64,000 nucleotides of DNA, taken from positions 209,432 through 273,431 of the forward strand of contig JAPLZK010000004.1 in the NCBI GenBank assembly GCA_026395055.1. Reading direction: 5' to 3'. Under the pieces are notes generated by a model, which was not told where the DNA came from, searched no databases, and saw only the letters and a program-made list of their open reading frames with translations. Positions 1 through 64,000 of this stretch are shown here, piece after piece. Position numbers and translations under genes: made by a program. Within the stretch, counting starts at the first letter, position 1, and each line of letters opens with the position of its first letter. This DNA is from Candidatus Uhrbacteria bacterium (GTDB taxonomy: Bacteria; Patescibacteriota; Patescibacteriia; UBA9934; GWF2-40-263).

Positions 1-109
1 CTTCAGGATTTATTTGACGTGCCTCGGATTTTCTTGCCATACAAAAAATTTTAAGGATGTTTGAATTGAGATAAAAATAACACAAAAATGCGTTTTTGTC
101 AATGAGACA

Positions 110-697
110 TTGACAAATTCTGATTTTATGATATCGTGTTTAGCCGACAAGCACAACGGCCAAGGAGTCCACAGTGTCATGAATCCCACGCAAACCACGA
201 GTGAAGATCATGCAGGAAGCAAGGCGCGACCTGTGACAAGTTTGTTTGGAGCGGATTCACGGATTCGTTCGGAGTGCTTGAATGCATTTCCTGCGTCGCC
301 GGAATTTGCGACGTATCTTGCAAAGCGCATTCTTGCGCTGAATGGATCGATCCTTGTCGCTCAACTGTTCATCAATCAATTCCGTATGTGTTTTCTGGAT
401 TCAACCATCGTGGTTTTACCGGAACACGTGATGCGACTTGGTGTAGATCAGAATCCGCATTGCGTGACGTCTGTGTTCACTGCCTTGCTCACGAACGAAT
501 TTCCCATCATACAGGCGCTCGCCCGACTCGAAATCAACCTGAAGGGTGATATCGAATCCGATGATGCGGTGCACTACACCCAACCAGAACATAAGGCGGT
601 CGACCTTGATCAGCTCGTTCCTTTGCAACACCTCTTCATTTGCGCCTCCGCTATGCTCGTCGGGATCACCATCGATCCACGCGTGCTGGCCGCGTAA
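110..697 (+). CDS. hypothetical protein (weak call)
   Basis: Longest ORF in a GC-rich (~52%) segment. No recognisable motifs, and start and strand are uncertain. Confidence 0.25.
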   Translation: MTNSDFMISCLADKHNGQGVHSVMNPTQTTSEDHAGSKARPVTSLFGADSRIRSECLNAFPASPEFATYLAKRILALNGSILVAQLFINQFRMCFLDSTIVVLPEHVMRLGVDQNPHCVTSVFTALLTNEFPIIQALARLEINLKGDIESDDAVHYTQPEHKAVDLDQLVPLQHLFICASAMLVGITIDPRVLAA

Positions 698-740
698 TCT
701 TCAAGGACTCATTGCGGGTCTTTTTTTCTTTGTCGAATCA

Positions 741-769
741 TTGACAAAAAAGGCCTTTTGCCATATGAT
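741..769 (+). promoter_or_regulatory. sigma70-like promoter, TTGACA-17-TATGAT
   Basis: TTGACA at 741-746, exact 17-nt spacer, TATGAT at 764-769. The site lies about 35 nt upstream of the ATG at 804, which has an AGAGGT SD. Confidence 0.55.
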
Positions 770-803
770 CACTTCGCCAATTTCGGCACAGAGGTACGGT
801 CAC

Positions 804-1643
804 ATGTCACAGCAAGCACAGCCCGGCAAGCAGTCGCCGGAAGACAAAGCCAAAGCGGCTCTGGATACTTTTCTCGACCATCCGTTCTGGAGGGAGCTTC
901 CACGGGCGGTTTCGAAAGGGTTCGATCGTGTTGATCAGTTTTTCGAGAAAGGTGAGTTCGACGAAATCCTTGCCGGTGGCGAGGCTTGTGCAGAGCTCAT
1001 TGCAAACGCGTCCCGTCACGTGATGGAGCGTGGACAGTTCGGCGAACCCGAGGCGGCGTTCCTTGCGGCGGCTCGCACGGAGTTCGGACAGAAAAAGAGT
1101 TTCCTCGCAACCACGATCAACTTCATGCAGGCTGTTGTCGGCTCTGTTGATCCGGATGACAAGAAGACTCCGAAGCAAGTGCAGGATCATTTGGATCTCA
1201 TGCGCTTCATCTACATCGCCGCGCGCGACAAGCCGGAACTCCTGGAGCTGCTGAATGACAGCCGCTACAAGAATCTGGATCCGTCCGTGTGCAACAATCC
1301 GAACCTGGACAAGCTCCTCGATGAGCTCGTGAAGAATGGGTGTGTCCATGCGTTGCAGGTGGGCGCGGTCAAGGCCATGCTGTCTCCGCTTCGTCGGAGC
1401 TGGACGGAAGATCGGTGTGCGGCCGCGAGCAAGGCATTTGCCGAGCAGCGCTACCTCCGTGATCAGACCCAGGTTCAGGCGCGGCAGTTCGTCGAAAAGT
1501 CGAGTCTGGAATACCCGAAGGTCGCCACAAAGCTTCTGACGGTTGCGCACGGTCTCCGCGTTGCCTACACAGAAGGTGCGGTCCTGCGCTTCGAAACCAT
1601 TTGCTACATGATGCTCAATGCCTGCAAGGGCGTCCACGCTTAA
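804..1643 (+). CDS. hypothetical alpha-helical protein in a GC-rich (~60%) segment
   Basis: In-frame ATG at 804 with AGAGGT SD 9 nt upstream. A consensus promoter lies upstream and a hairpin plus T8 terminator downstream. The antisense ORF 807..1637 is judged spurious. Confidence 0.6.
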   Translation: MSQQAQPGKQSPEDKAKAALDTFLDHPFWRELPRAVSKGFDRVDQFFEKGEFDEILAGGEACAELIANASRHVMERGQFGEPEAAFLAAARTEFGQKKSFLATTINFMQAVVGSVDPDDKKTPKQVQDHLDLMRFIYIAARDKPELLELLNDSRYKNLDPSVCNNPNLDKLLDELVKNGCVHALQVGAVKAMLSPLRRSWTEDRCAAASKAFAEQRYLRDQTQVQARQFVEKSSLEYPKVATKLLTVAHGLRVAYTEGAVLRFETICYMMLNACKGVHA

Positions 1644-1670
1644 GACTCCTCACTCGAGGGTCTTTTTTTT
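1644..1670 (+). terminator. intrinsic terminator (hairpin + T8)
   Basis: gactcctcactcgagggtc followed by tttttttt, immediately after the TAA at 1641-1643. Confidence 0.6.
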
Positions 1671-1686
1671 ATGAATCCCTTACCCC

Positions 1687-1715
1687 TTGCCCCTCGTCCC
1701 TTTTTCCAGTATTCT
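1687..1715 (+). promoter_or_regulatory. promoter TTGCCC-17-TATTCT; miaB transcript probably leaderless
   Basis: The -10 ends 9 nt before the miaB ATG at 1725, and there is no SD. Confidence 0.4.
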
Positions 1716-1724
1716 CGACTCGTT

Positions 1725-3119
1725 ATGCAAGAATCTCAACCAAAATTTCACCTCATTACTTACGGCTGCCAGATGAACAAAAATGACTCGGAGCGCATGG
1801 AGACATTGCTTCATGGGTTAGGATTTGTTTCAACAGATGCTCCGGTAGAAGCAGATTTGATTTTGATCAACACGTGTTCTGTTCGACAACAAGCAGAGGA
1901 TCGTGTGTTTGGAAAAGTGCACGAGTTCGAAGCATTGAAAGAAATAAATCCAAAGCTGATCCTCGGCATTACGGGCTGTATGGCTGGGCGTGATCGAGAC
2001 GGCGTGATTCGCAAAAAGATTCCTGCGGTGGATTTGTATTTTCCTACGGCCGATATGGGGCAGTTACCACGCTGGATCGGTGAACTTCGCCCTGAGCTTG
2101 TAAACAGCACAGATCTTGTAGAAGATTATTTAAAGATTAAACCAGAGCGCAATTCGCTGCGCCAAGCATTTGTTTCTATCCAAACGGGATGCAATAAGTT
2201 TTGTACGTATTGCGTTGTCCCATTTGCAAGAGGTCTCGAGAAGAACCGGTCCGTAAAAGATATTCTCGAGGAGATTACAGATCTCGCTGCGCATGGATGT
2301 GTGGAAGTGACACTACTCGGACAAACCGTGAATAGTTATCTTGCACCGGACGTTGAGAATTTCTCAGAAGGGAATCCGTATCAAAATCATTTTGCAAAAC
2401 TTCTTTGGGAAGTAAACCAGATTCCGGAAATTAAACGATTGCATTTCACGGCTCCACATCCGCTCCACATGACAGACGAGGTGATTGATGCAATGACACT
2501 GCCGGCACACGTGAACTTTATTCATCTTCCTGTGCAGGCGGGTGATAATGAAGTGCTCAGACGTATGAATCGTCGGTACACAATCGAACAGTTTAATGAC
2601 GTCGTATCTCGATTGCGCGCAAAAATTCCAAACCTCGCGATCGGAACAGATATCATTGTCGGATTTTCCGGCGAATCTCCAGAACAATTCCAAAAGACCG
2701 TCGACATGTATCGCGATCTTAAATTCGATATCGGTTATAATGCGCGTTATAGTGAACGCTCAGGCACCGCAGCAAAGCGTGCGTTTAAAGACGATGTGAC
2801 GCAAGAAGAAAAGAAACGTCGATGGAATGAATTACAGGCTGTGATGGAACACGTTGTCCATGAAAAAAACCAACAATATGTCGACGAGGTTGTAAGTGTG
2901 CTTGTCGAAAGACACGAGGCACCAAAGATTACAGATGAGATGCTCGCGATGCCAGAAAAGATTCAAGAGCTTCTCGCGGCACAACCCGGAATGTGTTTTG
3001 GAAATTCGCGTGAGATGAAGCTTGTAACGTTTGCAGGAGGAAAAGAATTGGTTGGGGAGATTGTGGATGTTAAAATAACAAAAGCAGAAACTTGGATTCT
3101 CGAAGGACAACAAACATGA
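1725..3119 (+). CDS. miaB: tRNA-2-methylthio-N6-dimethylallyladenosine synthase (radical SAM methylthiotransferase)
   Basis: ITYGCQMN MTTase N-domain, radical-SAM CNKFCTYCVVP, C-terminal TRAM-like region. The start was moved to the ATG at 1725 (MQESQPKFHLITYGCQMN). Confidence 0.9.
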   Translation: MQESQPKFHLITYGCQMNKNDSERMETLLHGLGFVSTDAPVEADLILINTCSVRQQAEDRVFGKVHEFEALKEINPKLILGITGCMAGRDRDGVIRKKIPAVDLYFPTADMGQLPRWIGELRPELVNSTDLVEDYLKIKPERNSLRQAFVSIQTGCNKFCTYCVVPFARGLEKNRSVKDILEEITDLAAHGCVEVTLLGQTVNSYLAPDVENFSEGNPYQNHFAKLLWEVNQIPEIKRLHFTAPHPLHMTDEVIDAMTLPAHVNFIHLPVQAGDNEVLRRMNRRYTIEQFNDVVSRLRAKIPNLAIGTDIIVGFSGESPEQFQKTVDMYRDLKFDIGYNARYSERSGTAAKRAFKDDVTQEEKKRRWNELQAVMEHVVHEKNQQYVDEVVSVLVERHEAPKITDEMLAMPEKIQELLAAQPGMCFGNSREMKLVTFAGGKELVGEIVDVKITKAETWILEGQQT

Positions 3120-4069
3120 AACCCAAACTTATCGCCATCGTTGGTCCAACTGCGAGCGGGAAAACCGCGCTTGGGATTGAGATTGCTAAATTGATTGGTG
3201 GAGAAGTGATTTCGGTTGATTCTCGCATGGTGTATCGAGGGATGAATGTTGGAACGGCGAAACCAGAGGGGGAGTGGAAGACGGAGGAAATTCAGATTGG
3301 CGGGCGAATTGATCAGTTGTTTGGTGCGCGCAAAGAATTTTTTGTTGAGGATGTTCCGCATTGGGGAATTGATCTTGTTGAACCAGATCAAGAATATTCT
3401 GTGGCAACGTTTAAAACGTATGCGGAAAAAAAGATTGCGGAGATTGTGAAACGTAAACATATACCAATTCTCGTTGGGGGAACCGGATTGTGGCTTTCGG
3501 CCGTCATCGATAATCTTGATCTGTCTTCGACACCTTCTGATGAAAAACTGCGAGCCGAGCTTGAAGAAAAATCTTTGGGAGATTTATTTCATGAATTCAA
3601 AAAATTAGATCCGGTTGGTGCGGAACAAATTGATCGCGAGAACAAGCGTCGTGTTGTTCGTGCGCTCGAGGTGACGCTGCTCACGGGTAAACCCTTTTCG
3701 CAATTACAAACGCGCGGCATCTCGAAATACGATGTGTTGCAGATTGGTATCGCTGTTGATCGAGAAACACTGAATGAACGCATCAATGATCGTGTAGACG
3801 AGATGATTGCAAAAGAACTCGTGACAGAAGTAAGATCGTTGAAAGAGAAGTTTGGTTGCACAATCGAATCCATGACAGGAATTGGTTACCGACAAGTCTG
3901 TGAGTTTCTTGAAGGACGCTCTTCGCTCAAGGACGCAATCGAAGAAATAAAAAAAGATTCACGGCATTATGCCAAGCGTCAGATGACGTGGTTTAAACGC
4001 GATGAAAGAATTCAGTGGGTGAAAAATGCAAAAGAAGCCATTGGATTCGTAGAAACATTTTTGCAATAA
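3116..4069 (+). CDS. miaA: tRNA dimethylallyltransferase
   Basis: MKPKLIAIVGPTASGKT P-loop and MiaA-like body. ATGA overlap with the miaB stop. Confidence 0.9.
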   Translation: MKPKLIAIVGPTASGKTALGIEIAKLIGGEVISVDSRMVYRGMNVGTAKPEGEWKTEEIQIGGRIDQLFGARKEFFVEDVPHWGIDLVEPDQEYSVATFKTYAEKKIAEIVKRKHIPILVGGTGLWLSAVIDNLDLSSTPSDEKLRAELEEKSLGDLFHEFKKLDPVGAEQIDRENKRRVVRALEVTLLTGKPFSQLQTRGISKYDVLQIGIAVDRETLNERINDRVDEMIAKELVTEVRSLKEKFGCTIESMTGIGYRQVCEFLEGRSSLKDAIEEIKKDSRHYAKRQMTWFKRDERIQWVKNAKEAIGFVETFLQ

Positions 4070-4081
4070 AAAAACCTCACT

Positions 4082-4969
4082 TCACGTTCGCAACGTTTGT
4101 GAGGAGGAGATGGGTCTTGGTCTTCCGTAGATCATGGGTGCAACGTGAACATGGTCACGTCTGTCCGTTTCTTTTCCTCTGTACAAGGCATCGTTTGCAC
4201 ACGTAAAGAGTTGATTGAACATGTCGTCGACACCATGATCCGGTTTGATGTACGCACTTGCGACACCGATTGTAACTGTTTGGGTGATCTGTGTTCCGTT
4301 TGGCACAAAACACGGTGTTCTCTGCATGGCGCTGCGAATGCGTTCTCCAATCATTTTCCCGTTTCCAAGAATTTGATGGATATGCGGAAGGGTGGCGCCT
4401 GTTTGAGATCGTGCGGTATCACTGTATGGCTGATCACGATCTCGTTGTGCGTGATCTGGTGTTGGGTTATTTGCAACCGCGACGATAATGAATTCTTCGC
4501 CGCCCCAGCGCACAAGGATATCGCCCAAGCGAACGGATTGTTTCATGATGTTCGCAAACCACTGCAAGACCTGATCGCCCGCGGGGTTCCCTCCGTGTTT
4601 TTTGTTGACCTGACTAAAGTGATCAAGATCAAGCATGAGAACAGAGACAACACCATCGAATCGAATGGTTTTCAGTCGACCTAGCATTTGTTCGATGGAG
4701 ACACGACCCGGTTGTTGTCGCAGAAGTTCTGTCAGGCCATCGAGCGTGGCTTGCTCGTGGATGGACATGAGGTAACTTCGACCAACGGTCGTTTGAAAGA
4801 ACTCTTCGAAGATGGCTTGTTCTCGATCAGACGGAATCAGATCTGTGTGATCCGATGTCCCATCAGGGAATTGAACAATGATTTCTCCGCGTTGACCGTA
4901 GCGAATAGACAGCTTTGGTGGATCTTCCACGAGCACCTCCGAACGAGTGAATGGCCATATGGGGTTCAT
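4082..4969 (-). CDS. GGDEF-domain diguanylate cyclase with an uncharacterised N-terminal ~75-aa region
   Basis: LMLDLDHFSQVN....GG.EFI motif block with GGEEF (RWGGEEFIIV). Confidence 0.8.
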   Translation of the reverse strand: MNPIWPFTRSEVLVEDPPKLSIRYGQRGEIIVQFPDGTSDHTDLIPSDREQAIFEEFFQTTVGRSYLMSIHEQATLDGLTELLRQQPGRVSIEQMLGRLKTIRFDGVVSVLMLDLDHFSQVNKKHGGNPAGDQVLQWFANIMKQSVRLGDILVRWGGEEFIIVAVANNPTPDHAQRDRDQPYSDTARSQTGATLPHIHQILGNGKMIGERIRSAMQRTPCFVPNGTQITQTVTIGVASAYIKPDHGVDDMFNQLFTCANDALYRGKETDRRDHVHVAPMIYGRPRPISSSQTLRT

Positions 4970-5013
4970 ATGGACTCTGGATTAAACCAAAAAAATTGAA
5001 TTTTGTCAACCGT

Positions 5014-5036
5014 AAAACCGCCTTTTGGGCGGTTTT
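5014..5036. terminator. hairpin aaaaccgcc-ttttgg-gcggtttt (terminator for gatB on the minus strand)
   Basis: Perfect 8-bp stem flanked by A and T runs. Confidence 0.5.
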
Positions 5037-5046
5037 ACTTTTGTTT

Positions 5047-6555
5047 CTAGGATTTTAACTTCACAAGCAACATGTTTCTGCTGACTCCTGGATCTGCGGT
5101 TCCTTGGGTTTCTTTCATGACGAGTCCGACAAAGAAGGGGAGTAATTTTTCTTCTCCTGCTTGGTAACGGAGAACTTCTTCTTTGTGTCCTTCAAGGACG
5201 CGATCAACAACGTCTGCAAGTTCACCTGCATCTTGCATAGTACCGAGTTGCAAGTCTTCCATGAGATGTGTTGGAGATTTTCCGTCATCAAGCATGGCAT
5301 TTAAGACTTTGAGTCCCGCGGTTCCGTTTAATTTTGTGGTTGCAATGAGTGTAATGAATTCCGCAAAATAGTTTGGAGTGATTTTACAGGTGCGGATATC
5401 AATTCCGCGTTCCATCATGAGTCCGCCAAGTTTTGAGAGAAGCCAACCAGAGACGAGGCGTGCCATTTTTGGTTTCTCTGTTTCCCAATCAAGGTCGCCT
5501 TCCGTTGTGCTTAACCATTCTTGGAGTTCTGAGAATGTGTGTTCCGCGTAGTCTGCAAGGGTGGGGTCATCACACATTTGCGCGGCGTCAGATGGTTTCA
5601 GTCCGTATTCTTCTGCAAAACGTGCACGACGTGCGGCTGGAAGTTCCGGCATGATGAGTTTGAGTTCCTCTGCGAGATCTGTGAGATTTAGTGGTGGGAT
5701 GTCTGGTTCGGGGAAGTAACGGTAGTCTGCTGCGTCTTCTTTTGATCGTTGTGGCTCTGTGAATCCTTTGACGTCATTCCATCCGCGCGTTGTTGAAACA
5801 ATAACGGGCGTGCCGTCTTCCCAAAGTTTTGTTTGACGTTTGATTTCAAACTCGAGAGCACGTTCCACGTGTCTGAAGGAGTTCATGTTTTTAACTTCTG
5901 TTTTTGGATTGAAGCGTGCGCCAACAATTTGTCCGTCCGCATCAATTTCGCGAAGGGAAATGTTTGCGTCGCAACGCATGTTTCCTTTTTCCATGTCTGC
6001 GTTTGAGATGTCGAGGTAACGCGCAATGCGTTGGAGTTCATGCAAAAACGCTTTTGCTTCTTTTGCATTTGTGAAGTCTGGTTCCGTTACAATCTCGATG
6101 AGAGGCGTTCCGCCGCGATTAAAATCCACAAGCGTTTTTCCTTCTACACCGTGCGTGTTTTTTGCTGCGTCTTCTTCAAGGTGGGCTCGTGTGATTCCAA
6201 AGCGTACGAATGATCGTTCGGAATCTGGAATTTCAACTTCTAGGTATCCATCTGAGGCGATCGGTAAATCGAACTGTGAAATCTGATACGCCTTTGGAAG
6301 GTCTGGATAAAAATAGTTTTTACGATCGAATTTTGAGTGCGAGGCGATTTTACAGTTGAGGGCAAGACCCATCATGGTGCCGAAGCGAATGGCCTGTTCA
6401 TTTGGAACGGGGAGTGTTCCTGGATTTCCAAGACAAATAGCACACACGTTTGTGTTTGGAGACGCGCCAATGTCATGTGCGGGACACGCACAGAACATTT
6501 TGGATTTGGTTTTCAGCTGGAGGTGGATTTCAAGTCCAATCACGGGAATCAACAT
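5047..6555 (-). CDS. gatB: Asp-tRNA(Asn)/Glu-tRNA(Gln) amidotransferase subunit B
   Basis: MLIPVIGLEIHLQL...NPGTLPV...YFPEPDIPP. Full-length GatB homology, 502 aa. Confidence 0.92.
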   Translation of the reverse strand: MLIPVIGLEIHLQLKTKSKMFCACPAHDIGASPNTNVCAICLGNPGTLPVPNEQAIRFGTMMGLALNCKIASHSKFDRKNYFYPDLPKAYQISQFDLPIASDGYLEVEIPDSERSFVRFGITRAHLEEDAAKNTHGVEGKTLVDFNRGGTPLIEIVTEPDFTNAKEAKAFLHELQRIARYLDISNADMEKGNMRCDANISLREIDADGQIVGARFNPKTEVKNMNSFRHVERALEFEIKRQTKLWEDGTPVIVSTTRGWNDVKGFTEPQRSKEDAADYRYFPEPDIPPLNLTDLAEELKLIMPELPAARRARFAEEYGLKPSDAAQMCDDPTLADYAEHTFSELQEWLSTTEGDLDWETEKPKMARLVSGWLLSKLGGLMMERGIDIRTCKITPNYFAEFITLIATTKLNGTAGLKVLNAMLDDGKSPTHLMEDLQLGTMQDAGELADVVDRVLEGHKEEVLRYQAGEEKLLPFFVGLVMKETQGTADPGVSRNMLLVKLKS

Positions 6556-6558
6556 ATG

Positions 6559-7461
6559 TTATGTTTCATTGCGAGGAGTCATTGACGAAGCGATCTTTTC
6601 GCCCGTTTCGGGACTGACGGTTTCCTGTTTAACCAAAGGGCCTCGCGTTTCTCTTAGATGTTTATACAGGAGCGTCATGTACGTTGCAAGCAGAGGGATT
6701 GCAACGATTTCTACGATGGATTGTAAGAGATCAAGCCAAGCAGGGAGTTGATTTTGTGCGGCAATTTTTACAGGATCTACTCCAGCTGCCGCGCCGGAAA
6801 TGGAGATGATGAGCGCGACGATGACAGAATAAACAAATCCAATAAGGACAGGTCCTCCAACCAGACGATAAAGAACAGAGAAGAATCTTCCCTCAGAAAG
6901 TGATCGACTAAATTTAAGAGCTTCCATTCCGTGTTTACCATCCAGCACAGCAGACGTTTGGGCAAATGCAAACCAAATGATCGCAATGAATCCTGGAATG
7001 ATGAGAAGGATAAAACCGAGAAGGACGAGCAGAATGTGCAAGAGGAGAACGCGTGCTGTGGGTTGTAAAAGCGTTTTGGAATATTTTTTAAGCCCCATGG
7101 CATCAAACGGTTGTTTTTCTACAAGGGCGTTTACAATCAAAATCAAAATGATTCCAGTCCAGAAGGTGATCATGAATTCTGCAACAGAACACAGAAGATC
7201 AAGTGTGACGACGATAGGATTTTGTTCTGGAAAAAAACTTAAAACAAAATAACCGGCAAATGGAAGAAGAAGCCACGCTGTGTAACCAATCATCAGCCAA
7301 AAATTTGAGCGATACAATTGTAGGCTTAGGAAAACAAGATCGAGCGGAGAACGAAGCGGTGTCTTATTCCTGCCTGCCGGCAGGCTAGGCGCTTTGTTCG
7401 GTGAGGCTTTGGTAAAGGAGAACATCAGATAAGAAAATAAGTGGATTGAGAAAAATCGCAA
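6559..7461 (-). CDS. polytopic integral membrane protein, paralog A of the adjacent gene
   Basis: Multiple TM helices. The shared motif is (K/M)EALK.SR.L(T/S)EG(K/R)F(W/F)SVL. The true start may be an internal Met at 7425 or 7293, because the ORF-track start overlaps the upstream paralog. Confidence 0.6.
   Translation of the reverse strand: MRFFSIHLFSYLMFSFTKASPNKAPSLPAGRNKTPLRSPLDLVFLSLQLYRSNFWLMIGYTAWLLLPFAGYFVLSFFPEQNPIVVTLDLLCSVAEFMITFWTGIILILIVNALVEKQPFDAMGLKKYSKTLLQPTARVLLLHILLVLLGFILLIIPGFIAIIWFAFAQTSAVLDGKHGMEALKFSRSLSEGRFFSVLYRLVGGPVLIGFVYSVIVALIISISGAAAGVDPVKIAAQNQLPAWLDLLQSIVEIVAIPLLATYMTLLYKHLRETRGPLVKQETVSPETGEKIASSMTPRNET
7366..7392. repeat. GC-rich palindrome GCCTGCCGGCAGGC, copy 1
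   Basis: Perfect 14-bp palindrome at 7372-7385, overlapping the stop of the 7385..8263 gene. Copy 2 is at 8301-8327. Confidence 0.5.
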
Positions 7462-8263
7462 GGAGCATTGGGAGGATGGACGCAGTGAGTTCGCCTATGC
7501 GTTGTTGAACATCTAAGTTTAATCCTGTTGCGTTGATGATAAACGTGTTCAAAACAAGATTGATGAGAAGGATGATGAGAGCACCAAACAAGACGAAAAC
7601 CAGTTTTGGCAAAACAATACGAGCAAGGACACTCCAGAATTTTCCTTCTGTAAGGGTTCGGCTCTTTTTAAGAGCCTCTTTGTTTTTTGCGCGATCCAAA
7701 ATGGCTGCATAGGGCGCCATCATGTAATAAAGCGTCCATTTGGAAGTAAGAATTACGCTCACAATGAGTCCGATGATCAAAAGTCCATTTGCGACTCCAA
7801 GAATCCATGCGTTTTGCATCCAAAATCCGACAGCACCAAGAAGGAGGGAAGGACCGAGAGTGATCACTTGTGCAAGAAGGAGCGTGAGTCCAACAAGAGC
7901 GGTCACCGCAAGAGCTGGGAAATAACGTCTTTTGGTTTCTCTCATGACACTTGTAATACTCATTTGTTCACCGCGCAAAACAGATTTTGCTCCAATGGCG
8001 AGGGAAACGAAAACCCAGAAGCCTAAGAGGGGAGAAAGAATGATGTTCGTGAATCCGTATAAGATAACCCCCGTCACTTCATTAAAGGAAAAATTGGTAT
8101 GATACGCAATAGCACCTGCATTTGGATAAAGCAGTGTTGCAACCGCATTCAGAATGGCAATAAGGATGAGCCAACCTGAGAGTTGTAAAAAGAACGGAAG
8201 AGAAGAGCGATATTTATTCCACGATTGGTCAATAAGATCGCCGATGGAAATGAGAGGTTTCAT
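7385..8263 (-). CDS. polytopic integral membrane protein, paralog B
   Basis: About 290 aa with many TM helices. N- and C-terminal regions align with paralog A. Confidence 0.7.
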   Translation of the reverse strand: MKPLISIGDLIDQSWNKYRSSLPFFLQLSGWLILIAILNAVATLLYPNAGAIAYHTNFSFNEVTGVILYGFTNIILSPLLGFWVFVSLAIGAKSVLRGEQMSITSVMRETKRRYFPALAVTALVGLTLLLAQVITLGPSLLLGAVGFWMQNAWILGVANGLLIIGLIVSVILTSKWTLYYMMAPYAAILDRAKNKEALKKSRTLTEGKFWSVLARIVLPKLVFVLFGALIILLINLVLNTFIINATGLNLDVQQRIGELTASILPMLLAIFLNPLIFLSDVLLYQSLTEQSA

Positions 8264-8300
8264 AGTACGAACATTATAGCAGGGGCGAGGGGTAAGGGGC

Positions 8301-8327
8301 TAGGCTTGCCTGCCGGCAGGCAGGGAT
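8301..8327. repeat. GC-rich palindrome TGCCTGCCGGCAGGCA, copy 2
   Basis: Perfect 16-bp palindrome at 8307-8322, directly 3' of dut. Together with copy 1 it brackets paralog B. Confidence 0.5.
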
Positions 8328-8764
8328 TAGTGGCCGGTTGATCCAAAACCACCACGATCTGGTTTCTCGAGCATCTCAACAACGTTAAACGATGCTTTGA
8401 TGATTGGCATGATCATGCCTTGTGCTAGACGATCTCCTTTTGTGACGGTTACGGGGGTGTTTGTGAAATTGATGAGTTGCAGGAGAATTTCGTCATTTGG
8501 CCCACAATAGTCTTCATCAACAATTCCAATACCTTGAACAACCGTAAGGCCGAACTTTTTTGGGAGGGATGAACGAGCCGCTACGACGAGAACGTGGTTT
8601 TGCGGTGTGCAGATAACCAAACCCGTTCGAAGCCGAACGATCTCGCCCGGCGCAATTGTTGCGTTTTCGATGGTTGAGAGATCAAACGCACATGAACCGG
8701 GTGTTTTGTATTCTGGCAAGATGCCGTCAGGATGACATAGAAAGATGTCCACAGGGATGTTCAT
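8327..8764 (-). CDS. dut: dUTP diphosphatase
   Basis: 145 aa with dUTPase motifs (AR.SSL....L...G.ID.DY.G, GDR.AQ, RGGFGSTG). Confidence 0.88.
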   Translation of the reverse strand: MNIPVDIFLCHPDGILPEYKTPGSCAFDLSTIENATIAPGEIVRLRTGLVICTPQNHVLVVAARSSLPKKFGLTVVQGIGIVDEDYCGPNDEILLQLINFTNTPVTVTKGDRLAQGMIMPIIKASFNVVEMLEKPDRGGFGSTGH

Positions 8765-8829
8765 ATGCGCCTATTCTATCAAATTATGCCGATGGCAACA
8801 TCCTCCTCAGTTTGATAGCATGGGGAAAT

Positions 8830-9696
8830 ATGAAAGCGTATCTTGACCTTGTGAATAAGATTCTGGACACAGGAATCGTGAAACCGACCCGTACGGGTAC
8901 GGATACCGTTGCGATTGCTGGCGCCATGTTTGAACATGATATGCGGGACGGATTCCCCATGCTTACAACAAAGAAAGTTCCGTTGCGATTGCCGGCCATT
9001 GAACTCGAATTTTTTTTGAATGGAAAAACAGATAAGGCTTGGCTCCAAGAACGCAATAGTCATATTTGGGACGAATGGTGCGCGCCGCATATTGTTCCGT
9101 ATGGCCACGATGCGGAGACAAAGGCTCGCATGCGCGAAGAGCGTGAACTTGGCCCCATCTACGGATTTCAATGGCGACACTTCGGTGCGGATTACGTCGA
9201 TCATCAAACGGATTATTCCGGACAAGGTGTTGATCAAATTGCAAAGCTTGTTGAAACATTGAAACGAGATCCGCATGATCGACGCATGATTGTGAGTGCA
9301 TGGAATCCGGCAGCGCTTCATCAGATGGCGTTACCTCCTTGCTATTACGGATTTCAGGTCACGGTTTTGAACGGACGAGTGAATGTGCTCTGGAGTCAGC
9401 GATCGGTTGATGTTGCACTCGGTTTGCCGTTCGACATTGTTGCACATGGACTTTTGCTGCATCTCCTCGCAAAGGAATCAGGACTGAAAGAAGGAAGGCT
9501 CGTCGGATTTTTGGGAGATGCGCATGTGTACACGAATCACATCGACGGACTAAGACAACAACTTTCTCGAGAGCCTGCGACATTACCACAGATTCGAACC
9601 GAGAATTTTACATCGATCTTTGATTGGAAACATACGGATACGACCGTCAAGGATTACAATCCGCATCCAAGTATTAAATTTGAGATTGCGATATGA
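8830..9696 (+). CDS. thyA: thymidylate synthase, ThyA-type
   Basis: MKAYLDLV...DRTGTGT-like N-terminus, LPPC active-site Cys, DRRMIVSAWNP. The start is the ATG at 8830. Confidence 0.9.
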   Translation: MKAYLDLVNKILDTGIVKPTRTGTDTVAIAGAMFEHDMRDGFPMLTTKKVPLRLPAIELEFFLNGKTDKAWLQERNSHIWDEWCAPHIVPYGHDAETKARMREERELGPIYGFQWRHFGADYVDHQTDYSGQGVDQIAKLVETLKRDPHDRRMIVSAWNPAALHQMALPPCYYGFQVTVLNGRVNVLWSQRSVDVALGLPFDIVAHGLLLHLLAKESGLKEGRLVGFLGDAHVYTNHIDGLRQQLSREPATLPQIRTENFTSIFDWKHTDTTVKDYNPHPSIKFEIAI

Positions 9697-10196
9697 AGGT
9701 TGAACTTATTGCGGCGATGTCGCTCAACGGCAAAATTGCCGCGTCATCCGACCAGTCTTCACTTGAGTGGACCTCCAAAGAGGACACCAAGTTTTTTGTT
9801 GAAAAAACAAAAGAGTGTCGTGTCATGATTATGGGTCGAAAAACATTCGACACAATCGGTCGTGCATTGAAAGATCGATTGATTGTTGTGATGACATGCG
9901 ATCCTGAGAAACACGCGTTGATCGAAGGGGTTGAATATACGTGCGAGACGCCGCATCAGATTCTTAAGGATCTCGAATCACGAGGATATGCTTCGGTTGC
10001 GATTGCGGGTGGTGCGGGTGTTTACTCGATGTTCTTGAAAGAGAAGTTGGTTACGGATGTATTCCTCAGTATTGAACCGATTCTTTTTGGAAATGGAATT
10101 TCGCTTGCAGAATCGTTTGAAGATGTTAAGCTCAAGCTTGTTGAATCCAAACAGCTAGGAGAGCAAACCGTTCTCCTGCATTACGAGGTTGTATGA
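9693..10196 (+). CDS. folA: dihydrofolate reductase family protein (DHFR / RibD_C-like)
   Basis: 167 aa: ELIAAMSLNGKIA, MGRKTFDTIG, AGGAGVYSMFL. ATGA overlap with thyA. Confidence 0.65.
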   Translation: MKVELIAAMSLNGKIAASSDQSSLEWTSKEDTKFFVEKTKECRVMIMGRKTFDTIGRALKDRLIVVMTCDPEKHALIEGVEYTCETPHQILKDLESRGYASVAIAGGAGVYSMFLKEKLVTDVFLSIEPILFGNGISLAESFEDVKLKLVESKQLGEQTVLLHYEVV

Positions 10197-11095
10197 TCGA
10201 ATATCCTTATCTTCCACCAAATCGTGGATTCAAATTTGTTCCTTTGAATGATCCTCACATGATGGCCGCAGAAGTTGCTCGTCGCGAATGCGCGGGTGAT
10301 TCTCTCTGGCCGATTGGAATTGTTCTTGTTCGCGATGGTGAAATTCTCGCGCGTGCGGGAAACGGATTTAATCGGGGAAGTTCCTCGAAGCACATTTGCC
10401 CTCGCGTTGTTCTCGAATGTTCAAGCGGAACCGGTTACGATCTGTGCAAACTTCACGACTCGATCGGTCACGCAGAACCCATGCTCATGCAAGTTGCGGT
10501 TGACCAGGGAATCGATCCAATGGGGTGCGATGTCTACATGTTCGGTCACTGGTGGTGTTGCGAGCCGTGCTGGAAAGCCATGATCGATGCGGGAGTGAAA
10601 GATGTTTATGTTCTCGACGATGCTCACGAGAGATTCTCTCGTGAGAATGTGTTTGCCGAGACATTAACTTCGAGTGTTCGTTCAATTTTTTTCTCGCATG
10701 CATTCGATCAAACAAACCTCGCGGAGATGAAAGAACTCATTGGCACACTTGATGCGATGTGCGTTGAGCTTGGGTGTTCGACTACCATTCCATTTCGAGA
10801 TGGGCCTCTCGACGAACTCGCGCAAGAACACAACGAAGATGTGTTGTATCGATGGAGTGAACAACAGATTCCAATCTGTGACGTGCTCATCGCCGAAGTT
10901 TCCAATCCATCTCTTGGTGTTGGCGGTGAGATTGTTCTCGCCGAGAAGTTCGAGAAGCCTGTGATTCTTCTTTCAAAAAAGGGAATAAGGGTTTCTGAAT
11001 TTGTGACGGGGAATCCGGCGGTGGTGTACCATGTCGAGTATGAATCGATTATGGATGCGGTGAAGCAAGTGAGAAATGTGTTGAAGCAATTGTAA
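10193..11095 (+). CDS. dCMP deaminase domain fused to a 2'-deoxynucleoside-5'-phosphate N-hydrolase (DNPH1/Rcl, nucleoside deoxyribosyltransferase-like) domain
   Basis: N-terminal half has the zinc motifs HAE...CEPCWKAMIDAGVKDV (cf. PCNECAKLIIQAGIKEV of dCMP deaminases). C-terminal half has SIFFSHAF...LIAEVSNPSLGVGGEI...KPVILL (cf. DNPH1 AEVTQPSLGVGYELG...KPIL). Confidence 0.75.
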   Translation: MIEYPYLPPNRGFKFVPLNDPHMMAAEVARRECAGDSLWPIGIVLVRDGEILARAGNGFNRGSSSKHICPRVVLECSSGTGYDLCKLHDSIGHAEPMLMQVAVDQGIDPMGCDVYMFGHWWCCEPCWKAMIDAGVKDVYVLDDAHERFSRENVFAETLTSSVRSIFFSHAFDQTNLAEMKELIGTLDAMCVELGCSTTIPFRDGPLDELAQEHNEDVLYRWSEQQIPICDVLIAEVSNPSLGVGGEIVLAEKFEKPVILLSKKGIRVSEFVTGNPAVVYHVEYESIMDAVKQVRNVLKQL

Positions 11096-11098
11096 ACG

Positions 11099-11127
11099 AA
11101 AACGACCCATGCGGGGTCGTTTTTTTC
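11099..11127 (+). terminator. intrinsic terminator aaaacgaccc-atgc-ggggtcg + T7
   Basis: Strong hairpin immediately after the TAA at 11093-11095. Confidence 0.7.
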
Positions 11128-11204
11128 TTATGTATGTTGTTGACAATTAGGAATGGTGATGATACATCAGGTTAATCATGAGCGGCAAAAATCGGAGGTG
11201 TGCC

Positions 11205-11549
11205 ATGGCAAGTTCTGCAGATACATTGTGTCCCAAATGTCAGAAAGTCATGAAACTCGTCAAGGAAGATATTCATCTTGATCCCAGCTTTTGCCCGGAG
11301 ATCACGCACGGATTCACGCTGAAGGAAACGCCAACTCTGAAATGCGATGATTGCGATCTGTGGTTTCACACTCCAGATGTTTACGAGAGGCTTTTGAAAG
11401 TCTCTTGCGATCCGGAGGATGTGCAAGCGATGTTGAAAATGCATGAGAACGAATTGCTGATTTTGTTCCGTCGTTTTCCGGAACCCGCAAAGACGAATCG
11501 TTGTCTAACGTGCGGCACAATCATACAAGAAGCAACGCCCTCTCTCTAA
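11205..11549 (+). CDS. hypothetical Cys-rich zinc-ribbon protein
   Basis: CPKC...CDDC...CLTC pairs. The start was moved to MASSADT. Confidence 0.55.
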   Translation: MASSADTLCPKCQKVMKLVKEDIHLDPSFCPEITHGFTLKETPTLKCDDCDLWFHTPDVYERLLKVSCDPEDVQAMLKMHENELLILFRRFPEPAKTNRCLTCGTIIQEATPSL

Positions 11550-11570
11550 CATCCGCACGTGGATGTTTTT

Positions 11571-13166
11571 TTATTTCAATATCTTCGCCTTCCTCAACAC
11601 CTCCCTCGGCGTATCCTTATATGGATGCAGTTTCCCCAGCGCCTTCAATGCCTGTTCCTTCGTAATAAATCCAACCGTGACTTCGCGCGCGAGTCTCGTA
11701 CTGTCCGGATGAAACCCAAGCAGGCGCTTTGCCATGCGCTCGGTGGATCGTGCAAACAGACAGGAGTTCGAATTCGATTCAATAAAATCTTCGCCGACGG
11801 GTGGTGTCCATCCAATTTTTTTCAACATCGCTTTTGTTTCTCGACTGGTTCGTTGTAACAGAAACGGAAGATGAAACACATACACAGCCGGTTTGTTTTT
11901 ATACGGTTGTAATTTTCTGACACCTGAAACTTTATATTCTTTTCCCGATTGCGCCGCACTCAAGTTTGTCCACTCGTTGATTCCAAGAACGATCGCGCGT
12001 GCACCGCGTTTCAGTGTCTCGTCATAATATGCGCGAATCACCATGCGACGACAAAGCTGGCAGGTGCGCACGAAGATTGGTGAATGTTTACACTTCACGG
12101 AATAATGTTTGCGTCCTTCTGCGTACGCTTTTTGAAACGCAAGCTTTGTCTCGAGTGTGAAGGGTTTCTCGTAAAGTGCGACGGTCTTCTCGTACGAAGC
12201 GTGATCGATTGGTCGAATGTAAGAGCGAATGTCGATCTCCTCGTGCGGAGTCTCGAGTAGCTTCGCCATTTCTTTTGATCGCGGCATAGTCGTGCGTGGA
12301 AGATATCCAAGATTGAATGTGACGGCGAGGGGATTGAATCCCATTTGTTTGATCGAAAGCAATGTGGCTGTGCTGTCTTTGCCGCCCGAGAGTCCGACGA
12401 GAATGTCGTGGTCATTCGATCCGGTACCGATGAAGGATTCAAGAAACTCGAGTTCTTCTTGCAAATGTGTTGGGTCGAAATGTGTTTGATAGGTATCGCA
12501 AATATGACAGAGGCCATTTTTCATGAACCGAATTGCGGGATTGCGCGCGGTGTTCACACAGTGTGTACACATTTGGTTCCATTGCTTAATGGTGTCTTCA
12601 ATGAGCTTGGCTGATCGATCTATACTCATTGTAGTTGTGTCGATTACAAGATTCGCGATCTTCTCAATTTGTTTTGTTTGATAAAGCACTTGTTCTTTTT
12701 TGAGTTCATCGACGGCTTGTTGTTTTGTATATCCGCGAGATTTCATTAAGCGACGAATGGCCGTTTGGTCGTCGACTTTGAGATAGACAACGAAGTCGTT
12801 ATGCAATCGACAATACTTTGCGTTGTCGATTCCGCGCAATCCACTAAAGACAAGCGTGGGTTGTTTTGAGTTCTCGAGAAATAACTCATGCAGAGCGCGT
12901 GCAATAAAGTCCGCACCATATTTCAATCGCAAGCGATCAAACATGTTCATGGCGTCTTCGCGAGATGCAAATGATTTGCGTTTCGAGAGTTGTCTCAGTT
13001 GTTCGATTAGCGTTTCCTCGTTCGGTAATTTCTTAACATGCGCAGCGATGGGGAATACGACCGCAGTCGAGGCTTCGATCACGCGCGCATGTAATCGCTC
13101 GGCAATGTTTTGTGCGAGTGTGGATTTTCCACTTCCAGGTTGTCCGAAGAGGGCGATGCGAATCAT
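11571..13166 (-). CDS. fusion protein: N-terminal P-loop nucleotide-kinase-like domain + zinc finger + PP-loop ATP pyrophosphatase domain (TtuA/NcsA/TtcA-like tRNA sulfurtransferase family)
   Basis: GQPGSGKSTLA Walker A at the N-terminus. CTHC...CHIC zinc finger, then the SGGKDS PP-loop, then C...CQLC and a later Cys as candidate Fe-S ligands. Confidence 0.7.
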   Translation of the reverse strand: MIRIALFGQPGSGKSTLAQNIAERLHARVIEASTAVVFPIAAHVKKLPNEETLIEQLRQLSKRKSFASREDAMNMFDRLRLKYGADFIARALHELFLENSKQPTLVFSGLRGIDNAKYCRLHNDFVVYLKVDDQTAIRRLMKSRGYTKQQAVDELKKEQVLYQTKQIEKIANLVIDTTTMSIDRSAKLIEDTIKQWNQMCTHCVNTARNPAIRFMKNGLCHICDTYQTHFDPTHLQEELEFLESFIGTGSNDHDILVGLSGGKDSTATLLSIKQMGFNPLAVTFNLGYLPRTTMPRSKEMAKLLETPHEEIDIRSYIRPIDHASYEKTVALYEKPFTLETKLAFQKAYAEGRKHYSVKCKHSPIFVRTCQLCRRMVIRAYYDETLKRGARAIVLGINEWTNLSAAQSGKEYKVSGVRKLQPYKNKPAVYVFHLPFLLQRTSRETKAMLKKIGWTPPVGEDFIESNSNSCLFARSTERMAKRLLGFHPDSTRLAREVTVGFITKEQALKALGKLHPYKDTPREVLRKAKILK

Positions 13167-13195
13167 AAGTAGTTTTTAAGATATCATGAATGAAA

Positions 13196-13229
13196 AAAGA
13201 AAACGACCCAAAGCGGGTCGTTTTTTTTA
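13196..13229. terminator. bidirectional intrinsic terminator aaaacgaccc-aaag-cgggtcg + T8
   Basis: Hairpin flanked by A and T runs. It sits 3' of dcd on the minus strand. Confidence 0.7.
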
Positions 13230-13883
13230 CAGTTTATATTTATTTTTCATTTCCCCAAGCGTTCCTTTAACAAGGTGTTGTCTCTCCTCATCCTTATCGA
13301 GCTTGTACGCCCCTGAATCAATGTTCGTATACTTTGCAGCACTCACGCCGTGGAGGTTTGCTTCTTCGATCGACAGCGACGACGCGAGTTCTTCGAAAAT
13401 CACCTGACACACACGTTCACCTGGGTACACACGAATAACTTGGTTGCCCGCTTCGTTTTTCATGGGAAAAATCAGATGGCCTTTGTAGCCGTTGTCGATA
13501 ATTCCGGAGAGGGAGAGATCAATCCCTCTTCGATTGGTCGATGTACGAGGAAACAGAATCGCCATCAGGTTTGGCGCATTGATCTCGACTGATTCAAGTG
13601 AAGTACCGATCACGAATTCGTTTGGGAGGAGCTCAAAAAATTGTCCGGGTTTCAAAATAACTTCTTCGAACTGTTCGCGATGACGTTCAACATCATCGAT
13701 AGAAATGTTAATGGCGCGTCGACCCGATTCATCAATCACCCAGTTTTTGGGAATCAGAAATTTATAGCCAAGTCGAAGATCAATGGCATGTGGTTGTAAT
13801 TGGAATGCATCAATCTCGGGATCAAAGGTGATTTCATGTTTCTCGATAGCAACCAGAATTTCGTGTTTTGTTAATACAGACAT
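13227..13883 (-). CDS. dcd: dCTP deaminase (Dcd/dUTPase-fold)
   Basis: N-terminal ILVAIEKHEI.F.P....QLQPHAIDLRLGYKF and GIIDNGYKGHL motifs. Confidence 0.8.
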   Translation of the reverse strand: MSVLTKHEILVAIEKHEITFDPEIDAFQLQPHAIDLRLGYKFLIPKNWVIDESGRRAINISIDDVERHREQFEEVILKPGQFFELLPNEFVIGTSLESVEINAPNLMAILFPRTSTNRRGIDLSLSGIIDNGYKGHLIFPMKNEAGNQVIRVYPGERVCQVIFEELASSLSIEEANLHGVSAAKYTNIDSGAYKLDKDEERQHLVKGTLGEMKNKYKL

Positions 13884-13936
13884 AAATCAGAGAATAGACG
13901 AGGTCTTTAGACCCCATATGTAGACAAAGGGTATCC

Positions 13937-13966
13937 TGGCGGTCATAAAAAGAAAAGAGCATCCGA
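13937..13966 (-). terminator. minus-strand intrinsic terminator gcatcc-actc-ggatgc + U-run
   Basis: Lies directly 3' of the short ORF 13974..14147. Confidence 0.45.
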
Positions 13967-13973
13967 GTGGATG

Positions 13974-14147
13974 CTAGCTGGGGACAGAATCTTCTGCTTT
14001 GGGTTTTGGAACACAACGACGTTCGAGATGCTTCAGGCGTTCTGTTGCGAGATAGGCTTCTCGACGCGCTTTGAGATCGCGCAATACTTCGGGAATGATA
14101 TCGCGAATATGTATGGGGCCACGACCACGTTCCGATTTATCCGCCAT
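13974..14147 (-). CDS. short ORF of 57 aa (MADKSERGRGPIHIRDIIPEVLRDLKARREAYLATERLKHLERRCVPKPKAEDSVPS), below the ORF-track size cutoff
   Basis: AGGAG SD 5 nt upstream of the ATG (14147-14145). TAG stop at 13976-13974, followed at once by a terminator hairpin. Basic and helical, so possibly a small DNA- or RNA-binding protein. Confidence 0.45.
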   Translation of the reverse strand: MADKSERGRGPIHIRDIIPEVLRDLKARREAYLATERLKHLERRCVPKPKAEDSVPS

Positions 14148-14160
14148 GAGACTCCTGTGG

Positions 14161-14200
14161 TTCCCCCGCCTTCACAAGGAGGGGGTTAGGGGGTGGTCAG
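14161..14200. repeat. REP-like hairpin element, copy 1, on the minus strand, overlapping the tmk stop
   Basis: The reverse complement reads ctGACCACCCCCTAACCCCCTCCTTGTGAAGGCGGGGGAA. Copies 2 and 3 are at 37718-37765 and 62452-62488. Confidence 0.5.
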
Positions 14201-14911
14201 TAGTTCTGAGATGAGTGCTACGGCGTTTGCTTGCGACTCTTCCAGTGTTTTGCTTGTATCTAATGTGTGAATCTTTGTTCCGTGTGACTCGAACAGCTCG
14301 CGAAACCAAGGTTCGCGATAACGTGCGTCTACACGACGCGCGAGTTCAACGTCCGCAAACACACCTGCTGCGCCTTGAGATGCAGGACGCAATCGAATGC
14401 GATCCACAACGCGTTCAACAGGTGTTGAAGTCAGAATGAGGTGATGAGGTGCGTGTTCAAGAGCGAGTTTGTTTCCCGGAAGATTCAAAATCTGCTCGAG
14501 TGACAAGCTGTATGGCTGGATTGGCTGATAAATGATCGACGTTGAAACGCCACGATCTTGCACGACGGTCTTACCCGCCTTGAGAGCGGGAAGAATCAAT
14601 CGGAGATACATGATTTGGCGATCAAGGGCGAATGCGTGTGCGAGCTCTTCACCCCCATACGGATGTTCCGTTTGCGACATTTCCTCTCGGAGTGCTGCAC
14701 CAATCCATTGTCGAGTAGGTTCAAACACAAAGTACACATCGAAATCCGCGATCTCTGCGAAGGTTGGTGGACGTTCACCTTTCCAGTCTTGTAAACGGAA
14801 ACAGCGCAAGCCTTTGGCTTGTAGCGTGTTGAACATTGCTTGAATGACGGTGGTTTTGCCACTGCCAACAATGCCGTCGATGAGAATGAAGTTGCCGGTG
14901 TTCATCAGCAT
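14186..14911 (-). CDS. tmk: thymidylate kinase-like (d)NMP kinase
   Basis: FILIDGIVGSGKTT P-loop and a Tmk-like DR(G) segment. The start was moved to MLMNTGNF, downstream of the rplA terminator. Confidence 0.7.
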   Translation of the reverse strand: MLMNTGNFILIDGIVGSGKTTVIQAMFNTLQAKGLRCFRLQDWKGERPPTFAEIADFDVYFVFEPTRQWIGAALREEMSQTEHPYGGEELAHAFALDRQIMYLRLILPALKAGKTVVQDRGVSTSIIYQPIQPYSLSLEQILNLPGNKLALEHAPHHLILTSTPVERVVDRIRLRPASQGAAGVFADVELARRVDARYREPWFRELFESHGTKIHTLDTSKTLEESQANAVALISELLTTP

Positions 14912-14952
14912 AGGCCTTGTGTGCATGACGCACGACAAAAGTGTACAAAACA

Positions 14953-14986
14953 AAAAACATCCGCGCAAGGCGGATGTTTTTTGTTT
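14953..14986 (-). terminator. intrinsic terminator aaaaaacatccgc-gcaa-ggcggatgtttttt
   Basis: Immediately 3' of the rplA stop on the minus strand. Confidence 0.65.
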
Positions 14987-15667
14987 TTATGCTTGAATTT
15001 TGATGCTTGGTCCTACAGACGATGCAATCACCGCATGGCGAATGAAAATCCCTTTTGAAGAGGATGGTTTCATTTTGCGGATTGTGTCGATAAGGACGAG
15101 CAAGTTTTCTTTGAGTTGTTGTTCTGTGAATGAAGCGCGACCAAAGATTTGGTGAACGTTTCCTGTTGGATCGTTCTTAAAGCTTTGCTTTCCCGCTTTT
15201 TGTTCTGCGATCATTTTTGTAACGTTTTGGCTCACGGTATCTGTCTTTGGGTTTGGCATCATTCCGCGAGGCCCAAGGATACGAGCGAGTTTTGCAATCT
15301 TTGGCATCATAGCCGGTGTTGCAACCGCGACGTCAAAATCCAATTTTCCAGATGCGGCGATTTCGTTGACGAGTTCTTCTCCTCCAACGATGTCTGCACC
15401 CGCAGCTTTTGCTTCTGCTTCTTTTTCTGCTTCAACGAAGGCGATCACTTTCTTTGACTTTCCAACTCCGTGTGGAAGGGAAATCGTTCCGCGAATTTGT
15501 TGATCAGACTTTGAAGCGTCGATTCCGAGCTTTACGTGAAGTTCTACAGATTCGTCGTACTTTGCGGTTGCAGTCTTTTTGATGAGGCTAACCGCTTCGT
15601 CGAGTGTGTAGGACTTTGATTTTTCAATAAGGCTTTTTGCCGCTTCGAATCGTTTGCTGTTTGGCAT
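14987..15667 (-). CDS. rplA: 50S ribosomal protein L1
   Basis: Full-length L1 homology, 226 aa. Confidence 0.93.
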   Translation of the reverse strand: MPNSKRFEAAKSLIEKSKSYTLDEAVSLIKKTATAKYDESVELHVKLGIDASKSDQQIRGTISLPHGVGKSKKVIAFVEAEKEAEAKAAGADIVGGEELVNEIAASGKLDFDVAVATPAMMPKIAKLARILGPRGMMPNPKTDTVSQNVTKMIAEQKAGKQSFKNDPTGNVHQIFGRASFTEQQLKENLLVLIDTIRKMKPSSSKGIFIRHAVIASSVGPSIKIQA

Positions 15668-15801
15668 AATAGTTTGTGTGGTACAAGCGATCGTGAACGA
15701 TCTCCCACGAGGGGTTAAATAAATCCGAAATGAGGAAAATCCGAAATCCGAAAACGTTTTTCTGGTTTTCGAATTTCGTCATTCGATATTCGATTTTTTT
15801 G

Positions 15802-16224
15802 TTACTTTACATCCACACCCATTTGGCGGCATGTTCCTTCAATGATTTTCATTGCAGCCTCAACGTCTGTTGTGTTCAAGTCAGGCATCTTTTTGATGGC
15901 GACTTCCTTCAACTGAGCACGGGTAATGGTTGCGACTTTGTCTGTGAGTGGCTTTCCAGATCCAGACTTGATGCCCGCAATCTTTTTGATGAGTTCTGAA
16001 GCAGGAGCAATTTTTGTGATGAAGGTAAACGAACGATCATCATAAACGTTGATCACAACTGGAACGACTTCACCGCGACGGTCTTGTGTTGCGTCATTGA
16101 ATTGTTTGACGAATTCTCCGATAGGCAACCCGTGTTGACCGAGCGCTGGACCGACTGGGGGAGCTGGTGTTGCTGCGCCTCCTTGGATTTGCAACTTCAC
16201 TTGGGTTACGAGTTTCTTTGCCAT
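15802..16224 (-). CDS. rplK: 50S ribosomal protein L11
   Basis: MAKK...[16 protein letters not shown] signature. Confidence 0.93.
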
Positions 16225-16293
16225 AGTATTGTTTTTACTGGATTCCCGAGATCATCGAGCGACCAGACTATGAATTAGTGGCGGAATAATAGC

Positions 16294-16839
16294 CTAAACC
16301 TTCTTAACTTGCAAGAAATCGAGCTCAACCGGGGTTTCGCGACCAAAGAGGGAAACGAGAACCTTGATTTTGCCGCGTTCTGCGTCAATTTCGCTTGCTT
16401 TTCCTTCTTGTCCCTTAAATGGGCCATCCGTGATTTGAACCGTAGAACCAACTTCGATATCAAGCTTGAGTTCTGGCTCGGCAACGCCCATACGCTTCTG
16501 AAGCGCATCAATTTCTTCTTGTTGGATTGGGGTAGGGGTTGTTCCGGTTCCAATGAATCCGGTCACGTTTGGGGTGTTTCGCACCACGTACCAAGAGTCG
16601 TCAGATACGATCATCTCGACAAGCACATATCCAGGAAAGATCTTTTCTTCTGTGGTTTTACGTTTTCCGTTTTTGATTTTTACTTTTAATTCTTTTGGAA
16701 CAAGAACGTGAAAGATTTTGTCTGTCATGTCCATGGTCTCAATACGTTGGTTCAAGTTTTGAGCCACGTTTTCTTCGTATCCAGAGTATGTATGGATGGC
16801 GTACCATCGACGACCCTGGTTTGCTATTTGCTTTGCCAT
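16294..16839 (-). CDS. nusG: transcription termination/antitermination factor NusG
   Basis: WYAIHTYSGYE NGN domain and C-terminal KOW (G..V.I..GPF.G). Confidence 0.9.
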   Translation of the reverse strand: MAKQIANQGRRWYAIHTYSGYEENVAQNLNQRIETMDMTDKIFHVLVPKELKVKIKNGKRKTTEEKIFPGYVLVEMIVSDDSWYVVRNTPNVTGFIGTGTTPTPIQQEEIDALQKRMGVAEPELKLDIEVGSTVQITDGPFKGQEGKASEIDAERGKIKVLVSLFGRETPVELDFLQVKKV

Positions 16840-16856
16840 AAAAAAAGAACGTTAAA

Positions 16857-17084
16857 TTATTTTTTAAGTGCAACAAGTTTTTGAACTCCGAGGGCAAGCA
16901 CCCAGTCGAGTCCGGCAAAGAAAAAGGCGAGGACAACACAAAGGGTAATCACGATCAGTGAGTACTTAAATGTGTCTTGCTTGGAAGGCCAGGTGATTTT
17001 ACGAACCTCTTCTGCGGATTCGCGGAAGTATTGTAAAAGCCAAGTTACGGGGTTTTTCTTGGTGTGTACGTGTGCATCAGACAT
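16857..17084 (-). CDS. secE: preprotein translocase subunit SecE
   Basis: 75 aa with a single C-terminal TM helix. Conserved position upstream of nusG. Confidence 0.75.
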   Translation of the reverse strand: MSDAHVHTKKNPVTWLLQYFRESAEEVRKITWPSKQDTFKYSLIVITLCVVLAFFFAGLDWVLALGVQKLVALKK

Positions 17085-17162
17085 ATTTTGGGTTTTTTAA
17101 AATGGCCTCGAAGGGCCATTGATGAGAAGACTATACAGACTCTTCTGGGTTTCGTCAAATCA

Positions 17163-17192
17163 AAACACCCGAGGAGTCTCGGGTGTTTATTT
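17163..17192 (-). terminator. intrinsic terminator acacccgag-actcct-cgggtgt + U-run, 3' of gyrB
   Basis: Hairpin immediately after the gyrB stop. Confidence 0.55.
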
Positions 17193-19286
<2,094 letters not shown>

Positions 19287-19357
19287 TCAGGTGAGTTGAT
19301 GGGAAAAGGATAACATGTTTTGGAAAGAGGGGGAATACGCGTTATACTGTATGCACT

Positions 19358-20266
19358 ATGCCAGACTCAAACAACAACATTCTTTTACAAGAAGAAAAAC
19401 AAGACTCCAAATTGTATCGTCGAACGCTGTGGTGGGTTGAGCATCGCGAACAGTTGGGAAAAATTGGAATCATCCTTCTGATTATTTTAGATGCATGTCT
19501 TGTGTTGTTTGTTGCATGGAGTTTGGTGGATGCCTTTTTGATTAGTTCAGGAAGTGAACAACGATCCGTTGTTGATTCTGTTGCGTTGAATCAAGATGAC
19601 CTGCATGCATACACGGCCGCTCGTGCAGCAACACCACTTGCTGTTTCAGATGTACAGGTTTTTGGTTCAACAAATAACAAATACGATTTTTATACACAAC
19701 TTGAAAATCCAAATGCAGACTGGTGGGCAGAGTTTGATTATCAATTTGTGTTTGATGGGGGATCTACGGTAGTAAAACAAGGATTTATTTTGCCGGGAAG
19801 CAAAAAGCCTGTTGCGGAACTCGCGTTTTCTTCTACGGCAGGAATCGTAAATGTACAATTTCAATTTCAGAAAATTTCTTGGCACAGACTTGATCACCAT
19901 GTTATTTCTGATTATACAAAGTGGTCACAGGATCGTTTGGGTCTAGAAATTTTAAACCCAACCGTTGTGCAAGACGCTACCGGACCGTTTCGGACAACGT
20001 TTACCGTTCGTAATCACACGGCTTACAGTTATTACAATCCAACGTTTTATCTGTTATTAAAACGTGGATCTGCTGTGATCGCGGTAAATAAAACCACCAT
20101 GCAATCGCTTGCTCCAGGAGAAGTACAGGATGTTGTTGTGAACTGGTTTGGTTCTGTCCCTTCTGCAAGTCAGGTTGATATTATCCCAGACTTGAATTTA
20201 TTCGATCCAATGCTTTATAAGCCACTTGTTGGCTCACCAACCATTGATACAAGATCTCTTCCTTAG
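19358..20266 (+). CDS. hypothetical membrane-anchored protein (single N-terminal TM, ~250-aa extracytoplasmic domain)
   Basis: Hydrophobic segment IGIILLIILDACLVLFVAWSL. No recognisable domain. Confidence 0.6.
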   Translation: MPDSNNNILLQEEKQDSKLYRRTLWWVEHREQLGKIGIILLIILDACLVLFVAWSLVDAFLISSGSEQRSVVDSVALNQDDLHAYTAARAATPLAVSDVQVFGSTNNKYDFYTQLENPNADWWAEFDYQFVFDGGSTVVKQGFILPGSKKPVAELAFSSTAGIVNVQFQFQKISWHRLDHHVISDYTKWSQDRLGLEILNPTVVQDATGPFRTTFTVRNHTAYSYYNPTFYLLLKRGSAVIAVNKTTMQSLAPGEVQDVVVNWFGSVPSASQVDIIPDLNLFDPMLYKPLVGSPTIDTRSLP

Positions 20267-20271
20267 GGTTT

Positions 20272-21408
20272 ATGTTTTCTATCGCACGAACGGTTCGGGA
20301 ATTGGCAGCACGTTTGCGATCTATGGATTGGGTCCTCTTTTTTTCCGTGCTCGTTTTATTGTTTCTTGGGATGGCTGCCATTTACTCGGTGGATTTATCT
20401 CGAGACGCAACCGACCTTACGAACGTGAAAAAACAATGTTTTGCATTATTGCTCGCGTGCATCATTGCTCTGTTTGTAAGCTATTCGAATTATCAATTTC
20501 TAGAACATTATCGCGTCTGGATGTATGTTGCGGGAATTATTTTATTGATTGGCGTTTTGTTTTTGGGGCACACGATTCGCGGAGCGCGTGGTTGGTACGT
20601 GGTCGGTTCGTTTAGTTTTCAGCCGGTTGAGTTTATGAAAGCGGCAACAATTGTGATGCTTGCGAGTTATTTCAGTCGACGCGCGCGCAGATATTTTGGG
20701 TGGAAAGAATTTTTTGAAAGTTTCGCCATCGTTTTTTTTCCTGTGATTGTCGTCATGTTTCAACCGGACTTTGGTTCCGCGGTGGTGCTTATGGGAATTT
20801 GGTTTATCCTTGCGCTGTTTGCCGGAATGCCTATGAAGACACTGTTCATGTTGATTCTGAGTGGAATTGTTTTGTTCACGATCGCTTGGTTTGGATTGTT
20901 CGCACCATATCAAAAAGCGCGTATTGCAACATTCGTGAATCCAACAGCGGATCCACTCGGTCAAGGCTATAACGTAGCGCAAGCCGTGATTGCAATTGGT
21001 GCGGGTGGTTGGTTTGGTCGTGGACTTGGGTTTGGAACGCAGAGTCAATTGAAATTTTTGCCAGAAAGTCAGACGGACTTTATTTTTGCGGTGATTGCCG
21101 AAGAGCTTGGATTTTTTGGAGTGACTCTTTTGCTGGGTGCTTTCTCGTTGTTGTTTCTGCGTGTCTCGAGGCTGGTTCGACTTTCTCGTGATAACTTCAC
21201 AACCTATCTCTTGCTCGGAATTGTTGCTCTCATGTTCCTCCAAGTACTCATCAATATGGGAATGAACCTTGGTGTTTTTCCTGTGACGGGTATTGGTTTA
21301 CCGTTTGTGAGTTATGGAGGGAGTTCTCTTATCTTATTTTTGTTTTATATAGGCATCATTCAAAGTATTGCGATTCGAACCGTTCGTGTGACGTATCAGT
21401 CCTTTTAA
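20272..21408 (+). CDS. SEDS-family peptidoglycan glycosyltransferase (RodA/FtsW)
   Basis: GWFGRGLGFGTQ...FLPE.QTDFIFA..AEELGF...G.GLPFVSYGGSS. Confidence 0.88.
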   Translation: MFSIARTVRELAARLRSMDWVLFFSVLVLLFLGMAAIYSVDLSRDATDLTNVKKQCFALLLACIIALFVSYSNYQFLEHYRVWMYVAGIILLIGVLFLGHTIRGARGWYVVGSFSFQPVEFMKAATIVMLASYFSRRARRYFGWKEFFESFAIVFFPVIVVMFQPDFGSAVVLMGIWFILALFAGMPMKTLFMLILSGIVLFTIAWFGLFAPYQKARIATFVNPTADPLGQGYNVAQAVIAIGAGGWFGRGLGFGTQSQLKFLPESQTDFIFAVIAEELGFFGVTLLLGAFSLLFLRVSRLVRLSRDNFTTYLLLGIVALMFLQVLINMGMNLGVFPVTGIGLPFVSYGGSSLILFLFYIGIIQSIAIRTVRVTYQSF

Positions 21409-21467
21409 TTTGAATTGATGAGAAAACATGATATTGTTGAGCCATAAATGGTTGCGCTTTCTTTTCT

Positions 21468-21866
21468 ATGTCTACTCCAAATAAAACAGATAAAACAACT
21501 CAGGGTTTGCGCCTTGTTTCGTATTGTCCCGTTTGTGAAATTCGCTCCAAATCCATGAACGCTCGCACGCTAGCAGCGCAGGGCGAAACAAAACTCATGC
21601 ACATCCAGTGTCACAAATGCCAAAACGCGTTTCTCGCGCTCGTGCTCGTAAATCAGGTTGGGGCAAGTTCCGTCGGGCTCCTCACGGATCTTGCGTATGA
21701 TGATGTTGTTCGTTTTCGCTCGCACGCGGATGTAAGTGTAAATGATGTGATTGGTATTCATGAGCAGTTGGAACAAGGGTTGTTTCCTGTCACATTTGAG
21801 AAACCTCGAAAAACGGCTGTGAAGAAGGTGTTGGTAAAGAAAGCACGAAAAAAACTTGGAAAATAA
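21468..21866 (+). CDS. hypothetical zinc-ribbon protein with a K-rich tail
   Basis: CPVC...CHKC. Confidence 0.55.
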   Translation: MSTPNKTDKTTQGLRLVSYCPVCEIRSKSMNARTLAAQGETKLMHIQCHKCQNAFLALVLVNQVGASSVGLLTDLAYDDVVRFRSHADVSVNDVIGIHEQLEQGLFPVTFEKPRKTAVKKVLVKKARKKLGK

Positions 21867-21906
21867 AAATCCCCACGGAAACGAAATCCAGTGGGGATTT
21901 TTGTTT
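21866..21906. terminator. bidirectional terminator hairpin atccccac...gtggggat + T-run
   Basis: Sits between convergent genes. Confidence 0.6.
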
Positions 21907-21926
21907 GCGTGAGGGGAGAGGGAGAA

Positions 21927-22349
21927 TCACTTCTTTTTTTGAGAAGCGAGGCAGCAGCCGGTGGTGCGGATTTTTGGAATCTTGCACTGCGTTTCACTTT
22001 CCGGCGTTTCGAGCGCGCAGAAGTAGTGTTGGCACGTATCGGCCACATGTGCGAAGGTTTCGCCTTTGTCGCCTTGCAAGAATTCGATGACGTGGTAGCC
22101 CTTGAGACGACTCACATCGGAGCCACTGGTCACCACTTGCGTTTGGCCTTGATAGGTCCATTCGCAGGTGTAGTCCGCATGGGCTGGAGCAACACATCGT
22201 TCGACCGCGTGGGTTTCATGGCGAACTTCGTTGTTCGTCATGGGCGTGGTCTGGACGTTGTTCGAAGTGGTCGACGAGCAGCCGAAGCCGAGAATGGCCA
22301 CAAGGGCGAAAAAGATTGATCGAACCATGAAGGAACCTCCAATTGCCAA
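21927..22349 (-). CDS. hypothetical secreted protein or lipoprotein, Cys-rich
   Basis: Signal peptide with a lipobox-like LGFGCSS. The probable start is MVRSIFF at 22328. Confidence 0.55.
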   Translation of the reverse strand: MAIGGSFMVRSIFFALVAILGFGCSSTTSNNVQTTPMTNNEVRHETHAVERCVAPAHADYTCEWTYQGQTQVVTSGSDVSRLKGYHVIEFLQGDKGETFAHVADTCQHYFCALETPESETQCKIPKIRTTGCCLASQKKK

Positions 22350-22465
22350 GTGATACGCTATTTCACCGAGAACTCCTCGGCGGACAGTGCATCATTCACT
22401 CCAAATTAGCAGGGTTGACTTTTTTTCGCAGATTCCGCACAATACGGCCATATTTCATTAGAAGA

Positions 22466-22570
22466 GGCTATAGAAGCGTTAGAGGCAGTAAAGGCAATAA
22501 AGGCCGAACGGAAACGTGAAAGAAAATACGTTTTTAGAAGCCTTTATCGCATTTATCGCCTTTATAGCCT
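22466..22570 (+). promoter_or_regulatory. inverted arrays of a 9-bp repeat (4 forward units at 22469-22504, 3 reverse units at 22540-22566) around a 35-nt spacer, upstream of rplY
   Basis: Forward units are tatagaagc, gttagaggc, agtaaaggc and aataaaggc. Reverse units are gcctttatc, gcatttatc and gcctttata. The arms are mutually complementary, giving a long imperfect hairpin. Confidence 0.45.
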
Positions 22571-22594
22571 TCCACCCGCCCATAATTTTCCCCT

Positions 22595-23269
22595 ATGTCC
22601 ACATTTACCCTCGCGGCAGATAACCGAACACTCGTTGGTCGCAAAACCCTCAAGCTTCGTGAAGCAGGCAAAGTTCCTGCCGTTGTTTACGGTTCTGGAA
22701 CAGAACCAAAAATGATCACGGTTGATCGCAATCAATTCGTAAAGACTTACAAAGATGCTGGTGAAAGTACCATCGTCGAGCTCGCTGTAAACGGCGGAAG
22801 CCCACTTCACGTTTTGATCCAAGACTTTCAATTGGATCCATTGCGTGACGAAGTTACCCACATCGATTTCCGCTCTGTCGACATGACAAAGGAAATTGAA
22901 GCAGAAGTGGAACTCGAGTTCGTTGGAGAATCAATGGCCGTGAAAGCTCTTGGAGGAACATTCGTTCCATCAAAAGATTCTGTATTGGTTCGTTGTTTGC
23001 CTGCAAAACTTGTTCGTAAGCTTACAATCGACATTTCCATTCTTAAATCGTTTGATGACGTGATCCGTATCTCAGACATCGCGATTCCGGAAGGAATGAC
23101 CATTGAAGACGATGCAAACACAACACTTGCAGCGGTACAAGCTCCACGTTCTGAGGCAGAAATGGCTGACTTGGATAAAGTTCTTGAACTGGATGTCACC
23201 GCCGTTGAAGTAGAAAAGAAAGCAAAAGAAGATGCAGATGCTGCGGCAGCTGCAGAAGCAAAAAAATAA
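22595..23269 (+). CDS. rplY: 50S ribosomal protein L25 / general stress protein Ctc, with a long acidic C-terminal extension
   Basis: L25 N-terminal pattern (R...GK...R..GK.PAV.YG). CATAAT lies 8 nt before the ATG, suggesting a leaderless transcript. Confidence 0.85.
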   Translation: MSTFTLAADNRTLVGRKTLKLREAGKVPAVVYGSGTEPKMITVDRNQFVKTYKDAGESTIVELAVNGGSPLHVLIQDFQLDPLRDEVTHIDFRSVDMTKEIEAEVELEFVGESMAVKALGGTFVPSKDSVLVRCLPAKLVRKLTIDISILKSFDDVIRISDIAIPEGMTIEDDANTTLAAVQAPRSEAEMADLDKVLELDVTAVEVEKKAKEDADAAAAAEAKK

Positions 23270-23294
23270 TCGTTTAACATGTATGGGGGAGAAC

Positions 23295-24371
23295 ATGTTT
23301 CAAAAATTAAAACACAAGTACGCTCACGCACGTGCGAGCCAGAAAAAAATCTGGCTCCTGACTTGCGTCGGGATCGTACTTGTGTTTTTGATTGTGATGA
23401 CTGCGTTGTTTGTTGTTCGATCACACAACAAACCAACATCGAGTGTCTCGTCTGTGCCAGAGTCGGGTGCCACACAAGTTCGCGACCCTCTTACAGGCAT
23501 GTTTGTTGATCAGGTGCATGCGAACCAACAAGTGTATGGCGTCATGATCGATGAACATGTGGACGCTCGTCCACAAAGCGGAATCGACCAGGCATTCTTG
23601 GTTATCGAAGCGCCGGTCGAAGCGGGGATTCCACGCCTGCTCGCCTTTTTCTCACAAGACGAAAAGGTTGATAAGATCGGACCAATCCGATCTGCTCGCC
23701 CTTACTATGTTGATTGGGCTCTTGAGTTTGGTGCGCTTTACACACACGTTGGTGGTTCAAACGAAGCACTCGACAAAATCACAACTGGGGCCACGTTTGA
23801 CTTGAATCAATTTTGGCATGATCCGCAATTTTGGCGATCGACAGATCGAGATGCACCACATAACGTCTATACTTCGACCGATCGACTTGGGGCTTACGTG
23901 AAAGCAAAACAGGATGCCGGTCGACCAGCGCCACTTTATGGTGTGTGGAAATTTAAAACGACAAAACCTGAAGAGGTTTTTCCATCACGATTTACCATTA
24001 GCTATACAAATCCAGATTATGTGTTTTCTTGGGGGTACGATGTTGCACAAAAAACATATGTTCGATTGTTTGATGACCAGATCATGAAAACAAAAGAGGG
24101 AAATGAAATTCATGCCGATAATGTGGCGGTCGTTATCACAGATGTTGCGGTGATTGATACGTATGGCAGAAAATCCGTTCGCACAACAGGGCAGGGGACA
24201 GCATATGTCTTTCAGGATGGAACAAAGACAGAAGCGATTTGGAAAAAACCCACCGCATCTGAACGCCTGAGATTTTTTAACAAGGATGGAACAGAAATGG
24301 AAATGAATCCAGGCCACACCTGGATTGAGGTGATCGGAGATGAATCGCAATTGAATCATCTTGAGCCATAA
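23295..24371 (+). CDS. DUF3048-domain protein (YerB-like), N-terminal TM anchor
   Basis: PRLLAFF...IGPIRSARPYY block typical of DUF3048. The start was moved to MFQKLKH. Confidence 0.7.
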   Translation: MFQKLKHKYAHARASQKKIWLLTCVGIVLVFLIVMTALFVVRSHNKPTSSVSSVPESGATQVRDPLTGMFVDQVHANQQVYGVMIDEHVDARPQSGIDQAFLVIEAPVEAGIPRLLAFFSQDEKVDKIGPIRSARPYYVDWALEFGALYTHVGGSNEALDKITTGATFDLNQFWHDPQFWRSTDRDAPHNVYTSTDRLGAYVKAKQDAGRPAPLYGVWKFKTTKPEEVFPSRFTISYTNPDYVFSWGYDVAQKTYVRLFDDQIMKTKEGNEIHADNVAVVITDVAVIDTYGRKSVRTTGQGTAYVFQDGTKTEAIWKKPTASERLRFFNKDGTEMEMNPGHTWIEVIGDESQLNHLEP

Positions 24372-24410
24372 GAAAACCGTCACTCAAATGCGAGTGACGG
24401 TTTTATATTT
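24372..24410. terminator. bidirectional terminator aaaaccgtcactc-aaatgc-gagtgacggtttt
   Basis: Sits between the convergent DUF3048 gene and prmC. Confidence 0.65.
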
Positions 24411-25311
24411 CTGCGATTACAATGCGGTCATTTTTTTGCAGGTCTTTTTCTGTTCGTGTAACAGCTTCTGGAAAATAATGTTTAATGAGCTTCACAGACC
24501 GATCTGTTTGATCGGGATCGATTTCGATGAAGACGAATATATTTCTAGGCAGAATCTCCCGATGTTTTTTAAATTGTCGAAATAAGTCCCAGTAGGCATC
24601 TAGGCCATCCACACCCGCCACAAGCGCGCGTACGGGTTCAAAACGGACATCTGGATCAAGGATATCCATTTGTGCTGTGGTGAGATAGGGGAGGTTTGCG
24701 CAGACGATGAGGTCTTTGAATGGATAGACAGATGAAATATTTGGATTGCCGGATGCACGGATGGTTTGAAAGAGATTGATGAGTGGTTCAAGAAGTGAGC
24801 CGTGTTGAAAGTCAATGTGCTCTTCGACCTCGAATGTTTGTGCGTTTCGTTTTGCGGTGATTAACGCGGATTGGTCGATATCAACTGCAAGGACGGGGGT
24901 TTGAGTTTCTGCAGCAAGCGTTACAGCGATCGCTCCAGATCCTGTTCCGATATCCACAAAGAGTGTTTTATCTCGGTCACATGTCGAGAATACATCGAGT
25001 GCTTGTTCAATCATGACTTCTGTTGCAGGGCGAGGAATCAAGACGGAGGGATCCACAAAGAAGTCACGGCCGTAGAATCCTTTTTTGTTTATAAGGTATG
25101 CAACAGGTTCGTGTTTGAGTCGACGGTCCACCAGAATGAAGAACTTTTCTTCTTGATGTGGCTTGAGGTCATCTGCAATGTGTCCAAACAGCCATGATTT
25201 TGGGACCTCTAAAACAGACGCGAGCAAGAGTTCTGCGTCCAGCATGGGAGATTCGATCCCTACTTTCTTTAACTTATTGTTGGCCCATTGAAGCGCCTCA
25301 AGGATTGTCAT
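24403..25311 (-). CDS. prmC: release-factor glutamine N5-methyltransferase (PrmC/HemK)
   Basis: GTGSGAIAV SAM motif. NLPY substrate motif, equivalent to NPPY. Confidence 0.85.
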   Translation of the reverse strand: MTILEALQWANNKLKKVGIESPMLDAELLLASVLEVPKSWLFGHIADDLKPHQEEKFFILVDRRLKHEPVAYLINKKGFYGRDFFVDPSVLIPRPATEVMIEQALDVFSTCDRDKTLFVDIGTGSGAIAVTLAAETQTPVLAVDIDQSALITAKRNAQTFEVEEHIDFQHGSLLEPLINLFQTIRASGNPNISSVYPFKDLIVCANLPYLTTAQMDILDPDVRFEPVRALVAGVDGLDAYWDLFRQFKKHREILPRNIFVFIEIDPDQTDRSVKLIKHYFPEAVTRTEKDLQKNDRIVIAEI

Positions 25312-25339
25312 GCGTTCTACAGTATGGTATTTTCGGAAT

Positions 25340-26060
25340 TTTTACAAAAAGAAAGAGACCCGCAAGGAGTCTCGAGAAGAGAGGGGTGAAAAAGATTCCT
25401 GCGAATCCGAAGGGTTCCTGTTTTGGCGAGGTGTTGTCTTGATCGACTGAATGTTTTTTGAGGACGTCCAGTTGGTGACCGAGATGTTGACTTCGTTACT
25501 AGCAGAGAACCCTTCGGAACGCAACTTGATGTCATTGTTCTTTTGAGGGAACGGCACCAAGAAAGTGGTTAGACGAGCAAGCTCATCGTTTTGTTTTAGC
25601 GAGTTTTCAGGTTCGCTTTAACAGAGTTCGCACGATCGCGGTTCAAGTCTTGCGACTTTGGCTTGAGCATTCCATATCTTGCGACTGGGTTTTGCTTGGC
25701 GTGAACGTTGAAAGGGAACTGTTCCACTTTGGATACGATGGTAATTTTGAACATTCGTTCGGCGACAGTACTTGACCGTCATCTACGAATTGAGCTTGCA
25801 CTCTGTCCAATTTCTCACCGGGTCACCAAGCTGTAGCTGGTTCAAGTTGGTCCGGAGACCTATACGTACGCTTTCGCACACGTAGACTGGGAGTTGTCTC
25901 TCCCGATTCGTTGACCGAAGTCATTGAATCACTTGTTTGGTCATTGAAGACCCATGCAACGAGCGAGCTCGCTTGCACGTGAGAGTAATCTCTCAAGATT
26001 CGCACGACCGAAGCCGTTTGAATCGCCAGGCGTTTGTTCTTGCGAACGTCAGCTGAAGGT
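25340..26060 (-). ncRNA. candidate ~0.7-kb non-coding transcript, class unknown
   Basis: An 870-bp region with no ORF above ~90 aa in any frame. The minus strand has a TTGACG-17-TATTAT promoter at 26067-26095 and a hairpin plus U-run terminator at 25339-25372. Internal imperfect direct repeats are present. Confidence 0.3.
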
Positions 26061-26066
26061 TTTGAA

Positions 26067-26095
26067 ATAATATACGAATAAAATACGAGCGTCAA
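26067..26095 (-). promoter_or_regulatory. minus-strand sigma70-like promoter TTGACG-17-TATTAT
   Basis: -35 at 26095-26090 and -10 at 26072-26067, both read on the minus strand. Confidence 0.4.
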
Positions 26096-26135
26096 ATGGT
26101 ATCTGTGGATAACTCATCGTCTAATCTAAATTAAC

Positions 26136-26176
26136 ATAAAATAAATCACTCGAATGATCGAGTGATTTATTTTATC
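26136..26176. terminator. bidirectional terminator aaataaatcactcg-aatgat-cgagtgatttatttt
   Basis: Perfect 12-bp stem with symmetric A/T runs, 3' of the nucleotidyltransferase gene. Confidence 0.7.
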
Positions 26177-26187
26177 CGCGCAATTTT

Positions 26188-26862
26188 TTAAGAAATATTT
26201 TTTGTTTTTACGAACTCGAGTTCTTCCGGAGTTCCAATTGGATACCATTCATCTGTCAGAACGACATCGATGGGATTTTTTTCGGATCTGGTGGCGAGTG
26301 TTTGGGGTAAACCGTATTCTTCATGGACACTCCCTTCAATTTTGACGGGCTCAATCTCAAAATATGTTTGATCGAGCACATATGCACCGCAAACACGATA
26401 GCTTTTTGAGCTTGTTGACTCGACGAGACCAATAAATTTTCCATTTGCGTCGAGTTTCCCGCCGTTCATGAGATGCATCTCGGTCGGACAGAGCATGATC
26501 GAGGTGTTGTGAATCAACATCTCGTCGAGAGCCTCTTGAGAATACAAATCATCACCGTTCACGACAAGGAATCGATCGTGCAATCGATTACGGAGCAATA
26601 TCATTGCTCCGCCTGTGCCGTCGAGCGGGTCTTGTGTGACATATCGAACAGGAATGTTTCGATATTCATTGCCTATCTTCGCTTTAATTTGATCGCCTAA
26701 ATAATTCACGACAATAAAAATCTCATCGATTGCTCTTGGAAGCGCGTCGAGTGTGTGTTCAATCAGAGTTTTGTCTCCAATCGGAATAAGTGCTTTTGGC
26801 GTTGTGAGTGTGAATGGTCTGAGACGTGTTCCAAGACCAGCCGCAAGAATAACGGCCTGCAT
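26188..26862 (-). CDS. sugar-phosphate nucleotidyltransferase
   Basis: AVILAAGLGTRLRP G-x-G-T-R motif. The start is MQAVILAAG at 26862, next to the prfA stop. Confidence 0.8.
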   Translation of the reverse strand: MQAVILAAGLGTRLRPFTLTTPKALIPIGDKTLIEHTLDALPRAIDEIFIVVNYLGDQIKAKIGNEYRNIPVRYVTQDPLDGTGGAMILLRNRLHDRFLVVNGDDLYSQEALDEMLIHNTSIMLCPTEMHLMNGGKLDANGKFIGLVESTSSKSYRVCGAYVLDQTYFEIEPVKIEGSVHEEYGLPQTLATRSEKNPIDVVLTDEWYPIGTPEELEFVKTKNIS

Positions 26863-26863
26863 A

Positions 26864-27967
26864 TTAGTCTTCGTCTTCTTCATCTGTATCAGAAACAGGG
26901 GCTTCTCCAAGCAAAGAACGGATTTCTGCTTGCTTGAGATCCTCGACAAGGGTACCAAGTCCTCCGTTCATGATGCCTGGAATGTTGTGATAGTTTTTGT
27001 GGATGCGGTGATCTGTCACACGATCCTGTGGAAAATTGTAGGTGCGAATTTTTTCCGAACGATCTCCGGTTCCAATCATTCCACGACGAGATTCTTCGCG
27101 TTCTTTACGTTGACGTTCTTGTTCTTGTTCGTACAGACGCGCACGCATGATGGACATGGCACGCTCTTTGTTTTGTTTTTGGGAACGTTCGTCTTGGCAG
27201 TAAACAATAAGTCCGGTCGGAATGTGCATGATACGAATGGCAGAATACGTTGTGTTCACGCTCTGTCCACCCGCTCCGGTTGAAGTTGTTGCTTCAATTC
27301 GAAGATCTTTCAGGTCGATTTCAAAATCAACCTCTTCCAATTCTGGAAGAACGGCAACGGTTGCGGTTGAAGTATGGACGCGTCCTTGTTTTTCTGTTTC
27401 TGGTACGCGTTGAACACGATGAACTCCACTTTCAAACTTTAATTGGCTATAAACATTTTGGCCTTTCATCCCAAAAACAACTTCTTTAAATCCACCGATT
27501 TCGTTTCTACTTGCGGAAATGTGTTCAATTTTCCAGCGTTGTGTTTCTGCATACATGGTGTACATGCGCATAAGCTCTCCGGCAAAGATGGCAGATTCGT
27601 CTCCTCCTGCACCTGCACGAATTTCAACAATGACATCTTTTGCATCCATTGGATCTTGAGGAAGAAGGGCGACGAGAAGTTTTTTCTCAAGAATTGGCAC
27701 GGATGCTTCCAATAATTCAACTTCTTCTTGCATGAACGCTTTCATGTCTGCGTCGTCTGATTCTTCAAGTGCGTGTTTTGCACTTTCCAGATTTTTGAGA
27801 GCTGCTTCAAACTCTGTTCCGATTCCCATCAATTCTTTCATGCGCGCATACGCACTTCCGACTTCTTTCATGAGTTTTGGGCTCGAAAGAACCTCGGTGT
27901 CCCCGAGTCTTGTTTCGAGTTTGTGAAATTCATCACGTTTAAGTTTGAATTGGGTGAGGAGATCCAT
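26864..27967 (-). CDS. prfA: peptide chain release factor 1
   Basis: GGQSVNTT motif and RF1 domains. The start was set at the ATG at 27967 (MDLLTQF). Confidence 0.92.
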
Positions 27968-28043
27968 AGGAGATATATTATCGAAGCAATAGTAACACAA
28001 AAGCGTCTTCCAGGAACGGAGAGACGCTTTGTGAATTCAAAAG

Positions 28044-28349
28044 CTAAATCTTTGTTTTTCCTGCAACACCAGATTTTTCTTCTTTCTCTTTTTTGATGGC
28101 TGCACGCTTTTCTTTTTTCACTTTCTTTCCCGTTGTGACTTTCTCAACCTTTTGTGAAGCGCGTTCTGTAAACTTTTCTACGCGACGAGCTGTGTCCATC
28201 ATCTTTTGCTTACCTGTGTAGAATGGGTGACATGCTGCGCAGGATTCCACGGCAATCTCTTCTTTGGTAGATCCAATTTTATAAATGGCACCACAAGAAC
28301 AGGTGATGGTCGCGGCTGGGAAATAATCTGGGTGAATTTCTTTTTTCAT
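28044..28349 (-). CDS. rpmE: 50S ribosomal protein L31 with a Lys-rich C-terminal extension
   Basis: MKKEIHPDY...C.C.........C..CHPFYTG. Confidence 0.85.
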   Translation of the reverse strand: MKKEIHPDYFPAATITCSCGAIYKIGSTKEEIAVESCAACHPFYTGKQKMMDTARRVEKFTERASQKVEKVTTGKKVKKEKRAAIKKEKEEKSGVAGKTKI

Positions 28350-28508
28350 AGAGTGATGGGTACCCACAAGGGGCACCTCTGCAAATGTGGCGGACACTTG
28401 TATATGCCCGTAATTAGATGGCGGGAGTGTAGCAGGAGGGTGAGAAATGGTCAAGGAAAGGCCTGAAAAGCGTGAAAAGATAATAAAAAAACAGATCGAT
28501 TCGATCTG

Positions 28509-29510
28509 TTAGGCGTAGGTATGCATGAGTTGTGCACCCAGGGTTTTGAGGTAATCCCGGCCATAGGGTCCGTTTTCGAGCTTGTCGAACAGGACTTGGG
28601 GCAGATCATTTGGCATACGTGTGGAGGCGATGCCAAGAGCAATTGAGGCAACGGAATCTGTATCACCTCCGAATTGGATGGCTCCTCGAAGCACTTCCGA
28701 CAAGGTCGAACTGTGCGTAAGAAGATCGAAAACGGCGTGAACTGTGTTCGTTGCTGGGGATTTGACGGGGCCATGCCAACGACGATGAAGATTCATCTGA
28801 TGCAACAAGATTGTGTTTGGCAGATGAATTTCCAGAAAATCCTGAAGACGATCAAAGGGATCGTCTCGGTAAAGGGCGAAGTGACTCATGAGAGCCACGG
28901 CTTGTGCGCTGAAGATTCCAATGGGGGTGTCGTGTGTCGTGCTTGCCTGAACGGTTGCAACTTCAAGGAGGGTTTTTGTGTCTTTGATGACACCGAGTGG
29001 AACGGCGCGCATGCACGCTCCATTCTTCTCTGAAGCCGGTTTGATCCGGTCCATGAATTCAATCCCCAATTTTGTCGTTTCAAGAAAAGCTTGGAATCCA
29101 CGTGCATATCCATCGCGAACATTGCGATGAAAGACGCGTGTCCATGCATCCGCAAAATCGAGTTTGGTTGCGTGGAGTTGGCCGTATTCAGGTGTAGCGA
29201 GCACTTCCGCAACACCAATCGACATCTGTGTGTCGTCTGTGTACATCCCGGGCTTCAACTTGTGATGTGTTGGGTGTTGATAGTATCTGTCGAGACGAAG
29301 TGTGTTCGCAATCAGTTGCGCATATACGCGCGGATCGATGTATTCTGTTGCGGCTGCAACTGCGTCGCCGATTGCAATGAACAAAAGCATGTTATCGTTT
29401 CTGTGTTGCATTTCCGTCTCCAAATCCTCGAGGTTCTTGAGCGAGGACAGGGAATCATAGGGTTTTTGCGCGATATCGTCAAGGATTCCTTGACGATTGG
29501 GTTTGGTCAT
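28509..29510 (-). CDS. ADP-ribosylglycohydrolase family protein (DraG/ARH-like)
   Basis: GDAVAAATEY, YTDDTQM and GGDTDSVASIALGIA motifs. Confidence 0.8.
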   Translation of the reverse strand: MTKPNRQGILDDIAQKPYDSLSSLKNLEDLETEMQHRNDNMLLFIAIGDAVAAATEYIDPRVYAQLIANTLRLDRYYQHPTHHKLKPGMYTDDTQMSIGVAEVLATPEYGQLHATKLDFADAWTRVFHRNVRDGYARGFQAFLETTKLGIEFMDRIKPASEKNGACMRAVPLGVIKDTKTLLEVATVQASTTHDTPIGIFSAQAVALMSHFALYRDDPFDRLQDFLEIHLPNTILLHQMNLHRRWHGPVKSPATNTVHAVFDLLTHSSTLSEVLRGAIQFGGDTDSVASIALGIASTRMPNDLPQVLFDKLENGPYGRDYLKTLGAQLMHTYA

Positions 29511-29557
29511 GCTAAAAACCTGCGTTGTCGATTGGTGACAACGTGTGAGGAAAGGTC

Positions 29558-29875
29558 ATGTATCGTTTCGTCCTTTTGATTCTTTGCCTTGCATCATTGA
29601 TTTCGTGCGAACGAGTAACTTCTTCGTTGCCGTGTGTTGCAGGTACACAAGAGACGGTTCCGGGTGTCTGTGATGATGGGCACGGCATTGCGTATTTCCT
29701 GTTTCAAGACACTTCAAGAGCGGTCTCGGATGAAGAAAATCTGCCGAAGCTGATTGCGTATCGCAGGGCCTGGCAGGACAAGTTTCCCAGTAAAGAAATT
29801 TTTTCCACGAACATCACGTCCTACGACCATCATGTGGATTCCTGCATCATCTGGTATCGCGAGCGACAGCACTGA
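29558..29875 (+). CDS. hypothetical small lipoprotein or secreted protein
   Basis: Signal peptide with lipobox LISC. Confidence 0.5.
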   Translation: MYRFVLLILCLASLISCERVTSSLPCVAGTQETVPGVCDDGHGIAYFLFQDTSRAVSDEENLPKLIAYRRAWQDKFPSKEIFSTNITSYDHHVDSCIIWYRERQH

Positions 29876-29906
29876 CGTCCGCACCTAACAATCTCTCCCG
29901 AGGTTG

Positions 29907-29962
29907 TTTTTTTGTTCCTCTCTTCGAGAACCTGAGGAATCCTCAGAGCCTCGAAGGCTGGT
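29907..29962 (+). terminator. nested hairpins (cttcgag...ctcgaag) followed by a T-rich tract
   Basis: Lies downstream of the 29558..29875 gene. Confidence 0.4.
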
Positions 29963-29997
29963 TTCTTTTGTCTTCCTTTGTTAATCTCTGTTTACGT

Positions 29998-31035
29998 ATG
30001 TCCACTCCCATTTCTCAATTTTCTTACGAACTTCCGAAAGAGCTGATCGCACAACACTCTGTTGAGCCACGTGATTCTTCGAAGTTGATGTTGCTCGATC
30101 GAACTACGGGCGAGATTCAACACAAACATTTTTACGATATTGTCGATGAACTCGTCGCCGGGGATGTTTTGGTTTTCAATGACACAAAAGTTTTTCGCGC
30201 GCGCATGATGGGGACCTGTCGCGAACTGGACGTCGAGGCGTTTTTGTTGCGATGTGTCTCGAGTGCAACGCATTCTGTTTGGCAAGCATTACTCCGTCCC
30301 GGAAAGAAAATTTCCGTTGGTGATGTAATTGTGATCGATGATCTCGAGGTTGTTGTGCGAGAGAAACAGGAAGACGGCGTCGCGCTCCTTGAATTTCCCC
30401 TCGACGAAGCTTCTATCCTCTCATTTACCGATACGCACGGATCAATCCCTATTCCGCCATACGTTAACGAAGTGCCAGATGATGCAAATAAATATCAAAC
30501 GGTTTACGCGCGAGAGGTTGGGTCTGTTGCCGCGCCAACAGCGGGATTTCATTTTACAAATGAGTTGCTCGAAAAAATAAAAGCAAAAGGAGTTGAGCTT
30601 GCATTCGTTACGCTGCATGTCGGCATCGGAACGTTTCGACCTGTGCAAACGGAGACAATCGAGGAGCACATCATGCACGCCGAGTTTGTTACGATTTCGA
30701 AAGAGACTTCGGAAACAATTCGTTTGGCAAAAGAAGAGGGGCGACGCGTGATTGCGGTTGGAACAACAACCGTGCGTAGTCTTGAAGGTGTGGCGTTATT
30801 GTTTGGCGGAAAACTTCCAGAAGAATTTTCTGGTGACGTGAATATGTTTATCAAGCCAGGATTTGAATTTAAAGTGATCGATGCGCTCATCACAAATTTT
30901 CATTTACCAAAGTCGACACTTCTTGTATTGGTTTCCGCATTCGCGGGTCGAGAATCTGTTTTGCATGCATACGAAGAAGCGGTTCGCGAGAAGTATCGAT
31001 TCTTTTCGTTTGGGGACGCGATGTTTATCACGTAG
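29998..31035 (+). CDS. queA: S-adenosylmethionine:tRNA ribosyltransferase-isomerase
   Basis: FSYELPKELIAQ...RDSSKLM and full QueA homology. The start was moved to MSTPISQF. Confidence 0.9.
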   Translation: MSTPISQFSYELPKELIAQHSVEPRDSSKLMLLDRTTGEIQHKHFYDIVDELVAGDVLVFNDTKVFRARMMGTCRELDVEAFLLRCVSSATHSVWQALLRPGKKISVGDVIVIDDLEVVVREKQEDGVALLEFPLDEASILSFTDTHGSIPIPPYVNEVPDDANKYQTVYAREVGSVAAPTAGFHFTNELLEKIKAKGVELAFVTLHVGIGTFRPVQTETIEEHIMHAEFVTISKETSETIRLAKEEGRRVIAVGTTTVRSLEGVALLFGGKLPEEFSGDVNMFIKPGFEFKVIDALITNFHLPKSTLLVLVSAFAGRESVLHAYEEAVREKYRFFSFGDAMFIT

Positions 31036-31061
31036 CTCGCGAGCGACGTGATTTATTCGCA

Positions 31062-31092
31062 ACAAATAAAAAAACAGAGCGTGTGCTCTGCA
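31062..31092. terminator. hairpin cagagc-gtgt-gctctg with A7/T-run flanks
   Basis: 3' of the YecM-like gene on the minus strand. Confidence 0.55.
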
Positions 31093-31095
31093 GAG

Positions 31096-31713
31096 TTACT
31101 TCATTTCCTCGCGTTTGATTTTATCGATGAGCGGCTCTTCTTCGATGCGAATCCGGAATCCATTTTCGATTTGAATATCACACGTGGTGTGATGTGGACG
31201 AACGACTTTTTCGAAGCGAACACTGCAGATTTTGAGACAGCCAAGCAGGTTTTCTGTTCCGGTGAGCGGGTTCCCTTTTATGGTGCGAAGAAGAGGATAG
31301 ATCTCAATATGATCGAATCCACTCATCTGACTACCATCTGGTTTTTGGTCGGAGAGTTCCAAGAACCAAATTTTTCCAAACACGGTCAGAATCGGTTGTG
31401 GTAGTTTGATGATAGCAATGAGACGATCCGAGATTGTGGATTGAAAGAGATAGGGGCTGGCCGTCTCAAAAAGGCGACGCAGATGCTCAAACTCTTCATG
31501 CGAACCGCACTTGTAGCAGATATGATCTGCACGAACCAAGGGTTCAAGCGGTTGGATTGACGACCTGTTAAAGGCCTCTGTGAGCGGCAATGCACCTTCG
31601 TAAAATGCTTCTATGGTTGCAAACATGGATCCTCCCTCAAAAAGAACGAATGTATCTGCATCCTCACATAAAATAATGAGGATGTCGATCTTATGGTGTG
31701 ATGAATTGCTCAC
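31096..31713 (-). CDS. YecM-like protein (VOC/glyoxalase-superfamily fold), function unknown
   Basis: DHIC.KC..HEEFE and GFDHIEIY parallel E. coli YecM (DHISLRCH...GWEHIEIV). Confidence 0.5.
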   Translation of the reverse strand: MSNSSHHKIDILIILCEDADTFVLFEGGSMFATIEAFYEGALPLTEAFNRSSIQPLEPLVRADHICYKCGSHEEFEHLRRLFETASPYLFQSTISDRLIAIIKLPQPILTVFGKIWFLELSDQKPDGSQMSGFDHIEIYPLLRTIKGNPLTGTENLLGCLKICSVRFEKVVRPHHTTCDIQIENGFRIRIEEEPLIDKIKREEMK

Positions 31714-31763
31714 ATGTCTATTCTCCCGTATACTTTTTTAGCTAATTGTTAACAATAGAAACT

Positions 31764-32363
31764 ATGTCTATCAAACTTTACGGTCCACGCGGCGGTTCTG
31801 CTCTTCGCCCACACTGGACATTGCATGAACTCGGAATCGCGTATGAAGCTGTTGCGGTTGATTTTAAAGCAGGGGAACATAAGTCTCCCGCATTTCTTGC
31901 GATGAATCCAGCGGGGCAAGTGCCTGTAATTGAAGTGGATGGATTTTATCTTGCGGAGTCTATTGCGATTGCGCAGTACCTTGCAGAAAAATTTAATCCA
32001 GCGCTTTTTGGAACGCCAGAACAAAAAGCAAAAGGATTACAATGGGCGCTTTGGATTATGTTGAATGTGCAAGCGGGAGGACTTTCTAAAATGGCCATGC
32101 CAAAATTTACGGGCGTTGCAGATGACGAAGGGGTTGAGGCGGGTCGTGCGCATGTTGCAAAGCATTTGCCAATTTTAGAAACGTATCTTGGTGCACATGA
32201 GTATCTTGCGGGAGATGTGTTTACCATTTCTGATATCGATGGTGTTGTGACATTTGGATACAACGCATGGGCAGGATTTGACATGACTCCATTTCCAAAC
32301 GTTCTTGCTTGGATTGCGCGTTGTGAAGATCGTCCAGCGTTTAAGGCAGCGAAGGGGGAATAA
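31764..32363 (+). CDS. glutathione S-transferase
   Basis: N-terminal thioredoxin-like GST fold (KLYG...P...L.......Y......F......P..L...NP.G.VPV) and a C-terminal helical domain. Confidence 0.8.
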   Translation: MSIKLYGPRGGSALRPHWTLHELGIAYEAVAVDFKAGEHKSPAFLAMNPAGQVPVIEVDGFYLAESIAIAQYLAEKFNPALFGTPEQKAKGLQWALWIMLNVQAGGLSKMAMPKFTGVADDEGVEAGRAHVAKHLPILETYLGAHEYLAGDVFTISDIDGVVTFGYNAWAGFDMTPFPNVLAWIARCEDRPAFKAAKGE

Positions 32364-32406
32364 TATCGAAAGACGAATATCGAAATTCGAAAACGAACTT
32401 TAACCT

Positions 32407-33138
32407 ATGTCGATCGCGCTCTCGATAAACAATTTAGAAAAAACATACGCGACCGGAACGAAAGCGTTGAAAGGTGTTTCGTTTAATGTCGAGGAAGGCG
32501 AACTGTTCGCCCTTCTTGGCGCAAACGGCGCGGGAAAGACAACACTCATCGGAATTCTCACGGGGCTCGTAAAGAAAACGGGTGGCACCGCGACGGTGTT
32601 TGGAATCGATCTCGACAAAGAACCGGAAAAAGTTCGAAGTATGATTGGGGTTGTTCCGCAGGAATTTAATTTTTCCATTTGGGAGAAAGTAATCGATATC
32701 GTTGTGGATGCCGCAGGGTATTATGGCATTCCAAAAAAGATTGCGACGCCGCGCGCAGAACAAATTTTAAAAGAACTTGGACTTTGGGAAAAACGCAATG
32801 CAACGTCTCGAACACTGTCTGGTGGAATGAAACGTCGTTTGCTTATTGCACGCGCTCTCGTTCATCAACCAAAGTTATTGCTTCTCGACGAGCCATCCGC
32901 AGGAGTAGATGTTGAGTTGCGTCGCGAGATGTGGTTGTTTGTTCAAAAATTAAACGCAGAGGGCACGACGATCATTCTGACAACGCACTATCTCGAGGAA
33001 GCTGAGCGCTTATGTAAGAACGTCGTACTTATCAAAGAAGGAGTGATTGCAGAGCAGGGAAATATTAAAGAGCTCATGGCAAAAACCGGCGCGCAATCGC
33101 TTGAAGATTTTTATTTGTCTGTAAACAAACGCGTATGA
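32407..33138 (+). CDS. ABC transporter ATP-binding protein
   Basis: Walker A GANGAGKTT, signature LSGGMKRRL, Walker B LLLDEP. Confidence 0.9.
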   Translation: MSIALSINNLEKTYATGTKALKGVSFNVEEGELFALLGANGAGKTTLIGILTGLVKKTGGTATVFGIDLDKEPEKVRSMIGVVPQEFNFSIWEKVIDIVVDAAGYYGIPKKIATPRAEQILKELGLWEKRNATSRTLSGGMKRRLLIARALVHQPKLLLLDEPSAGVDVELRREMWLFVQKLNAEGTTIILTTHYLEEAERLCKNVVLIKEGVIAEQGNIKELMAKTGAQSLEDFYLSVNKRV

Positions 33139-33905
33139 CACGTGCCGATATCGTAGGAATCCAAACCATCACACGAAAAGAAACGCATCGAATCTTTCGT
33201 ATTTGGATTCAGACCATTTTGCCGTCCGTCATGACGCAGACGCTCTACTTTATTATTTTTGGTGGACTCATTGGTTCACGTCTCGGCAATGTTGGTGGCA
33301 CGAGCTACATTGCGTTTCTCGTCCCAGGACTCGTCATGATGTCCGCGATCACAAACTCGTTCTCAAACGTGGTGAGTTCGTTCTTTGGGGCAAAGTTTCA
33401 GAAGTCGATCGAGGAAATTCTCGTGTCTCCAATGAAACCATGGGCCATGCTCACAGGATATTTGAGTGGGGGAGTTGTGCGTGGAGTCGTTGTTGGGTTC
33501 GCGGTGTTTCTTGTGTCTGCATTCTTTACGCCAATGCACATTGCACATCCATTTTCGTTTTTCTATTTTCTTCTCATCACGTGCGTGATTTTTTCCGCCT
33601 TTGGATTCTTTAACGGAATGTTCGCAAAGAAGTTTGATGACGTCGGACTTATTCCAACGTTCGTTCTGACACCACTCACATATCTCGGTGGAGTTTTTTA
33701 TAGCATCACGCTTCTTCCGCCTTTTTGGCGAACCGTGAGTTATGCAAACCCCATCGTCTACATGATCGATGGATTCCGTTATGGATTCTCTGACATCTCG
33801 AGTGCGCCTGTGCTTACAAACGCGATCATTCTGCTTCTTGTTGCGGCTGTTGCGATTGCAATTGATTTGCATTTGCTAAAGAAAGGATTCGGGTTGAGAT
33901 CATAA
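33135..33905 (+). CDS. ABC-2 family transporter permease
   Basis: Six TM helices. Start overlaps the ATPase stop. Confidence 0.85.
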   Translation: MTRADIVGIQTITRKETHRIFRIWIQTILPSVMTQTLYFIIFGGLIGSRLGNVGGTSYIAFLVPGLVMMSAITNSFSNVVSSFFGAKFQKSIEEILVSPMKPWAMLTGYLSGGVVRGVVVGFAVFLVSAFFTPMHIAHPFSFFYFLLITCVIFSAFGFFNGMFAKKFDDVGLIPTFVLTPLTYLGGVFYSITLLPPFWRTVSYANPIVYMIDGFRYGFSDISSAPVLTNAIILLLVAAVAIAIDLHLLKKGFGLRS

Positions 33906-33909
33906 TTAT

Positions 33910-34785
33910 ATGCGCATCGCTATCATCACAGGCGGAGAAACGGGAGAACGTGAAGTCTCGATCAACTCCGCAAAAAATGTTGCGAGTGCAATTGGATTTG
34001 CAACACATGAAACGTTTGTGTTCCCGGAAGATCAATCGAAGTTTATCGAGAGCGCATCGACATTCGATCTTGTGATTCCCATGATCCACGGAAAAGGAGC
34101 GGAAGACGGTGCGGTTCAGCAATTATGCGAAGCGCTCGGTCTTCCGTTTTTGTTTTCGCCGATTGATGCGCATAAGATCGGTATCGATAAAGTTCTGACA
34201 AAAGAATTTGTTGATCGAGCGGGAATCAAAACCGCGAAACGCTTCTCGAGAAGTAGTGCGGTGTTTCCTGTTTTTGTGAAACCACGTTTCGGTGGTTCGT
34301 CCGTTCATACTTCGAGGATCGAGAGTGCGGATGCGCTCGAGATATTTCTCGAGAACGTATCCGAAGAGATGATGATTGAAGAAGCGGTGAGTGGTCGAGA
34401 GTTTACGGTCGGTGTTGTCGAACAGAATCCCGGAGATCCAGAAGCTCTCCCTGTTGTTCAGATTGTGTCGCAGAACAAGTTCTTTGACTATGAAAGTAAA
34501 TATAATGCCGATCATCTCGCAAGCGAGATTTGTCCGGCACGAATTGATCGGGCGCTTTCGAGACAGTTGCAAGATGCGGCGATCGCCGCACATACATTGA
34601 TTGGCGCATCGCACATTTCTCGTTCAGATTTTATTGTGACCGATGCGGGAGAGATTTATTTTCTCGAGATCAACACGATTCCGGGGCTAACGAATTCGTC
34701 GCTTGTGCCAAAGATGTTGAACACAGCGAACATTTCTTTTCAGAGACTTCTCGAGAAATGGTGTCGTGATGCGTGTGCGACATAG
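33910..34785 (+). CDS. ddl: D-alanine--D-alanine ligase
   Basis: MRIAIITGGETGEREVSINSA and an ATP-grasp body. Confidence 0.88.
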   Translation: MRIAIITGGETGEREVSINSAKNVASAIGFATHETFVFPEDQSKFIESASTFDLVIPMIHGKGAEDGAVQQLCEALGLPFLFSPIDAHKIGIDKVLTKEFVDRAGIKTAKRFSRSSAVFPVFVKPRFGGSSVHTSRIESADALEIFLENVSEEMMIEEAVSGREFTVGVVEQNPGDPEALPVVQIVSQNKFFDYESKYNADHLASEICPARIDRALSRQLQDAAIAAHTLIGASHISRSDFIVTDAGEIYFLEINTIPGLTNSSLVPKMLNTANISFQRLLEKWCRDACAT

Positions 34786-34862
34786 ACAATGTCTTGACTT
34801 GTTTCGTTTTGTGCGATAGGTTCTTCTGTTCATTCAAAGGCGTGGTGCCTGAGGAGGTGAAC

Positions 34863-35231
34863 ATGTTTGCCGTACGTTCTGCAATCGGATTCCTTGTGAT
34901 CGTTTTTGGGTGGTACGAAATGGCGAAGTACTCCCATGCCGCGAACTATTGGGAGCACATTTATCCAATTCTGTTGCACCTGGTCTTCGGATTCGGAATT
35001 CTGCTCGCGGTCGGTACGCGGGTCAAGATGCCCAAGTGGTTCAATGCACTGTCTTGGATCTGCGGCTTGAGCACGGTCGTCTGGGGGTTCTTCTGCGCAA
35101 ACAAGTTTTTTGATATCAACGAATCGCCCCATTATTTGGATGCATTCGGCATGTTGTTCATTTTGGTCACGGTTGGCTTGTTCTTTACGGCGGCTGACAA
35201 GGTCATTCAGACCATCAAAGAAAGCAACTGA
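34863..35231 (+). CDS. hypothetical small polytopic membrane protein
   Basis: Perfect GAGGAGG SD 5 nt before the ATG at 34863. Four predicted TM helices. Confidence 0.6.
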   Translation: MFAVRSAIGFLVIVFGWYEMAKYSHAANYWEHIYPILLHLVFGFGILLAVGTRVKMPKWFNALSWICGLSTVVWGFFCANKFFDINESPHYLDAFGMLFILVTVGLFFTAADKVIQTIKESN

Positions 35232-35236
35232 CACCT

Positions 35237-35266
35237 ATCACCGATTTTCGGTGATTTTTTCTTTTA
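35237..35266 (+). terminator. intrinsic terminator atcaccg-attt-tcggtgat + T10
   Basis: Clean hairpin and T-run. Confidence 0.7.
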
Positions 35267-35281
35267 AAACCCATCTGTCCA

Positions 35282-35310
35282 TTGACAAAAACCCATTTTT
35301 TTATTATATT
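35282..35310 (+). promoter_or_regulatory. sigma70-like promoter TTGACA-17-TATATT
   Basis: Exact consensus -35 and 17-nt spacer, 80 nt upstream of the ATG at 35390. Confidence 0.6.
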
Positions 35311-35389
35311 CATATCTTGCTTTGTGCAGGTCGACGAATGTCGAAAGTGTTTCAACAGCCAACAATGTTCATCAAAAGCGAGGAATGTC

Positions 35390-36136
35390 ATGGATTTCGT
35401 ACAGATTCTTCAGCAAGTGCTTCCGGAACATGCCGGTAAGGTCAAGAATGTGAAAGGTCTCGAGGGTGTTACGCTCAAAAATGGTCAGTTCGTAATTATT
35501 TTTGGGGACAAGAGTCTTGTGACGCGTATGGGGATGCCGGTCACCGAAGGTGGTGTTCCGATCCAGACTCAGAGATATGAGTTTCAGCATGAGACAGGCA
35601 ATTGCTCAAAAGAAGGAGTTCTGTTCGTCGCCGATTCGCCCATGGCCATTCAATGTGAGATCTATACCATGGGCTATGATGGGTCTCATCGAATCGTTGT
35701 GGCACATCGTTATTGCGATGATGTGTTGCAACACGAGTTTGATCCGCAATTCGAAACGAACGGCACGAAAGAATTTCATGGTTCGAGATGGGTTCGGTGG
35801 ACTGAGATCATGCGAGCTCTTGATCTCAAATCATTCAAAACAATCGCAATTCACCACAATTTTTTGTCAGGCATGGCCCTTTTATGGAAAGAGGGAACGC
35901 TATGGGAAGAAGAGGTTTGGGATTACGAACACGAGCTCGTTCTTCAAGCTGGTGTTTCACAGTTTGGTCCAGAGGAGGGCTGGCTCTCCAATCTGCCACG
36001 CGAGAGTGATCCCCCAGAAGAAATCACAGAGTTTTTCGAACAACTTTGGGTTTTCGATGAAGAATTGGTTGTGCTCCAAGCGCTCACCCGATTCGGAGTC
36101 TCGGGTCCTTTGCCAATAGAACAAAAGGCGGCTTAA
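35390..36136 (+). CDS. hypothetical cytoplasmic protein with an acidic C-terminus
   Basis: GAGGA SD before the ATG at 35390. Flanked by its own consensus promoter and terminator. No known domain recognised. Confidence 0.6.
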   Translation: MDFVQILQQVLPEHAGKVKNVKGLEGVTLKNGQFVIIFGDKSLVTRMGMPVTEGGVPIQTQRYEFQHETGNCSKEGVLFVADSPMAIQCEIYTMGYDGSHRIVVAHRYCDDVLQHEFDPQFETNGTKEFHGSRWVRWTEIMRALDLKSFKTIAIHHNFLSGMALLWKEGTLWEEEVWDYEHELVLQAGVSQFGPEEGWLSNLPRESDPPEEITEFFEQLWVFDEELVVLQALTRFGVSGPLPIEQKAA

Positions 36137-36149
36137 GGCCACTTCGCCC

Positions 36150-36186
36150 TTATCGATCTCTTCGATGAGGGCTTTTTTCATCCCAA
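36150..36186 (+). terminator. intrinsic terminator gcccttatcga-tctct-tcgatgagggc + T6
   Basis: 11-bp stem and T-run. Confidence 0.55.
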
Positions 36187-36198
36187 AACCCAGAATTC

Positions 36199-36227
36199 TT
36201 GACGTATCCTCACAATTTCCTTATACT
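36199..36227 (+). promoter_or_regulatory. sigma70-like promoter TTGACG-17-TATACT (rpsB-tsf operon)
   Basis: -35 at 36199-36204, -10 at 36222-36227. Confidence 0.6.
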
Positions 36228-36328
36228 CCCGACATAATTTATAACATCAGATGGGTTAAACATTTACGGATCCTCCCCCAAGACTGGCTTGCGGGCCTGT
36301 GAATTGTCCATCGACGAACAAAAGGAAT

Positions 36329-37090
36329 ATGCCAAAAATGCCAAATTTGGTCGAAATGCTCCAAGCGGGAATGCATTACGGCCACGGTGCCTCACACTGG
36401 CACCCAAAAATGGGACCGTTTATTTACGCGGAAAAGAGCGGAATTCACATTATTGACCTTGAAAAAACACAAGTTCAATTGGAAGCTGCGCTTAATACTT
36501 TGAAGGAAATTGCATCTCGTGGGGGTGTTATTCTCTTTGTTGGAACAAAAGTTCAAGCAAAAGGAATCGTTCAAAAGTATGCGGAAGCGTGCGGAATGCC
36601 ATTCGTAACAGAACGATGGTTAGGTGGAACCCTTACAAACTTTCAACAATTGAAAGAAACGTTGAAGCGTTTGAAAATGTTGAAAGATCAGCGTGAAAAG
36701 GGAGAACTCAAAAAATACACAAAGAAAGAACAATTGTTGCTTTCTCGTGAAATTGAAGAAATGGAAGTGAAGATTGGTGGAATCCAACACATCACAAAAG
36801 TTCCAGACGCGATTTTCGTCATCGACGTGCGTAACGAAAAGACGGCTGTGAAGGAAGCGCAAGTAACACACACAAAAGTAATTGCTGTGTGTGATACAAA
36901 CGTCAATCCAAAAGGAGTAGACGCAATCATTCCAGCAAACGATGACGCGGTGAAGTCTATCGAACTCGTTTGTAAGCTTGCGTGTGAAGCGGTGAAAGAA
37001 GGAAAAGCAAACATGGCAAAAATTGTTGCAGACAAAGCTGCAGCAGACAAAGCATCCGTAAAGGAAGTTACAACAGAAGCGGGTGCTTAG
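36329..37090 (+). CDS. rpsB: 30S ribosomal protein S2
   Basis: MLQAGMHYGH...WHPKM S2 signature. The start was moved to MPKMPNL, which has an AAAGGA SD. Confidence 0.93.
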   Translation: MPKMPNLVEMLQAGMHYGHGASHWHPKMGPFIYAEKSGIHIIDLEKTQVQLEAALNTLKEIASRGGVILFVGTKVQAKGIVQKYAEACGMPFVTERWLGGTLTNFQQLKETLKRLKMLKDQREKGELKKYTKKEQLLLSREIEEMEVKIGGIQHITKVPDAIFVIDVRNEKTAVKEAQVTHTKVIAVCDTNVNPKGVDAIIPANDDAVKSIELVCKLACEAVKEGKANMAKIVADKAAADKASVKEVTTEAGA

Positions 37091-37129
37091 TTTTTCGAAC
37101 GAACAATCCAAATACTAAACACCAAGATT

Positions 37130-37717
37130 ATGTCCATTACAGCGAGCCAAGTTGCCGAGCTTCGAGAAAAAACCGGAGCCGGACTCATGGATGCAAAACG
37201 CGCCCTTGAAGAAACAGGGGGAGACATGGAAAAAGCAGCTGAGGATCTTCGTAAGAAGGGAATCGCAAAGGCGGGAAAGAAATCTGATCGCGAAACACAT
37301 GAAGGTCGTGTGCATGCGTACATTCACTCAAATGCAAAGCTTGGGGCAATGGTTCAAGTGCTTTGTGAAACAGATTTCGTTGCGCGTACAGAAGCGTTTA
37401 TTGATTTGTGTAACGATATTGCCATTCACGTCAGTGCAATGGATCCAATGTATCTTACGCGTGCGGATGTTCCGGCTGACGTTGTTGCAAAGGAGCAAGA
37501 ACTTACGCGTGGAGAACTTGCAGCACAAAACAAACCAGCAGACGTGATTGAAAAAATCATGGAAGGAAAGATGAATAAGTTTTTTGGAGAAAATGTTCTG
37601 ATGGAACAAGCCTTCATTAAAGATGATTCAAAAACCGTGGAAGAATTTTTGAAGGAAAAGATGTCTGTTCTCGGTGAGAACATGCAAATCAAACATTTTG
37701 CACGATTTAGTTTCTAA
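37130..37717 (+). CDS. tsf: elongation factor Ts, short form
   Basis: LREKTGAGLMDAKRAL UBA-like N-terminus and the dimerisation core. Confidence 0.9.
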   Translation: MSITASQVAELREKTGAGLMDAKRALEETGGDMEKAAEDLRKKGIAKAGKKSDRETHEGRVHAYIHSNAKLGAMVQVLCETDFVARTEAFIDLCNDIAIHVSAMDPMYLTRADVPADVVAKEQELTRGELAAQNKPADVIEKIMEGKMNKFFGENVLMEQAFIKDDSKTVEEFLKEKMSVLGENMQIKHFARFSF

Positions 37718-37765
37718 AACGACCACCCCCAACCCCTCCTTGTAAAGGAGGGGAGAAAAACCCGG
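37718..37765. repeat. REP-like hairpin element, copy 2
   Basis: aacGACCACCCCCAACCCCTCCTTGTAAAGGAGGGGAG directly after the tsf stop. Confidence 0.5.
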
Positions 37766-37797
37766 CTCACACAAGTGGCCGGGTTTTTGATTTTTTG
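37761..37797 (+). terminator. intrinsic terminator cccggc-tcacacaagtg-gccggg + T-run
   Basis: Second hairpin after the REP-like element, followed by tttttgatttttt. Confidence 0.55.
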
Positions 37798-37885
37798 TAA
37801 AAAATGTTAAACTATTCCGGACTTATCCACTGCTCCCCTAACGTTGGGGTGGGCGGCGAGATCTTTATTCTTCATTGATTTTTTT

Positions 37886-38896
37886 ATGCTTCGAGTTGCT
37901 ATTAACGGGTTTGGTCGTATTGGCCGCGTGGCTCTTCGTGCGGCTTATGAACGTAAGGATCTTGAAATCGTTGCCATTAATGACCTTACAGAGCCTGCAA
38001 CGCTCGCACATTTGTTGAAGTATGATTCCACCTTTCGTGTTTGGGCGCATGATGTAAAGGCTGGAAAGGATCATCTTGTGATCGATGGTGTAAAAATTCC
38101 CGTGCTTACGGCAATGGATCCTGCAACCCTTCCCTGGAAAGATTTGAAGGTAGATGTGGTTATTGAATCCACGGGACGTTTCACAAAGAAGGAAGATGCA
38201 GGGAAGCACATTACTGCTGGAGCAAAGCGCGTTGTTATTTCGGCACCGTCTGAGGATGCACCAACGTACTTGATGGGCGTGAATCACAAACTTTGTAAAA
38301 AAACAGATACGGTTGTGAATAATGCGTCGTGTACCACAAACTCTGTTGGACCTGCTGTGCAAATCATGACAGAGACACTCGGAGTAAAGAAAGCCATGCT
38401 TACAACCATCCACTCCGTCACCATGGAACAGAATCTTGTGGATGGACTTCCACCAAAGATGCACCCTGACCTTCGTCGTGCTCGTTCTGCGCTTATCAAC
38501 ATCGTTCCAACTTCAACGGGTGCCGCAAAAGCAACGACAGAAGTTGTGACTTCGCTTAAGAATAAGTTTGATGGTATTGCAATTCGTGTTCCATCCATCG
38601 ACGTTTCACTTACAGACTTCACCTTCGTCGTTGGAAAGAAGACCACAAAAGAAGAAGTAAACAAAATCTTTAAAGATGCGGCCAAGTCTCCTCGCTGGAA
38701 AGGAATCTTGGGAGTCACAGAAGAACCACTTGTTTCCACGGACTTTATTCAGACTCCATTTGGTTCCGTTGTTGATCTTCAAATGACACGCGTTGTTGAT
38801 GGGGATCTGGTAAAAGTTCTTGCGTGGTATGACAACGAATGGGGATACACACAGCGTCTCCTCGACCTTGTTCAATACGTTGGAAAACTAAAATAG
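37886..38896 (+). CDS. gap: glyceraldehyde-3-phosphate dehydrogenase
   Basis: VAINGFGRIGR and the ASCTTN catalytic Cys motif. Confidence 0.92.
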   Translation: MLRVAINGFGRIGRVALRAAYERKDLEIVAINDLTEPATLAHLLKYDSTFRVWAHDVKAGKDHLVIDGVKIPVLTAMDPATLPWKDLKVDVVIESTGRFTKKEDAGKHITAGAKRVVISAPSEDAPTYLMGVNHKLCKKTDTVVNNASCTTNSVGPAVQIMTETLGVKKAMLTTIHSVTMEQNLVDGLPPKMHPDLRRARSALINIVPTSTGAAKATTEVVTSLKNKFDGIAIRVPSIDVSLTDFTFVVGKKTTKEEVNKIFKDAAKSPRWKGILGVTEEPLVSTDFIQTPFGSVVDLQMTRVVDGDLVKVLAWYDNEWGYTQRLLDLVQYVGKLK

Positions 38897-38900
38897 TTTT

Positions 38901-39398
38901 ATGAAAACATCGTCGTTTGATCGTCTCGCCCACGCAACCGATGCGAAAGGATTTATTGTCTTTTGTATTTTGTTGCGTTTTGGTATGGCAATTTTGTTGA
39001 TCTATGCCGCATGGGCCAAGATTACAACTCCAGATTGGAGTGCGGCAGGATACTTAAGGTTTGCAAGCGGTCCGTTTGCACATTGGTTTCAGTCCATGGC
39101 GGGAAATGCGATTGTTGATCATCTTGTGATGTATGGTGAACTCCTCATCGGACTTGCGTTTTTATTTGGGTGCTTTATAAAGCCTGCGGCATTTTTTAAT
39201 ATCATCCTTATGATGTTATTTTATGTTTCTGGATGGGTGATGAATACAGCACACGGTCCCGTGAATGATCATGTTATTTTCATGCTTGTTTCTGGATTGT
39301 TTTTATTTGGAGAATTTGGTCATTGGTACGGATTGGATTATTGGATCGCGCGAACAAAATTTGTTCAGTCCAAACCTTGGCTTTTGCAACTCTTTTAG
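38901..39398 (+). CDS. DoxX-family membrane protein
   Basis: Four TM helices in a DoxX-like pattern. Confidence 0.7.
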   Translation: MKTSSFDRLAHATDAKGFIVFCILLRFGMAILLIYAAWAKITTPDWSAAGYLRFASGPFAHWFQSMAGNAIVDHLVMYGELLIGLAFLFGCFIKPAAFFNIILMMLFYVSGWVMNTAHGPVNDHVIFMLVSGLFLFGEFGHWYGLDYWIARTKFVQSKPWLLQLF

Positions 39399-39409
39399 AT
39401 TCTGGATGT

Positions 39410-40597
39410 ATGAAATTGCGCAAACTTAAATCAGACGCAGATTTGGCGGGGAAGCGCGTCTTGATTCGTATTGATGGAAATGTTCCCATCAAAAAAGGAA
39501 AAGCTGTGGACGGCCCACACGGACGCATTACGCGTTCTGCAGTTGATATTGATTGGTTGTCACAACGTGGAGCGAAAGTGATCGTTCTTTCTCATCTTGG
39601 ACGACCAGATGGAAAGCGCGTTGCTTCATGTTCATTGAAGCCAATCGCGAAACGTCTGAGTGGACTGTTGAAATGTCGTATTACTCTAAGTAAAGACATT
39701 GTAGGTCCAAAAGTTGTGAAGCGCATTGAGAACATGAAAAACGGAGATGTGTTGCTTCTCGAAAATTTGCGATTCGATGCGCGCGAAGAATCGAACGCCC
39801 CTTCGTTTGCACAGGCGCTCGCTTCGCTTGGAGATATTTATGTGAATGATGCGTTTGCGGTTTCACATCGCGCGCACGCTTCTGTGGACGCGATTGTGTC
39901 CGATCTTCCATCTTACGCGGGACCATTGCTCGCAAACGAGATCACGGTGCTTTCAAAGCTTGATAAAGGAATGAAGCACCCGTTTGTTCTTGTAATGGGT
40001 GGACTCAAAATTGAAACAAAACTTCCCGTCATTGAACGTTTCCTTGGTTCCGCAGAAAAAATTCTGATCGGTGGTGCACTTGCAACAACGTTTCTTGTTG
40101 CGCAAGGATATGCCGTAGGAAAATCTGTGTATGATGTGGACGGAGTGAAAGAAGCAAAAGCACTCCTTGCAAAAGCAAAAGACAAACTTGTTTTACCGGT
40201 AGATGTAATTGTTTCAAGTTCCGTGCGAAAAGATGCACAGACACGTTGTGTGACCGTTGATAAGGTAAAGGCAAGCGATCGTATTGTAGATTTAGGAAAG
40301 AAAACCGTTGCGCATTTTGAAGATGAACTTGAACACGCAAAAACCGTTGTGTGGAATGGTCCTCTTGGCATGACAGAGATTCCAAAGTTTTGTTCTGGCA
40401 CACTCGCGGTTGCAAAAGCGATTGCAGAACGTACGGGGTCGGCCACAACGATTGTTGGAGGAGGAGATACCGTTCCTGTTTTGGAAGCTGCACATCTTGC
40501 AGATAAATTCACGCTTCTTTCCACGGGTGGCGGAGCTCTTCTTGAATTTTTGGGAGGAAAGACACTGCCAGGATTAGAGGTGTTGGAATCTGAATAA
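39410..40597 (+). CDS. pgk: phosphoglycerate kinase
   Basis: RIDGNVPI N-terminal motif and full PGK homology. The start is MKLRKL. Confidence 0.92.
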   Translation: MKLRKLKSDADLAGKRVLIRIDGNVPIKKGKAVDGPHGRITRSAVDIDWLSQRGAKVIVLSHLGRPDGKRVASCSLKPIAKRLSGLLKCRITLSKDIVGPKVVKRIENMKNGDVLLLENLRFDAREESNAPSFAQALASLGDIYVNDAFAVSHRAHASVDAIVSDLPSYAGPLLANEITVLSKLDKGMKHPFVLVMGGLKIETKLPVIERFLGSAEKILIGGALATTFLVAQGYAVGKSVYDVDGVKEAKALLAKAKDKLVLPVDVIVSSSVRKDAQTRCVTVDKVKASDRIVDLGKKTVAHFEDELEHAKTVVWNGPLGMTEIPKFCSGTLAVAKAIAERTGSATTIVGGGDTVPVLEAAHLADKFTLLSTGGGALLEFLGGKTLPGLEVLESE

Positions 40598-40609
40598 CTC
40601 TTTTTTTCT

Positions 40610-40867
40610 ATGTCTGATAAAGAAACAAAAATTTCCTTGCATATTGAATTACTTGAACAAGCGCAGTCGCTCATGACCGCGGGTTTTGCGCTCGTTGCTG
40701 CCCTTGCGTGGAATACAGCCATTCAAGATCTTTTTAAACTTTTGTTTCCGGATCAGAGTTCTCTCATTGCAAAATTTCTGTACGCCCTGTTGATTACGCT
40801 TATCATGATTGTTGTGACACGACGTTTAGGAAAAACGATCTCTGCTTTGAAATCAAAAATTAAGTAA
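40610..40867 (+). CDS. hypothetical small membrane protein
   Basis: 85 aa with two hydrophobic helices. Confidence 0.5.
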   Translation: MSDKETKISLHIELLEQAQSLMTAGFALVAALAWNTAIQDLFKLLFPDQSSLIAKFLYALLITLIMIVVTRRLGKTISALKSKIK

Positions 40868-40887
40868 CAATCCCCATTCCATTTTTT

Positions 40888-42147
40888 ATGTCCTACAAAA
40901 TCGAATCCATTCATGCGCACGAGATTCTTGATTCACGTGGAAATCCAACGGTAAATGTCACGGTGCTTCTTGAAGATGGAACAAGTGGATCCGCGTCTGT
41001 CCCAAGCGGGGCATCAACAGGAATTCATGAAGCGCTTGAATTGCGTGATGGAGACATGAAGCGTTATGGAGGACAGGGGGTGTTGAAGGCCGTAAAGAAT
41101 GTAAATGGTCCTATTGCAAAGGTGCTGATTGGAATGGACGTTACGGATCAGCGCAAACTAGATGTAACCATGATTGCGCTTGACGGAACACCAAACAAAT
41201 CGAAACTTGGAGCAAACGCGATTCTTGGTGTCTCGCTTGCGTGTGCACACGCAGCGGCACGTGCAAAGAAAATGCCGCTGTACGCATACCTTCGATTGGC
41301 ATTCGATTTGCCCTACAAAAATTACCGCATGCCAATTCCAACCATGAACGTGTTGAATGGGGGGGCACACGCAGGATGGATTTTGGATTTTCAAGAGTTC
41401 ATGATTGTTCCAACCCAAAAGAAATTCAAAGAACGTGTGCGTTGTGGGGCAGAAATTTTTCACGCCCTTGGCGGACTCTTGAAGAAAAAAGGCTTTTCAA
41501 CATTGAAAGGAGATGAGGGTGGGTACGCAGTTCCATTTAAGAAGAACGAAGATGCCTTTGTGGCGATCATGCAAGCAATCAAACTTGCAGGGTACAAAGC
41601 AGGCAAAGAAGTTTTTCTTGCAATGGATCCAGCTGTCTCTGAACTTTTTGATAAAAAAACAAATCGTTACAAACTTCGTGTCGACAAGAAGTCGAATACT
41701 TCAAAAGACATGATTGCGATGTGGACAAAGTGGCTCAAGAAGTATCCAATCATTTCTCTTGAAGATGGATTGGATCAAGATGATTGGGCTGGATGGACAG
41801 AGATGACCAAGCAACTTGGAAAGAAAACTGTTCTTGTTGGCGATGACTTCTTTGTCACAAATTCAAAACGTCTCGCACAAGGAATCGAAAAGAAAGCGGC
41901 GAACGCAATTCTAATCAAGCTGAACCAAATTGGTTCCTTGTCCGAGACGATCGACACAATCTTGCTCGCGCAACAATACGGCTACAAAGTTTCCGTTTCA
42001 CACCGCTCTGGAGAAACGGCAGACACAACGCTTGCGGATCTTGCGGTTGCGGTGAATGCGGACTATATCAAGACGGGATCCTTGTCGCGCTCTGAGAGGC
42101 TCGAAAAATATAATCGTGTGATGGAGATTGAAGAAGAGGTCTCGTAA
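40888..42147 (+). CDS. eno: enolase
   Basis: IESIHAHEILDSRGNPTV and the full enolase signature. Confidence 0.95.
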   Translation: MSYKIESIHAHEILDSRGNPTVNVTVLLEDGTSGSASVPSGASTGIHEALELRDGDMKRYGGQGVLKAVKNVNGPIAKVLIGMDVTDQRKLDVTMIALDGTPNKSKLGANAILGVSLACAHAAARAKKMPLYAYLRLAFDLPYKNYRMPIPTMNVLNGGAHAGWILDFQEFMIVPTQKKFKERVRCGAEIFHALGGLLKKKGFSTLKGDEGGYAVPFKKNEDAFVAIMQAIKLAGYKAGKEVFLAMDPAVSELFDKKTNRYKLRVDKKSNTSKDMIAMWTKWLKKYPIISLEDGLDQDDWAGWTEMTKQLGKKTVLVGDDFFVTNSKRLAQGIEKKAANAILIKLNQIGSLSETIDTILLAQQYGYKVSVSHRSGETADTTLADLAVAVNADYIKTGSLSRSERLEKYNRVMEIEEEVS

Positions 42148-42151
42148 TGCT

Positions 42152-42694
42152 ATGGATGTTGAACGCCGCGAAACCCCACAATCGTTTGAAGTCACGGAAG
42201 CATCTGTGCAAGACGCAGAACGTCTTGCACAGATTCAGGCCGAGTCTTGGATCGCAACGTATCCAAATGCGGAGATTCGTCTCACAGAAGAAGATGTGCG
42301 AAAAAAATTTGAGAATGCGGAAAAAAGAATTGCACGCTGGCGCGAACGTCTAGAGAAGCCAGCCGAACGTGCACAGGTGTTTGTCATTAAAGAGGGGAAG
42401 CGTGTGGTTGGTTATTGTGCGGTCGAGAAAGGCGAAACCGAAAATCATGTAGATGCGCTTTATCTTGATCCGTCGTTTCGCGGAAAGCATGCGGGTTCAA
42501 CGGTTTTTCGCGAATCTCTTGCGTGGTTAGGCGAGAATAAACCGGTTGCTCTGGAGGTTGCTTCCTACAATGATCGTGCAATTGATTTTTATAAACGATT
42601 TGGATTCGAAGACATTGGTGATGGAGAACCTATTCTGGTCATCGACGATAAATTTTTGCCCATCACCAACATGTGTCGACCGTCAAAACAATAA
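42152..42694 (+). CDS. GNAT-family N-acetyltransferase
   Basis: Acetyl-CoA motif region (FRGKHAGS). The start is MDVERRE. Confidence 0.7.
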   Translation: MDVERRETPQSFEVTEASVQDAERLAQIQAESWIATYPNAEIRLTEEDVRKKFENAEKRIARWRERLEKPAERAQVFVIKEGKRVVGYCAVEKGETENHVDALYLDPSFRGKHAGSTVFRESLAWLGENKPVALEVASYNDRAIDFYKRFGFEDIGDGEPILVIDDKFLPITNMCRPSKQ

Positions 42695-42702
42695 TTGTCT
42701 CT

Positions 42703-44283
42703 ATGTCCGATCAAATAAAAAAACCAACCGTTCTCATGATTCTCGATGGGTTTGGTGTTGCGCCCGCGTCGGATGGAAATCCCATCATGAGTGCAAACAT
42801 GCCGAATTTTAATAAGTATATTCGCATGTATCCAACTATGACCCTCAAAGCTTCCGGTGAGGAAGTTGGTTTGTCGTGGGGGGAAATGGGAAATTCGGAA
42901 GTGGGTCACCTCGCAATCGGTGCGGGTCGTGTTTACTATCAACTTTTTCCGCGCATCAACCGCGATATTTTGGCGGGAGATTTTTTTCAAAAAAAAGAAT
43001 TACTTGATGCGGTAGATCACGTAAAAAAATTCAAAAGCAAATTGCATCTCATTGGCCAAATTAGTCCAGGAGGGATTCATGCCATGGACGAACACTGTTA
43101 TGCACTTCTCGAATTTGCAAAGAAGCAAGGAATTTCGGATGTGTACGTTCAAGCGATCGTGGATGGTCGTGATACCATTTACAATGCGGGAATTGATTTC
43201 ATTACAAATTTGCAAAACAAAATAAAAGAGATCGGCGTTGGAAAGATCGCGTCCATGAGTGGTCGTTATTTTGCGATGGATCGCGATAATCGCTGGGATC
43301 GTGTTGAGAAGGCATACAACGCAATGGTCCTCGGACAAGGTGAAATGGCAACCGATCCGATTGAAGCGCTGAAGGCTTCGTATCAAAAAGAGGTGTACGA
43401 CGAGCAGTTCGTTCCAACGGTTATCGCCGAGAACGGGAAGCCTATCGCAACGGTTGGCGAAAATGATGCGGTCATCTTTTTCAATTTTCGTCCGGATCGC
43501 ATGCGTGAACTGACAAAAGCATTTGTGATGCCAACGTTCGATTCGTTTGCGCGTACACATGTTGAAAATCTACTTGTTGTTACGATGGCCGAATACGAAT
43601 CCGGCTTGCCTGTTGAGGTCGTGTATCCTCCTGAGAAAATCGAGCAGTGTCTTGCACAAGTTTTTTCTGAGAGAGGGATGACACAGTTGCATATTGCGGA
43701 AACAGAAAAGTATGCGCACGTTACGTTCTTTTTGAATGGAACGCGTGAAGAACCATTTCCCGGAGAGGACAGACAAATTGTTCCGTCTCCAAAAGTTGCG
43801 TCGTATGATCTTGCGCCTGAGATGAGTGCGCGTGAGGTGACGGATCGTGTGGTGAAAGCGATTCAGTCAAACGCGTATGACTTCATTGCCATGAACTTTG
43901 CGAATCCGGATATGGTTGCGCATACGGGGATTATTGATGCAACGCGTAAAGCGGTTGAGTGTATTGATGAATGTGTTGGGAAGATTGTAGACGCTGCGCT
44001 TTCCCGTGATGGATTTGTTTTTATGACGGCGGATCATGGAAATGCAGAGGAGTTGAAAAACTTGCGTACAGGAGAAATGGATAAAGAACACGCAACAAAC
44101 CCGGTTCCATTTTTAATCATCGGAAAACCATTCGAAGGTCAACCAAGTATCGCGGGTGAAGTACCGGATGGAGATTTGTCTCTCATGTCGCCCGTTGGAA
44201 TGCTCGCCGACGTTGCGCCAACCATTCTTGCTGTGCTCGGAATTCCACAACCAGAGTTGATGACAGGGCAGCCGCTCGTTTAA
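42703..44283 (+). CDS. gpmI: 2,3-bisphosphoglycerate-independent phosphoglycerate mutase
   Basis: LMILDGFG...SEVGHLAIGAGR and the C-terminal metal-binding ADHGN. Confidence 0.92.
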   Translation: MSDQIKKPTVLMILDGFGVAPASDGNPIMSANMPNFNKYIRMYPTMTLKASGEEVGLSWGEMGNSEVGHLAIGAGRVYYQLFPRINRDILAGDFFQKKELLDAVDHVKKFKSKLHLIGQISPGGIHAMDEHCYALLEFAKKQGISDVYVQAIVDGRDTIYNAGIDFITNLQNKIKEIGVGKIASMSGRYFAMDRDNRWDRVEKAYNAMVLGQGEMATDPIEALKASYQKEVYDEQFVPTVIAENGKPIATVGENDAVIFFNFRPDRMRELTKAFVMPTFDSFARTHVENLLVVTMAEYESGLPVEVVYPPEKIEQCLAQVFSERGMTQLHIAETEKYAHVTFFLNGTREEPFPGEDRQIVPSPKVASYDLAPEMSAREVTDRVVKAIQSNAYDFIAMNFANPDMVAHTGIIDATRKAVECIDECVGKIVDAALSRDGFVFMTADHGNAEELKNLRTGEMDKEHATNPVPFLIIGKPFEGQPSIAGEVPDGDLSLMSPVGMLADVAPTILAVLGIPQPELMTGQPLV

Positions 44284-44286
44284 CGT

Positions 44287-44991
44287 ATGTCCGATATTGT
44301 CTCAACTCTAAAAATCCTGAAACGTCGTTTTCCAAATCCGGGTGCGATGGAACTTGGGAGTCCGTATCAGAATCTTGTGGGGGTAATGTTGTCGGCTCGG
44401 ACGCGAGATGAGCAGGTGTTGAAACTCATGCCAGGTTTTTGGAACGCGTTTCCGACAGTCGAGAAACTCGCGAAGGCAACAACGACGCAGATTGAATCTA
44501 AGATCAATACGATTGGCATGTATCGCCAGAAGGCGAAGAATCTAAAAAAGATGGCAATAGATGTCGTTTCGAATTTTGGTGGAAAGATTCCTTCGACCAT
44601 GGAAGACCTTGTGTCTCTCGCAGGGGTTGGTCGAAAGACGGCGAGTGTTGTGCTCGTATGTTCCTTCGATAAGACCGCGATCGCGGTGGATACACATGTC
44701 TTTCGTGTGACGAACCGACTTGGTTGGATCAAATCGAAGACCGTTGAAGATGCGGAGAAAAAGCTTCTCGAGATGGTTCCATCGAAGTATCATCAAACCG
44801 TGAATCGCGTATTCGTGAAACTTGGTCGATACATTTGTATTCGAAGTCCGCGTTGCTGGGCATGTCCCGTTCGAGAGCAATGCGCATTTAACAAAAAGAA
44901 TTTGGTGGCGCCAAAGAATGCGAACGAAATTCTGGAAGACATGGATCGACGAGAAAAGATTCTTGAGACATTAAGAGAAAACGCTACATGA
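44287..44991 (+). CDS. nth: endonuclease III-family DNA glycosylase (HhH-GPD with a 4Fe-4S cluster)
   Basis: LVSLAGVGRKTA HhH-GPD motif and C.....C..C.....C cluster loop. Confidence 0.88.
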   Translation: MSDIVSTLKILKRRFPNPGAMELGSPYQNLVGVMLSARTRDEQVLKLMPGFWNAFPTVEKLAKATTTQIESKINTIGMYRQKAKNLKKMAIDVVSNFGGKIPSTMEDLVSLAGVGRKTASVVLVCSFDKTAIAVDTHVFRVTNRLGWIKSKTVEDAEKKLLEMVPSKYHQTVNRVFVKLGRYICIRSPRCWACPVREQCAFNKKNLVAPKNANEILEDMDRREKILETLRENAT

Positions 44992-45560
44992 AAAATCTCG
45001 ACAAACAGATTTCAAAATGGGTTTATGACCGAGCACATGTGTCGCCTGTTTTGACGCTCCTCGCAAAATTCGGAGCAACGTATGCGATTGGACTCATGGT
45101 TCTTGTCGCCATGTTGTTTCTGTGGCAATCATCTTACGCAAGTGCAAATCCAATGGATTCCATTCAGCCGTTTCTCACAACGATCGGTCTTTCATGGGTG
45201 ATTACGCTTGCGCTACAGTTTATTGTTCGACGTCGTCGTCCATTTGAGTGTGCGATCTATGAAGCAAAGGTAAAGATGTTTTGTAAGACACCGTCGTTTC
45301 CCTCGGCGCATGCAACGATTACGTTTGCGACGGCTTCGTATTTCTTCAATCATTTTTTGTTTGGATATTTTGATCGTGCGTTTTTGTTTGCCGCAATCTT
45401 CTTTTTTCTTGTTGCGATCTGGGTTGCGCTTTCTCGTGTCGCGGTTGGGGTTCATTATGTTTCGGACATTCTTGTGGGGGCGTTGATTGGATTGCTTACA
45501 CCCTGGTTGTTTGTTCTCTTGCTGGTTCTGAGTTGTACATTTACGACAAATTGTATTTAA
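44988..45560 (+). CDS. PAP2-family phosphatase (undecaprenyl-diphosphatase-like)
   Basis: PAP2 motifs RRRRPFE, PSFPSAHA and SRVAVGVHYVSD. Confidence 0.75.
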   Translation: MKNLDKQISKWVYDRAHVSPVLTLLAKFGATYAIGLMVLVAMLFLWQSSYASANPMDSIQPFLTTIGLSWVITLALQFIVRRRRPFECAIYEAKVKMFCKTPSFPSAHATITFATASYFFNHFLFGYFDRAFLFAAIFFFLVAIWVALSRVAVGVHYVSDILVGALIGLLTPWLFVLLLVLSCTFTTNCI

Positions 45561-45624
45561 AAACGCGTAGCCAATGCGTCATCTTTCGATTTCGCTTCGC
45601 TTCACGCAAGATGACACATACACT

Positions 45625-46113
45625 ATGTCCACACCAAAAATTGTTACCGTCTCCGGCGGATTCGACCCCATTCACATTGGCCACGTCCGTATGATTCGCG
45701 AAGCGCGTGCGCTTGGCGACGAGCTTGTGGTGATTTTGAATAATGACAAGTGGCTCATGCGTAAGAAAGGATTTGTGTTTATGCCGGAGGAAGAGCGAAA
45801 AGAAATCATTGAAGCGCTTGAGGGGGTCTCGAGAGTTGTTCTTACGAAGCATGTCGAGAACGATGCGGATACGAGTGTCTGCGAGGCGCTTCGAGAAATT
45901 CATCCGGATATCTTTGCAAACGGCGGTGATCGATTTGCAGATAATATTCCGGAAGCTGTGCTCGCTCGTGAACTCAACATCGAATGTGTATTCGGTGTTG
46001 GGCGAGGAGGAAAGGTTCAGTCGAGTTCATGGTTGACGGCGAAGGATCGCGATACGAAGATCTGTTTTTGTGGATCTGGTCTCGCATATGGAGCTTGTCA
46101 TGGAAATAAATAA
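45625..46113 (+). CDS. cytidylyltransferase-like nucleotidyltransferase (RfaE domain II / TagD family) with a C-terminal SEC-C zinc motif
   Basis: GGFDPIHIGH (HxGH) and ...FANGGD. C-terminal CFCGSGLAYGACHG. Confidence 0.7.
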   Translation: MSTPKIVTVSGGFDPIHIGHVRMIREARALGDELVVILNNDKWLMRKKGFVFMPEEERKEIIEALEGVSRVVLTKHVENDADTSVCEALREIHPDIFANGGDRFADNIPEAVLARELNIECVFGVGRGGKVQSSSWLTAKDRDTKICFCGSGLAYGACHGNK

Positions 46114-46119
46114 AAACCT

Positions 46120-47046
46120 ATGAAGAGAAAATTGTTTTTCGTGTTTGTTTTGTTTCTTGTGATCGTCGTTGTGATCGGCGGAAGTTTTGTGCACGATGTG
46201 TTTTTGATTTCGCCGAAGTCGGATGCGAAGCCGGTGGAGGTTGTTGTGACAGAAGGGGATTCTGTAAATGCTATTGATGTGCATTTAGAAAAAGCGGGTC
46301 TTGTATCACACCCTCTCTTCTTCAAATGGTTCGTCGAATTTACGCATACACAAACCAAGCTTCAGGCTGGAACGTTTTTTCTCACCCCTGGAACTTCGAT
46401 CGCCTCATTGGTTCTCCTTTTATCAAACGTCCAAAATGCCGAAGTGCAAGTGACGATCCCTGAGGGATTCACAAACGATCAGATTAAAGCAAAACTCGTC
46501 GAAGCATTTTCCAAGTTCGATACAATAGAATGGGACAAACAAGCCAGCTCTCTCGAAGGATCTCTTTTTCCAGACACGTATCGGTTCGCGAAGAATGCGA
46601 GCGTAAAAGAGATTGTGGAGAAGATGCGTTCCACGCTTGATCGACGATTGGTGGAAAACAACATTGATTTCTTGAATTGCGACATGTATCAACCTTCCAT
46701 GGGCTCTGTTAGTCCAACGCGATGTGATCTTCATGGCACGCTTGTCCTTGCATCTCTTATCGAGAAAGAAGTGCAGACACCAGAAGACATGAGACATGTT
46801 GCAGGAATATTTTTGAATCGTCTTGCGATCGGGATGCCGCTTCAGACGGACACGTCGAGCTATACGTATAAGAACAAAGGCCTGCCACCATCGCCAATCA
46901 ATAATCCTGGGATGAATGCGATTCTTGCCGTGCTTCATCCAGCACAAACAAAAGATTTATATTTCATCACGCTTCCGAATCATACAACCGTTTACGCGCA
47001 AACGTTTGCAGAGCATATCAAAAATCAACAAACCTATTTGAAGTAA
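46120..47046 (+). CDS. mltG: endolytic murein transglycosylase MltG (YceG-like)
   Basis: N-terminal TM and a YceG-like domain. Confidence 0.8.
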   Translation: MKRKLFFVFVLFLVIVVVIGGSFVHDVFLISPKSDAKPVEVVVTEGDSVNAIDVHLEKAGLVSHPLFFKWFVEFTHTQTKLQAGTFFLTPGTSIASLVLLLSNVQNAEVQVTIPEGFTNDQIKAKLVEAFSKFDTIEWDKQASSLEGSLFPDTYRFAKNASVKEIVEKMRSTLDRRLVENNIDFLNCDMYQPSMGSVSPTRCDLHGTLVLASLIEKEVQTPEDMRHVAGIFLNRLAIGMPLQTDTSSYTYKNKGLPPSPINNPGMNAILAVLHPAQTKDLYFITLPNHTTVYAQTFAEHIKNQQTYLK

Positions 47047-47081
47047 AGAAAAACCCTCGAGAGGTTCGAGGGGGAGGAGAG

Positions 47082-47318
47082 TCACGGCGTGAGTGACACA
47101 AGGGGGGAAGGTGGACGAAGAAGTTTTCTGAGAGCAATGGACTCGATGTTTCGAATCTCCTGTTGGTCTACGCCAAACTGTGTGGCGATTTCTGCGTGAG
47201 AATAAATGGCTTGCTCTCCGACGCCGAATCGCATGCGGATGACTTTTTCTTCCCGCGGGCTTAGACGTGCCAAGACCCTGCGCAAGGCTTCGATCGCACG
47301 ATCGTTATACTCTGGCAT
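47082..47318 (-). CDS. stand-alone sigma-70 region-4 (HTH) domain protein, 78 aa
   Basis: LSPREEKVIRMRFG...HAEIATQFGVDQQEIRNIESIALRKL. AAGAGG SD 6 nt upstream of the ATG. Confidence 0.65.
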   Translation of the reverse strand: MPEYNDRAIEALRRVLARLSPREEKVIRMRFGVGEQAIYSHAEIATQFGVDQQEIRNIESIALRKLLRPPSPLVSLTP

Positions 47319-47471
47319 GGTTTACCTCTTTTTCGTTCGTTTGTTGCGTCTTCTACAACAGAACCCCAGTTCACCAAAAAAAAGCCGTATCGTCAAGCAA
47401 ACCATTGACAAACACGGCTTTTTTTGATACCTTCCGGCCACGACGTCCACAAAAACACAAGGAGGTGTTGT

Positions 47472-48776
47472 ATGTCGAAAGTGGGAAATGTCCAAGGGGA
47501 CAGGCAAGTTGTGTCCGAGCTCGATCTGCATAATCCGCAGTTCGAACGGCGGTCATTCGTTCTTCGGATGCGTGGGTCAAAGGAACAGGAACTCACCATG
47601 CGTTTGCAGGTGCTCGTTCCGCACTCGATGTATTTGGTTCTCGAAGATGGCTATGGCCTGAAGTCGGGGCAGGTGCTCGTGCGCAATTTGGAGATGATGC
47701 GTCGACTCGGTTGCGCAGATGCTCCCTATGACAAGCAGATGTTCGTGCGTTACGACAATTTATTTGATGCGTGTCGCGCAATGTCGCGGTTGAATCCGAC
47801 TTACAAGGCGGAGGAGATTCCGACGATTGAAGCGTGGCAACGTGACCTCGATGGTCTCATGGAACTTACGTGGTCGCTCGAAGTGAAGGATGTTCAGGGG
47901 CAAAACGAGTACAAGACGCGTGCGTTTCAGGCTGTTGCGCCTCACGTAAACGTGGTCAACGTTCATAAGGTAGCGGCGCGCGAGCAGCATGGTCGCGCAT
48001 CAAAGCTCGAGGATCGTTCTGGTCGATTCAATCCGCATCGGTTGCCGCTCATGTTGCTTTCTGTCGACGTCGCTCTTTGGAAGCGGATTCGCGAAGCGCG
48101 TGGTATCGGACACCGTATGGATTTCCGTGCGATGGTGCTCGAGTTGTACATTCATAAGCTCTCGGAGATGGTGGAGGTTACGCGACTCGATCTGGCTCAG
48201 AAGCTCCGCAAGAACGGAGTGTTCGGGTTCGGGCCGAATCGTACGCCGCGTAAGGTGAGTGAAGTTGCGAACCTGTTGTATGCGACGGAAAAGCATTTGC
48301 GTACGCTTACGGCACGTCCGTTCTCGCGTGTGTTTCGAAACGTGGCAAAGGATCTTTCGGAAGCAGCGTCGTTGATGGAAGATGGAGCCACGAATCGTGC
48401 GCCGTCGAAGACCGACGAAGCAAAGCTCTTGTATGTGCATCGCGCGTATCGTTCGCTCGTGCTTGTGCAGAAGCGCTATTTGATTCAGGAAGTCTTGACG
48501 ACCGTTGCGGCGATTCATCACCGCAAGGAAGTCTTGTCCGATGAAGCGATCCAGGTCGCGAAGGATGTCATCGAAGCGTTCCTTGCGGATACCGCAAAGG
48601 ATGAACCGTTCACGAATGAACCGTTCGAAAAGGATTTCCGTCGTCCAGTTTTGCCTCGCGTGCGTGAACATCTCGCAAAGGCTCTCGAGCACCTGAACCT
48701 TGTGCGCGCCGAACCGCTCGGTGAACATACCAAGCATGTGCGCACTGAGCTGAAGTCTGCCGTCGCTCCACTCTAG
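47472..48776 (+). CDS. hypothetical protein, 434 aa, GC-rich, no recognised domain
   Basis: AAGGAGG SD 7 nt before the ATG at 47472. A terminator follows the stop. The antisense ORF 48000..48737 is judged spurious. Confidence 0.6.
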   Translation: MSKVGNVQGDRQVVSELDLHNPQFERRSFVLRMRGSKEQELTMRLQVLVPHSMYLVLEDGYGLKSGQVLVRNLEMMRRLGCADAPYDKQMFVRYDNLFDACRAMSRLNPTYKAEEIPTIEAWQRDLDGLMELTWSLEVKDVQGQNEYKTRAFQAVAPHVNVVNVHKVAAREQHGRASKLEDRSGRFNPHRLPLMLLSVDVALWKRIREARGIGHRMDFRAMVLELYIHKLSEMVEVTRLDLAQKLRKNGVFGFGPNRTPRKVSEVANLLYATEKHLRTLTARPFSRVFRNVAKDLSEAASLMEDGATNRAPSKTDEAKLLYVHRAYRSLVLVQKRYLIQEVLTTVAAIHHRKEVLSDEAIQVAKDVIEAFLADTAKDEPFTNEPFEKDFRRPVLPRVREHLAKALEHLNLVRAEPLGEHTKHVRTELKSAVAPL

Positions 48777-48847
48777 ACACTCACGAATCTCTCATATGAG
48801 GTTCGTTTTTTATTATCCCCTCATGTCTTTTCCACCCCTCGTGCCTC

Positions 48848-48856
48848 TGTTACAAT
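48848..48856 (+). promoter_or_regulatory. extended -10 (TGtTACAAT), 9 nt upstream of the uvrD/pcrA ATG (leaderless)
   Basis: No SD between the -10 and the ATG at 48866. Confidence 0.4.
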
Positions 48857-48865
48857 AGGCCTGTT

Positions 48866-50977
48866 ATGAAAGAAATTATCCTCAAGGATTCGGTTGCATT
48901 CGACTCAAACATTGATTATCGCAAGGAATTGAATGAAGAACAGCTCGCGGTCGTGGAAAACGGCGACGGGGCGTGTTTGGTATTGGCCGGAGCAGGATCG
49001 GGCAAAACACGAACGATTACCTATCGTGTTGCCTACCTTCTCGAACGTGGCGTCTCACCGCAGAATATTTTGTTGTTGACGTTCACGAACAAAGCATCAA
49101 AAGAAATGCTCGCGCGCGTCGAGCAACTTCTCGGCTCCTATCCAAAAGGATTGTGGGGTGGAACGTTTCACTCGGTCGCGAATCGCATTCTTCGCATGTA
49201 TGCGGACGCGATTGGCTTCACGCAAAACTTTACGATTCTCGATAGTGAAGATTCTGAGTCGCTCATCAAAACGATTTTAAAAGAATTGAATGTCGACACA
49301 AGTGAGCGCAGATTTCCATCTGCATCAAAACTCAACTCGATTCTAAGTTACGCACGCAATGCCGGTCGATCAGTGAAACAGATCGTCGAGGAAAAACATG
49401 AACACTTCTTCGATTTGATCCCAACCATTCAGCGTATCGGTGAAGTTTATGAATTGCGCAAACGACAAGCGGACGCCATGGACTTTGATGACTTGCTTAT
49501 TCGTCTTCGCGATCTTCTTGTCCAGAATCCCGTTGTGCGCGATCGCCTTGCCACGCAGTTTGAATATGTTCTTGTGGATGAGTATCAGGATACGAACGTG
49601 CTTCAGGCACAACTGATCGCCATGCTCGCAAGCGTGCATAAAAATATTCTTGTCGTGGGTGACGATGCGCAGTCTATCTATTCGTTTCGTGCCGCCGAAA
49701 TTAAAAATATTTTATCGTTTCCAGATCAGTATGGAAGTGCAAAGACGTTTAAGTTAGTAACAAACTATCGTTCCAGTCCGGAAATTCTCTCCATCGCAAA
49801 CGAGTCTATTCACAATAATCGCAATCAATTTAAAAAAGATTTAACGGCTGTTCGAGAAAGTGCAGAAAAACCACAGCTTATTCCTGCAGCAAACGCACAA
49901 CAAGAATCGCAATTTATTTCGCAGCAAATCATTACGTTGCGTGACGCAGGGACGCCTCTTCGCGAGATTGCTGTGCTTTTTCGCGCCGCCTTCCACTCGC
50001 AAGCATTGGAGTTCGAGCTGATGCGCAGAGATATTCCTTATGAATATCGTGGCGGACTCAAGTTTTTCGAGAGAGCACACGTGAAAGACATTGTGATGCA
50101 TTTACGCCTCAAGGCGAACTTAAAAGATGAAGTAGCATGGATGCGGGTACTCGGATTGCAGACCGGTATCGGACTTGTGACCGCACAGAAGATGATTCAA
50201 CAGATTCATGGATTTGAATCCCTCGAAGAACTTGTCGAACATCCCATTGGAAGCGGCGCACGCGCATCGGCCGGATGGAAAACGCTTTCGACAACATTAA
50301 AAAAATTTACAACGCAATCAACTCCCTCAGAGTTGATTCGTACGGTTGCATCGAGCGAGTATCGAGCTTATCTCGAAGCAGAATACCCAGACTTCAATGA
50401 TCGTTGTGAAGATATTGAGCAGTTTGCGGTTTTCGCCGAGCAGTACAAAGATCTCACAACATTTTTGACGGATGTTTCACTCACGGCGGATTACGGAATC
50501 ATGACAGAGGAAACACATGGCGATGAAGAGCGATTGATTCTCTCAACCATTCACCAGGCAAAAGGACTCGAGTGGGACGCGGTGTTCATTATGAGTCTTG
50601 TTGATGGAAAGTTTCCAAATGGACGTGCGCTTGAAGAACGAGACGGTCTTGAAGAAGAACGTCGTTTGTTCTATGTCGCAACAACCCGCGCAAGAAAATA
50701 TCTTTACTACACGTACCCGCTCGTCTCTGGAACCGAATCACTTTTGTTCAACCAGCCATCGATGTTCCTTCAAGAACTTGATCCTGCTATGATGGAAGAG
50801 GTGAAATTAAAACGCGAGGTCGCAAAAACAACTTCGTGGAACACAACCGAATGGGATTCCTCCACCTGGGATTCGTCCGACAGTGATGATGGCCCCGCGA
50901 TTGTTCTTGATGATTTGGGGGAAGAGGTAAAGAAGAAGGGAATAAAATCAAGCGGGAGTTTTTTGAGGGATGTCTAG
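48866..50977 (+). CDS. ATP-dependent DNA helicase, UvrD/PcrA/Rep family
   Basis: Helicase motif I GAGSGKT at the N-terminus and UvrD-like motifs through the C-terminus. Confidence 0.9.
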   Translation: MKEIILKDSVAFDSNIDYRKELNEEQLAVVENGDGACLVLAGAGSGKTRTITYRVAYLLERGVSPQNILLLTFTNKASKEMLARVEQLLGSYPKGLWGGTFHSVANRILRMYADAIGFTQNFTILDSEDSESLIKTILKELNVDTSERRFPSASKLNSILSYARNAGRSVKQIVEEKHEHFFDLIPTIQRIGEVYELRKRQADAMDFDDLLIRLRDLLVQNPVVRDRLATQFEYVLVDEYQDTNVLQAQLIAMLASVHKNILVVGDDAQSIYSFRAAEIKNILSFPDQYGSAKTFKLVTNYRSSPEILSIANESIHNNRNQFKKDLTAVRESAEKPQLIPAANAQQESQFISQQIITLRDAGTPLREIAVLFRAAFHSQALEFELMRRDIPYEYRGGLKFFERAHVKDIVMHLRLKANLKDEVAWMRVLGLQTGIGLVTAQKMIQQIHGFESLEELVEHPIGSGARASAGWKTLSTTLKKFTTQSTPSELIRTVASSEYRAYLEAEYPDFNDRCEDIEQFAVFAEQYKDLTTFLTDVSLTADYGIMTEETHGDEERLILSTIHQAKGLEWDAVFIMSLVDGKFPNGRALEERDGLEEERRLFYVATTRARKYLYYTYPLVSGTESLLFNQPSMFLQELDPAMMEEVKLKREVAKTTSWNTTEWDSSTWDSSDSDDGPAIVLDDLGEEVKKKGIKSSGSFLRDV

Positions 50978-50994
50978 AATGTAAAATAAAATGT

Positions 50995-51420
50995 ATGGAA
51001 CAGAATATTCGTGTTGGTGCCGGAGCCATTGTGATAAAAGACGGAAAGACTCTTCTTGCAAAACGGAAAGGTTCGCATGCGAGTGGTTCATGGGGATCGT
51101 TTGGTGGGCATGTGGATTTTGGTGAACATCCAACAGAAACGGTGAAACGAGAGGCAATGGAAGAATTAGGAATCGAAATTGGGAATTTTAAATTCATGAC
51201 ATGCATGAGTTTTGTGAAAGATGGAAAACAGTATTTGGATGTTTCGTTTGTTGCAGAGCATCTTTCCGGAGAACCAACCATCTGTGAACCAGATAAAATT
51301 GAAGAAATTGGTTGGTACGCGCTTGATGATTTGCCAACTCCACTGTTTGAACCTGTACGTATTGTTCTTGAGGCGATGAAAACAGGACAGACGTATTTTG
51401 AAGGCGCAGGTAACGAATAA
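50995..51420 (+). CDS. Nudix hydrolase
   Basis: Nudix box GG.V...E....T..REA.EELG. Confidence 0.8.
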   Translation: MEQNIRVGAGAIVIKDGKTLLAKRKGSHASGSWGSFGGHVDFGEHPTETVKREAMEELGIEIGNFKFMTCMSFVKDGKQYLDVSFVAEHLSGEPTICEPDKIEEIGWYALDDLPTPLFEPVRIVLEAMKTGQTYFEGAGNE

Positions 51421-51422
51421 AT

Positions 51423-52565
51423 ATGAACTACTCAGAACAATCCCTCATTGAGCATAAAAAATATCACGGTAAGCTTGAAATTACTTCGACGTTTCCTCTT
51501 GAAACGCGCGAGGATCTTTCGGTTGCATACACGCCAGGTGTTGCGGAACCATGCCGCGTGATCGCAAAAAATAAAGAGCTTGCGTACGATTACACCATTA
51601 AAGGCCGATCGGTTGCCGTCGTTACAGATGGATCTGCCGTACTCGGACTTGGCAACATTGGACCAGAAGCTGGATTGCCTGTGATGGAAGGCAAAGCGGT
51701 TTTGTTTAAGCGATTCGCAAACATCGATGCGTATCCAATTTGTCTTGCCACACAAAACGTGGACGAAATTGTTGCGACGGTGAAAAATATTGCGCCAGGA
51801 TTTGGTGGAATTAATCTCGAGGACATATCGGCACCGAACTGTTTTGAGGTTGAACGAAGATTAATTGAAGAACTCGATATTCCCGTCATGCATGATGATC
51901 AGCATGGAACAGCTGTGGTTGTTCTTGCAGGATTATTGAACGCGCTCAAATTGGCCGATAAAAAAATTGAAGATGTCCATGCGGTTATTTCAGGAGCAGG
52001 CGCGGCAGGGATGGGAATTATTTCTCTTCTCATGGAGGTTGGATTGAAACGTATCGACATGATTGACTCGAAAGGAATGATTGCCGAAGGGCGTGAAGGA
52101 ATGAATGTGTATAAAGATACGCTTGCGGCCAGAATCAATCCAGAAAAAAAGACAGGCTCGCTTGCGGATGCGCTCAAAGGTGCAGATATTTTTATTGGAG
52201 TCAGTCAACCAAACATTGTTTCGATCGAAATGATTCAATCCATGAATACAAAGCCCATTATGTTTGCGATGGCAAATCCGATTCCAGAAATTATGCCAGA
52301 CCTTGCAAAAGAAGCCGGTGCATTCATTGTCGCAACGGGACGATCCGATTTTCCGAATCAGGTAAATAACGTTCTCGCGTTTCCTGGATTGTTTAAAGGG
52401 ATGCTTGATGGTCGCATACGCAAATTTACTCCAGCGATGCGTATTGCGGCGGCTCGTGCGATTGCAGGAATGGTTCTTGAACCATCAACGGAGAAAATTT
52501 TACCAACACCATTTGAGCATGGAATTGCAGAAGCGGTTGCAAATGCTGTCCGATCATCTGTCTAG
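51423..52565 (+). CDS. NAD(P)-dependent malic enzyme, short form
   Basis: LSVAYTPGVA, Rossmann GAGAAG and malic-enzyme family homology. Confidence 0.88.
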   Translation: MNYSEQSLIEHKKYHGKLEITSTFPLETREDLSVAYTPGVAEPCRVIAKNKELAYDYTIKGRSVAVVTDGSAVLGLGNIGPEAGLPVMEGKAVLFKRFANIDAYPICLATQNVDEIVATVKNIAPGFGGINLEDISAPNCFEVERRLIEELDIPVMHDDQHGTAVVVLAGLLNALKLADKKIEDVHAVISGAGAAGMGIISLLMEVGLKRIDMIDSKGMIAEGREGMNVYKDTLAARINPEKKTGSLADALKGADIFIGVSQPNIVSIEMIQSMNTKPIMFAMANPIPEIMPDLAKEAGAFIVATGRSDFPNQVNNVLAFPGLFKGMLDGRIRKFTPAMRIAAARAIAGMVLEPSTEKILPTPFEHGIAEAVANAVRSSV

Positions 52566-52568
52566 TCT

Positions 52569-53138
52569 ATGAAATATCGTTCTTCGTACAAAGGGTTACA
52601 ACAACGTCGTCCACCAGCTTTTGCTCGGTCTGCGAGTAAAATAAACATTCGGATGTTTGCGGTGGTTGCTGGATTTATCTTGTTGTTTGCGGGATCTTTG
52701 TTTCTTTTTCGTAATACGAAACACGAGAAGCCAGCAATGGTGTCGAATACGGTTTCGACAACAGATACTGCGATGGTGATTCCGGCAACACTTTCAAACC
52801 CAGACGCAACGCTGCTTGGATTGTCAACACATAAACCTGTCGGAACAGCAACGCGGGCAATTGTGAACGGGCTTTTTCATATGAACATGAGCGCGACGCT
52901 TCCGGGGATTGATCGTGCATCACAATTTTATCAAGCCTGGATCGTGCGACCTGTTCCGTATGACTATGTGTCGGCCGGTGAGATGGTAACAAACGATCTT
53001 GGATCGTTTGTTCTCGACTGGAATGGATCAAGTGACAAGGATTATTCTGGATATACGGATTTGGTTATTACACTTCAGGCTCGAGGGGGCGATATAGATC
53101 CTCAAATACATGTTGTGGAAGGGGAGTTTGGGAAATAA
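52569..53138 (+). CDS. hypothetical membrane-anchored protein
   Basis: Single N-terminal TM. Confidence 0.5.
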   Translation: MKYRSSYKGLQQRRPPAFARSASKINIRMFAVVAGFILLFAGSLFLFRNTKHEKPAMVSNTVSTTDTAMVIPATLSNPDATLLGLSTHKPVGTATRAIVNGLFHMNMSATLPGIDRASQFYQAWIVRPVPYDYVSAGEMVTNDLGSFVLDWNGSSDKDYSGYTDLVITLQARGGDIDPQIHVVEGEFGK

Positions 53139-53147
53139 TATTCTTAT

Positions 53148-53420
53148 TTGAATGATATGTCAGAATTTCATGAAGGAATGTCTCTTGTTGAGCAGGCAAA
53201 AGATTGGTTGGCAATTGCGCAAGAGTTGGATGAACTTCAGAGAAAAGAAAATGATGGAAGAGGAGTCAGTTGTGTTAGAAATGCATTGACGTATTTGAAG
53301 ATGGGAGATATAGAATCTGCTCAAACCGTCTGTTCCACAGATTGGGATAAGATTCGGAACTATCCTGAACTTGCAAAAGCACTTGAGGAAAAATTAATGG
53401 GTAAAAAGATGGATGATTAA
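53148..53420 (+). CDS. hypothetical small protein
   Basis: 90-aa ORF with no recognisable motifs. Confidence 0.45.
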   Translation: MNDMSEFHEGMSLVEQAKDWLAIAQELDELQRKENDGRGVSCVRNALTYLKMGDIESAQTVCSTDWDKIRNYPELAKALEEKLMGKKMDD

Positions 53421-53425
53421 TGTTG

Positions 53426-54631
53426 TTACAGTTCATGGTCGTAGGCTAATCCGCTCGCTCGTTCCTGAAATACAATTGGCAAAAGAGAAGCGCGTGTCCA
53501 TGCGTCAGATCCGTAACGCGATTGAATTTTATCGAGTGCCGAAAGAACAGAAAGATGTTTCTGTTCTTTTTTAAATAAAGAGTTTGGAGCGGATGCGTGC
53601 GAGAGATGCGAGGTGCTGATACCAAGGAGGCGAACTGGTTTGCCTTTGTCGCGGACGATCTCGACCAAGCGCCAGGCGAGCTCGAATAACTGAAATCCAT
53701 CTGCGGTGGCTTCTTGAAACACATGTTGCTTGCTGTTGCTTGAAAAATCACCATAACGAACACAGATGGAGACCGCATTTGCAACAAACCCGTCTCTGCG
53801 CATGCGCCACGCCACTTTTTCGCACATGCCAAGCAAATAGCGCTGCATAAGCACAGGATCGAATGTGTCTTTTGGGAGTGTATAGGAATGTCCGATAGAT
53901 TTTGGATCTACTTCTTCTGAGGAAACTTCGAACGCTTCTCTACCATGCGCGGCTTCATGAAGCCAATAGCCGTATGAATCAAATTCGTCGACGAGTTCTT
54001 CTAAAGGGAACTCGCGAAGTTTTTTGAAATTCATGATGCCAAGATCGTTGAGTCGCGCGCCCATGCGTGAGCCGATGCCACAGAGGTCTGTCAGTTTTAT
54101 GGAATCAAGCCTTGTGATTGCGTCTTCTTCTCGGGTGAGGGTGATTCCGTTTGGTTTCACAAGATCGCTTGAGAGTTTTGCGAGAAGCTTATTTGGCGCA
54201 AGTCCGATGGATGCGGTGATCCATTCCCCACACTCCTCTTTGAGACGTTCTCGCAGTCGTTGTGCGAGACATACGGCACCAAACCAGTCTTTGGCTTGGT
54301 CGGTAATGTCGAGAAACGACTCATCTACACTGAATTCTTGGACGAGTGGAGTAAATTCAAAAAATAATTTGTTGAACCTGTGTGTAATCTCCGAGTACTT
54401 TTCAGGATCACCTGTGATTAAAATGAGACTCGGACAAATCTTTTTTGCTTCCCAGGTGGACATGGCGGTTTTGACACCAAGTTTTTTTGCCTCAATGGAT
54501 GCGGTTGCAACAATTGATCGTTCTGACCGTTTGCCCGTGATTCCGATTGGCTTCCCACGCAAAAACGGATTCGCTTGTTGTTCTACAGAAGCGAAGTAGC
54601 TATTCATGTCGATGTGGAGGATGATTTGAGA
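53426..54631 (-). CDS. dinB: DNA polymerase IV (Y-family)
   Basis: ILHIDMNSYFASVE and Y-family palm and finger motifs. The start was moved to MSQIIL. Confidence 0.88.
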   Translation of the reverse strand, partial: SQIILHIDMNSYFASVEQQANPFLRGKPIGITGKRSERSIVATASIEAKKLGVKTAMSTWEAKKICPSLILITGDPEKYSEITHRFNKLFFEFTPLVQEFSVDESFLDITDQAKDWFGAVCLAQRLRERLKEECGEWITASIGLAPNKLLAKLSSDLVKPNGITLTREEDAITRLDSIKLTDLCGIGSRMGARLNDLGIMNFKKLREFPLEELVDEFDSYGYWLHEAAHGREAFEVSSEEVDPKSIGHSYTLPKDTFDPVLMQRYLLGMCEKVAWRMRRDGFVANAVSICVRYGDFSSNSKQHVFQEATADGFQLFELAWRLVEIVRDKGKPVRLLGISTSHLSHASAPNSLFKKEQKHLSVLSALDKIQSRYGSDAWTRASLLPIVFQERASGLAYDHEL

Positions 54632-54669
54632 CATGGATCGAAACACGCCCAAAAAGGGCGTGTTTATGT

Positions 54670-54915
54670 TTATGAGCTATAGACTTCGACTAGGTGCCAC
54701 TCGAGGGTTTCGCTATCGAGTCTCAGTTTAAAATAATTCGCAATATCTGAGACAGAAAAGTAAAAGATTTTTTTCTGGCCTTCACGAGCGGTGTGAACAA
54801 GGTTCACGTTTTTGATGGAGTAGTTGCGATCGTTCCAGCGCATGTGGAGAGGGCGAACACGGCGATCTGCAAAGGTTGCGAGAACGTCTACGGAATCATG
54901 AAGAATGTTATGCAT
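54670..54915 (-). CDS. hypothetical small protein upstream of dinB
   Basis: 81-aa ORF. May be a Y-polymerase accessory factor, but that is speculation. Confidence 0.45.
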   Translation of the reverse strand: MHNILHDSVDVLATFADRRVRPLHMRWNDRNYSIKNVNLVHTAREGQKKIFYFSVSDIANYFKLRLDSETLEWHLVEVYSS

Positions 54916-55133
54916 AAAATTTTTTGTTTAAGTTTTTAAAAATATGGCGTCGTAAGATTTTTTTCATGCGCCGACCACTCACCGCGGCAAAAATGGATAA
55001 ACGTTTTTTTGGAGCAGGTTTATAACGACGTGCGATGGAAACATATGCGGGTTCACGATAGCCGAGGGCGTAAGTGGGCATAGGCGGGAGGGTTAGAAAG
55101 ATTGGAAGAATTTTGAAAGAAAAGAGAGGCGGT

Positions 55134-55418
55134 TTAAACAGGTGAGAGAAAATTCAGCTCATCCGCAAGTTCTAGGATTCTTTTTTGAAGAATAGATTCA
55201 GGATCCTGGATGTCCAATGTCTGAAGAACATCACAGAGCCCAATAAAGATATTTGCGATCCGTCTTTCAATCTCTTCCGTGTCTTTGTTTCTGATATAAG
55301 CGGTGGAAAGTTTGGTTGTTGCTTCATAAAGACCAAGAATCGCATCTCGAACATCGCGTTTGCCTTCTTCTTGGATGAGGATCTGACCAATTTGTAGGTT
55401 GAGTTCATTTAATGACAT
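55134..55418 (-). CDS. hypothetical small helical protein, possibly a MazG-like NTP pyrophosphohydrolase (tentative)
   Basis: 94 aa with a paired E-rich helix pattern. Confidence 0.4.
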   Translation of the reverse strand: MSLNELNLQIGQILIQEEGKRDVRDAILGLYEATTKLSTAYIRNKDTEEIERRIANIFIGLCDVLQTLDIQDPESILQKRILELADELNFLSPV

Positions 55419-55529
55419 AGCTCGCGAGGTTATGGATTAAAATTTTGGCAACAAAAAACAAGCAGAGGAAAAGTGGTCGAGAATCAGCTGTGACCCTTCG
55501 ACAAGCTCAGGGTGTAATGCCTGCGGGCA

Positions 55530-56168
55530 TTACACGGGCTGGAATTTTCGAATCACGGCACGAACGACTCCTTGAATAATACAGTCTTGAACGTAAATAG
55601 GATCCATGGTTTTGTTTGCGGGTTGTAAGCGAATGCGGGATGGTTCACGGTAAAATCGTTTGAGGGTTGCAAAGGCATTGTCGAGAAGAGCAACGACGAC
55701 TTCGCCGTTGCGTGGAGATGGATTGCGCTCAATGACGACGAAGTCTCCGTCTAAAATTCCGTCTTCGATCATGGATTGGCCTTTGATTTTGAGAACGTAG
55801 GAGTTTGCACCGTCTAGGACAAAGCTTGCGGGGACGGCCATGGTTTCGTTGTCGTTGATGGCTTCTATAGGTTGTCCGGCGGCGATGAGTCCCATCATGG
55901 GCAAATTCACGACATCTGCGGAAAGTCGGAAGCCTCTGTGGATAGGTTCGGCTTGGGGGACGAGTTCAATGGATCTAGCTTCGCCTTCTTCTCCGATACG
56001 GATCATGCCTTTGTCTACAAGGCTTTGGATGTGTCCATGCACGGTTGCGGAAGAGGAGAGGCGAAAGTGTTCACCGATTTCCCGGTAGGACGGGGCGTAT
56101 CCGCAGTCATCAAGGTGTTTTTTGATGAATGCGAGAACTTCGTTCTGCTTTTTTGTTAAGTTACTCAT
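55530..56168 (-). CDS. lexA: LexA repressor
   Basis: N-terminal wHTH, AG cleavage site (LIAAGQPIEA), S24 peptidase Ser and Lys (GQSM, KRF). Confidence 0.9.
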   Translation of the reverse strand: MSNLTKKQNEVLAFIKKHLDDCGYAPSYREIGEHFRLSSSATVHGHIQSLVDKGMIRIGEEGEARSIELVPQAEPIHRGFRLSADVVNLPMMGLIAAGQPIEAINDNETMAVPASFVLDGANSYVLKIKGQSMIEDGILDGDFVVIERNPSPRNGEVVVALLDNAFATLKRFYREPSRIRLQPANKTMDPIYVQDCIIQGVVRAVIRKFQPV

Positions 56169-56207
56169 ACGTGTGTGGGGAAGTATTCCCGTTTGCGAAA
56201 TTTAATC

Positions 56208-56249
56208 GTTCGCGTTATGTTCGTATTCTAAACCGAACAAAAAGCGAAC
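56208..56249. promoter_or_regulatory. candidate LexA operator: two GTTC-N7-GTTC direct-repeat boxes in inverted orientation (56208-56222 and 56235-56249)
   Basis: gttcgcgttatgttc on the plus strand and gttcgctttttgttc on the minus strand. Located 40 nt upstream of lexA and about 85 nt upstream of metK. Confidence 0.5.
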
Positions 56250-56331
56250 GCAAGAAGGTGTATGTGGATAAGTCTGAATCGATAAGAAAGAGTTGGAGAT
56301 TGAGTCAAAATTTGTTACTCTGTGCGCACTT

Positions 56332-57384
56332 ATGAAAAAGACCGTTGAATCAACTCTGCAAGGTCAGTCAGATAAAGTCTGTGATCAAATCGCAGACGCT
56401 ATTGTAGATGAATACCTTCGTCGTGATCCTGAAGCGCGTGTAGATGTAAACGTGATGGGTTCTCACGGGATGGTTATGATTGGCGGAGAAGTAACATCCA
56501 CAGCAGATTTTGATGTTGGGGCTATTGCAAAAAAGGTTTATACCGAAATTGGATATACCGATGAAATAGAAGTCTTCACAAATATTGAAGAACAATCCCC
56601 AGAAATGAAACGTGCACTGCATGGATCACAAGATACGGTTGTCATAAACGGATACGCCACACATGAGACACGAGAGCGTCTCCCTCGTGGATTGGTTTTT
56701 GCGCACAACATCGCGCGCCGGATTGATGATCTGCGCAAAATGGATCCGTCGTTTTCTTGGTTACGACCTGATGGAAAAGTACAGATCATGACAGAAAAAG
56801 ATCAGGTTGTTGGTGTGACCATTCTTGCGTCACATCATTTGAATATAAAAGATCAGGAAGTAAAGACAGCCATTCTTGAACGTGTTGTCGTTCCTCTACT
56901 TGGTGAAGGGATTCAAATTTTTATTAATCCTATTGGGGTATTTACAGATGTTTGTTTTCGATCAGACTCTGGGGTGAGTGGGCACAAGACGCACGTAGAT
57001 ACGTACGGAGGACTCATTCCCCACGGTGACGCGGTTATGATTGGAAAAGATCCAAGACGTGTTGAACGCGCGGGGGCCTACATGGCGCGTGCGGCAGCAA
57101 AATATCTTGTGGATCAAGATTTAGTGCAATCGGCGATGGTGCAAGCGGTTTATACCCTTGGTCGGTCAGAGCCGATTCATCTTCATGTCGTTGGAATGGG
57201 GGAAAAATCCAGAGGATCAAAGATTGATTTTACAAATCTCATCAAACAGCAATTTGATTTTCGGTCTGAAGCGATCGTTGAGCGGCTGGGCTTACTTAAA
57301 CCCATCTATCAATCTGCAGCCGTCTACGGAAGTTTTGGAAGAGAAGGATTTCCTTGGGAGAGTCAGAAAGAAGATCTGACTTGA
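56332..57384 (+). CDS. metK: S-adenosylmethionine synthetase
   Basis: SDKVCDQIADAIVDEYL...GGEVTS and DP.RVERAGAYMAR MetK motifs. Confidence 0.88.
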   Translation: MKKTVESTLQGQSDKVCDQIADAIVDEYLRRDPEARVDVNVMGSHGMVMIGGEVTSTADFDVGAIAKKVYTEIGYTDEIEVFTNIEEQSPEMKRALHGSQDTVVINGYATHETRERLPRGLVFAHNIARRIDDLRKMDPSFSWLRPDGKVQIMTEKDQVVGVTILASHHLNIKDQEVKTAILERVVVPLLGEGIQIFINPIGVFTDVCFRSDSGVSGHKTHVDTYGGLIPHGDAVMIGKDPRRVERAGAYMARAAAKYLVDQDLVQSAMVQAVYTLGRSEPIHLHVVGMGEKSRGSKIDFTNLIKQQFDFRSEAIVERLGLLKPIYQSAAVYGSFGREGFPWESQKEDLT

Positions 57385-57414
57385 TGTGGCAACCTGTGTT
57401 AAAATACAGGAACT

Positions 57415-57882
57415 ATGGCACGGAGGATTCTTCAAACAAAAAAAGGAACGGAATCATTTTTGGTTCCTGTCTTGCTGTTCGTTTGTGCAGCAAGTTTTTT
57501 TGTTGTGTTTGCGCGTGCACCAGAGCATATTGTTGCCACGTCTTCAGATCGTGTCGTGAGCGCGGAAGGAGTTTCTCGCGAGGCAACAGCGGTTCAAATT
57601 TTGCGATTAACGAATGTAGAGCAATCCATTCCTCTTATGCGAGGCCCTGTTTATGAATTGTCTGTGAGAGGTGGCGGAGTTCTGACAGAAGCCGTGATTC
57701 AATATCGCATTCCCGCAAACATACGACCCTCGTCTTCAACTGTTTTAACACTCATCGCGTTTGATCCACAGTCACTGTCGTGGAAACCTATTCCAACGGT
57801 CATTGATGAAAAAAATACGGTTGCGCGCGCGCAAACTTCCGTTCAACAAACACTCATGATTGGTCTTGGTACAAAATTTTAA
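57415..57882 (+). CDS. hypothetical exported or membrane-anchored protein
   Basis: N-terminal hydrophobic segment. Confidence 0.5.
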   Translation: MARRILQTKKGTESFLVPVLLFVCAASFFVVFARAPEHIVATSSDRVVSAEGVSREATAVQILRLTNVEQSIPLMRGPVYELSVRGGGVLTEAVIQYRIPANIRPSSSTVLTLIAFDPQSLSWKPIPTVIDEKNTVARAQTSVQQTLMIGLGTKF

Positions 57883-57908
57883 AAGAGGTTTCCGTTTTCA
57901 AAAAAGTT

Positions 57909-57917
57909 TGTTATAAT
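57909..57917 (+). promoter_or_regulatory. extended -10 promoter element TGtTATAAT
   Basis: Upstream of the AAGGAGG SD and the ATG at 57957. Confidence 0.4.
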
Positions 57918-57956
57918 CTTTGCACAATTTAAGTTCTTTCTCTAAGGAGGAAATGT

Positions 57957-58400
57957 ATGGCAATCAAAAAAGCTGTTTCTACAAAAAAACCTGTAAAAAA
58001 AATGCGTGTTGAGCCACAGGTGGCAATTCCTGCGCTTGCATTTACTCCTTTTGTTGCAACAACAAAAAAGATTGGGGTGAAAAAAACGGTTGCAAAAAAA
58101 GGTGCGGCAAAAAAATCAACCAAGAAACCTGAGGTGATTGTTGTAGAAGAAGTCACCCTCGGTCCAACAGAATCTTTGAAACTTCCCATGGAAGTTTCAA
58201 AGGAATATGTTATTGTGCATCGTTGTACCAATTGTGAACATGTTCCATTTTCTATTACAAAACTTGTTACGCTCTTTTCTATTTTGATCATGCTTCTTTC
58301 TGTGTCTGTCTTGATTCAAGTGGGAACCATTGACCTCTCAAAATTAATTGCCTTTGTTTCGCCGGTTGCACAAGCGGCCTCTCATTTGGCGAATCGATAA
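57957..58400 (+). CDS. hypothetical protein: K/A-rich histone-H1-like N-terminus, C..C.H, C-terminal TM helix
   Basis: Perfect AAGGAGG SD before the ATG. Confidence 0.55.
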   Translation: MAIKKAVSTKKPVKKMRVEPQVAIPALAFTPFVATTKKIGVKKTVAKKGAAKKSTKKPEVIVVEEVTLGPTESLKLPMEVSKEYVIVHRCTNCEHVPFSITKLVTLFSILIMLLSVSVLIQVGTIDLSKLIAFVSPVAQAASHLANR

Positions 58401-58406
58401 TGTGTT

Positions 58407-59075
58407 ATGAAACGTCTTTCTCTTTTTTTGTCGCTCGCGTTACTCTTGCTCGTTGGATCTGGATGTGTTAAATCAAAGGATGCATCGTCTGATGTCACCT
58501 TTAATTATCCTGACCAAAAACCAGCAGAGCAAACAGCACCCGCACCAACAACACCTGGTGCCACAACGCCCACTTCTGCTCCTCTGGAAACAACCAAACC
58601 TATGACATGGACATTCCCTGGAAAACGTTCTGAGAAAGAAATCGCTCATAAACAAATTCGTCTCACAACAGACAAAGGAGACATTGTGTTCGAACTTTTT
58701 GCAGACACAGCCCCTCTCACGGTTTCAAACTTTGTGTATCTCACAGAAGGTGGGTACTACAACGGCCTTACCTTTCATCGTCGTGAAGAAGGATTCGTAA
58801 TCCAAGGAGGAGACCCAAGTGGAAACGGAACGGGTGGTCCTGGTTACAAGTTTGCAGACGAACTTGCAGATAAATACACCTACACGCGTGGAATTGTTGC
58901 TATGGCAAACGCAGGTCCTGCAACAAACGGTTCTCAATTTTTTATCATGCTCGCAGACGCTCCATTACCAAAAGCGTATTCCATCTTTGGAAAGGTGACG
59001 TCTGGAATGGACGTTGTGGATAAAATCAAAGTTGGAGACAAAATGACAAAAGTAACGGTTGAAGACAAAAAATAG
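58407..59075 (+). CDS. ppiB: cyclophilin-type peptidyl-prolyl isomerase, lipoprotein
   Basis: Lipobox LVGSGC and cyclophilin motifs FHR...GF.IQGGD and MAN.GP.TNGSQFFI. Confidence 0.85.
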   Translation: MKRLSLFLSLALLLLVGSGCVKSKDASSDVTFNYPDQKPAEQTAPAPTTPGATTPTSAPLETTKPMTWTFPGKRSEKEIAHKQIRLTTDKGDIVFELFADTAPLTVSNFVYLTEGGYYNGLTFHRREEGFVIQGGDPSGNGTGGPGYKFADELADKYTYTRGIVAMANAGPATNGSQFFIMLADAPLPKAYSIFGKVTSGMDVVDKIKVGDKMTKVTVEDKK

Positions 59076-59082
59076 TATGTAC

Positions 59083-59118
59083 ATCCACTCCGCTTTGGCG
59101 GGGTGGATTTTTGTTTTT
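59083..59118 (+). terminator. intrinsic terminator atccactccgc-tttg-gcggggtggat + T-run
   Basis: Strong hairpin and T-run. Confidence 0.65.
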
Positions 59119-59125
59119 AGTAAAG

Positions 59126-59134
59126 TGCTATACT
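59126..59134 (+). promoter_or_regulatory. extended -10 (TGcTATACT), 8 nt before the ATG at 59143 (leaderless)
   Basis: The only spacer sequence is agaggcat. Confidence 0.4.
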
Positions 59135-59142
59135 AGAGGCAT

Positions 59143-60408
59143 ATGTTCACGGTTTATCTTCCTTCCAGAAAATTCATGATCATCGCTGTTCTGTGCGTGG
59201 CGATTGTGAGTATTTTATTTGCCTCTATTCACATCGTTCGATCGAATCGGGCGCATGTCGTTCCCGTTGCTGCAACACCTGTTGTGACGGAAGTTCCTCC
59301 GGTACTAACGCCCGAGCCTCCGTCTACACCTCCACAAATTATTCGTGTCCCGTTGCCTCTTGAGGTGCGTGGAATTTATTGGACCGCGCTTACGGCTGCA
59401 ACAAAGCGCGGTGACGAGCTGATCGACTACATGCAAAAGACAGGGCTGAACGCGGTCGTCATTGATTTGAAAATGGATGACGGGGAATTAGCGTTTGCGC
59501 CACATGACAAAACGCTCGAACCATACGCCATGAAGAAACCTGCTATCAAAAATATTGATGGTCTCCTCGAAAAACTCGCGAATGATCACATCTATCGCAT
59601 CGCACGTATTCAAGTCATGAAAGACAATACGTTTACAGGGGAACATCCAGATTCTGGGATGAAGGTCGCTTCTGGAGGTCTGTGGCGCGATAAAACGGGT
59701 GCCGCATGGGTTGATCCTTCGGCGCCAGATGTTGCGTCGTATGCGCTTGCTCTTGCGCGTGAGGCATACGCGCGTGGATTTGATGAAGTGCAATTTGATT
59801 ATGTCCGTTTTGCTTCTGATGGAAAAATTTCCAGCATTACCTTTCCGTTTTATAACGGAACAGATTTGAAAGTAGACGTCATGAAACGATTTTTTGCTTC
59901 TGTCGGTGGGCCGCTTCGTAAAGAACATATTCCTGTTTCGTTTGATGTGTTCGGCCTTGTTTGTATGACAAATGATGGTCTTGGAATTGGTCAAAGACTA
60001 GACGGTGTCCTTGCGAGTGCAGATTTTGTGTCACCCATGGTGTACCCATCGCACTATGCACATGGGTTTCAGGGATTTCAGAATCCGGCAGATCATCCGT
60101 ATGACGTGATTAAGATTTCGCTTGATCATGCACTTGGATTGTTACTTCCTCCAAATATCGAGATAAGTTCCGTGAAGAATGCGGATGGTTCGGAGACAAC
60201 GTCAAAGAAAACAATTCCACCAACAAAAGAGGGGCTCGCTGCAGCAGCAAAACCACTTCGCCCATGGATTCAGGACTTCGATATCGGCGCGGTCTACACG
60301 GGCCCCATGATCGAAGCGGAAATAAAAGCGGTACGTGACGCAGGCGGATCCGGATTTCTTATTTGGAATGCAAGAAATGTTTATGAGCCGGCAAATTACG
60401 TGAAATAA
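59143..60408 (+). CDS. putative glycoside hydrolase (DUF4015-like TIM-barrel), N-terminal TM anchor and a Pro-rich linker
   Basis: GIYW...GLNAVVIDLK.DDG and YRIARIQVMKD resemble DUF4015 putative glycosyl hydrolases. Confidence in that assignment is low. Confidence 0.55.
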   Translation: MFTVYLPSRKFMIIAVLCVAIVSILFASIHIVRSNRAHVVPVAATPVVTEVPPVLTPEPPSTPPQIIRVPLPLEVRGIYWTALTAATKRGDELIDYMQKTGLNAVVIDLKMDDGELAFAPHDKTLEPYAMKKPAIKNIDGLLEKLANDHIYRIARIQVMKDNTFTGEHPDSGMKVASGGLWRDKTGAAWVDPSAPDVASYALALAREAYARGFDEVQFDYVRFASDGKISSITFPFYNGTDLKVDVMKRFFASVGGPLRKEHIPVSFDVFGLVCMTNDGLGIGQRLDGVLASADFVSPMVYPSHYAHGFQGFQNPADHPYDVIKISLDHALGLLLPPNIEISSVKNADGSETTSKKTIPPTKEGLAAAAKPLRPWIQDFDIGAVYTGPMIEAEIKAVRDAGGSGFLIWNARNVYEPANYVK

Positions 60409-60409
60409 A

Positions 60410-60432
60410 AAAACCTGACCGTTTAGATCAGG
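60410..60432. terminator. hairpin cctgaccgtttagatcagg with an A7 flank (terminator for the minus-strand gene)
   Basis: Overlaps the stop of the 60428..60985 gene. Confidence 0.45.
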
Positions 60433-60985
60433 CGAGGCGCAGATTTCGGTTGTATCTCTTTCCAGTGCAAAACTCGTATTTTTCCCAGGTGGGACAATTT
60501 GGGTTGTTGCACATTTCAACGAACTTCTTTTCGACGTCGACGATGGCCCCGCATTCGCAGGTCCATGTTTTGTGTGCTTGGACACCGTGATAGGTGTCGA
60601 ATCCGCAATGTAGCTTGCGTTGTTCGCGTTCGATCCACCAGATAACGGCTGAGAATAAGTCTTCGAAGTCCTCGTCTTTTTTGAGGAGTTGAAGATCGAA
60701 TTCGTGTCGAATGAACAGATCTGAGTCTGCGAGGGCGGGATGTTTCCGCGAAGAGTCGAAGTCTAAACGCGTGATCTTTCTTTGCATCAGGCCAACGACG
60801 CATGGGCGCAGTTTGTTTGCGAGTCCGTGCGGAAGGCTGTCGAATGTGGTCGTGAGCGCTCTTGGGGTGTAAAAGTGCGCCCAGTCCTTGTCGTGGAGAT
60901 CAGGGACAATGACAAGACGCACAGAAGGCGGGGGTGGGGTATAAACGCGTTCTTCACCAAATTCTTCTGACGCATCTTCGGACAT
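60428..60985 (-). CDS. hypothetical protein with a C-terminal zinc-ribbon (CEC...C..C) and acidic N-terminus
   Basis: 185-aa ORF divergent from the nuclease gene. No domain recognised. Confidence 0.5.
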   Translation of the reverse strand: MSEDASEEFGEERVYTPPPPSVRLVIVPDLHDKDWAHFYTPRALTTTFDSLPHGLANKLRPCVVGLMQRKITRLDFDSSRKHPALADSDLFIRHEFDLQLLKKDEDFEDLFSAVIWWIEREQRKLHCGFDTYHGVQAHKTWTCECGAIVDVEKKFVEMCNNPNCPTWEKYEFCTGKRYNRNLRLA

Positions 60986-61035
60986 GTCACCTCCAAAGAA
61001 GAACCGTTTGCAGAGTAACAGATGCAGAAAAAAAA

Positions 61036-61044
61036 TGGTATACT
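61036..61044 (+). promoter_or_regulatory. extended -10 (TGgTATACT), 9 nt before the ATG at 61053 (leaderless)
   Basis: No SD. Confidence 0.4.
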
Positions 61045-61052
61045 GGCACTAC

Positions 61053-62450
61053 ATGTTTCACAAAATTACCGAAAAAACCTTTTATCAGTACGTGAAGTGC
61101 CCACATTGGGTGTATTTTGATGTGCACGCAGATCGAAAACGTCCACATCATCCGCTCATGGAGCGACTTATTGATGACGGAATGATTGATGCTAGGCAGC
61201 GTGATGTTATTTCAGATCGTGAGGATGTCGCAGAAGTGATGGCAGAAGATCCAGATGAAGCGTTTAAACAAACGCTCGCATTTATGGCAGAAGGTCGCCA
61301 AACCATTTTTCATGGTGTGCTTGTTGATCGCCACTGGGTTGGACATCCAGATGTTCTTGAAAAGGTCGAGGGTGTCTCGCGATTAGGAAATCATTACTAT
61401 GTTGCTTGTGATATTAAGCGTTCACGCTATCTGCGCGATGAGTTTAAATTTCAAGGATGTTTTTACGCAGAACTTCTCTCGAAAATTCAAGAAGTAAAAC
61501 CGGTGAATGGATACGTGATCACTCCAGACAAAACGGTTTTGTCGTATCCGGTTGAAGAAATGGAAGCACAGTTTCATTTGAACTTGATGGAGATTGAAAA
61601 AATTATTGCAGGAATCAAGCCGGCACATTTTGTCACAACGGGGTGTAAACAATCACCTTGGTTTTCGGAATGTCGAACAGAATCGGAATCGTGCGATGAT
61701 TTGTCGCTTTTGAATCGTGTGTGGAGAGAAGAGGTTGTGGCACTTCACACATCAAATATCAATACGATCTCAGAACTTTCAAAACTTTCTTTGGCGGAAT
61801 TGGAACGTCGCGCGCCAAACGTGAGTGTTGCTCGATTGGAAATCATGCACGACCAAGCGATTGCGATTAAACAAGGGAAGCACTTCATCCGAAAATCCAT
61901 TGAACTTCCAAAAGCAGACATTGAACTTTACTTTGATATTGAAAGTGATCCACTTCGCGATTTTGATTATTTGTTTGGTGTGCTTAAGGTTGAAAACGGA
62001 AAAGAAAGTTTTCATCCATTCATGGCAGATTCCGCCGCACAAGAATCAAACATGTGGCTTGAGTTTTGTGATTTTATCGCACAGCATCTTGAAGCGCCTA
62101 TTTATCATTACGGCTATTTTGAACAAGAGGTTGTCAGACGATTTGCATCACGTTATGGAATTTCTGAGATCGTGCAAGAAGCGCTTGATCGTAATATGAT
62201 TGATCTCATCGAACTCATTCGACCGGCGATTATTTTTCCTCTCTCATTTTATTCGCTGAAAGATATTGCAAGTTATATTGGGTTTCACTGGCGTGCAGAC
62301 GATGCATCCGGCGCAAACTCTGTGATCTGGTTTGAGGAGTGGTTGTCCTCCAAGAGTCCAACAACTCTACAAAAGATTATGGAATATAACGAAGACGATG
62401 TTCTTGCAACGTGGAAATTAAAAGGTTGGCTTACTAAACACGCCAATTAA
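61053..62450 (+). CDS. putative nuclease: N-terminal PD-(D/E)xK Cas4/RecB-like domain + HhH + C-terminal DEDD/RNase-H-like exonuclease-like domain (TM0106-family-like)
   Basis: N-terminal FYQYVKCPHW motif, GVLVDRHWVGHPD, CDIK (the DxK step) and Q..FY. C-terminal YFDIESDP (Exo I-like). The start is taken as MFHKI. Confidence 0.55.
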   Translation: MFHKITEKTFYQYVKCPHWVYFDVHADRKRPHHPLMERLIDDGMIDARQRDVISDREDVAEVMAEDPDEAFKQTLAFMAEGRQTIFHGVLVDRHWVGHPDVLEKVEGVSRLGNHYYVACDIKRSRYLRDEFKFQGCFYAELLSKIQEVKPVNGYVITPDKTVLSYPVEEMEAQFHLNLMEIEKIIAGIKPAHFVTTGCKQSPWFSECRTESESCDDLSLLNRVWREEVVALHTSNINTISELSKLSLAELERRAPNVSVARLEIMHDQAIAIKQGKHFIRKSIELPKADIELYFDIESDPLRDFDYLFGVLKVENGKESFHPFMADSAAQESNMWLEFCDFIAQHLEAPIYHYGYFEQEVVRRFASRYGISEIVQEALDRNMIDLIELIRPAIIFPLSFYSLKDIASYIGFHWRADDASGANSVIWFEEWLSSKSPTTLQKIMEYNEDDVLATWKLKGWLTKHAN

Positions 62451-62451
62451 T

Positions 62452-62488
62452 GAGACCACCCCCAACCCCTCCTTTTAAAGGAGGGGAG
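62452..62488. repeat. REP-like hairpin element, copy 3
   Basis: tgaGACCACCCCCAACCCCTCCTTTTAAAGGAGGGGAG after the nuclease stop. Its AGGAGG may also serve as SD for the next gene. Confidence 0.5.
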
Positions 62489-62489
62489 C

Positions 62490-63305
62490 TTGAATCCTAT
62501 GAAAAAAAGAGATTGGTTCATTGTTGCGATCATTGTTCTTCTTGCGATTGGAACATTTGTGTATTTCGACCGTGTGCAGATTTTGGAATTTGCGCGTGAA
62601 CAAAAACGAGAAGTTCTCCCAGAAGCAATGGGATACGAAGAGGTGGAAACAAAAACAATCCCTGTTTCAACAAAGCCAGCTGCAACAAAAACAACACAAC
62701 CGTCTGTGTCTGTAAAAAAGATTGCGGAAGAACTGAATCTTGCGGTTCCATTTACTTCGCAAGCCCCAACGGGAAATTGGGCAGAGCCATACCAAGATTC
62801 CTGTGAGGAAGCGTCTGTTCTTATGGCACACGAATATTACGCAGGAAACAAATCAAAGGTGATTGATCCTGTGTCCGCAGAAACGTCTTTGCAAGAAATT
62901 GTTGCTCTCGAGAATAAGCTCTTTGGGTATTATATTGATACAACGGCTGCACAGACGGCGCAATTTGCGGAAAAAGAATATGGATACGCAAAAAGTGAGC
63001 TTATTTTGAACCCAACCGTTATTCAAATCAAAGAATATTTGAATAAAGGGGAGCCTGTGCTTGTGCCGGCGGCTGCACAGTTGTTAAAAAATCCGTACTT
63101 CACCCCACCAGGACCTGTGTATCACATGCTTGTGATTCGAGGGTATACAAAAGACAATAAGTTTATTACGAATGATCCTGGAACGAAGCATGGAGAGGCG
63201 TATCTCTATTCGTTTGACACAATCTTAAACGCCATGCACGATTGGGACGCAAAAGATATTCTGAGCGGGAAAAAAGTCATTTTGATCTTGCATCCCAAAA
63301 AATAA
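62490..63305 (+). CDS. hypothetical membrane-anchored protein, possibly a C39-like papain-fold peptidase
   Basis: N-terminal TM. VPFTSQAP....WAEPYQDSCEEAS resembles the catalytic-Cys region of peptidase_C39-like proteins. This is tentative. Confidence 0.5.
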   Translation: MNPMKKRDWFIVAIIVLLAIGTFVYFDRVQILEFAREQKREVLPEAMGYEEVETKTIPVSTKPAATKTTQPSVSVKKIAEELNLAVPFTSQAPTGNWAEPYQDSCEEASVLMAHEYYAGNKSKVIDPVSAETSLQEIVALENKLFGYYIDTTAAQTAQFAEKEYGYAKSELILNPTVIQIKEYLNKGEPVLVPAAAQLLKNPYFTPPGPVYHMLVIRGYTKDNKFITNDPGTKHGEAYLYSFDTILNAMHDWDAKDILSGKKVILILHPKK

Positions 63306-63307
63306 CT

Positions 63308-63781
63308 ATGGATTACATTCTTGGCGCAGCACTTGGTGGTCTTATCTCGTTTGCGTATTCCATTCCCGCAATCATTCTCGAGTTGATTGAGCGCGGTAAA
63401 TCAACCCTTGCGCCGCCTGTCATTACGGTCAAAACCATTTTCGGATATCCTATCAAAAAACAAGAAGCGTTTTCTGTTGGATTGTTGCTTCATCTTGTGA
63501 TTGGCATGTTGTTTGGATCGGTTTATGTGTTGTTCGTTGAGCGTGGATGGTTATTTGTTACACATCACGCCTATAAGTTTGATTCGTTCCTGGTTTATGG
63601 ATTTCTGAGTTGGATCTTTGTGAATCTCACAATTTATCCAGCGCTCCAAATGGGGTTGTTTGGTCGTCGTGAAGGAAAAGGGATTTGGCTTGAGACGCTC
63701 GTCTCCCATTTGCTGCTTGGGGTGACCATGGCTGGAATCGTCTTCTGGTTTCAACCGTTTTATTTTTCTGTGATCCGATAA
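63308..63781 (+). CDS. hypothetical polytopic membrane protein
   Basis: The start was moved to MDYILGAALGG. Four or five TM helices. Confidence 0.5.
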   Translation: MDYILGAALGGLISFAYSIPAIILELIERGKSTLAPPVITVKTIFGYPIKKQEAFSVGLLLHLVIGMLFGSVYVLFVERGWLFVTHHAYKFDSFLVYGFLSWIFVNLTIYPALQMGLFGRREGKGIWLETLVSHLLLGVTMAGIVFWFQPFYFSVIR

Positions 63782-63784
63782 ACA

Positions 63785-64000
63785 TGGAACCTGTCATTTT
63801 ACACGTTGCGGATTATTTATCGCTTTTAAACGAAGTTCTCCATGATCGCGTTCCTTCGAACGAGATTCTGATTGAGGGAGAAGTTTCTGATTATCGCGTC
63901 GCCCAACAAAAGTGGGTGAGTTTTGATTTGAAAGATGAAAAGGCAGAGGCAGTCTTGAAATGTTTTGCCACAACATGGCAGATTACAACGCCTATCGAGG
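63785..64000 (+). CDS. xseA: exodeoxyribonuclease VII large subunit, N-terminal fragment (runs off the window end)
   Basis: MEPVILHVADYLSLLNEVL......ILIEGEVSDYRV....W.SFDLKDE.A.L.CF matches the XseA OB-fold N-terminus. Confidence 0.5.

What the first reader, a model, noticed from the sequence alone, without database searches (positions are those of the whole stretch)
10193..11095. dCMP deaminase fused to a DNPH1/Rcl-like dNMP N-glycosidase domain inside a dTMP-synthesis cluster
The N-terminal ~150 aa carry the zinc-dependent dCMP deaminase signature. The HAE motif and CEPC with WKAMIDAGVKDV align with PCNECAKLIIQAGIKEV.

The C-terminal ~140 aa carry the hallmark of the 2'-deoxynucleoside-5'-phosphate N-hydrolase / nucleoside deoxyribosyltransferase fold. 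AEVSNPSLGVGGEI and KPVILL compare with DNPH1 AEVTQPSLGVGYELG and KPIL.

The gene sits in an operon-like run: dut, thyA, a DHFR-like gene, then this gene.

Such a fusion could channel dCMP to dUMP and then to uracil plus deoxyribose-5-P, which would be nucleotide scavenging typical of reduced genomes. Alternatively it could act on a modified pyrimidine nucleotide, compare the MilA/MilB ThyA-like plus NDT-like pairing. It could also deplete dNMP pools.
Basis: partly seen in the sequence, partly recalled or inferred. Interest (0 to 1): 0.6.

Follow-up and report, generated by a model that had tools for sequence, protein, structure and literature searches.

The report
Deaminase fusion in unusual thymidylate operon
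A candidate-phylum bacterium (Uhrbacteria) encodes a real two-domain enzyme, a dCMP-type deaminase joined to a DNPH1-like nucleotide-cleaving domain, directly behind a thymidylate synthase with a cytosine-type base-recognition residue; this suggests the cells make thymidylate by methylating dCMP first and deaminating afterwards, a route so far described only for phages.

Summary

The interpretation needs revising because of the neighbours. The gene is the last of a translationally coupled operon, thyA-folA-fusion. This ThyA has Asp at the E. coli Asn177 position and Tyr at His147, but keeps every feature needed for reductive methylation. All 69 ThyA homologues beside this deaminase in related genomes have Asp177, in two separate ThyA lineages. 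The window's lineage sits inside an otherwise Asn177/His147 clade. The nearby dCTP-deaminase homologue has Pro in place of its catalytic Glu in all 65 orthologues.

Best reading, inferred and not assayed: dCMP is methylated to 5-methyl-dCMP, and the deaminase domain converts it to dTMP. The C-terminal domain probably removes an unwanted dNMP such as dUMP or 5-hm-dUMP. In this window its catalytic Glu and both phosphate-binding Ser are kept, but the Tyr and Asp of the DNPH1 triad are Phe and Ser. New variant of a known (phage) pathway.

The parts
10193..11095 (+). Fusion gene, 300 aa: dCMP-deaminase-clade domain plus DNPH1/MilB-like N-glycosidase domain
10193..10672 (+). Deaminase domain (aa 1-160). 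Catalytic His93-Ala-Glu95 at 10469-10477. Zn ligands Cys123 and Cys126 at 10559-10570, within the family motif GHWW[AC]CxxCW. Probable second, structural Zn site His67/Cys69/Cys85/His88 at 10391-10456.
10673..11092 (+). DNPH1-like domain (aa 161-300). Motif PSLGVGGE at 10907-10930, with Ser240 and the nucleophile-equivalent Glu246. Ser268 at 10994-10996 matches DNPH1 Ser128. Phe166 at 10688-10690 stands in place of DNPH1 Tyr24. Ser222 at 10856-10858 stands in place of Asp80.
8830..9696 (+). thyA homologue with Asp202 (the E. coli Asn177 position; codon 9433-9435) and Tyr172 (the His147 position; 9343-9345). Predicted dCMP C5-methyltransferase.
   Evidence: 269 bits to TS 6k7q; the alignment shows 'alppcYygfq' against 'alppcHclcq' and 'lglpfDiva' against 'lgvpfNias'. 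Leu at -3 of the catalytic Cys, Trp83 and the C-terminal tail KFEIAI are retained. Nearest non-Uhrbacteria relatives are His/Asn.
9693..10196 (+). folA (DHFR), overlapping thyA and the fusion gene by 4 nt each
   Evidence: T. maritima DHFR 1cz3, E=4.4e-29 over the full length. Pfam DHFR_1 65.7 bits. ATGA overlaps.
11098..11124 (+). Terminator-like hairpin plus T-run that closes the thyA-folA-fusion operon
   Evidence: 11-pair stem followed by a T tail. Consensus scan only.
8327..8764 (-). dut (dUTPase), divergent from thyA
   Evidence: TIGR00576 106.7 bits, above the 102.55 cut-off.
13227..13883 (-). dCTP-deaminase-like gene in which the deamination Glu (E. coli Glu138) is Pro140 (13464-13466). 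Conserved partner of the module.
   Evidence: HMMER aligns 'ghlifPmkn' with 'gqitlElfn' (4xjc) and 'ghitlElsn' (2qlp). Pro in 65 of 65 orthologues. Below the TIGR02274 cut-off.
14186..14968 (-). tmk (thymidylate kinase), a conserved member of the neighbourhood
   Evidence: Pfam Thymidylate_kin 60.3 bits. Synteny in related loci.

Best explanation
The gene encodes a bifunctional enzyme that serves a non-canonical thymidylate pathway. Step 1 (inferred from residue signatures): the upstream ThyA homologue, with Asp at the pyrimidine-specificity position, methylates dCMP rather than dUMP to give 5-methyl-dCMP and dihydrofolate. The co-translated DHFR recycles the dihydrofolate. Step 2 (inferred from fold, gene order and phage precedent): the N-terminal zinc deaminase domain deaminates the 5-methyl-deoxycytidine nucleotide to the thymidine nucleotide, most simply 5-methyl-dCMP to dTMP, which Tmk then phosphorylates. 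Step 3 (inferred, weakest): the C-terminal DNPH1/MilB-like domain binds a nucleoside 5'-monophosphate and cleaves its N-glycosidic bond through Glu246. It would act as a sanitiser for a dNMP this pathway cannot use. One candidate is dUMP, coming from Dut or from off-target deamination of dCMP. Another is 5-hydroxymethyl-dUMP, arising from water capture on the TS intermediate followed by deamination. What is shown directly: the ORF, both folds, the conserved catalytic residues, the fusion's conservation, the operon structure, and the Asp177 and Pro138 substitutions with their conservation.
For: - **Fold and catalytic residues of both domains:**
- **Operon structure:** thyA, folA and the fusion are coupled by ATGA overlaps and followed by a terminator-like hairpin.
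- **Synteny:** tmk-(dut)-thyA-dhfr-deaminase-dcd-like-L1 recurs in most of the 80 related loci. More distant Patescibacteria have thyA-dhfr-dcd-fusion on one strand. Triple DHFR-deaminase-NDT fusions sit in the same slot.
- **Asp177 conservation:** ThyA has Asp at the Asn177 column in 69 of 69 neighbouring homologues, in two lineages only 26-31% identical to each other. It is also Asp in 119 of 120 cluster representatives of the divergent lineage.
- **Independent origin of Asp177:** the window's ThyA lineage is nested in a canonical clade. The 5 closest representatives are Tyr147/Asp177, and the next 115 (73% identity or less) are Asn177. This looks like a canonical TS recruited into the slot and changed at exactly the two specificity positions.
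- **Literature on position 177:** Asn177Asp switches TS from dUMP to dCMP and yields 5mdCMP. Positions 177 and 147 are the two most discriminating positions for modified-cytosine contigs (PMC8670742). Asp is found in cytosine-using MilA, BcmA and T4 CH, and Asn in uracil-using enzymes (PMC5175136).
- **Methylase rather than hydroxymethylase:** Leu at -3 of the Cys, no Ser/Thr-x-Tyr, Trp83, a TS C-terminal tail and an adjacent genuine DHFR.
- **Phage precedent:** Asp177 TS genes in cis with dCMP-deaminase-family genes; 5 of 7 such TS made 5mdCMP, and one deaminase is 5mC-selective and yields dT nucleotides (bioRxiv 10.1101/2024.12.05.627091).
- **dUMP supply route disabled:** the usual Dcd route has lost its deaminase Glu in 65 of 65 orthologues.
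- **Functional coupling of the deaminase:** the same GHWW[AC]C deaminase is fused elsewhere to DHFR, Tmk and a P-loop kinase. It is also fused to three different nucleotide-hydrolase folds: NDT-like (also in reverse domain order), HAD and HD.
- **Human parallel:** DCTD makes hmdUMP and DNPH1 destroys it (PMC13184875).
- **C-domain under selection:** between window and L001, pN is 0.10 against 0.18 for the N-domain, with pS about 0.75.
Against: - No enzyme was assayed. Substrate assignments rest on one well-studied specificity residue plus context.
- Whether these genomes hold an Asn177 ThyA or a ThyX elsewhere could not be checked. Only the 64-kb window and loci of at most 17 kb were available; none was found there.
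- The one biochemically characterised phage 5mC-selective deaminase works on triphosphates and not on 5mdCMP, so the phosphorylation level of the substrate here is open.
- The window's deaminase has no close phage relative, and viral relatives are not next to ThyA.
- In the window, the DNPH1 Tyr and Asp are Phe166 and Ser222. The Tyr-to-Phe change cost rat DNPH1 280-fold in kcat/KM (PMC10483697).
- About 45% of related loci carry 207-238-aa forms without the catalytic motif, so the C-domain is dispensable.
- A functional dut is kept, which produces dUMP with no obvious consumer.
- The divergent ThyA lineage has Asn, not Leu, three residues before the Cys, so its chemistry is less certain than that of the window's ThyA.
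Confidence: 0.5

Rival explanations
1. Canonical pathway with a salvage add-on. The deaminase makes dUMP from dCMP, the ThyA methylates dUMP despite Asp177, and the C-domain degrades surplus dNMPs to base plus deoxyribose-5-phosphate for scavenging.
For: The deaminase's closest solved relatives are ordinary dCMP deaminases. dut is present and functional-looking. All databases annotate the ThyA as thymidylate synthase. DNPH1 hydrolyses dUMP slowly (PMC10483697).
Against: Asp at position 177 is invariant in two independent ThyA lineages and was newly acquired, together with His147Tyr, in a recruited canonical TS. That is hard to explain without selection for a cytosine substrate (PMC8670742). 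The Dcd homologue has lost its deaminase Glu. A hydrolase that destroyed dUMP would also work against a dUMP-dependent TS fused in the same operon.
Confidence: 0.15
2. Xp12-like system in a cell. 5-methyl-dCMP is phosphorylated to 5mdCTP and built into DNA in bulk. The Pro-variant Dcd-like protein acts as a dCTP pyrophosphatase, as T4 gp56 does, both excluding dCTP and feeding dCMP. The deaminase diverts part of the 5mdC pool, possibly at the triphosphate level, to make dT nucleotides.
For: The gene set resembles the phage set for full cytosine replacement: an Asp177 TS, a dUTPase-fold protein without the deaminase Glu, a deaminase, and kinases. mSCD-B5 deaminates 5mdCTP and not 5mdCMP. The same deaminase family is fused to nucleotide kinases elsewhere.
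Against: There is no evidence on DNA composition. The Dcd-like activity is unknown. The tight coupling of TS, DHFR and deaminase (including physical fusions with DHFR) fits monophosphate channelling better. The DNPH1-like domain binds monophosphates.
Confidence: 0.1
3. MilA/MilB-like hydroxymethyl route. ThyA hydroxymethylates dCMP, the deaminase gives 5-hm-dUMP, and the DNPH1-like domain releases 5-hydroxymethyluracil (or 5-hmC) as a free base for some other product.
Against: The hydroxymethylase signature is absent: no Asp/Glu three residues before the Cys, no conserved Ser/Thr-x-Tyr, and the TS C-terminal tail is present. A genuine DHFR is translationally coupled, and hydroxymethylases release THF, not DHF. 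MilA's ribose-specific Lys/Ala are Arg/Ser here. MilB's P-F-(R/K) motif is not conserved. The operon sits with tmk in a housekeeping region.
Confidence: 0.05
4. In this lineage the C-terminal domain no longer catalyses anything. It is kept as a nucleotide-binding regulatory module or an oligomerisation module for the deaminase. This can be combined with steps 1-2 of the best explanation.
For: Tyr-to-Phe and Asp-to-Ser changes at two of the three DNPH1 triad positions. The closest relatives with the same ThyA type have lost the catalytic core but kept the last strand and helix. NDT-fold proteins are obligate dimers with shared active sites. dCMP deaminases are normally allosteric enzymes (established knowledge).
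Against: Glu246, Ser240, Gly242, Ser268 and the Tyr279-His280 pair are retained. The domain is more conserved than the deaminase domain within the subclade. Active MilB and BcmB also carry Phe at the Tyr position (Sikowitz 2013, recalled from memory and not re-read). About half of the family lacks the Asp yet keeps Tyr and Glu.
Confidence: 0.2

Closest known systems
Phage 5-methylcytosine route: Xp12-type dCMP methyltransferase (Asp177 TS homologue) with an in-cis dCMP-deaminase-family enzyme (mSCD; bioRxiv 10.1101/2024.12.05.627091)
   Same: An Asp177 TS homologue sits next to a PF00383 deaminase. The proposed logic is the same: methylate the cytosine nucleotide first, then deaminate to a thymine nucleotide, with no need for a dUMP-dependent TS.
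   Different: Here the module is chromosomal and syntenic across a whole bacterial lineage, next to ribosomal-protein genes. It is coupled to DHFR and Tmk. The deaminase belongs to a distinct GHWW[AC]C subfamily with no close phage relative. It also carries a DNPH1-like domain. There is no evidence that the DNA contains bulk 5mC.
Human DCTD followed by DNPH1 (nucleotide-pool sanitation of 5-hm-dC-derived nucleotides)
   Same: The same two enzyme families act consecutively: a dCMP deaminase produces a non-canonical dUMP derivative, and DNPH1 cleaves its glycosidic bond (PMC13184875). DNPH1 is the best sequence-profile match of the C-domain.
   Different: In humans these are two separate proteins, and here they are one polypeptide. 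The window protein lacks the DNPH1 Tyr24 and Asp80 equivalents. The substrate here is unknown.
MilA/MilB and BcmA/BcmB (CMP hydroxymethylase plus hmCMP N-glycosidase in nucleoside-antibiotic synthesis)
   Different: The TS residues here are deoxyribose-type and the signature is methylase, not hydroxymethylase. A deaminase is interposed. The MilB Arg/Lys that reads the 5-substituent is absent. The context is housekeeping rather than secondary metabolism.
T4 dNTP-synthesis set: gp56 dCTPase/dUTPase, gp42 dCMP hydroxymethylase, cd dCMP deaminase, frd, td
   Same: The parts list is similar: a dUTPase-fold enzyme, an Asp-type TS homologue, a dCMP deaminase and a DHFR.
   Different: T4 also keeps a separate Asn-type TS for dTMP and uses hydroxymethylation. 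Here only an Asp-type TS is seen in the locus. The Dcd-like protein is of the dCTP-deaminase branch, with its Glu replaced by Pro.
Bifunctional DHFR-TS of protozoa
   Same: Consecutive enzymes of the thymidylate cycle are physically fused. Triple DHFR-deaminase-NDT and DHFR-deaminase fusions exist in this family.
   Different: The fused partners differ: here a deaminase and an N-glycosidase rather than TS.

Membership tests
dCMP deaminase (CDA-fold, ComEB/DCTD clade, PF00383) | H-A-E motif with the catalytic Glu, and two Cys zinc ligands (PCxxC) | tested here: met
   His93-Ala-Glu95, Cys123 and Cys126 are invariant in 74-76 homologues. The Pro of PCxxC is replaced, giving GHWW[AC]CxxCW.
dCMP deaminase (CDA-fold, ComEB/DCTD clade, PF00383) | Closest relatives by profile and by fold are dCMP deaminases rather than TadA, CDA or RibD | tested here: met
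dCMP deaminase (CDA-fold, ComEB/DCTD clade, PF00383) | Second, structural zinc site typical of dCMP deaminases | tested here: inconclusive
   His67/Cys69/Cys85/His88 are invariant, and the two Cys align with Cys residues of S. mutans dCD. Metal binding itself is not testable here.
dCMP deaminase (CDA-fold, ComEB/DCTD clade, PF00383) | Reaches the curated equivalog score (NCBIfam ComEB TIGR02571) | tested here: not met
   19.3 bits against a cut-off of 219.45. It is a distinct subfamily.
dCMP deaminase (CDA-fold, ComEB/DCTD clade, PF00383) | Deaminates dCMP (as opposed to 5-methyl-dCMP or triphosphates) | not testable with these tools
   Needs an enzyme assay.
DNPH1/Rcl (2'-deoxynucleoside 5'-phosphate N-hydrolase; NDT superfamily, PF05014) | NDT/flavodoxin-like fold | tested here: met
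DNPH1/Rcl (2'-deoxynucleoside 5'-phosphate N-hydrolase; NDT superfamily, PF05014) | Nucleophilic Glu (human Glu104) in the PSLGVGxE motif | tested here: met
   Glu246 aligned to Glu104; present in 75 of 76 family members.
DNPH1/Rcl (2'-deoxynucleoside 5'-phosphate N-hydrolase; NDT superfamily, PF05014) | 5'-phosphate-binding Ser98, and Ser128 from the partner subunit | tested here: met
   Ser240 (74 of 76) and Ser268 (68 of 76) align with them. Their roles are taken from PMC10483697.
DNPH1/Rcl (2'-deoxynucleoside 5'-phosphate N-hydrolase; NDT superfamily, PF05014) | Tyr24, hydrogen-bonded to the nucleophile | tested here: not met
   Phe166 in the window and its subclade; Tyr in 70 of 76 family members.
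DNPH1/Rcl (2'-deoxynucleoside 5'-phosphate N-hydrolase; NDT superfamily, PF05014) | Asp80, the general acid/base | tested here: not met
   Ser222 in the window. Asp in only 24 of 76 close homologues, more often in distant ones.
DNPH1/Rcl (2'-deoxynucleoside 5'-phosphate N-hydrolase; NDT superfamily, PF05014) | Pfam gathering score for PF05014 | tested here: not met
   26.2 bits against 28.8 for the single sequence. The family profile nevertheless matches DNPH1 at E=4e-11.
dCMP C5-methyltransferase type of the TS family (EC 2.1.1.54; adjacent ThyA) | Asp at the E. coli Asn177 position | tested here: met
   69 of 69; 119 of 120.
dCMP C5-methyltransferase type of the TS family (EC 2.1.1.54; adjacent ThyA) | Hydride-transfer (methylase) features: Leu at -3 of the Cys, Trp83, C-terminal tail, no Ser/Thr-x-Tyr | tested here: met
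   All met in the window ThyA, using criteria from PMC6400193. The divergent lineage has Asn at -3 and Phe83 but keeps the tail.
dCMP C5-methyltransferase type of the TS family (EC 2.1.1.54; adjacent ThyA) | Produces 5-methyl-dCMP and DHF from dCMP | not testable with these tools
   Needs an enzyme assay. The adjacent genuine DHFR is indirect support.
MilA/MilB-type pair | Ribonucleotide specificity residues (MilA Lys133'/Ala176) and the MilB P-F-(R/K) reader of the 5-hydroxymethyl group | tested here: not met
   ThyA has Arg and Ser at those positions ('drrm', 'qrsvd'). The C-domain loop is H-A-F-D in the window and G-x-[LI]-T-N in the family.
dCTP deaminase (Dcd; neighbour gene 13227-13883) | Catalytic Glu (E. 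coli Glu138) | tested here: not met
   Pro140 in the window and Pro in 65 of 65 orthologues. TIGR02274 scores 87.4, below the 92.8 cut-off.

The most novel reading that the evidence does not exclude
Uhrbacteria and related Patescibacteria have no dUMP-dependent thymidylate synthesis at all. They run a phage-like cytosine-replacement chemistry as their housekeeping pathway. The Pro-variant Dcd-like protein strips dCTP to dCMP, the Asp177 ThyA methylates it, and a large share of 5-methyl-dC nucleotides goes into DNA, so the genome carries bulk 5-methylcytosine. The fused deaminase makes all thymine from 5-methylcytosine nucleotides, and its DNPH1-like domain clears dUMP. This would be the first cellular lineage with a wholesale non-canonical pyrimidine in DNA.
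Probability: 0.08. Interest if true: 0.95.

Novelty: new variant of a known kind. Interest (0 to 1): 0.7.

Why it matters
Textbook dTMP synthesis in cells goes through dUMP (ThyA or ThyX). A methylate-then-deaminate route via 5-methyl-dCMP has been proposed only for phages whose DNA carries 5mC.

If the inference holds, a large, uncultured bacterial lineage uses that route as its core pathway. Three signs point that way:
- the specificity switch Asn177Asp is fixed in two independent ThyA lineages;
- the dCTP-deaminase homologue is catalytically rewired;
- a dedicated deaminase family is repeatedly fused to DHFR, Tmk and nucleotide hydrolases.

This would change metabolic reconstructions of CPR genomes, where all of these genes are annotated as ordinary thymidylate synthase or dCTP deaminase. 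It would also raise the question of whether these cells avoid dUMP and dUTP pools or carry 5mC in DNA.

The fusion would offer a natural one-chain analogue of the human DCTD-DNPH1 sanitising pair. It could also be a source of deaminases acting on 5-methylcytosine nucleotides, which are of practical interest for methylome sequencing.

All of this is directly testable with three recombinant proteins and an E. coli thyA complementation.

Tried and rejected
1. **GenBank phages, protein mode.** The ThyA has no close phage relative (44% identity or less). The deaminase domain gave one weak hit in Xanthomonas phage Pfeifenkraut. That hit lies on the strand opposite to all annotated genes and is treated as chance.
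2. **IMG/VR scan with the family alignment.** It returned 21 weak deaminase relatives. None is next to a ThyA homologue and only two carry the HWWAC motif, so no link to the phage Asp177 systems could be made.
3. **BFVD fold search.** Only single-domain matches; no viral two-domain analogue.
4. **Domain decay in this lineage.** This idea was rejected. Deviations from consensus are few (4 of 39) and shared by the subclade. The domain is more conserved than the deaminase domain against its nearest relative.
5. **C-domain presence and a neighbouring dut.** No correlation: 15 with and 12 without dut among full-length forms, against 19 and 13 among short forms.
6. **A separately encoded C-domain in short-form genomes.** None found within 8 kb either side.
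7. **A second ThyA, ThyX or deaminase in the window.** None. One RHR..S motif lies in a shadow frame. Whole genomes could not be searched.
8. **Unavailable resources.** The afdb50 fold library was unavailable. The mSCD preprint has no held supplements, so no sequence comparison with mSCD-B5 was possible. Hardy & Nalivaika 1992 is not held.
9. **Literature searches.** Searches for the fusion, or for Patescibacteria together with TS and dCMP, found nothing. CPR papers treat thyA as canonical.
Full report
**1. The observation**

Window 10193-11095 (+) is an intact 300-aa ORF with an ATG start. Pfam places PF00383 (cytidine/deoxycytidylate deaminase) on aa 24-140, at E=9.4e-10 and above the gathering score. 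It places PF05014 (nucleoside 2-deoxyribosyltransferase) on aa 179-263, at E=9.6e-6 and 26.2 bits, just under the 28.8-bit cut-off.

A single-sequence search of PDB finds rat and human DNPH1/Rcl for aa 205-262 and S. mutans dCMP deaminase for aa 23-139. Profiles built from relatives sharpen both results:
- The C-terminal half matches DNPH1 at E=4e-11, ahead of BcmB (1e-5), MilB (1e-4) and true NDTs (4e-4).
- The N-terminal half matches dCMP deaminases first: 2hvv at 2.4e-10, then cyanophage S-TIM5, human DCTD and T4. These come before TadA and RibD.

**2. Residues**

In the deaminase domain, His93-Ala-Glu95, Cys123 and Cys126 are invariant. So is a His67/Cys69/Cys85/His88 set, which aligns with the extra cysteines of S. 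mutans dCMP deaminase and probably forms a structural zinc site. The usual PCxxC is replaced by a family-specific GHWW[AC]CxxCW motif.

In the C-domain, several DNPH1 positions are kept across the family (roles from PMC10483697):
- the nucleophile Glu104 equivalent, Glu246, in 75 of 76 members;
- the phosphate-binding Ser98 equivalent, Ser240;
- the partner-subunit Ser128 equivalent, Ser268.

Tyr24 is kept in 70 of 76 family members but is Phe166 in the window. Asp80 is Ser222 in the window and is Asp in only 24 of 76 members.

The window's four departures from the family consensus are Phe166, His169, Asp172 and Phe201. All lie around the active-site loop and are shared by its closest relatives. 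The domain is nevertheless under purifying selection in that subclade. Against L001 it shows 85% identity and pN 0.10, compared with 74% and 0.18 for the deaminase domain, with synonymous sites saturated. This is a conserved variant active site and not a decaying one.

**3. Distribution**

The protein is identical to an NCBI 'hypothetical protein' of a Candidatus Uhrbacteria MAG. About a hundred 90%-identity clusters of ~300-aa fusions exist in Uhrbacteria and Parcubacteria-type metagenome bins. 187 places in the GTDB species-representative genome contigs encode a relative. Variants include:
- DHFR-deaminase-NDT triple fusions (P0072, P0073);
- 207-238-aa forms in which the catalytic core of the C-domain is deleted but its last strand and helix remain.

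An exhaustive profile search found several further forms, all with the GHWW[AC]C motif:
- stand-alone versions of each half;
- the same deaminase fused to DHFR, Tmk and a P-loop kinase;
- the same deaminase fused to a HAD hydrolase and to an HD hydrolase;
- the same deaminase fused to the NDT-like domain in the opposite order (P0255).

Two independent fusion orders argue that the two activities are functionally linked. Fusion to three different nucleotide-hydrolase folds suggests that disposal of some nucleotide accompanies the deaminase.

**4. Context**

thyA (8830-9696), folA (9693-10196) and the fusion gene overlap by ATGA at both junctions.

The DHFR is genuine: T. maritima DHFR matches at E=4e-29. 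The order tmk-(dut)-thyA-dhfr-deaminase ... dcd-like-L1-L11 recurs in most of 80 related loci. In more distant Patescibacteria, thyA-dhfr-dcd-like-fusion lie on one strand (Pfam-annotated example).

**5. The key finding lies next door**

The ThyA is a strong canonical-type TS, at 269 bits to 6k7q. Yet the HMMER alignment shows Asp where all TS have Asn (E. coli Asn177) and Tyr where they have His147.

Asn177Asp is the classic switch of TS from dUMP to dCMP, giving 5-methyl-dCMP. Positions 177 and 147 are the two positions that best separate TS homologues of modified-cytosine phage contigs from ordinary ones (PMC8670742). Asp marks cytosine-using MilA, BcmA and T4 dCMP hydroxymethylase (PMC5175136).

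Several counts support selection for Asp at this position:
- All 69 ThyA homologues adjacent to this deaminase family have Asp at that column.
- They belong to two lineages only 26-31% identical to each other.
- The divergent lineage has Asp177/Pro147 in 119-120 of 120 cluster representatives, all annotated simply 'thymidylate synthase'.
- The window's lineage is nested in a canonical clade. Its 5 closest representatives (77% identity or more) are Tyr147/Asp177. The next 115 (73% or less, from Bacteroidota, Treponema, DPANN archaea and other Patescibacteria) are Asn177.

The simplest reading is that a canonical TS displaced the resident gene and was then changed at exactly the two specificity positions. 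This amounts to a natural repeat of the N177D experiment.

The published hydroxymethylase signature is absent. That signature is Asp/Glu three residues before the catalytic Cys, Ser/Thr-x-Tyr, and no C-terminal tail (PMC6400193). The window ThyA has Leu, Pro-x-Tyr, Trp83 and the tail KFEIAI. The divergent lineage has Asn (T4 D145N is inactive), variable T/A/C, Phe83 and a TS-like tail. With a coupled DHFR, reductive methylation of dCMP is the best prediction.

**6. A second rewired neighbour**

The 'dCTP deaminase' at 13227-13883 aligns with solved Dcd enzymes, but its catalytic Glu is Pro. It is Pro in all 65 orthologues, and the protein falls below the NCBIfam equivalog cut-off. The usual route to dUTP and dUMP is therefore also disabled. 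The protein's activity is unknown. By analogy with T4 gp56, a dCTP or 5mdCTP pyrophosphatase is a reasonable guess (inference).

**7. Mechanism proposed**

- dCMP is methylated to 5-methyl-dCMP by ThyA-Asp177, and DHFR recycles the DHF.
- The deaminase domain converts 5-methyl-dCMP to dTMP.
- Tmk phosphorylates dTMP to dTDP.

The precedent comes from phages. Asp177 TS genes occur in cis with dCMP-deaminase-family genes. [quoted passage not shown] That enzyme needs triphosphates, so the phosphorylation level here remains open.

The C-domain most likely cleaves a nucleoside monophosphate that this pathway cannot use. The candidates are:
- dUMP, from Dut or from off-target dCMP deamination;
- 5-hm-dUMP, which parallels human DCTD followed by DNPH1 (PMC13184875).

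This step is the least certain. The window protein has Phe and Ser at the DNPH1 Tyr and Asp positions, and Tyr-to-Phe cost rat DNPH1 280-fold. From memory, and not re-read here, active MilB and BcmB carry Phe at that position and it sets ribo versus deoxy preference (Sikowitz 2013). About 45% of related loci lack the domain's core, so it is an accessory function.

**8. Rivals**

- **Canonical dCMP to dUMP to dTMP with a salvage hydrolase.** Disfavoured by the fixed and independently acquired Asp177 and by the Glu-less Dcd.
- **Xp12-like bulk 5mC in DNA with triphosphate-level deamination.** Not excluded; this is the most novel reading.
- **MilA/MilB-like hydroxymethyl route.** Disfavoured by the methylase signature, the DHFR, deoxy-type residues and the housekeeping context.
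- **Non-catalytic C-domain.** Possible for this subclade, but the retained Glu and Ser residues and strong conservation argue against it.

**9. Limits**

Nothing was assayed. Whole genomes could not be screened for a second TS or ThyX. Only the window and short loci were available, and they contain none. No paper in the searchable library describes the fusion or an Asp177 ThyA in Patescibacteria. Absence from that library is not proof of novelty.

**10. Verdict**

The finding is a genuine, conserved fusion of known folds. Its significance lies less in dNMP scavenging than in marking a probable cellular version of the phage 5-methyl-dC route to thymidylate. I rate it a new variant of a known kind, interest 0.7.

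Noticed in passing
window 13227-13883 (-); orthologues in L002-L080: The dCTP-deaminase homologue has Pro140 (codon 13464-13466) where Dcd enzymes have the catalytic Glu. It is Pro in 65 of 65 orthologues, and the protein scores below the NCBIfam dCTP_deam cut-off. Its activity is unknown; a dCTP or 5mdCTP pyrophosphatase is one possibility.
   Followed up: partly
window 8830-9696 (+): All sources annotate this ThyA and its relatives as plain thymidylate synthase. It nevertheless carries Asp at the Asn177 position and Tyr at the His147 position, and only its 5 closest cluster representatives share this pair.
   Followed up: yes
window 11571-13166 (-): A 531-aa ORF combines an N-terminal P-loop nucleotide-kinase-like domain (cytidylate-kinase-like, AAA_17/18) with a C-terminal PP-loop ATPase (WbuX/QueC-like). 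It is inserted between the fusion gene and the dcd-like gene only in the window and in L026.
   Followed up: partly
window 11178-11549 (+): A 123-aa Cys-rich (zinc-ribbon-like) ORF with no significant family match, followed by a terminator-like hairpin at 11548-11567.
   Followed up: no
L003 4127-7303 (-) and about 25 other loci: In many related genomes a 3.5-4 kb insert separates dhfr from the deaminase gene, breaking the tight operon seen in the window. It encodes a ~1058-aa low-complexity, Glu/Ala/Thr-rich protein plus two small coiled-coil-like ORFs on the opposite strand.
   Followed up: no
P0255, P0296, P0303, P0280, P0358, P0322, P0328 (metagenome proteins): The same GHWW[AC]C deaminase occurs fused to an NDT-like domain in reverse order, to a P-loop kinase, to a HAD hydrolase, to an HD domain, to thymidylate kinase and to DHFR.
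   Followed up: partly
L007, L011, L013, L014, L016 and others (genome contigs records): Many records titled 'uncultured Gammaproteobacteria bacterium' carry the Uhrbacteria-type gene order and proteins. The titles look like mislabelled MAG taxonomy.
   Followed up: no
window 6559-8263 (-): Two paralogous multi-pass membrane proteins lie between gatB and dut. One relative hits UPF0259 in L082. They are conserved in the same position in most related loci.
   Followed up: no

Follow-up and report, generated by a model that had tools for sequence, protein, structure and literature searches.

A conserved fusion of a P-loop kinase-like domain with a zinc-ribbon PP-loop enzyme in CPR bacteria and DPANN archaea, and its candidate nucleotide substrates

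CPR bacteria and DPANN archaea rely on scavenged nucleotides, and much of their conserved protein content is without known function. A stretch of 64,000 nucleotides from a Candidatus Uhrbacteria contig (JAPLZK010000004.1; assembly GCA_026395055.1), here called the window, encodes a protein of 531 amino acids in which a P-loop kinase-like domain, a zinc ribbon and a PP-loop domain follow one another in a single chain. Which reaction would require these parts in one protein, and on which substrate does it act? A first-pass annotation, prepared from the sequence alone, likened the PP-loop part to the TtuA/NcsA-type tRNA thiolases; a literature search for the fusion or its family found nothing. 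This analysis led to a hypothesis concrete enough to name a few candidate substrates.

Integrity, distribution and N-terminal domain of the fusion

All motifs that had been listed for the three parts of the protein are present in its translation (Table 1). The coordinates first assigned to the locus, 11205-13166, cover two genes, and the enzyme alone occupies 11571-13166. An AlphaFold2 model of the protein is a single confident chain (pLDDT 93.4, pTM 0.88), a 100%-identical protein (P0001, Candidatus Uhrbacteria) is recorded from a 339-kb contig, and the kinase fusion occurs in 53 of 84 non-redundant metagenome loci. A frameshift or an assembly error that joined two genes, a concern of the first-pass annotation, is excluded by these observations together with the continuous ORF, the conserved linker and hundreds of full-length homologues. 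The kinase and PP-loop fusion is a genuine, conserved architecture.

Table 1. Features of the enzyme gene, its product and the flanking DNA (positions in the window).
Feature	Position	Strand	Details
Full ORF, stop codon included	11571..13166	-	ATG start, 531 aa; ORF list
AdkA/UPF0200-like P-loop nucleoside/nucleotide-kinase-like domain, aa 1-195	12582..13166	-	
Walker A GQPGSGKS, aa 8-15	13122..13145	-	Translation
Catalytic C-domain, aa 196-531: zinc ribbon and PP-loop ATP pyrophosphatase, NASAT/CtaC-like clade	11574..12581	-	
Zinc ribbon C200-x2-C203...G-L-C220-x2-C223	12498..12569	-	Invariant in 113 sequences
PP-loop SGGKDS, aa 260-265, ATP alpha-beta pyrophosphatase/adenylation motif	12372..12389	-	Invariant
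C369-Q-L-C372 in R-x-C-x-x-C-R, putative [4Fe-4S] ligands 1 and 2	12051..12062	-	Invariant
C469 in N-S-C, putative third cluster ligand	11760..11762	-	Invariant
Signature GFHPDSTRLAREVTVGF, aa 484-500, near the C-terminus	11667..11717	-	Arg-rich
Cys-pair zinc-ribbon ORF, 114 aa	11205-11549	+	123 aa if from 11178
Terminator-like strong hairpin between the upstream dCTP deaminase gene and the enzyme gene	13200..13224	-	11-bp stem, then T-run
Hairpin in the 21-nt gap between convergent 3' ends	11548..11567	.	Terminator scan and sequence

Homologues form 319 clusters, and nearly all of the 120 listed are full-length proteins of about 511-584 aa. A survey of phylogenetic distribution, as the first-pass annotation had proposed, found the same fusion in more than 200 full-length homologues from bacteria of the CPR and archaea of the DPANN group. 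The architecture is foreign to TtuA, TtcA and QueC, as had been remarked, yet it defines a conserved CPR/DPANN family and is not unique to the window. Clustering at 90% identity divides the family into about 320-440 clusters, and clustering at 50% into 51. The full-length sequences collected comprise 220 kinase-fused proteins, 41 stand-alone proteins (a few of which are probably truncated gene calls) and 7 proteins fused to an IMP cyclohydrolase (IMPCH) domain. The signature near the C-terminus is conserved in every fused and stand-alone member, and its use as a search motif recovered about 100 metagenome loci. The distribution of the family is sporadic, and the family is apparently prone to horizontal transfer. 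Phage origin has no support from IMG/VR, which holds no family member, or from BFVD, which holds no full-length analogue. In PADLOC, the N-terminal domain gives only a generic P-loop match (VakA, 2.8e-9) and the PP-loop domain gives none; membership in a known defence system was rejected.

The N-terminal domain, compared with AdkA/UPF0200-like, Cytidylate_kin2 and AAA_17/18 folds, has the Walker A motif and the fold of P-loop NMP/nucleoside kinases and a Pfam score above the gathering threshold. In a 113-sequence alignment, at least 90% of the sequences retain Walker A residues G8, P10, G11, G13 and K14. In structural comparison the domain matches an AMP-bound kinase best, with CMP kinases and CoaE next; there are weak similarities to KTI12 and PSTK. 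An intact Walker A is common to the domain, the SSO1041/UPF0200 AdkA-like kinase (PDB 3LW7, 3H0K), the CMP kinases and CoaE. In contrast to SSO1041, which is a stand-alone protein, the domain described here is fused to a PP-loop enzyme. A literature search on SSO1041/UPF0200 function found nothing.

Relatives of the PP-loop domain and its cysteine triad

The C-terminal domain belongs to the PP-loop superfamily: an SGGxDS PP-loop heads a Rossmann-like fold, and SGGKDS aligns with the PP-loops of TtcA, MJ0690, TtuA and NASAT. In the 113-sequence alignment the four zinc-ribbon cysteines, the PP-loop and residues C369, C372 and C469 are all invariant, and C359 is conserved in at least 90% of the sequences and absent from many stand-alone relatives. 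A confident assignment to QueC, which the first-pass annotation had named as evidence against its reading, did not emerge. Model TIGR00364 has a cut-off of 150.3 bits and the protein reaches 24.4; it lacks a CxxCxxC motif, and the Pfam QueC score (22.0, equal to the cut-off of 22) comes solely from aa 255-318. QueC, NAD synthase and GMP synthase were rejected as assignments, each match being confined to the PP-loop region.

Membership in the TtuA/NcsA family, suggested in the first-pass annotation, did not hold. The NCBIfam TtuA model NF049949 has a cut-off of 450 bits, whereas the protein scores 20.7, over aa 251-315 only, and the 25 best of its 37 Pfam matches do not include ATP_bind_3. The 531-aa protein has no cysteine after C469, and so lacks the second, C-terminal zinc finger of the TtuA/NcsA type. 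The family resembles TtuA, TtcA and NcsA in its PP-loop and putative CxxC...C cluster site, and TtuA also shares the N-terminal zinc finger; in place of their GH(H/N)xDD region, however, the family has GxNEW. These results weigh against the idea that the protein is a TtuA/NcsA/TtcA-like thiolase of tRNA or rRNA, with the P-loop domain as an RNA-binding or KTI12/PSTK-like accessory. The KTI12 and PSTK similarities of the N-terminal domain and the Arg/Lys-rich C-terminal region speak for such an enzyme, which we nevertheless regard as improbable.

Comparison with the N-acetyl sugar amidotransferases, or NASATs (WbuX, WbpG, PseA and LpNASAT; PDB 8WEX), reveals the same zinc ribbon, CxxCxn[GN]xCxxC, directly before the PP-loop. 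This motif and its bound zinc have been described for LpNASAT (PMC10607449), and the corresponding residues here are C200THC...NGLC220HIC, followed by SGGKDS. The NASAT model TIGR03573 scores 63.6 bits against 203.2, with aa 198-288 aligned to model positions 2-97 of 344 only. Unlike this family, bona fide NASATs have neither the cysteine triad nor a kinase fusion, and they make amidines on sugar N-acetyl groups in O-antigen or flagellin-glycan loci. The mid-domain CxxC is absent from all five tested proteins above the NASAT cut-off and LpNASAT has no cysteine at the triad-aligned positions; all tested sub-threshold proteins contain the CxxC, with a later cysteine near the position of the third ligand.

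The CtaC-like group is made up of NASAT-like proteins in which the zinc ribbon, the PP-loop and three cysteines are invariant. Its label is based on motif spacing, on the zinc/ATP/Fe-S architecture and on NRPS-embedded members, and CtaC itself was compared through its published residue positions. Aligned with this group by hhalign, the C-domain alignment matches end to end with all motifs in register (probability 100%, E 4.5e-43), and C369, C372 and C469 fall on the invariant C143, C146 and C271. In CtaC of the closthioamide pathway of Ruminiclostridium cellulolyticum, mutagenesis was used to test residues D77, S78, C154, C157 and C284, and thioamide synthesis was shown to depend on [4Fe-4S] (PMC6772006). 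CtaC has an N-terminal zinc site, a PP-loop and a similarly spaced three-cysteine motif, the third cysteine lying about +211 after the PP-loop (C284; PMC6772006) and +209 here (C469). Presumably the two share a mechanism in which an amide oxygen is adenylated and a cluster-bound sulfide then attacks. The family differs from CtaC in about 25 extra residues before the CxxC, in its own motifs (RxCxxCR, GxNEW, NSC and GFHPDxTRLxR) and in its fusion or linkage to a kinase or an IMP cyclohydrolase. For CtaC, the substrate is a peptide bound to a carrier protein and the genes lie in thiotemplate clusters, a context not seen here: PCP and NRPS genes are absent from the 84 non-redundant family loci, and an AMP-binding enzyme gene is present in one. 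NRPS-embedded relatives occur just outside the family.

The first-pass annotation had also likened the later cysteines to the Fe-S ligands of TtuA-type enzymes, and in this respect the alignments agree with it. By hhalign against TtcA (probability 95%), C369xxC372 falls exactly on C122xxC125 of the Escherichia coli protein, which are Fe-S ligands (PMC4081106), and the invariant C469 lies in the equivalent region after a beta-strand and a helix. By their sequence context, the three cysteines are thus putative [4Fe-4S] ligands. Both by sequence and by fold, the domain is closest to the zinc-ribbon PP-loop enzymes of NASAT/CtaC-like type, whose substrates are small molecules or carrier-bound amides; this also argues against tRNA thiolation.

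PP-loop enzymes adenylate a carbonyl oxygen of the substrate, converting ATP to AMP and PPi, and the C-domain would begin in the same way. In TtcA, TtuA and CtaC the three-cysteine site holds a [4Fe-4S] cluster whose free iron presents a hydrosulfide. Because the three-cysteine site is retained, replacement of the activated oxygen by sulfur is most likely the second step. The main rival to this exchange is direct amination, as carried out by NASAT, GMP synthase and TilS, PP-loop enzymes that put ammonia in place of oxygen. An amidotransferase would adenylate the carbonyl of a nucleobase or an amide, replace its oxygen with ammonia and use the fused kinase to make the diphosphate, providing a salvage shortcut in one protein; the candidate reactions are IMP or (F)AICAR to AMP, XMP to GMP and UMP to CMP. 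We consider this unlikely. To our knowledge no PP-loop amidotransferase has a three-cysteine site, and the CxxC, which all five tested proteins above the NASAT cut-off lack, is found both in the CtaC-like subgroup and in the present family; this distribution likewise counts against amination.

Gene partners across the family and in the window

Partners other than the kinase place the C-domain close to nucleotide metabolism. At least six protein clusters join an IMP-cyclohydrolase-like domain to a C-domain 60-70% identical to the one described here. Where the C-domain stands alone, translational coupling to a separate IMPCH-like gene is seen at 5 of 17 loci, the gaps being -13 to +2 nt. Genes for HAD, NUDIX, NADAR, Tmk-like and Udk/PRK-like proteins are also tightly linked, and Ham1/ITPase is encoded on the same strand in 4 of the 53 kinase-fused loci (directly adjacent in 3). 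An 878-aa variant lies in a nucleotide-centred defence island with TIR, Nmad2, LD_cluster2 and MazG_C genes. A neighbouring kinase in Streptomyces was considered as a split form of the N-terminal domain and rejected: it is of the Udk/PRK type, has only the Walker A in common and is analogous rather than homologous.

The family joins PP-loop adenylation and a putative TtcA/CtaC-type Fe-S site to nucleotide modules, in three arrangements that can replace one another: the kinase may be fused, an IMP cyclohydrolase may be fused or coupled, or nucleotide “house-cleaning” enzymes may be encoded nearby. The fusions and neighbourhoods with IMP cyclohydrolase, Ham1, NUDIX, HAD, Tmk and Udk-like proteins point to free nucleotides and not to tRNA, as do the AMP-bound best match of the N-terminal domain and the nucleotide-centred defence island. 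A free nucleotide of purine type at the FAICAR/IMP node is the most likely substrate, and tRNA is an unlikely one. In contrast to TtuA, TtcA and NcsA, the family is linked to genes for nucleotide enzymes and not to tRNA or sulfur-carrier genes. Replacement of the N-terminal domain by IMP cyclohydrolase in some lineages is hard to square with tRNA recognition, and the sporadic distribution is unlike that of core tRNA-modification enzymes.

The kinase-fused form itself has no dominant neighbour across seven neighbourhood look-ups and 53 metagenome loci, and a conserved operon was rejected. Only Ham1 (4 loci), XRE-type HTH (4) and GIY-YIG (3) genes recur near it, and about 40 of the 53 loci have no informative neighbour. 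Because most kinase-fused loci are uninformative, the IMP-node assignment is carried over from the IMPCH-linked and stand-alone forms. Neither a sulfur donor (cysteine desulfurase or a ThiS/TtuB-like carrier) recurs near family loci, which favours amination, nor was a glutaminase partner seen, which tells against it. The order of functions in an IMPCH that makes IMP, a PP-loop enzyme and an AdkA-like kinase whose best match is AMP-bound would suit a path from IMP through AMP to ADP. CPR and DPANN organisms are generally salvage-dependent, and a salvage shortcut would suit hosts without de novo pathways; the family is, however, too rare for a central role in salvage.

Some stand-alone members lie beside genes for UDP-glucose dehydrogenase, an AMP-binding enzyme, a radical SAM protein or a MetRS paralogue, and these sugar-nucleotide and thiotemplate-like contexts mean that substrates may differ within the family. 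GDP-mannose dehydrogenase, NTP_transferase, glycosyltransferase and phosphoglucomutase genes also adjoin some of them. Such contexts, together with the clade common to NASAT and CtaC-like enzymes and the NRPS-embedded relatives, are consistent with NASAT-like amidination or CtaC-like thioamidation of a nucleotide-sugar or another non-nucleobase amide, destined for the envelope or a secondary metabolite, with the kinase domain acting on a sugar or precursor. Each of these contexts is a single case, seen in the more divergent stand-alone members (45-53% identity), only two of which are near sugar-nucleotide genes, whereas the kinase-fused and IMPCH-linked majority is without glycan or thiotemplate genes. 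The window also lacks both, including any O-antigen context, and contains nucleotide-metabolism and ribosomal genes. A glycan or secondary-metabolite role is accordingly the least probable of the alternatives considered here.

In the window, the enzyme gene is accompanied by genes for dUTPase, ThyA, DHFR, dCMP deaminase, dCTP deaminase and Tmk, a setting that speaks for a nucleotide rather than tRNA as the substrate. These neighbours are enzymes of pyrimidine deoxynucleotides and not of purines, which counts against a purine substrate. Co-transcription with this nucleotide cluster is doubtful, given strong flanking hairpins and synteny in close relatives only; the terminator-like hairpin upstream of the enzyme gene argues against simple read-through from dCTP deaminase. 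The small zinc-ribbon ORF on the plus strand was initially called divergent. It is convergent with the enzyme gene, tail to tail, with 3' ends 21 nt apart. No homologue was found by tblastn in about 34 loci, among them a syntenic relative of 85% identity, and no small Cys-rich ORF recurred when 84 loci were clustered (about 140 related loci were covered overall). Searches of the ORF against Pfam and NCBIfam returned sub-threshold noise only. The earlier idea that it encodes a partner or sulfur carrier is unsupported because homologues are absent from related loci; it is an unconserved orphan ORF and not a partner.

Candidate reactions of the bifunctional enzyme

The reading that we favour, tentatively, is a bifunctional enzyme that, with ATP and with the assistance of Fe-S, replaces an oxygen of a free purine nucleotide by sulfur at the FAICAR/IMP node. 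The C-domain would act on a purine-type nucleotide (e.g., IMP, yielding 6-thio-IMP) or, alternatively, would thioamidate the carboxamide of (F)AICAR before ring closure. The N-terminal domain would either supply the substrate, converting nucleoside to NMP, or phosphorylate the product from NMP to NDP. The gene is a solitary, sporadic accessory gene that CPR bacteria and DPANN archaea appear to pass to each other. A core role in translation would fit less well than the making of a modified (thio)nucleotide, whether used in salvage, in antagonism or in defence.

Thiolation of a free nucleotide by a PP-loop enzyme has a precedent in YcfA, which acts on GTP (PMC12494993). In the YcfA-YcfC 6-thioguanine system of Erwinia, an ATP-dependent adenylating enzyme converts the 6-oxo group of GTP to a thio group (PMC12494993). 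In contrast to the enzyme proposed here, YcfA is a tetradecamer that uses an L-cysteine adduct and a PLP-dependent C-S lyase, and neither an Fe-S cluster nor a fused kinase turned up in the abstract or in a term search of that work (PMC12494993).

A broader proposal, possible though doubtful, is that the family performs a new reaction of free purine nucleotides at the FAICAR/IMP node, with an interchangeable kinase or IMP-cyclohydrolase module that supplies or drains the substrate. The reaction may be a natural Fe-S-dependent biosynthesis of thiopurine nucleotides of the 6-thio-IMP type, or it may turn IMP or (F)AICAR into an adenine nucleotide directly, without PurA and PurB. Each of the two, if true, would be a new enzyme class in CPR/DPANN nucleotide metabolism. 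The family would then provide the first thiolation of a free purine nucleotide to depend on Fe-S, or else a new amination of one, and would add nucleotides to the peptides and sugars of the CtaC/NASAT clade. A new shortcut in salvage, or thiopurine production in nature, could come to light, and the defence-island variant could mean a new route to antimetabolite or immune nucleotides.

Proteins of the family now carry the database names “AAA family ATPase”, “shikimate kinase” and “QueC”, and the present analysis corrects these names.

Architecture and integrity of the fused protein

Sequence and structure comparison shows that the 531-aa protein combines a PP-loop adenylation module, a zinc ribbon and a three-cysteine site of the TtcA/CtaC type with a competent-looking P-loop kinase domain. 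The motifs named in the first-pass annotation (Walker A, cysteine ribbon, PP-loop and later cysteines) are all present on translation. A frameshift or assembly error that would leave the N-terminal domain as a separate gene is excluded: an identical protein is recorded from a Candidatus Uhrbacteria assembly (339-kb contig), almost all of the 120 listed homologue clusters, among 319, are full-length (about 511-584 aa), and the AlphaFold2 model, computed with 113 homologues, is one confident chain (pLDDT 93.4, pTM 0.88). The G+C content of the gene (46.8%) matches that of the window (45.8%).

Features of the window and of related loci (window positions unless a locus of a relative is named)
Feature	Position	Strand	Detail
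531-aa ORF	11571-13166	minus	ORF listing of the window
Walker A GQPGSGKS	aa 8-15 of the 531-aa protein	minus	translation
Four-cysteine ribbon	C200/C203 + C220/C223 of the 531-aa protein	minus	translation
PP-loop SGGKDS	aa 260-265 of the 531-aa protein	minus	translation
Later cysteines	C359, C369, C372, C469 of the 531-aa protein	minus	translation
Thymidylate/deoxypyrimidine cluster	8327-14968		dUTPase, thymidylate synthase, DHFR, dCMP deaminase fusion, dCTP deaminase, Tmk-like kinase
Orphan Cys-pair ORF	11178-11549	plus	123 aa (114 aa from the first-pass start, 11205); CPKC, CDDC, CLTC
GC hairpins	11098-11124; 13200-13224		AAAACGACCC-loop-GGGTCGTTTT
GC hairpin of a relative	L005 5820-5838		one copy
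Deaminase fusion	10193-11095	plus	dCMP/cytidine deaminase domain, aa 24-140
MiaB/RimO-type methylthiotransferase	1671-3119	plus	UPF0004 + radical SAM + TRAM
IMP-cyclohydrolase-like + PP-loop	L106 2631-4244	minus	also proteins P0270-P0273, P0121; loci L013, L060, L072, L119, L139
Streptomyces thermocoprophilus pair	L015 7965-9891		Udk/PRK-type P-loop kinase gene downstream, 4-nt overlap
878-aa variant P0136	L034 1717-4353		APH/TCAD9 protein-kinase-like N-terminus + P-loop + PP-loop

Family placement and the cysteine triad

No curated model spans the C-terminal domain (aa 196-531). Its top NCBIfam match, to the N-acetyl sugar amidotransferase (NASAT) model, reaches no further than the zinc ribbon and PP-loop region and, at 63.6 bits, stays below the cut-off of 203; matches to the TtuA and QueC models are confined to the PP-loop region. 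The zinc ribbon conforms to the published NASAT motif CxxCxn[GN]xCxxC (PMC10607449). Against 1.84 billion representative proteins, a profile of the domain delimits a discrete family of 51 clusters (E < 1e-30), beyond which scores drop sharply and NASAT-like proteins follow, some of them inside NRPS megasynthases. With a triad-bearing subgroup of these proteins the domain aligns end to end, motifs in register (probability 100%, E 4.5e-43, 304 columns). This subgroup shares the reported zinc/ATP/Fe-S architecture and residue spacing (D77, S78, C154, C157, C284) of CtaC, a thioamide synthetase that depends on a [4Fe-4S] cluster and acts in the closthioamide pathway (PMC6772006); the label "CtaC-like" is inferred from those published features rather than from the sequence of CtaC. 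Judged by sequence, the C-terminal domain is sister to the CtaC-like enzymes and to the NASATs, not the TtuA/NcsA-type thiolase initially proposed.

The triad C369, C372 and C469 is invariant across 113 fused proteins and across all relatives that stand alone or have another fusion partner, where it lies in the motifs RxCxxCR and NSC; conservation of C359 is limited to the fused group. In a profile comparison with Escherichia coli TtcA (probability 95%), C369xxC372 falls exactly on C122xxC125, whose cysteines ligate a [4Fe-4S] cluster (PMC4081106). Among NASAT-like neighbours, the five tested above the NASAT cut-off all lack a CxxC 74-86 residues past the PP-loop, and the sub-threshold proteins all carry it, together with a later cysteine near the third-ligand position; LpNASAT has no cysteine at the positions aligned to the triad. 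The retention of the triad and its alignment to TtcA and the CtaC-like subgroup thus support, at the sequence level, the earlier suggestion that the later cysteines are Fe-S ligands, though as part of a domain that is not a TtuA. Just outside the family, zinc-ribbon PP-loop domains occur in four very large proteins (P0190, P0218, P0229 and P0242; 1631-5376 aa), which are candidates for in-line thioamide formation; in P0190, an NRPS, it separates the core of the adenylation domain from the C-terminal part.

Fusion partners and the candidate substrate

An IMP-cyclohydrolase-like domain (the PurH N-domain, MGS + AICARFT_IMPCHas, without the AICAR transformylase domain) is fused to the C-terminal domain in at least six protein clusters, a count that contains some redundancy and truncated gene calls, as do the other architecture counts; the PP-loop domains concerned are 60-70% identical to kinase-fused ones. 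Five of 17 stand-alone loci have an immediately adjacent, translationally coupled cyclohydrolase-like gene (about 198 aa; gaps of -13 to +2 nt). The catalytic Lys, Tyr, Asp and Lys of PurH are retained in these proteins, but most depart from the phosphate loop STGGT (usually having SLKT, SLGN or STRGT instead), a hint of a different substrate. Further stand-alone members are coupled to genes for a HAD phosphatase, a NUDIX or NADAR protein or a Tmk-like kinase, and a few divergent ones are neighbours of sugar-nucleotide or aaRS-like/radical-SAM genes.

The kinase-fused gene itself is solitary, in varied and mostly uninformative surroundings, at 53 non-redundant metagenome loci and in seven look-ups; neighbouring genes were called simply as the longest ORFs. 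Because the motif that retrieved the metagenome loci demands NSC...FHPD, divergent members are under-sampled. A same-strand Ham1/ITPase gene is present at four loci (directly adjacent in three), a small XRE-type HTH gene overlaps the start of the fused gene at four, and GIY-YIG genes lie nearby at three; no other neighbour recurs in this sample.

Taken together, the partners of the C-terminal domain are free-nucleotide enzymes, and the fusions and neighbourhoods of its other architectures point most strongly to the FAICAR/IMP node. No pointer to tRNA was found among those examined; a tRNA-thiolase reading is weaker, as is a glycan or secondary-metabolite one.

Members of the PP-loop superfamily split ATP to AMP and PPi, adenylating a substrate carbonyl oxygen. 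In the 531-aa protein, a putative [4Fe-4S] cluster on the triad would deliver sulfide for an O-to-S exchange, presumably on a free purine-type nucleotide (the 6-oxo group of IMP or the carboxamide of (F)AICAR), and the kinase domain would either form the NMP substrate or phosphorylate the product. The kinase and cyclohydrolase could be interchangeable as IMP-producing modules (nucleoside kinase; FAICAR cyclisation), comparable to Ham1, which yields IMP from ITP, or both could act downstream of the PP-loop step. Amination instead of thiolation (such as IMP to AMP) is the chief rival, favored by the NASAT-like fold and the AMP-binding match of the kinase domain; however, real amidotransferases lack the triad, and the rarity of the family also argues against it.

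The stand-alone S. thermocoprophilus member is coupled to a kinase unrelated to the N-terminal domain of the 531-aa protein. The pair directly adjoins a DDE transposase gene and so resembles a mobile cassette of two genes carried by an actinomycete. P0136 is flanked by ThsB-TIR, TIR_2, Nmad2, LD_cluster2, UDG-like, MazG_C and MqsA/RelE (toxin-antitoxin) genes, an apparent defence island.

Distribution and genomic setting

Members are labelled Uhrbacteria, Sungbacteria, Harrisonbacteria, Vogelbacteria, Yanofskybacteria, Paceibacterota, Woesearchaeota, Nanoarchaeia and Micrarchaeaceae, with divergent stand-alone copies in one Streptomyces and one Clostridia MAG. The 63-64% identity between bacterial- and archaeal-labelled copies and the small size of the family relative to CPR diversity make this look like a horizontally moving accessory gene; the viral collections searched hold no member. 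Database names are uninformative ("AAA family ATPase", "shikimate kinase", "QueC"), and a literature search found no paper describing the family or fusion. The family appears to belong with the PP-loop Fe-S enzymes that exchange O for S; its architecture is new, and its substrate class probably is too.

The window is otherwise ordinary bacterial chromosome (SecE-NusG-L11-L1, GyrB, GatB, enolase, UvrD, DinB and a MiaB-like enzyme). The compact thymidylate/deoxypyrimidine cluster lies directly downstream of the SecE-NusG-L11-L1 string, and synteny with dCTP deaminase, Tmk, dCMP deaminase and DHFR is common only to one 85%-identical relative. The orphan Cys-pair ORF, taken at first for a divergent neighbour, is convergent with the enzyme gene across a 21-nt gap. 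The searched loci of relatives, the syntenic one included, contain no homologue of it, and its Pfam/NCBIfam matches are all sub-threshold; the ORF encodes a small zinc-ribbon protein confined to this lineage, or else is no gene at all.

Strong hairpins flank the 531-aa gene. A near-identical pair of GC hairpins, the only two copies in the 64 kb (0 expected by chance), terminates the dCMP-deaminase and dCTP-deaminase genes; between them lies precisely the segment that holds the 531-aa gene and the orphan ORF. This interval carries different extra ORFs in the relative L005 and may be a variable insertion spot. The deaminase of the window is fused to a nucleoside 2-deoxyribosyltransferase-like C-terminal half (Pfam 26.2 bits, just below the cut-off of 28.8). 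This fusion may be specific to the lineage of the window, because the L005 deaminase has only 185 aa and the match is limited to the first 161 residues. The MiaB/RimO-type gene shows that the source organism produces Fe-S enzymes and carries out sulfur insertion.

Follow-up and report, generated by a model that had tools for sequence, protein, structure and literature searches.

Inverted tandem-repeat arrays upstream of rplY as a probable, lineage-specific hairpin in the mRNA leader in a Candidatus Uhrbacteria sub-clade

Palindromic repeat insertions in 5′ untranslated regions (UTRs) are known from the Correia elements of Neisseria, which are processed by RNase III, and hairpin-forming 5′ UTR insertions are known for palindromic mobile elements. 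Quasi-palindrome template-switch mutagenesis and replication slippage are likewise known, as a mutational mechanism. To our knowledge, almost nothing has been learned about gene regulation in the uncultivated Candidate Phyla Radiation (CPR). For rplY, the gene of ribosomal protein L25, the enterobacterial 5′ UTR has been described; it is conserved, and it mediates the repression by L25 of its own translation (Aseev, Bylinkina and Boni 2015; PMC4408793).

Here we analyze a pair of inverted arrays of 9-nt repeats that lie ahead of rplY in a Candidatus Uhrbacteria bacterium (Patescibacteria/CPR), an assignment with which the homologues of its L25 agree. The whole stretch of DNA analyzed, 64,000 nucleotides (64 kb), is referred to as the window. 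The original prediction had offered two readings of the arrays, namely a long hairpin in RNA or an iteron-like operator in DNA, and had set them over the -35 region of a probably leaderless promoter. We conclude that the inverted arrays most likely fold into an RNA hairpin, specific to this lineage, in the 5′ UTR of rplY, and are not a repressor-binding array on its promoter. The features of the locus, all on the + strand, are as follows.

22415..22443, + strand: P1, the conserved rplY promoter, from a promoter scan; TTGACT (22415-20), a 17-nt spacer and CACAAT (22438-43)
22450..22460, + strand: 5′ end of the leader, predicted to be single-stranded; sequence AUAUUUCAUUA
22461..22504, + strand: purine-rich 5′ arm of five 9-nt units, GAAGAGGC, TATAGAAGC, GTTAGAGGC, AGTAAAGGC and AATAAAGGC
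22505..22539, + strand: apical region of 35 nt, with a small A/U-rich stem in which 22510-18 is paired with 22527-35
22540..22575, + strand: pyrimidine-rich 3′ arm of four 9-nt units, GCCTTTATC, GCATTTATC, GCCTTTATA and GCCTTCCAC
22576..22594, + strand: 3′ tail of the leader, which holds CATAAT (22581-86), the possible -10 of a second promoter, P2
22595..23269, + strand: rplY, encoding a long CTC/TL5-type ribosomal protein L25 of 224 aa (Pfam Ribosomal_L25p and TL5_C)

When the sequence was re-read, the repeats were found as they had been described. The left units (tatagaagc at 22469-77, gttagaggc at 22478-86, agtaaaggc at 22487-95 and aataaaggc at 22496-504) and the right units (gcctttatc at 22540-48, gcatttatc at 22549-57 and gcctttata at 22558-66) stand where the original prediction had put them, as do the 35-nt spacer at 22505-39, the CATAAT at 22581-86, 8 nt ahead of the ATG at 22595, and the element as a whole, immediately upstream of rplY. 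The arrays are in fact a little longer than had been claimed, by one extra degenerate unit each, GAAGAGGC (22461-68) on the left and GCCTTCCAC (22567-75) on the right. Both period-9 arrays are reported by TRF, and a repeat search recovers the inverted arms in several 9-nt registers with 77-93% complementarity, including 31 nt at 77%, 25 nt at 80% and 22 nt at 82%. The 9-periodic pattern RRRGGC-N3 x3 has a single occurrence in the 64 kb, and none of 100 shuffles contains it. A likeness of the units to DnaA boxes was considered and rejected; they fit the TTATCCACA consensus at only 5 of 9 positions, as judged by eye, and the likeness is absent in relatives. An upstream ORF or leader peptide was rejected as well: the GTG of the window and the ATG of its relative L004 lie in different frames and are unconserved, and the leader of another relative, L003, has no start codon.

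The position of the arrays relative to the start of transcription was assessed by comparison. About 140 rplY loci were gathered from genomes and metagenomes, and the L25 start and the best promoter match were located in each of them. The motif TTGAC[T/N]-17-CA[C/T]AAT is found in nearly all Uhrbacteria rplY loci with an L25 identity of at least 50% (about 50 loci). In the Uhrbacteria loci at no more than 72% L25 identity, and in L144, the ATG follows the end of the -10 box at a distance of 17-27 nt (35-51 nt in a few loci), which gives most Uhrbacteria a leader of about 10-20 nt. [quoted passage not shown] Because P1 is conserved upstream of it, the array most likely lies in a 145-nt 5′ UTR, and not on a -35 box. 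Transcription from P1 is predicted to begin at about A22450, as we infer from the conservation of the promoter. Leaders are short or absent in this genome, in which a structured leader of 145 nt is exceptional. Like the short leaders of other Uhrbacteria, the rplY leader of the window is without a Shine-Dalgarno sequence; an SD-like motif is found in 11 of the 69 ORFs of the window.

The neighbors of rplY are genes for a DUF3048 protein, PrmC, FtsW/RodA and a Zn-ribbon protein, and a lipoprotein-like ORF, and several other observations were made among them. The product of the Zn-ribbon gene (21468-21866), 132 aa in length, is conserved, carries a CPVC...CHKC zinc ribbon and matches no Pfam family; in Uhrbacteria and other Patescibacteria the gene keeps its syntenic place between ftsW/rodA and rplY. 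Where it lies directly upstream of rplY, a G+C-rich terminator hairpin (aaccccgtaag...cttacgggg) abuts the rplY -35 box (L004 ~2290-2330, L142 ~510-550, L140 1-40), and the TTGACTTTTTTT of the promoter appears to double as the U-tract of that terminator. Just upstream of the rplY -35, at 22410/22411, about 101 bp are missing from the window that are carried by the otherwise identical L001 (514-614) and L002 (1-~97), and also by L003, L005, L141 and L007. Where present, this segment includes a hairpin (gtgttttgtgtc...gacaaaacac) and, on the minus strand, a promoter-like site, TTGACA-17-TATTCT, that faces the divergent lipoprotein-like ORF (21927-22349 in the window); since the segment is absent from the window, the promoter of this ORF appears to have been deleted in this strain. 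Downstream, the roughly 875 nt between prmC and the next gene (25312-26187) have no ORF longer than 90 aa and no Rfam match at E <=1, and no other 120-nt segment of the window folds as stably as one that lies in them (25401-25520, -57.5 kcal/mol). The same gene-free gap follows prmC in L001; an undescribed ncRNA or the remains of a gene may account for it. Two further long imperfect inverted repeats were seen, one at 40613-40757 with 37-nt arms, which is intergenic and precedes the gene at 40888, and one at 23300-23397 with 29-nt arms, toward the 5′ end of the coding sequence for the DUF3048 protein, in the gene that directly follows rplY.

The extra DNA in the long leaders sits between a conserved ACGGCCATATTT just past the -10 box and the last few bases before the ATG. 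This flank is common to all members of the clade and to L144 (76% L25 identity), in which it is followed by a 24-nt unstructured leader with no hairpin; that is, L144 looks like the empty site. The inserted blocks of the relatives have a purine-rich 5′ half and a pyrimidine-rich 3′ half in every case, and their units differ. L003 (96% L25 identity) has GAGAGGC / GCCTCTC, aligned unit for unit with the array of the window; L139, L142, L143 and L005 have GAAG-rich / CTTC-rich units with a period of about 8; and L141 and L148 have G-rich / C-rich units. The order of the halves was considered as a directional signal and rejected, as purine-arm-first orientation is the same on both strands and is partly due to A-tract/T-tract terminators in the scan. 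Identical leaders were found across independent samples (window = L001 = L002; L003 = L083; L004 = L140; L005 = L084 = L085 = L087), and the site is therefore not a hypervariable slippage locus.

Folded as RNA, 22450-22600 has a minimum free energy of -41.6 kcal/mol (z = -4.45), and none of 200 dinucleotide shuffles does as well. When each arm is shuffled separately, such that the asymmetry of purines and pyrimidines is kept, the result is the same (z = -4.4; 0 of 300 as good). The predicted stem has about 44 pairs and is an imperfect helix with regularly spaced non-canonical positions. The claim that the arms are able to form a long, imperfect RNA hairpin of about 100 nt is thus upheld, with a fold z of about -4.4. 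Among the relatives, the leaders of L004, L003, L139, L142, L143 and L148, like that of the window, beat their dinucleotide shuffles (z from -3.3 to -5.2), and the weak folders of the clade are L005, L141, L086 and L146 (z from -0.6 to -1.7). Seven of nine leaders (L148 was not among the nine) also beat shuffles that preserve the composition of the arms, with z from -2.75 to -6.3. In an alignment of the window, L004 and L003, 88.8% of the cells are paired on the structure of the window, versus 53.6% at most when the partners are slid. The original prediction had set conservation of the 9-nt periodicity against conservation of base-pairing as the comparison to make across orthologues; pairing is mostly kept, whereas the period (8-9) and the units are not. 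Column-wise covariation in the three sequences of that alignment is not significant, with three double-sided changes and 76 of 500 shuffles reaching the observed pairing. The antisense strand folds as well as the sense strand or better in 8 of the 9 leaders, with more G-U pairs (40 vs 23), and the asymmetry of G-U and A-C gives no strand-specific RNA signal in these nine. Because the antisense strand folds equally well, nothing ties selection to the sense RNA rather than to a DNA palindrome. A terminator scan detected no intrinsic terminator or attenuator in 22450-22594; there is no U-run, and the main stem is followed by CCACCCGCCC. Nor does the leader resemble an RNA thermometer of the ROSE or fourU type, in that it has no SD to sequester and the AUG lies outside the predicted stem.

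The leader has diverged more slowly than synonymous sites. Between the window and L004, the four-fold degenerate sites of rplY are 56% identical (n = 108), and the leader and the promoter are 89% and 90% identical, respectively, i.e., the divergence of the leader is about 4 times slower than that of the four-fold sites. Identity falls to 47% in the 150 nt ahead of the -35, because the genomic context there is different. Within the leader, about 4 of 80 positions differ in the arms (about 95% identical) and about 12 of 59 in the loop and tail (about 80% identical), the apical region being the least conserved part. The pair L139 and L143 behaves likewise, at 77% identity for the leader and 47% for the four-fold sites. 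These comparisons point to purifying selection on the paired structure of the leader. The original prediction had named absence of the array from close relatives as evidence against it; the array is present in them, and is better conserved than neutral sites. A caution applies to L004, whose coding sequence is nearer to L003 (four-fold identity 0.70) but whose leader is nearer to the window, as a result of which a short recombination tract could mimic constraint. Such a tract would have to match the promoter-plus-leader segment of about 180 bp, because the upstream Zn-ribbon gene has also diverged.

Hairpins of similar build are found elsewhere. A scan based on TRF, over 705 kb of sequence from Patescibacteria loci, detected 14 pairs of tandem arrays in inverted orientation (periods of 7-9 nt), compared with 0, 0 and 1 in three dinucleotide shuffles; direct orientation was seen in 4 pairs. 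Most of the 14 pairs are followed by an ATG within about 10-30 nt or immediately by a TTGAC -35 box. The hairpins recorded at other genes are these.

L048, 368-448, 777-846 and 2713-2778: inverted array hairpins
L055, 469-581, 2393-2450 and 4452-4543: inverted array hairpins
L074, 4628-4745 and 5046-5125: inverted array hairpins
L040, 1933-1995: inverted array hairpin
L142, 1-104; L005, 711-808 (also in L084 and L087); L091, 1461-1555: hairpin of inverted 8-nt tandem repeats in the leader of the Zn-ribbon gene

The Zn-ribbon hairpin lies between the promoter of that gene and its ATG, with GTCAAAAA/GTCGAAGA as its units in L142 and L005, and these leaders fold with z = -8.1 (L142) and z = -4.7 (L005). 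The Zn-ribbon gene of the window itself has a 30-nt leader in place of the hairpin. That the same type of hairpin occurs at other gene starts argues against a binding site specific to L25 and for a common mutational origin. Tentatively, and with less conviction than we attach to our favored account of rplY itself, we suggest a Patescibacteria-wide class of stem-loops made of inverted 7-9-nt tandem arrays, which would originate and expand in place at gene 5′ ends, whether in leaders or before promoters, by slippage and template switching, and might be kept as evolvable tuners of expression in genomes that lack SD-led initiation and mostly have very short or absent leaders.

It is against this background that the foremost alternative has to be weighed, namely that the block is a tolerated by-product: a quasi-palindromic minisatellite, generated by slippage and template switching in a permissive spot, that has no regulatory role and persists only because a self-folding block does not disturb a short-leader mRNA. 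We consider this possible but unlikely. The slow divergence of the leader relative to four-fold sites, with arms better conserved than the loop, speaks against it, and so do the complementarity in excess of what arm composition predicts in 7 of 9 leaders and the persistence of the element across lineages whose synonymous sites are near saturation. It would nonetheless accommodate the extreme sequence turnover between close relatives, the equal folding of both strands, the decayed, weak hairpins of some members and their absence from L144, as well as the same architecture at unrelated gene boundaries in several Patescibacteria. The passages searched in a published survey, which place Ca. Uhriibacteriota among the phyla with a high density of inverted repeats (PMC13155455), also fit a by-product.

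A further alternative draws on the analogy with E. coli, where L25 represses its own translation through a 5′ UTR without a canonical SD (PMC4408793). By that analogy, the hairpin would imitate helix IV and loop E of 5S rRNA, and L25 in excess would bind to it and repress translation of rplY. The element does lie in the leader of a monocistronic rplY, and the regularly spaced non-canonical positions of its imperfect helix would suit such a mimic. We nevertheless find this improbable. The original prediction had pointed to the Rfam ribosomal-leader models for a ribosomal-protein autoregulatory element; no such model matches the window or its relatives, and searches at E <=10 on 22300-22700 and at E <=1 on about eight relatives returned only sub-threshold, miRNA-precursor-like hairpin noise. 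No Rfam family matches anywhere in the 64-kb window at gathering thresholds, and no 5S rRNA gene was found in the window or in the fetched loci. Moreover, there is no clade-wide motif that a protein could recognize or that could serve as a 5S mimic, most Uhrbacteria are without a structured rplY leader, and equivalent hairpins precede the non-ribosomal Zn-ribbon gene and other genes.

Turning to the reading at the level of DNA, the repeats would be bound by a repressor as an operator, or iteron-like array, that extends over the region upstream of the CATAAT at 22581-86, the -10 of a leaderless promoter. The position of this box, 8 nt before the ATG, is like that of -35-less -10 boxes that end 7-9 nt before the ATG at several genes of the window (7385-8263(-), 19358, 24403-25311(-), 48866, 57415 and 59143), which suggests that leaderless or near-leaderless mRNAs are made in this genome. 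L004 has TATAAT in the same place, and L005, L139, L142 and L143 have in common a conserved CTTCTTTATTCT, whose TATTCT precedes the ATG by 7-10 nt. A role in DNA would also be compatible with folding that shows no asymmetry between the strands. We judge an operator to be very doubtful all the same. The CATAAT has no -35-like partner, the hexamer at the -35 position being GCCTTT, which is unlike TTGACA; a -10-like box is present at that position only in the window and L004, and L003, L141 and L086 have no good -10 there. The fully conserved P1 upstream indicates instead that the array is transcribed, and the claim that it overlaps the -35 of a leaderless promoter is therefore not supported; with respect to the unconserved CATAAT, the array may still overlap a putative -35 position. 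The repeats are not conserved as a recognition motif either: units differ between strains with 96% identical L25, the period is 8 or 9, and the unit is ATAAAGGC in the window, GAGAGGC in L003 and GAAGGAAA or GAAGAAG in L142 and L139. No gene for a DNA-binding protein is evident among rplY and its DUF3048, PrmC, FtsW/RodA and lipoprotein-like neighbors. With its units unconserved among close relatives and its probable place in the transcribed leader, the array does not behave as the proposed iteron-like operator.

A second promoter is a separate matter. Given the lack of SD usage in the genome, the -35-less boxes near the ATG of other genes and the CTTCTTTATTCT motif in relatives, a leaderless-type P2 at CATAAT is possible in this strain, although it is not the conserved signal. 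If used, it would make part of rplY expression independent of the hairpin. The base at position -1 is a pyrimidine in 40 of the 41 ATG-start genes of the window; the idea that the 3′ arm sequesters, or is an expanded form of, a general pyrimidine-rich landing tract for ribosomes is no more than speculative, as the pyrimidine fraction at -12 to -1 is 0.52, with no enrichment genome-wide. Finally, we regard it as highly improbable that the leader has received phage-derived DNA or one copy of a mobile element of the dispersed palindromic kind (REP, MITE or Correia type). The block is indeed an insertion relative to the short ancestral leader, but has no second copy of unit or array in the 64-kb window, no match for an exact 30-nt right-arm query in 2.9 million viral contigs and no evident target-site duplication, and has its own units in each lineage, which fits evolution in situ over a shared mobile sequence.

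Taken together, these data lead us to favor, somewhat above an even chance, a transcribed, cis-acting stem-loop in the 5′ UTR that was gained in one sub-clade of Uhrbacteria and is kept by selection for pairing, and that modulates the initiation of rplY translation, the stability of the mRNA, or both. In this proposed mechanism, the rplY mRNA would be transcribed from TTGACT-N17-CACAAT (22415-22443), with the arrays as the two arms of a stem-loop in its 145-nt leader. The block of self-complementary short tandem repeats would have grown inside a short ancestral leader in the clade of the window. Because the arms share their period and copy number, replication slippage and intrastrand template switching are the probable means of this growth, the latter copying changes from arm to arm; selection would then keep the block folded. 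We infer both an action at the level of RNA and the direction of its effect: in cis and after transcription, the hairpin would set or gate the access of ribosomes to the 5′-proximal AUG, and/or it would set the half-life of the mRNA, for example as a double-stranded substrate of RNase III. Its role would not be that of a DNA site recognized by a protein through its sequence. The predicted stem is longer than the minimum of about 20 bp of imperfect double-stranded RNA that characterizes an RNase III-processed leader, and processing of the modeled stem of about 44 pairs by this enzyme is a possibility.

Taken alone, a lineage-specific structured leader is a modest finding. The locus also offers, at one conserved promoter, a natural series that runs from the ancestral leader of about 20 nt and the empty site of L144 to the repeat-built hairpins of 60-145 nt in close relatives, and this series could be used in reporter work on how structure in a leader without a Shine-Dalgarno sequence relates to initiation. 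If the wider pattern holds, it would represent a characteristic route by which reduced genomes create and remodel cis-regulatory RNA structure.

Compared with known systems, the element of the window belongs to no RNA family described so far, although in its proposed mode of action it resembles other structured leaders of ribosomal-protein genes and other hairpins inserted in 5′ UTRs. By their defining features it is not an iteron array, a terminator or a thermometer, and within the 64 kb it lacks the multiple copies of a dispersed palindromic element. With the iterons and operators of plasmids and phages it has in common short, regular direct repeats in two opposed blocks near a promoter; unlike them, its repeats are unconserved as a motif and lie downstream of the promoter, with no cognate protein gene or replicon context. 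The survey of inverted repeats in the CPR, in the passages searched, reports a genome-wide excess of hairpin repeats that includes Ca. Uhriibacteriota and is enriched near the ends of transcription units; it counted perfect inverted repeats, and those passages do not mention arms of tandem repeats or the rplY leader (PMC13155455). Quasi-palindrome template switching would explain the equal period, similar copy number and concerted change of the arms, that is, the origin of the element and not its function. As in Correia elements, a long imperfect double-stranded RNA stem, here a predicted one, lies between promoter and start codon, and altered processing and stability of the mRNA would be expected from it. 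Correia elements are, however, dispersed, conserved in sequence and mobile, with terminal inverted repeats, whereas the element of the window is single-copy in 64 kb, lineage-specific and built of 8-9-nt tandem units. With the rplY leader of E. coli (PMC4408793), there is no similarity in sequence or by covariance model, and the hairpin of the window differs from it in being made of inverted tandem repeats, in turning over and in being confined to one sub-clade of Uhrbacteria. What the two have in common is a structured 5′ leader ahead of a monocistronic rplY, without a canonical Shine-Dalgarno sequence; and action after transcription, which is a feature of the leader in E. coli, is what we propose for the leader of the window.
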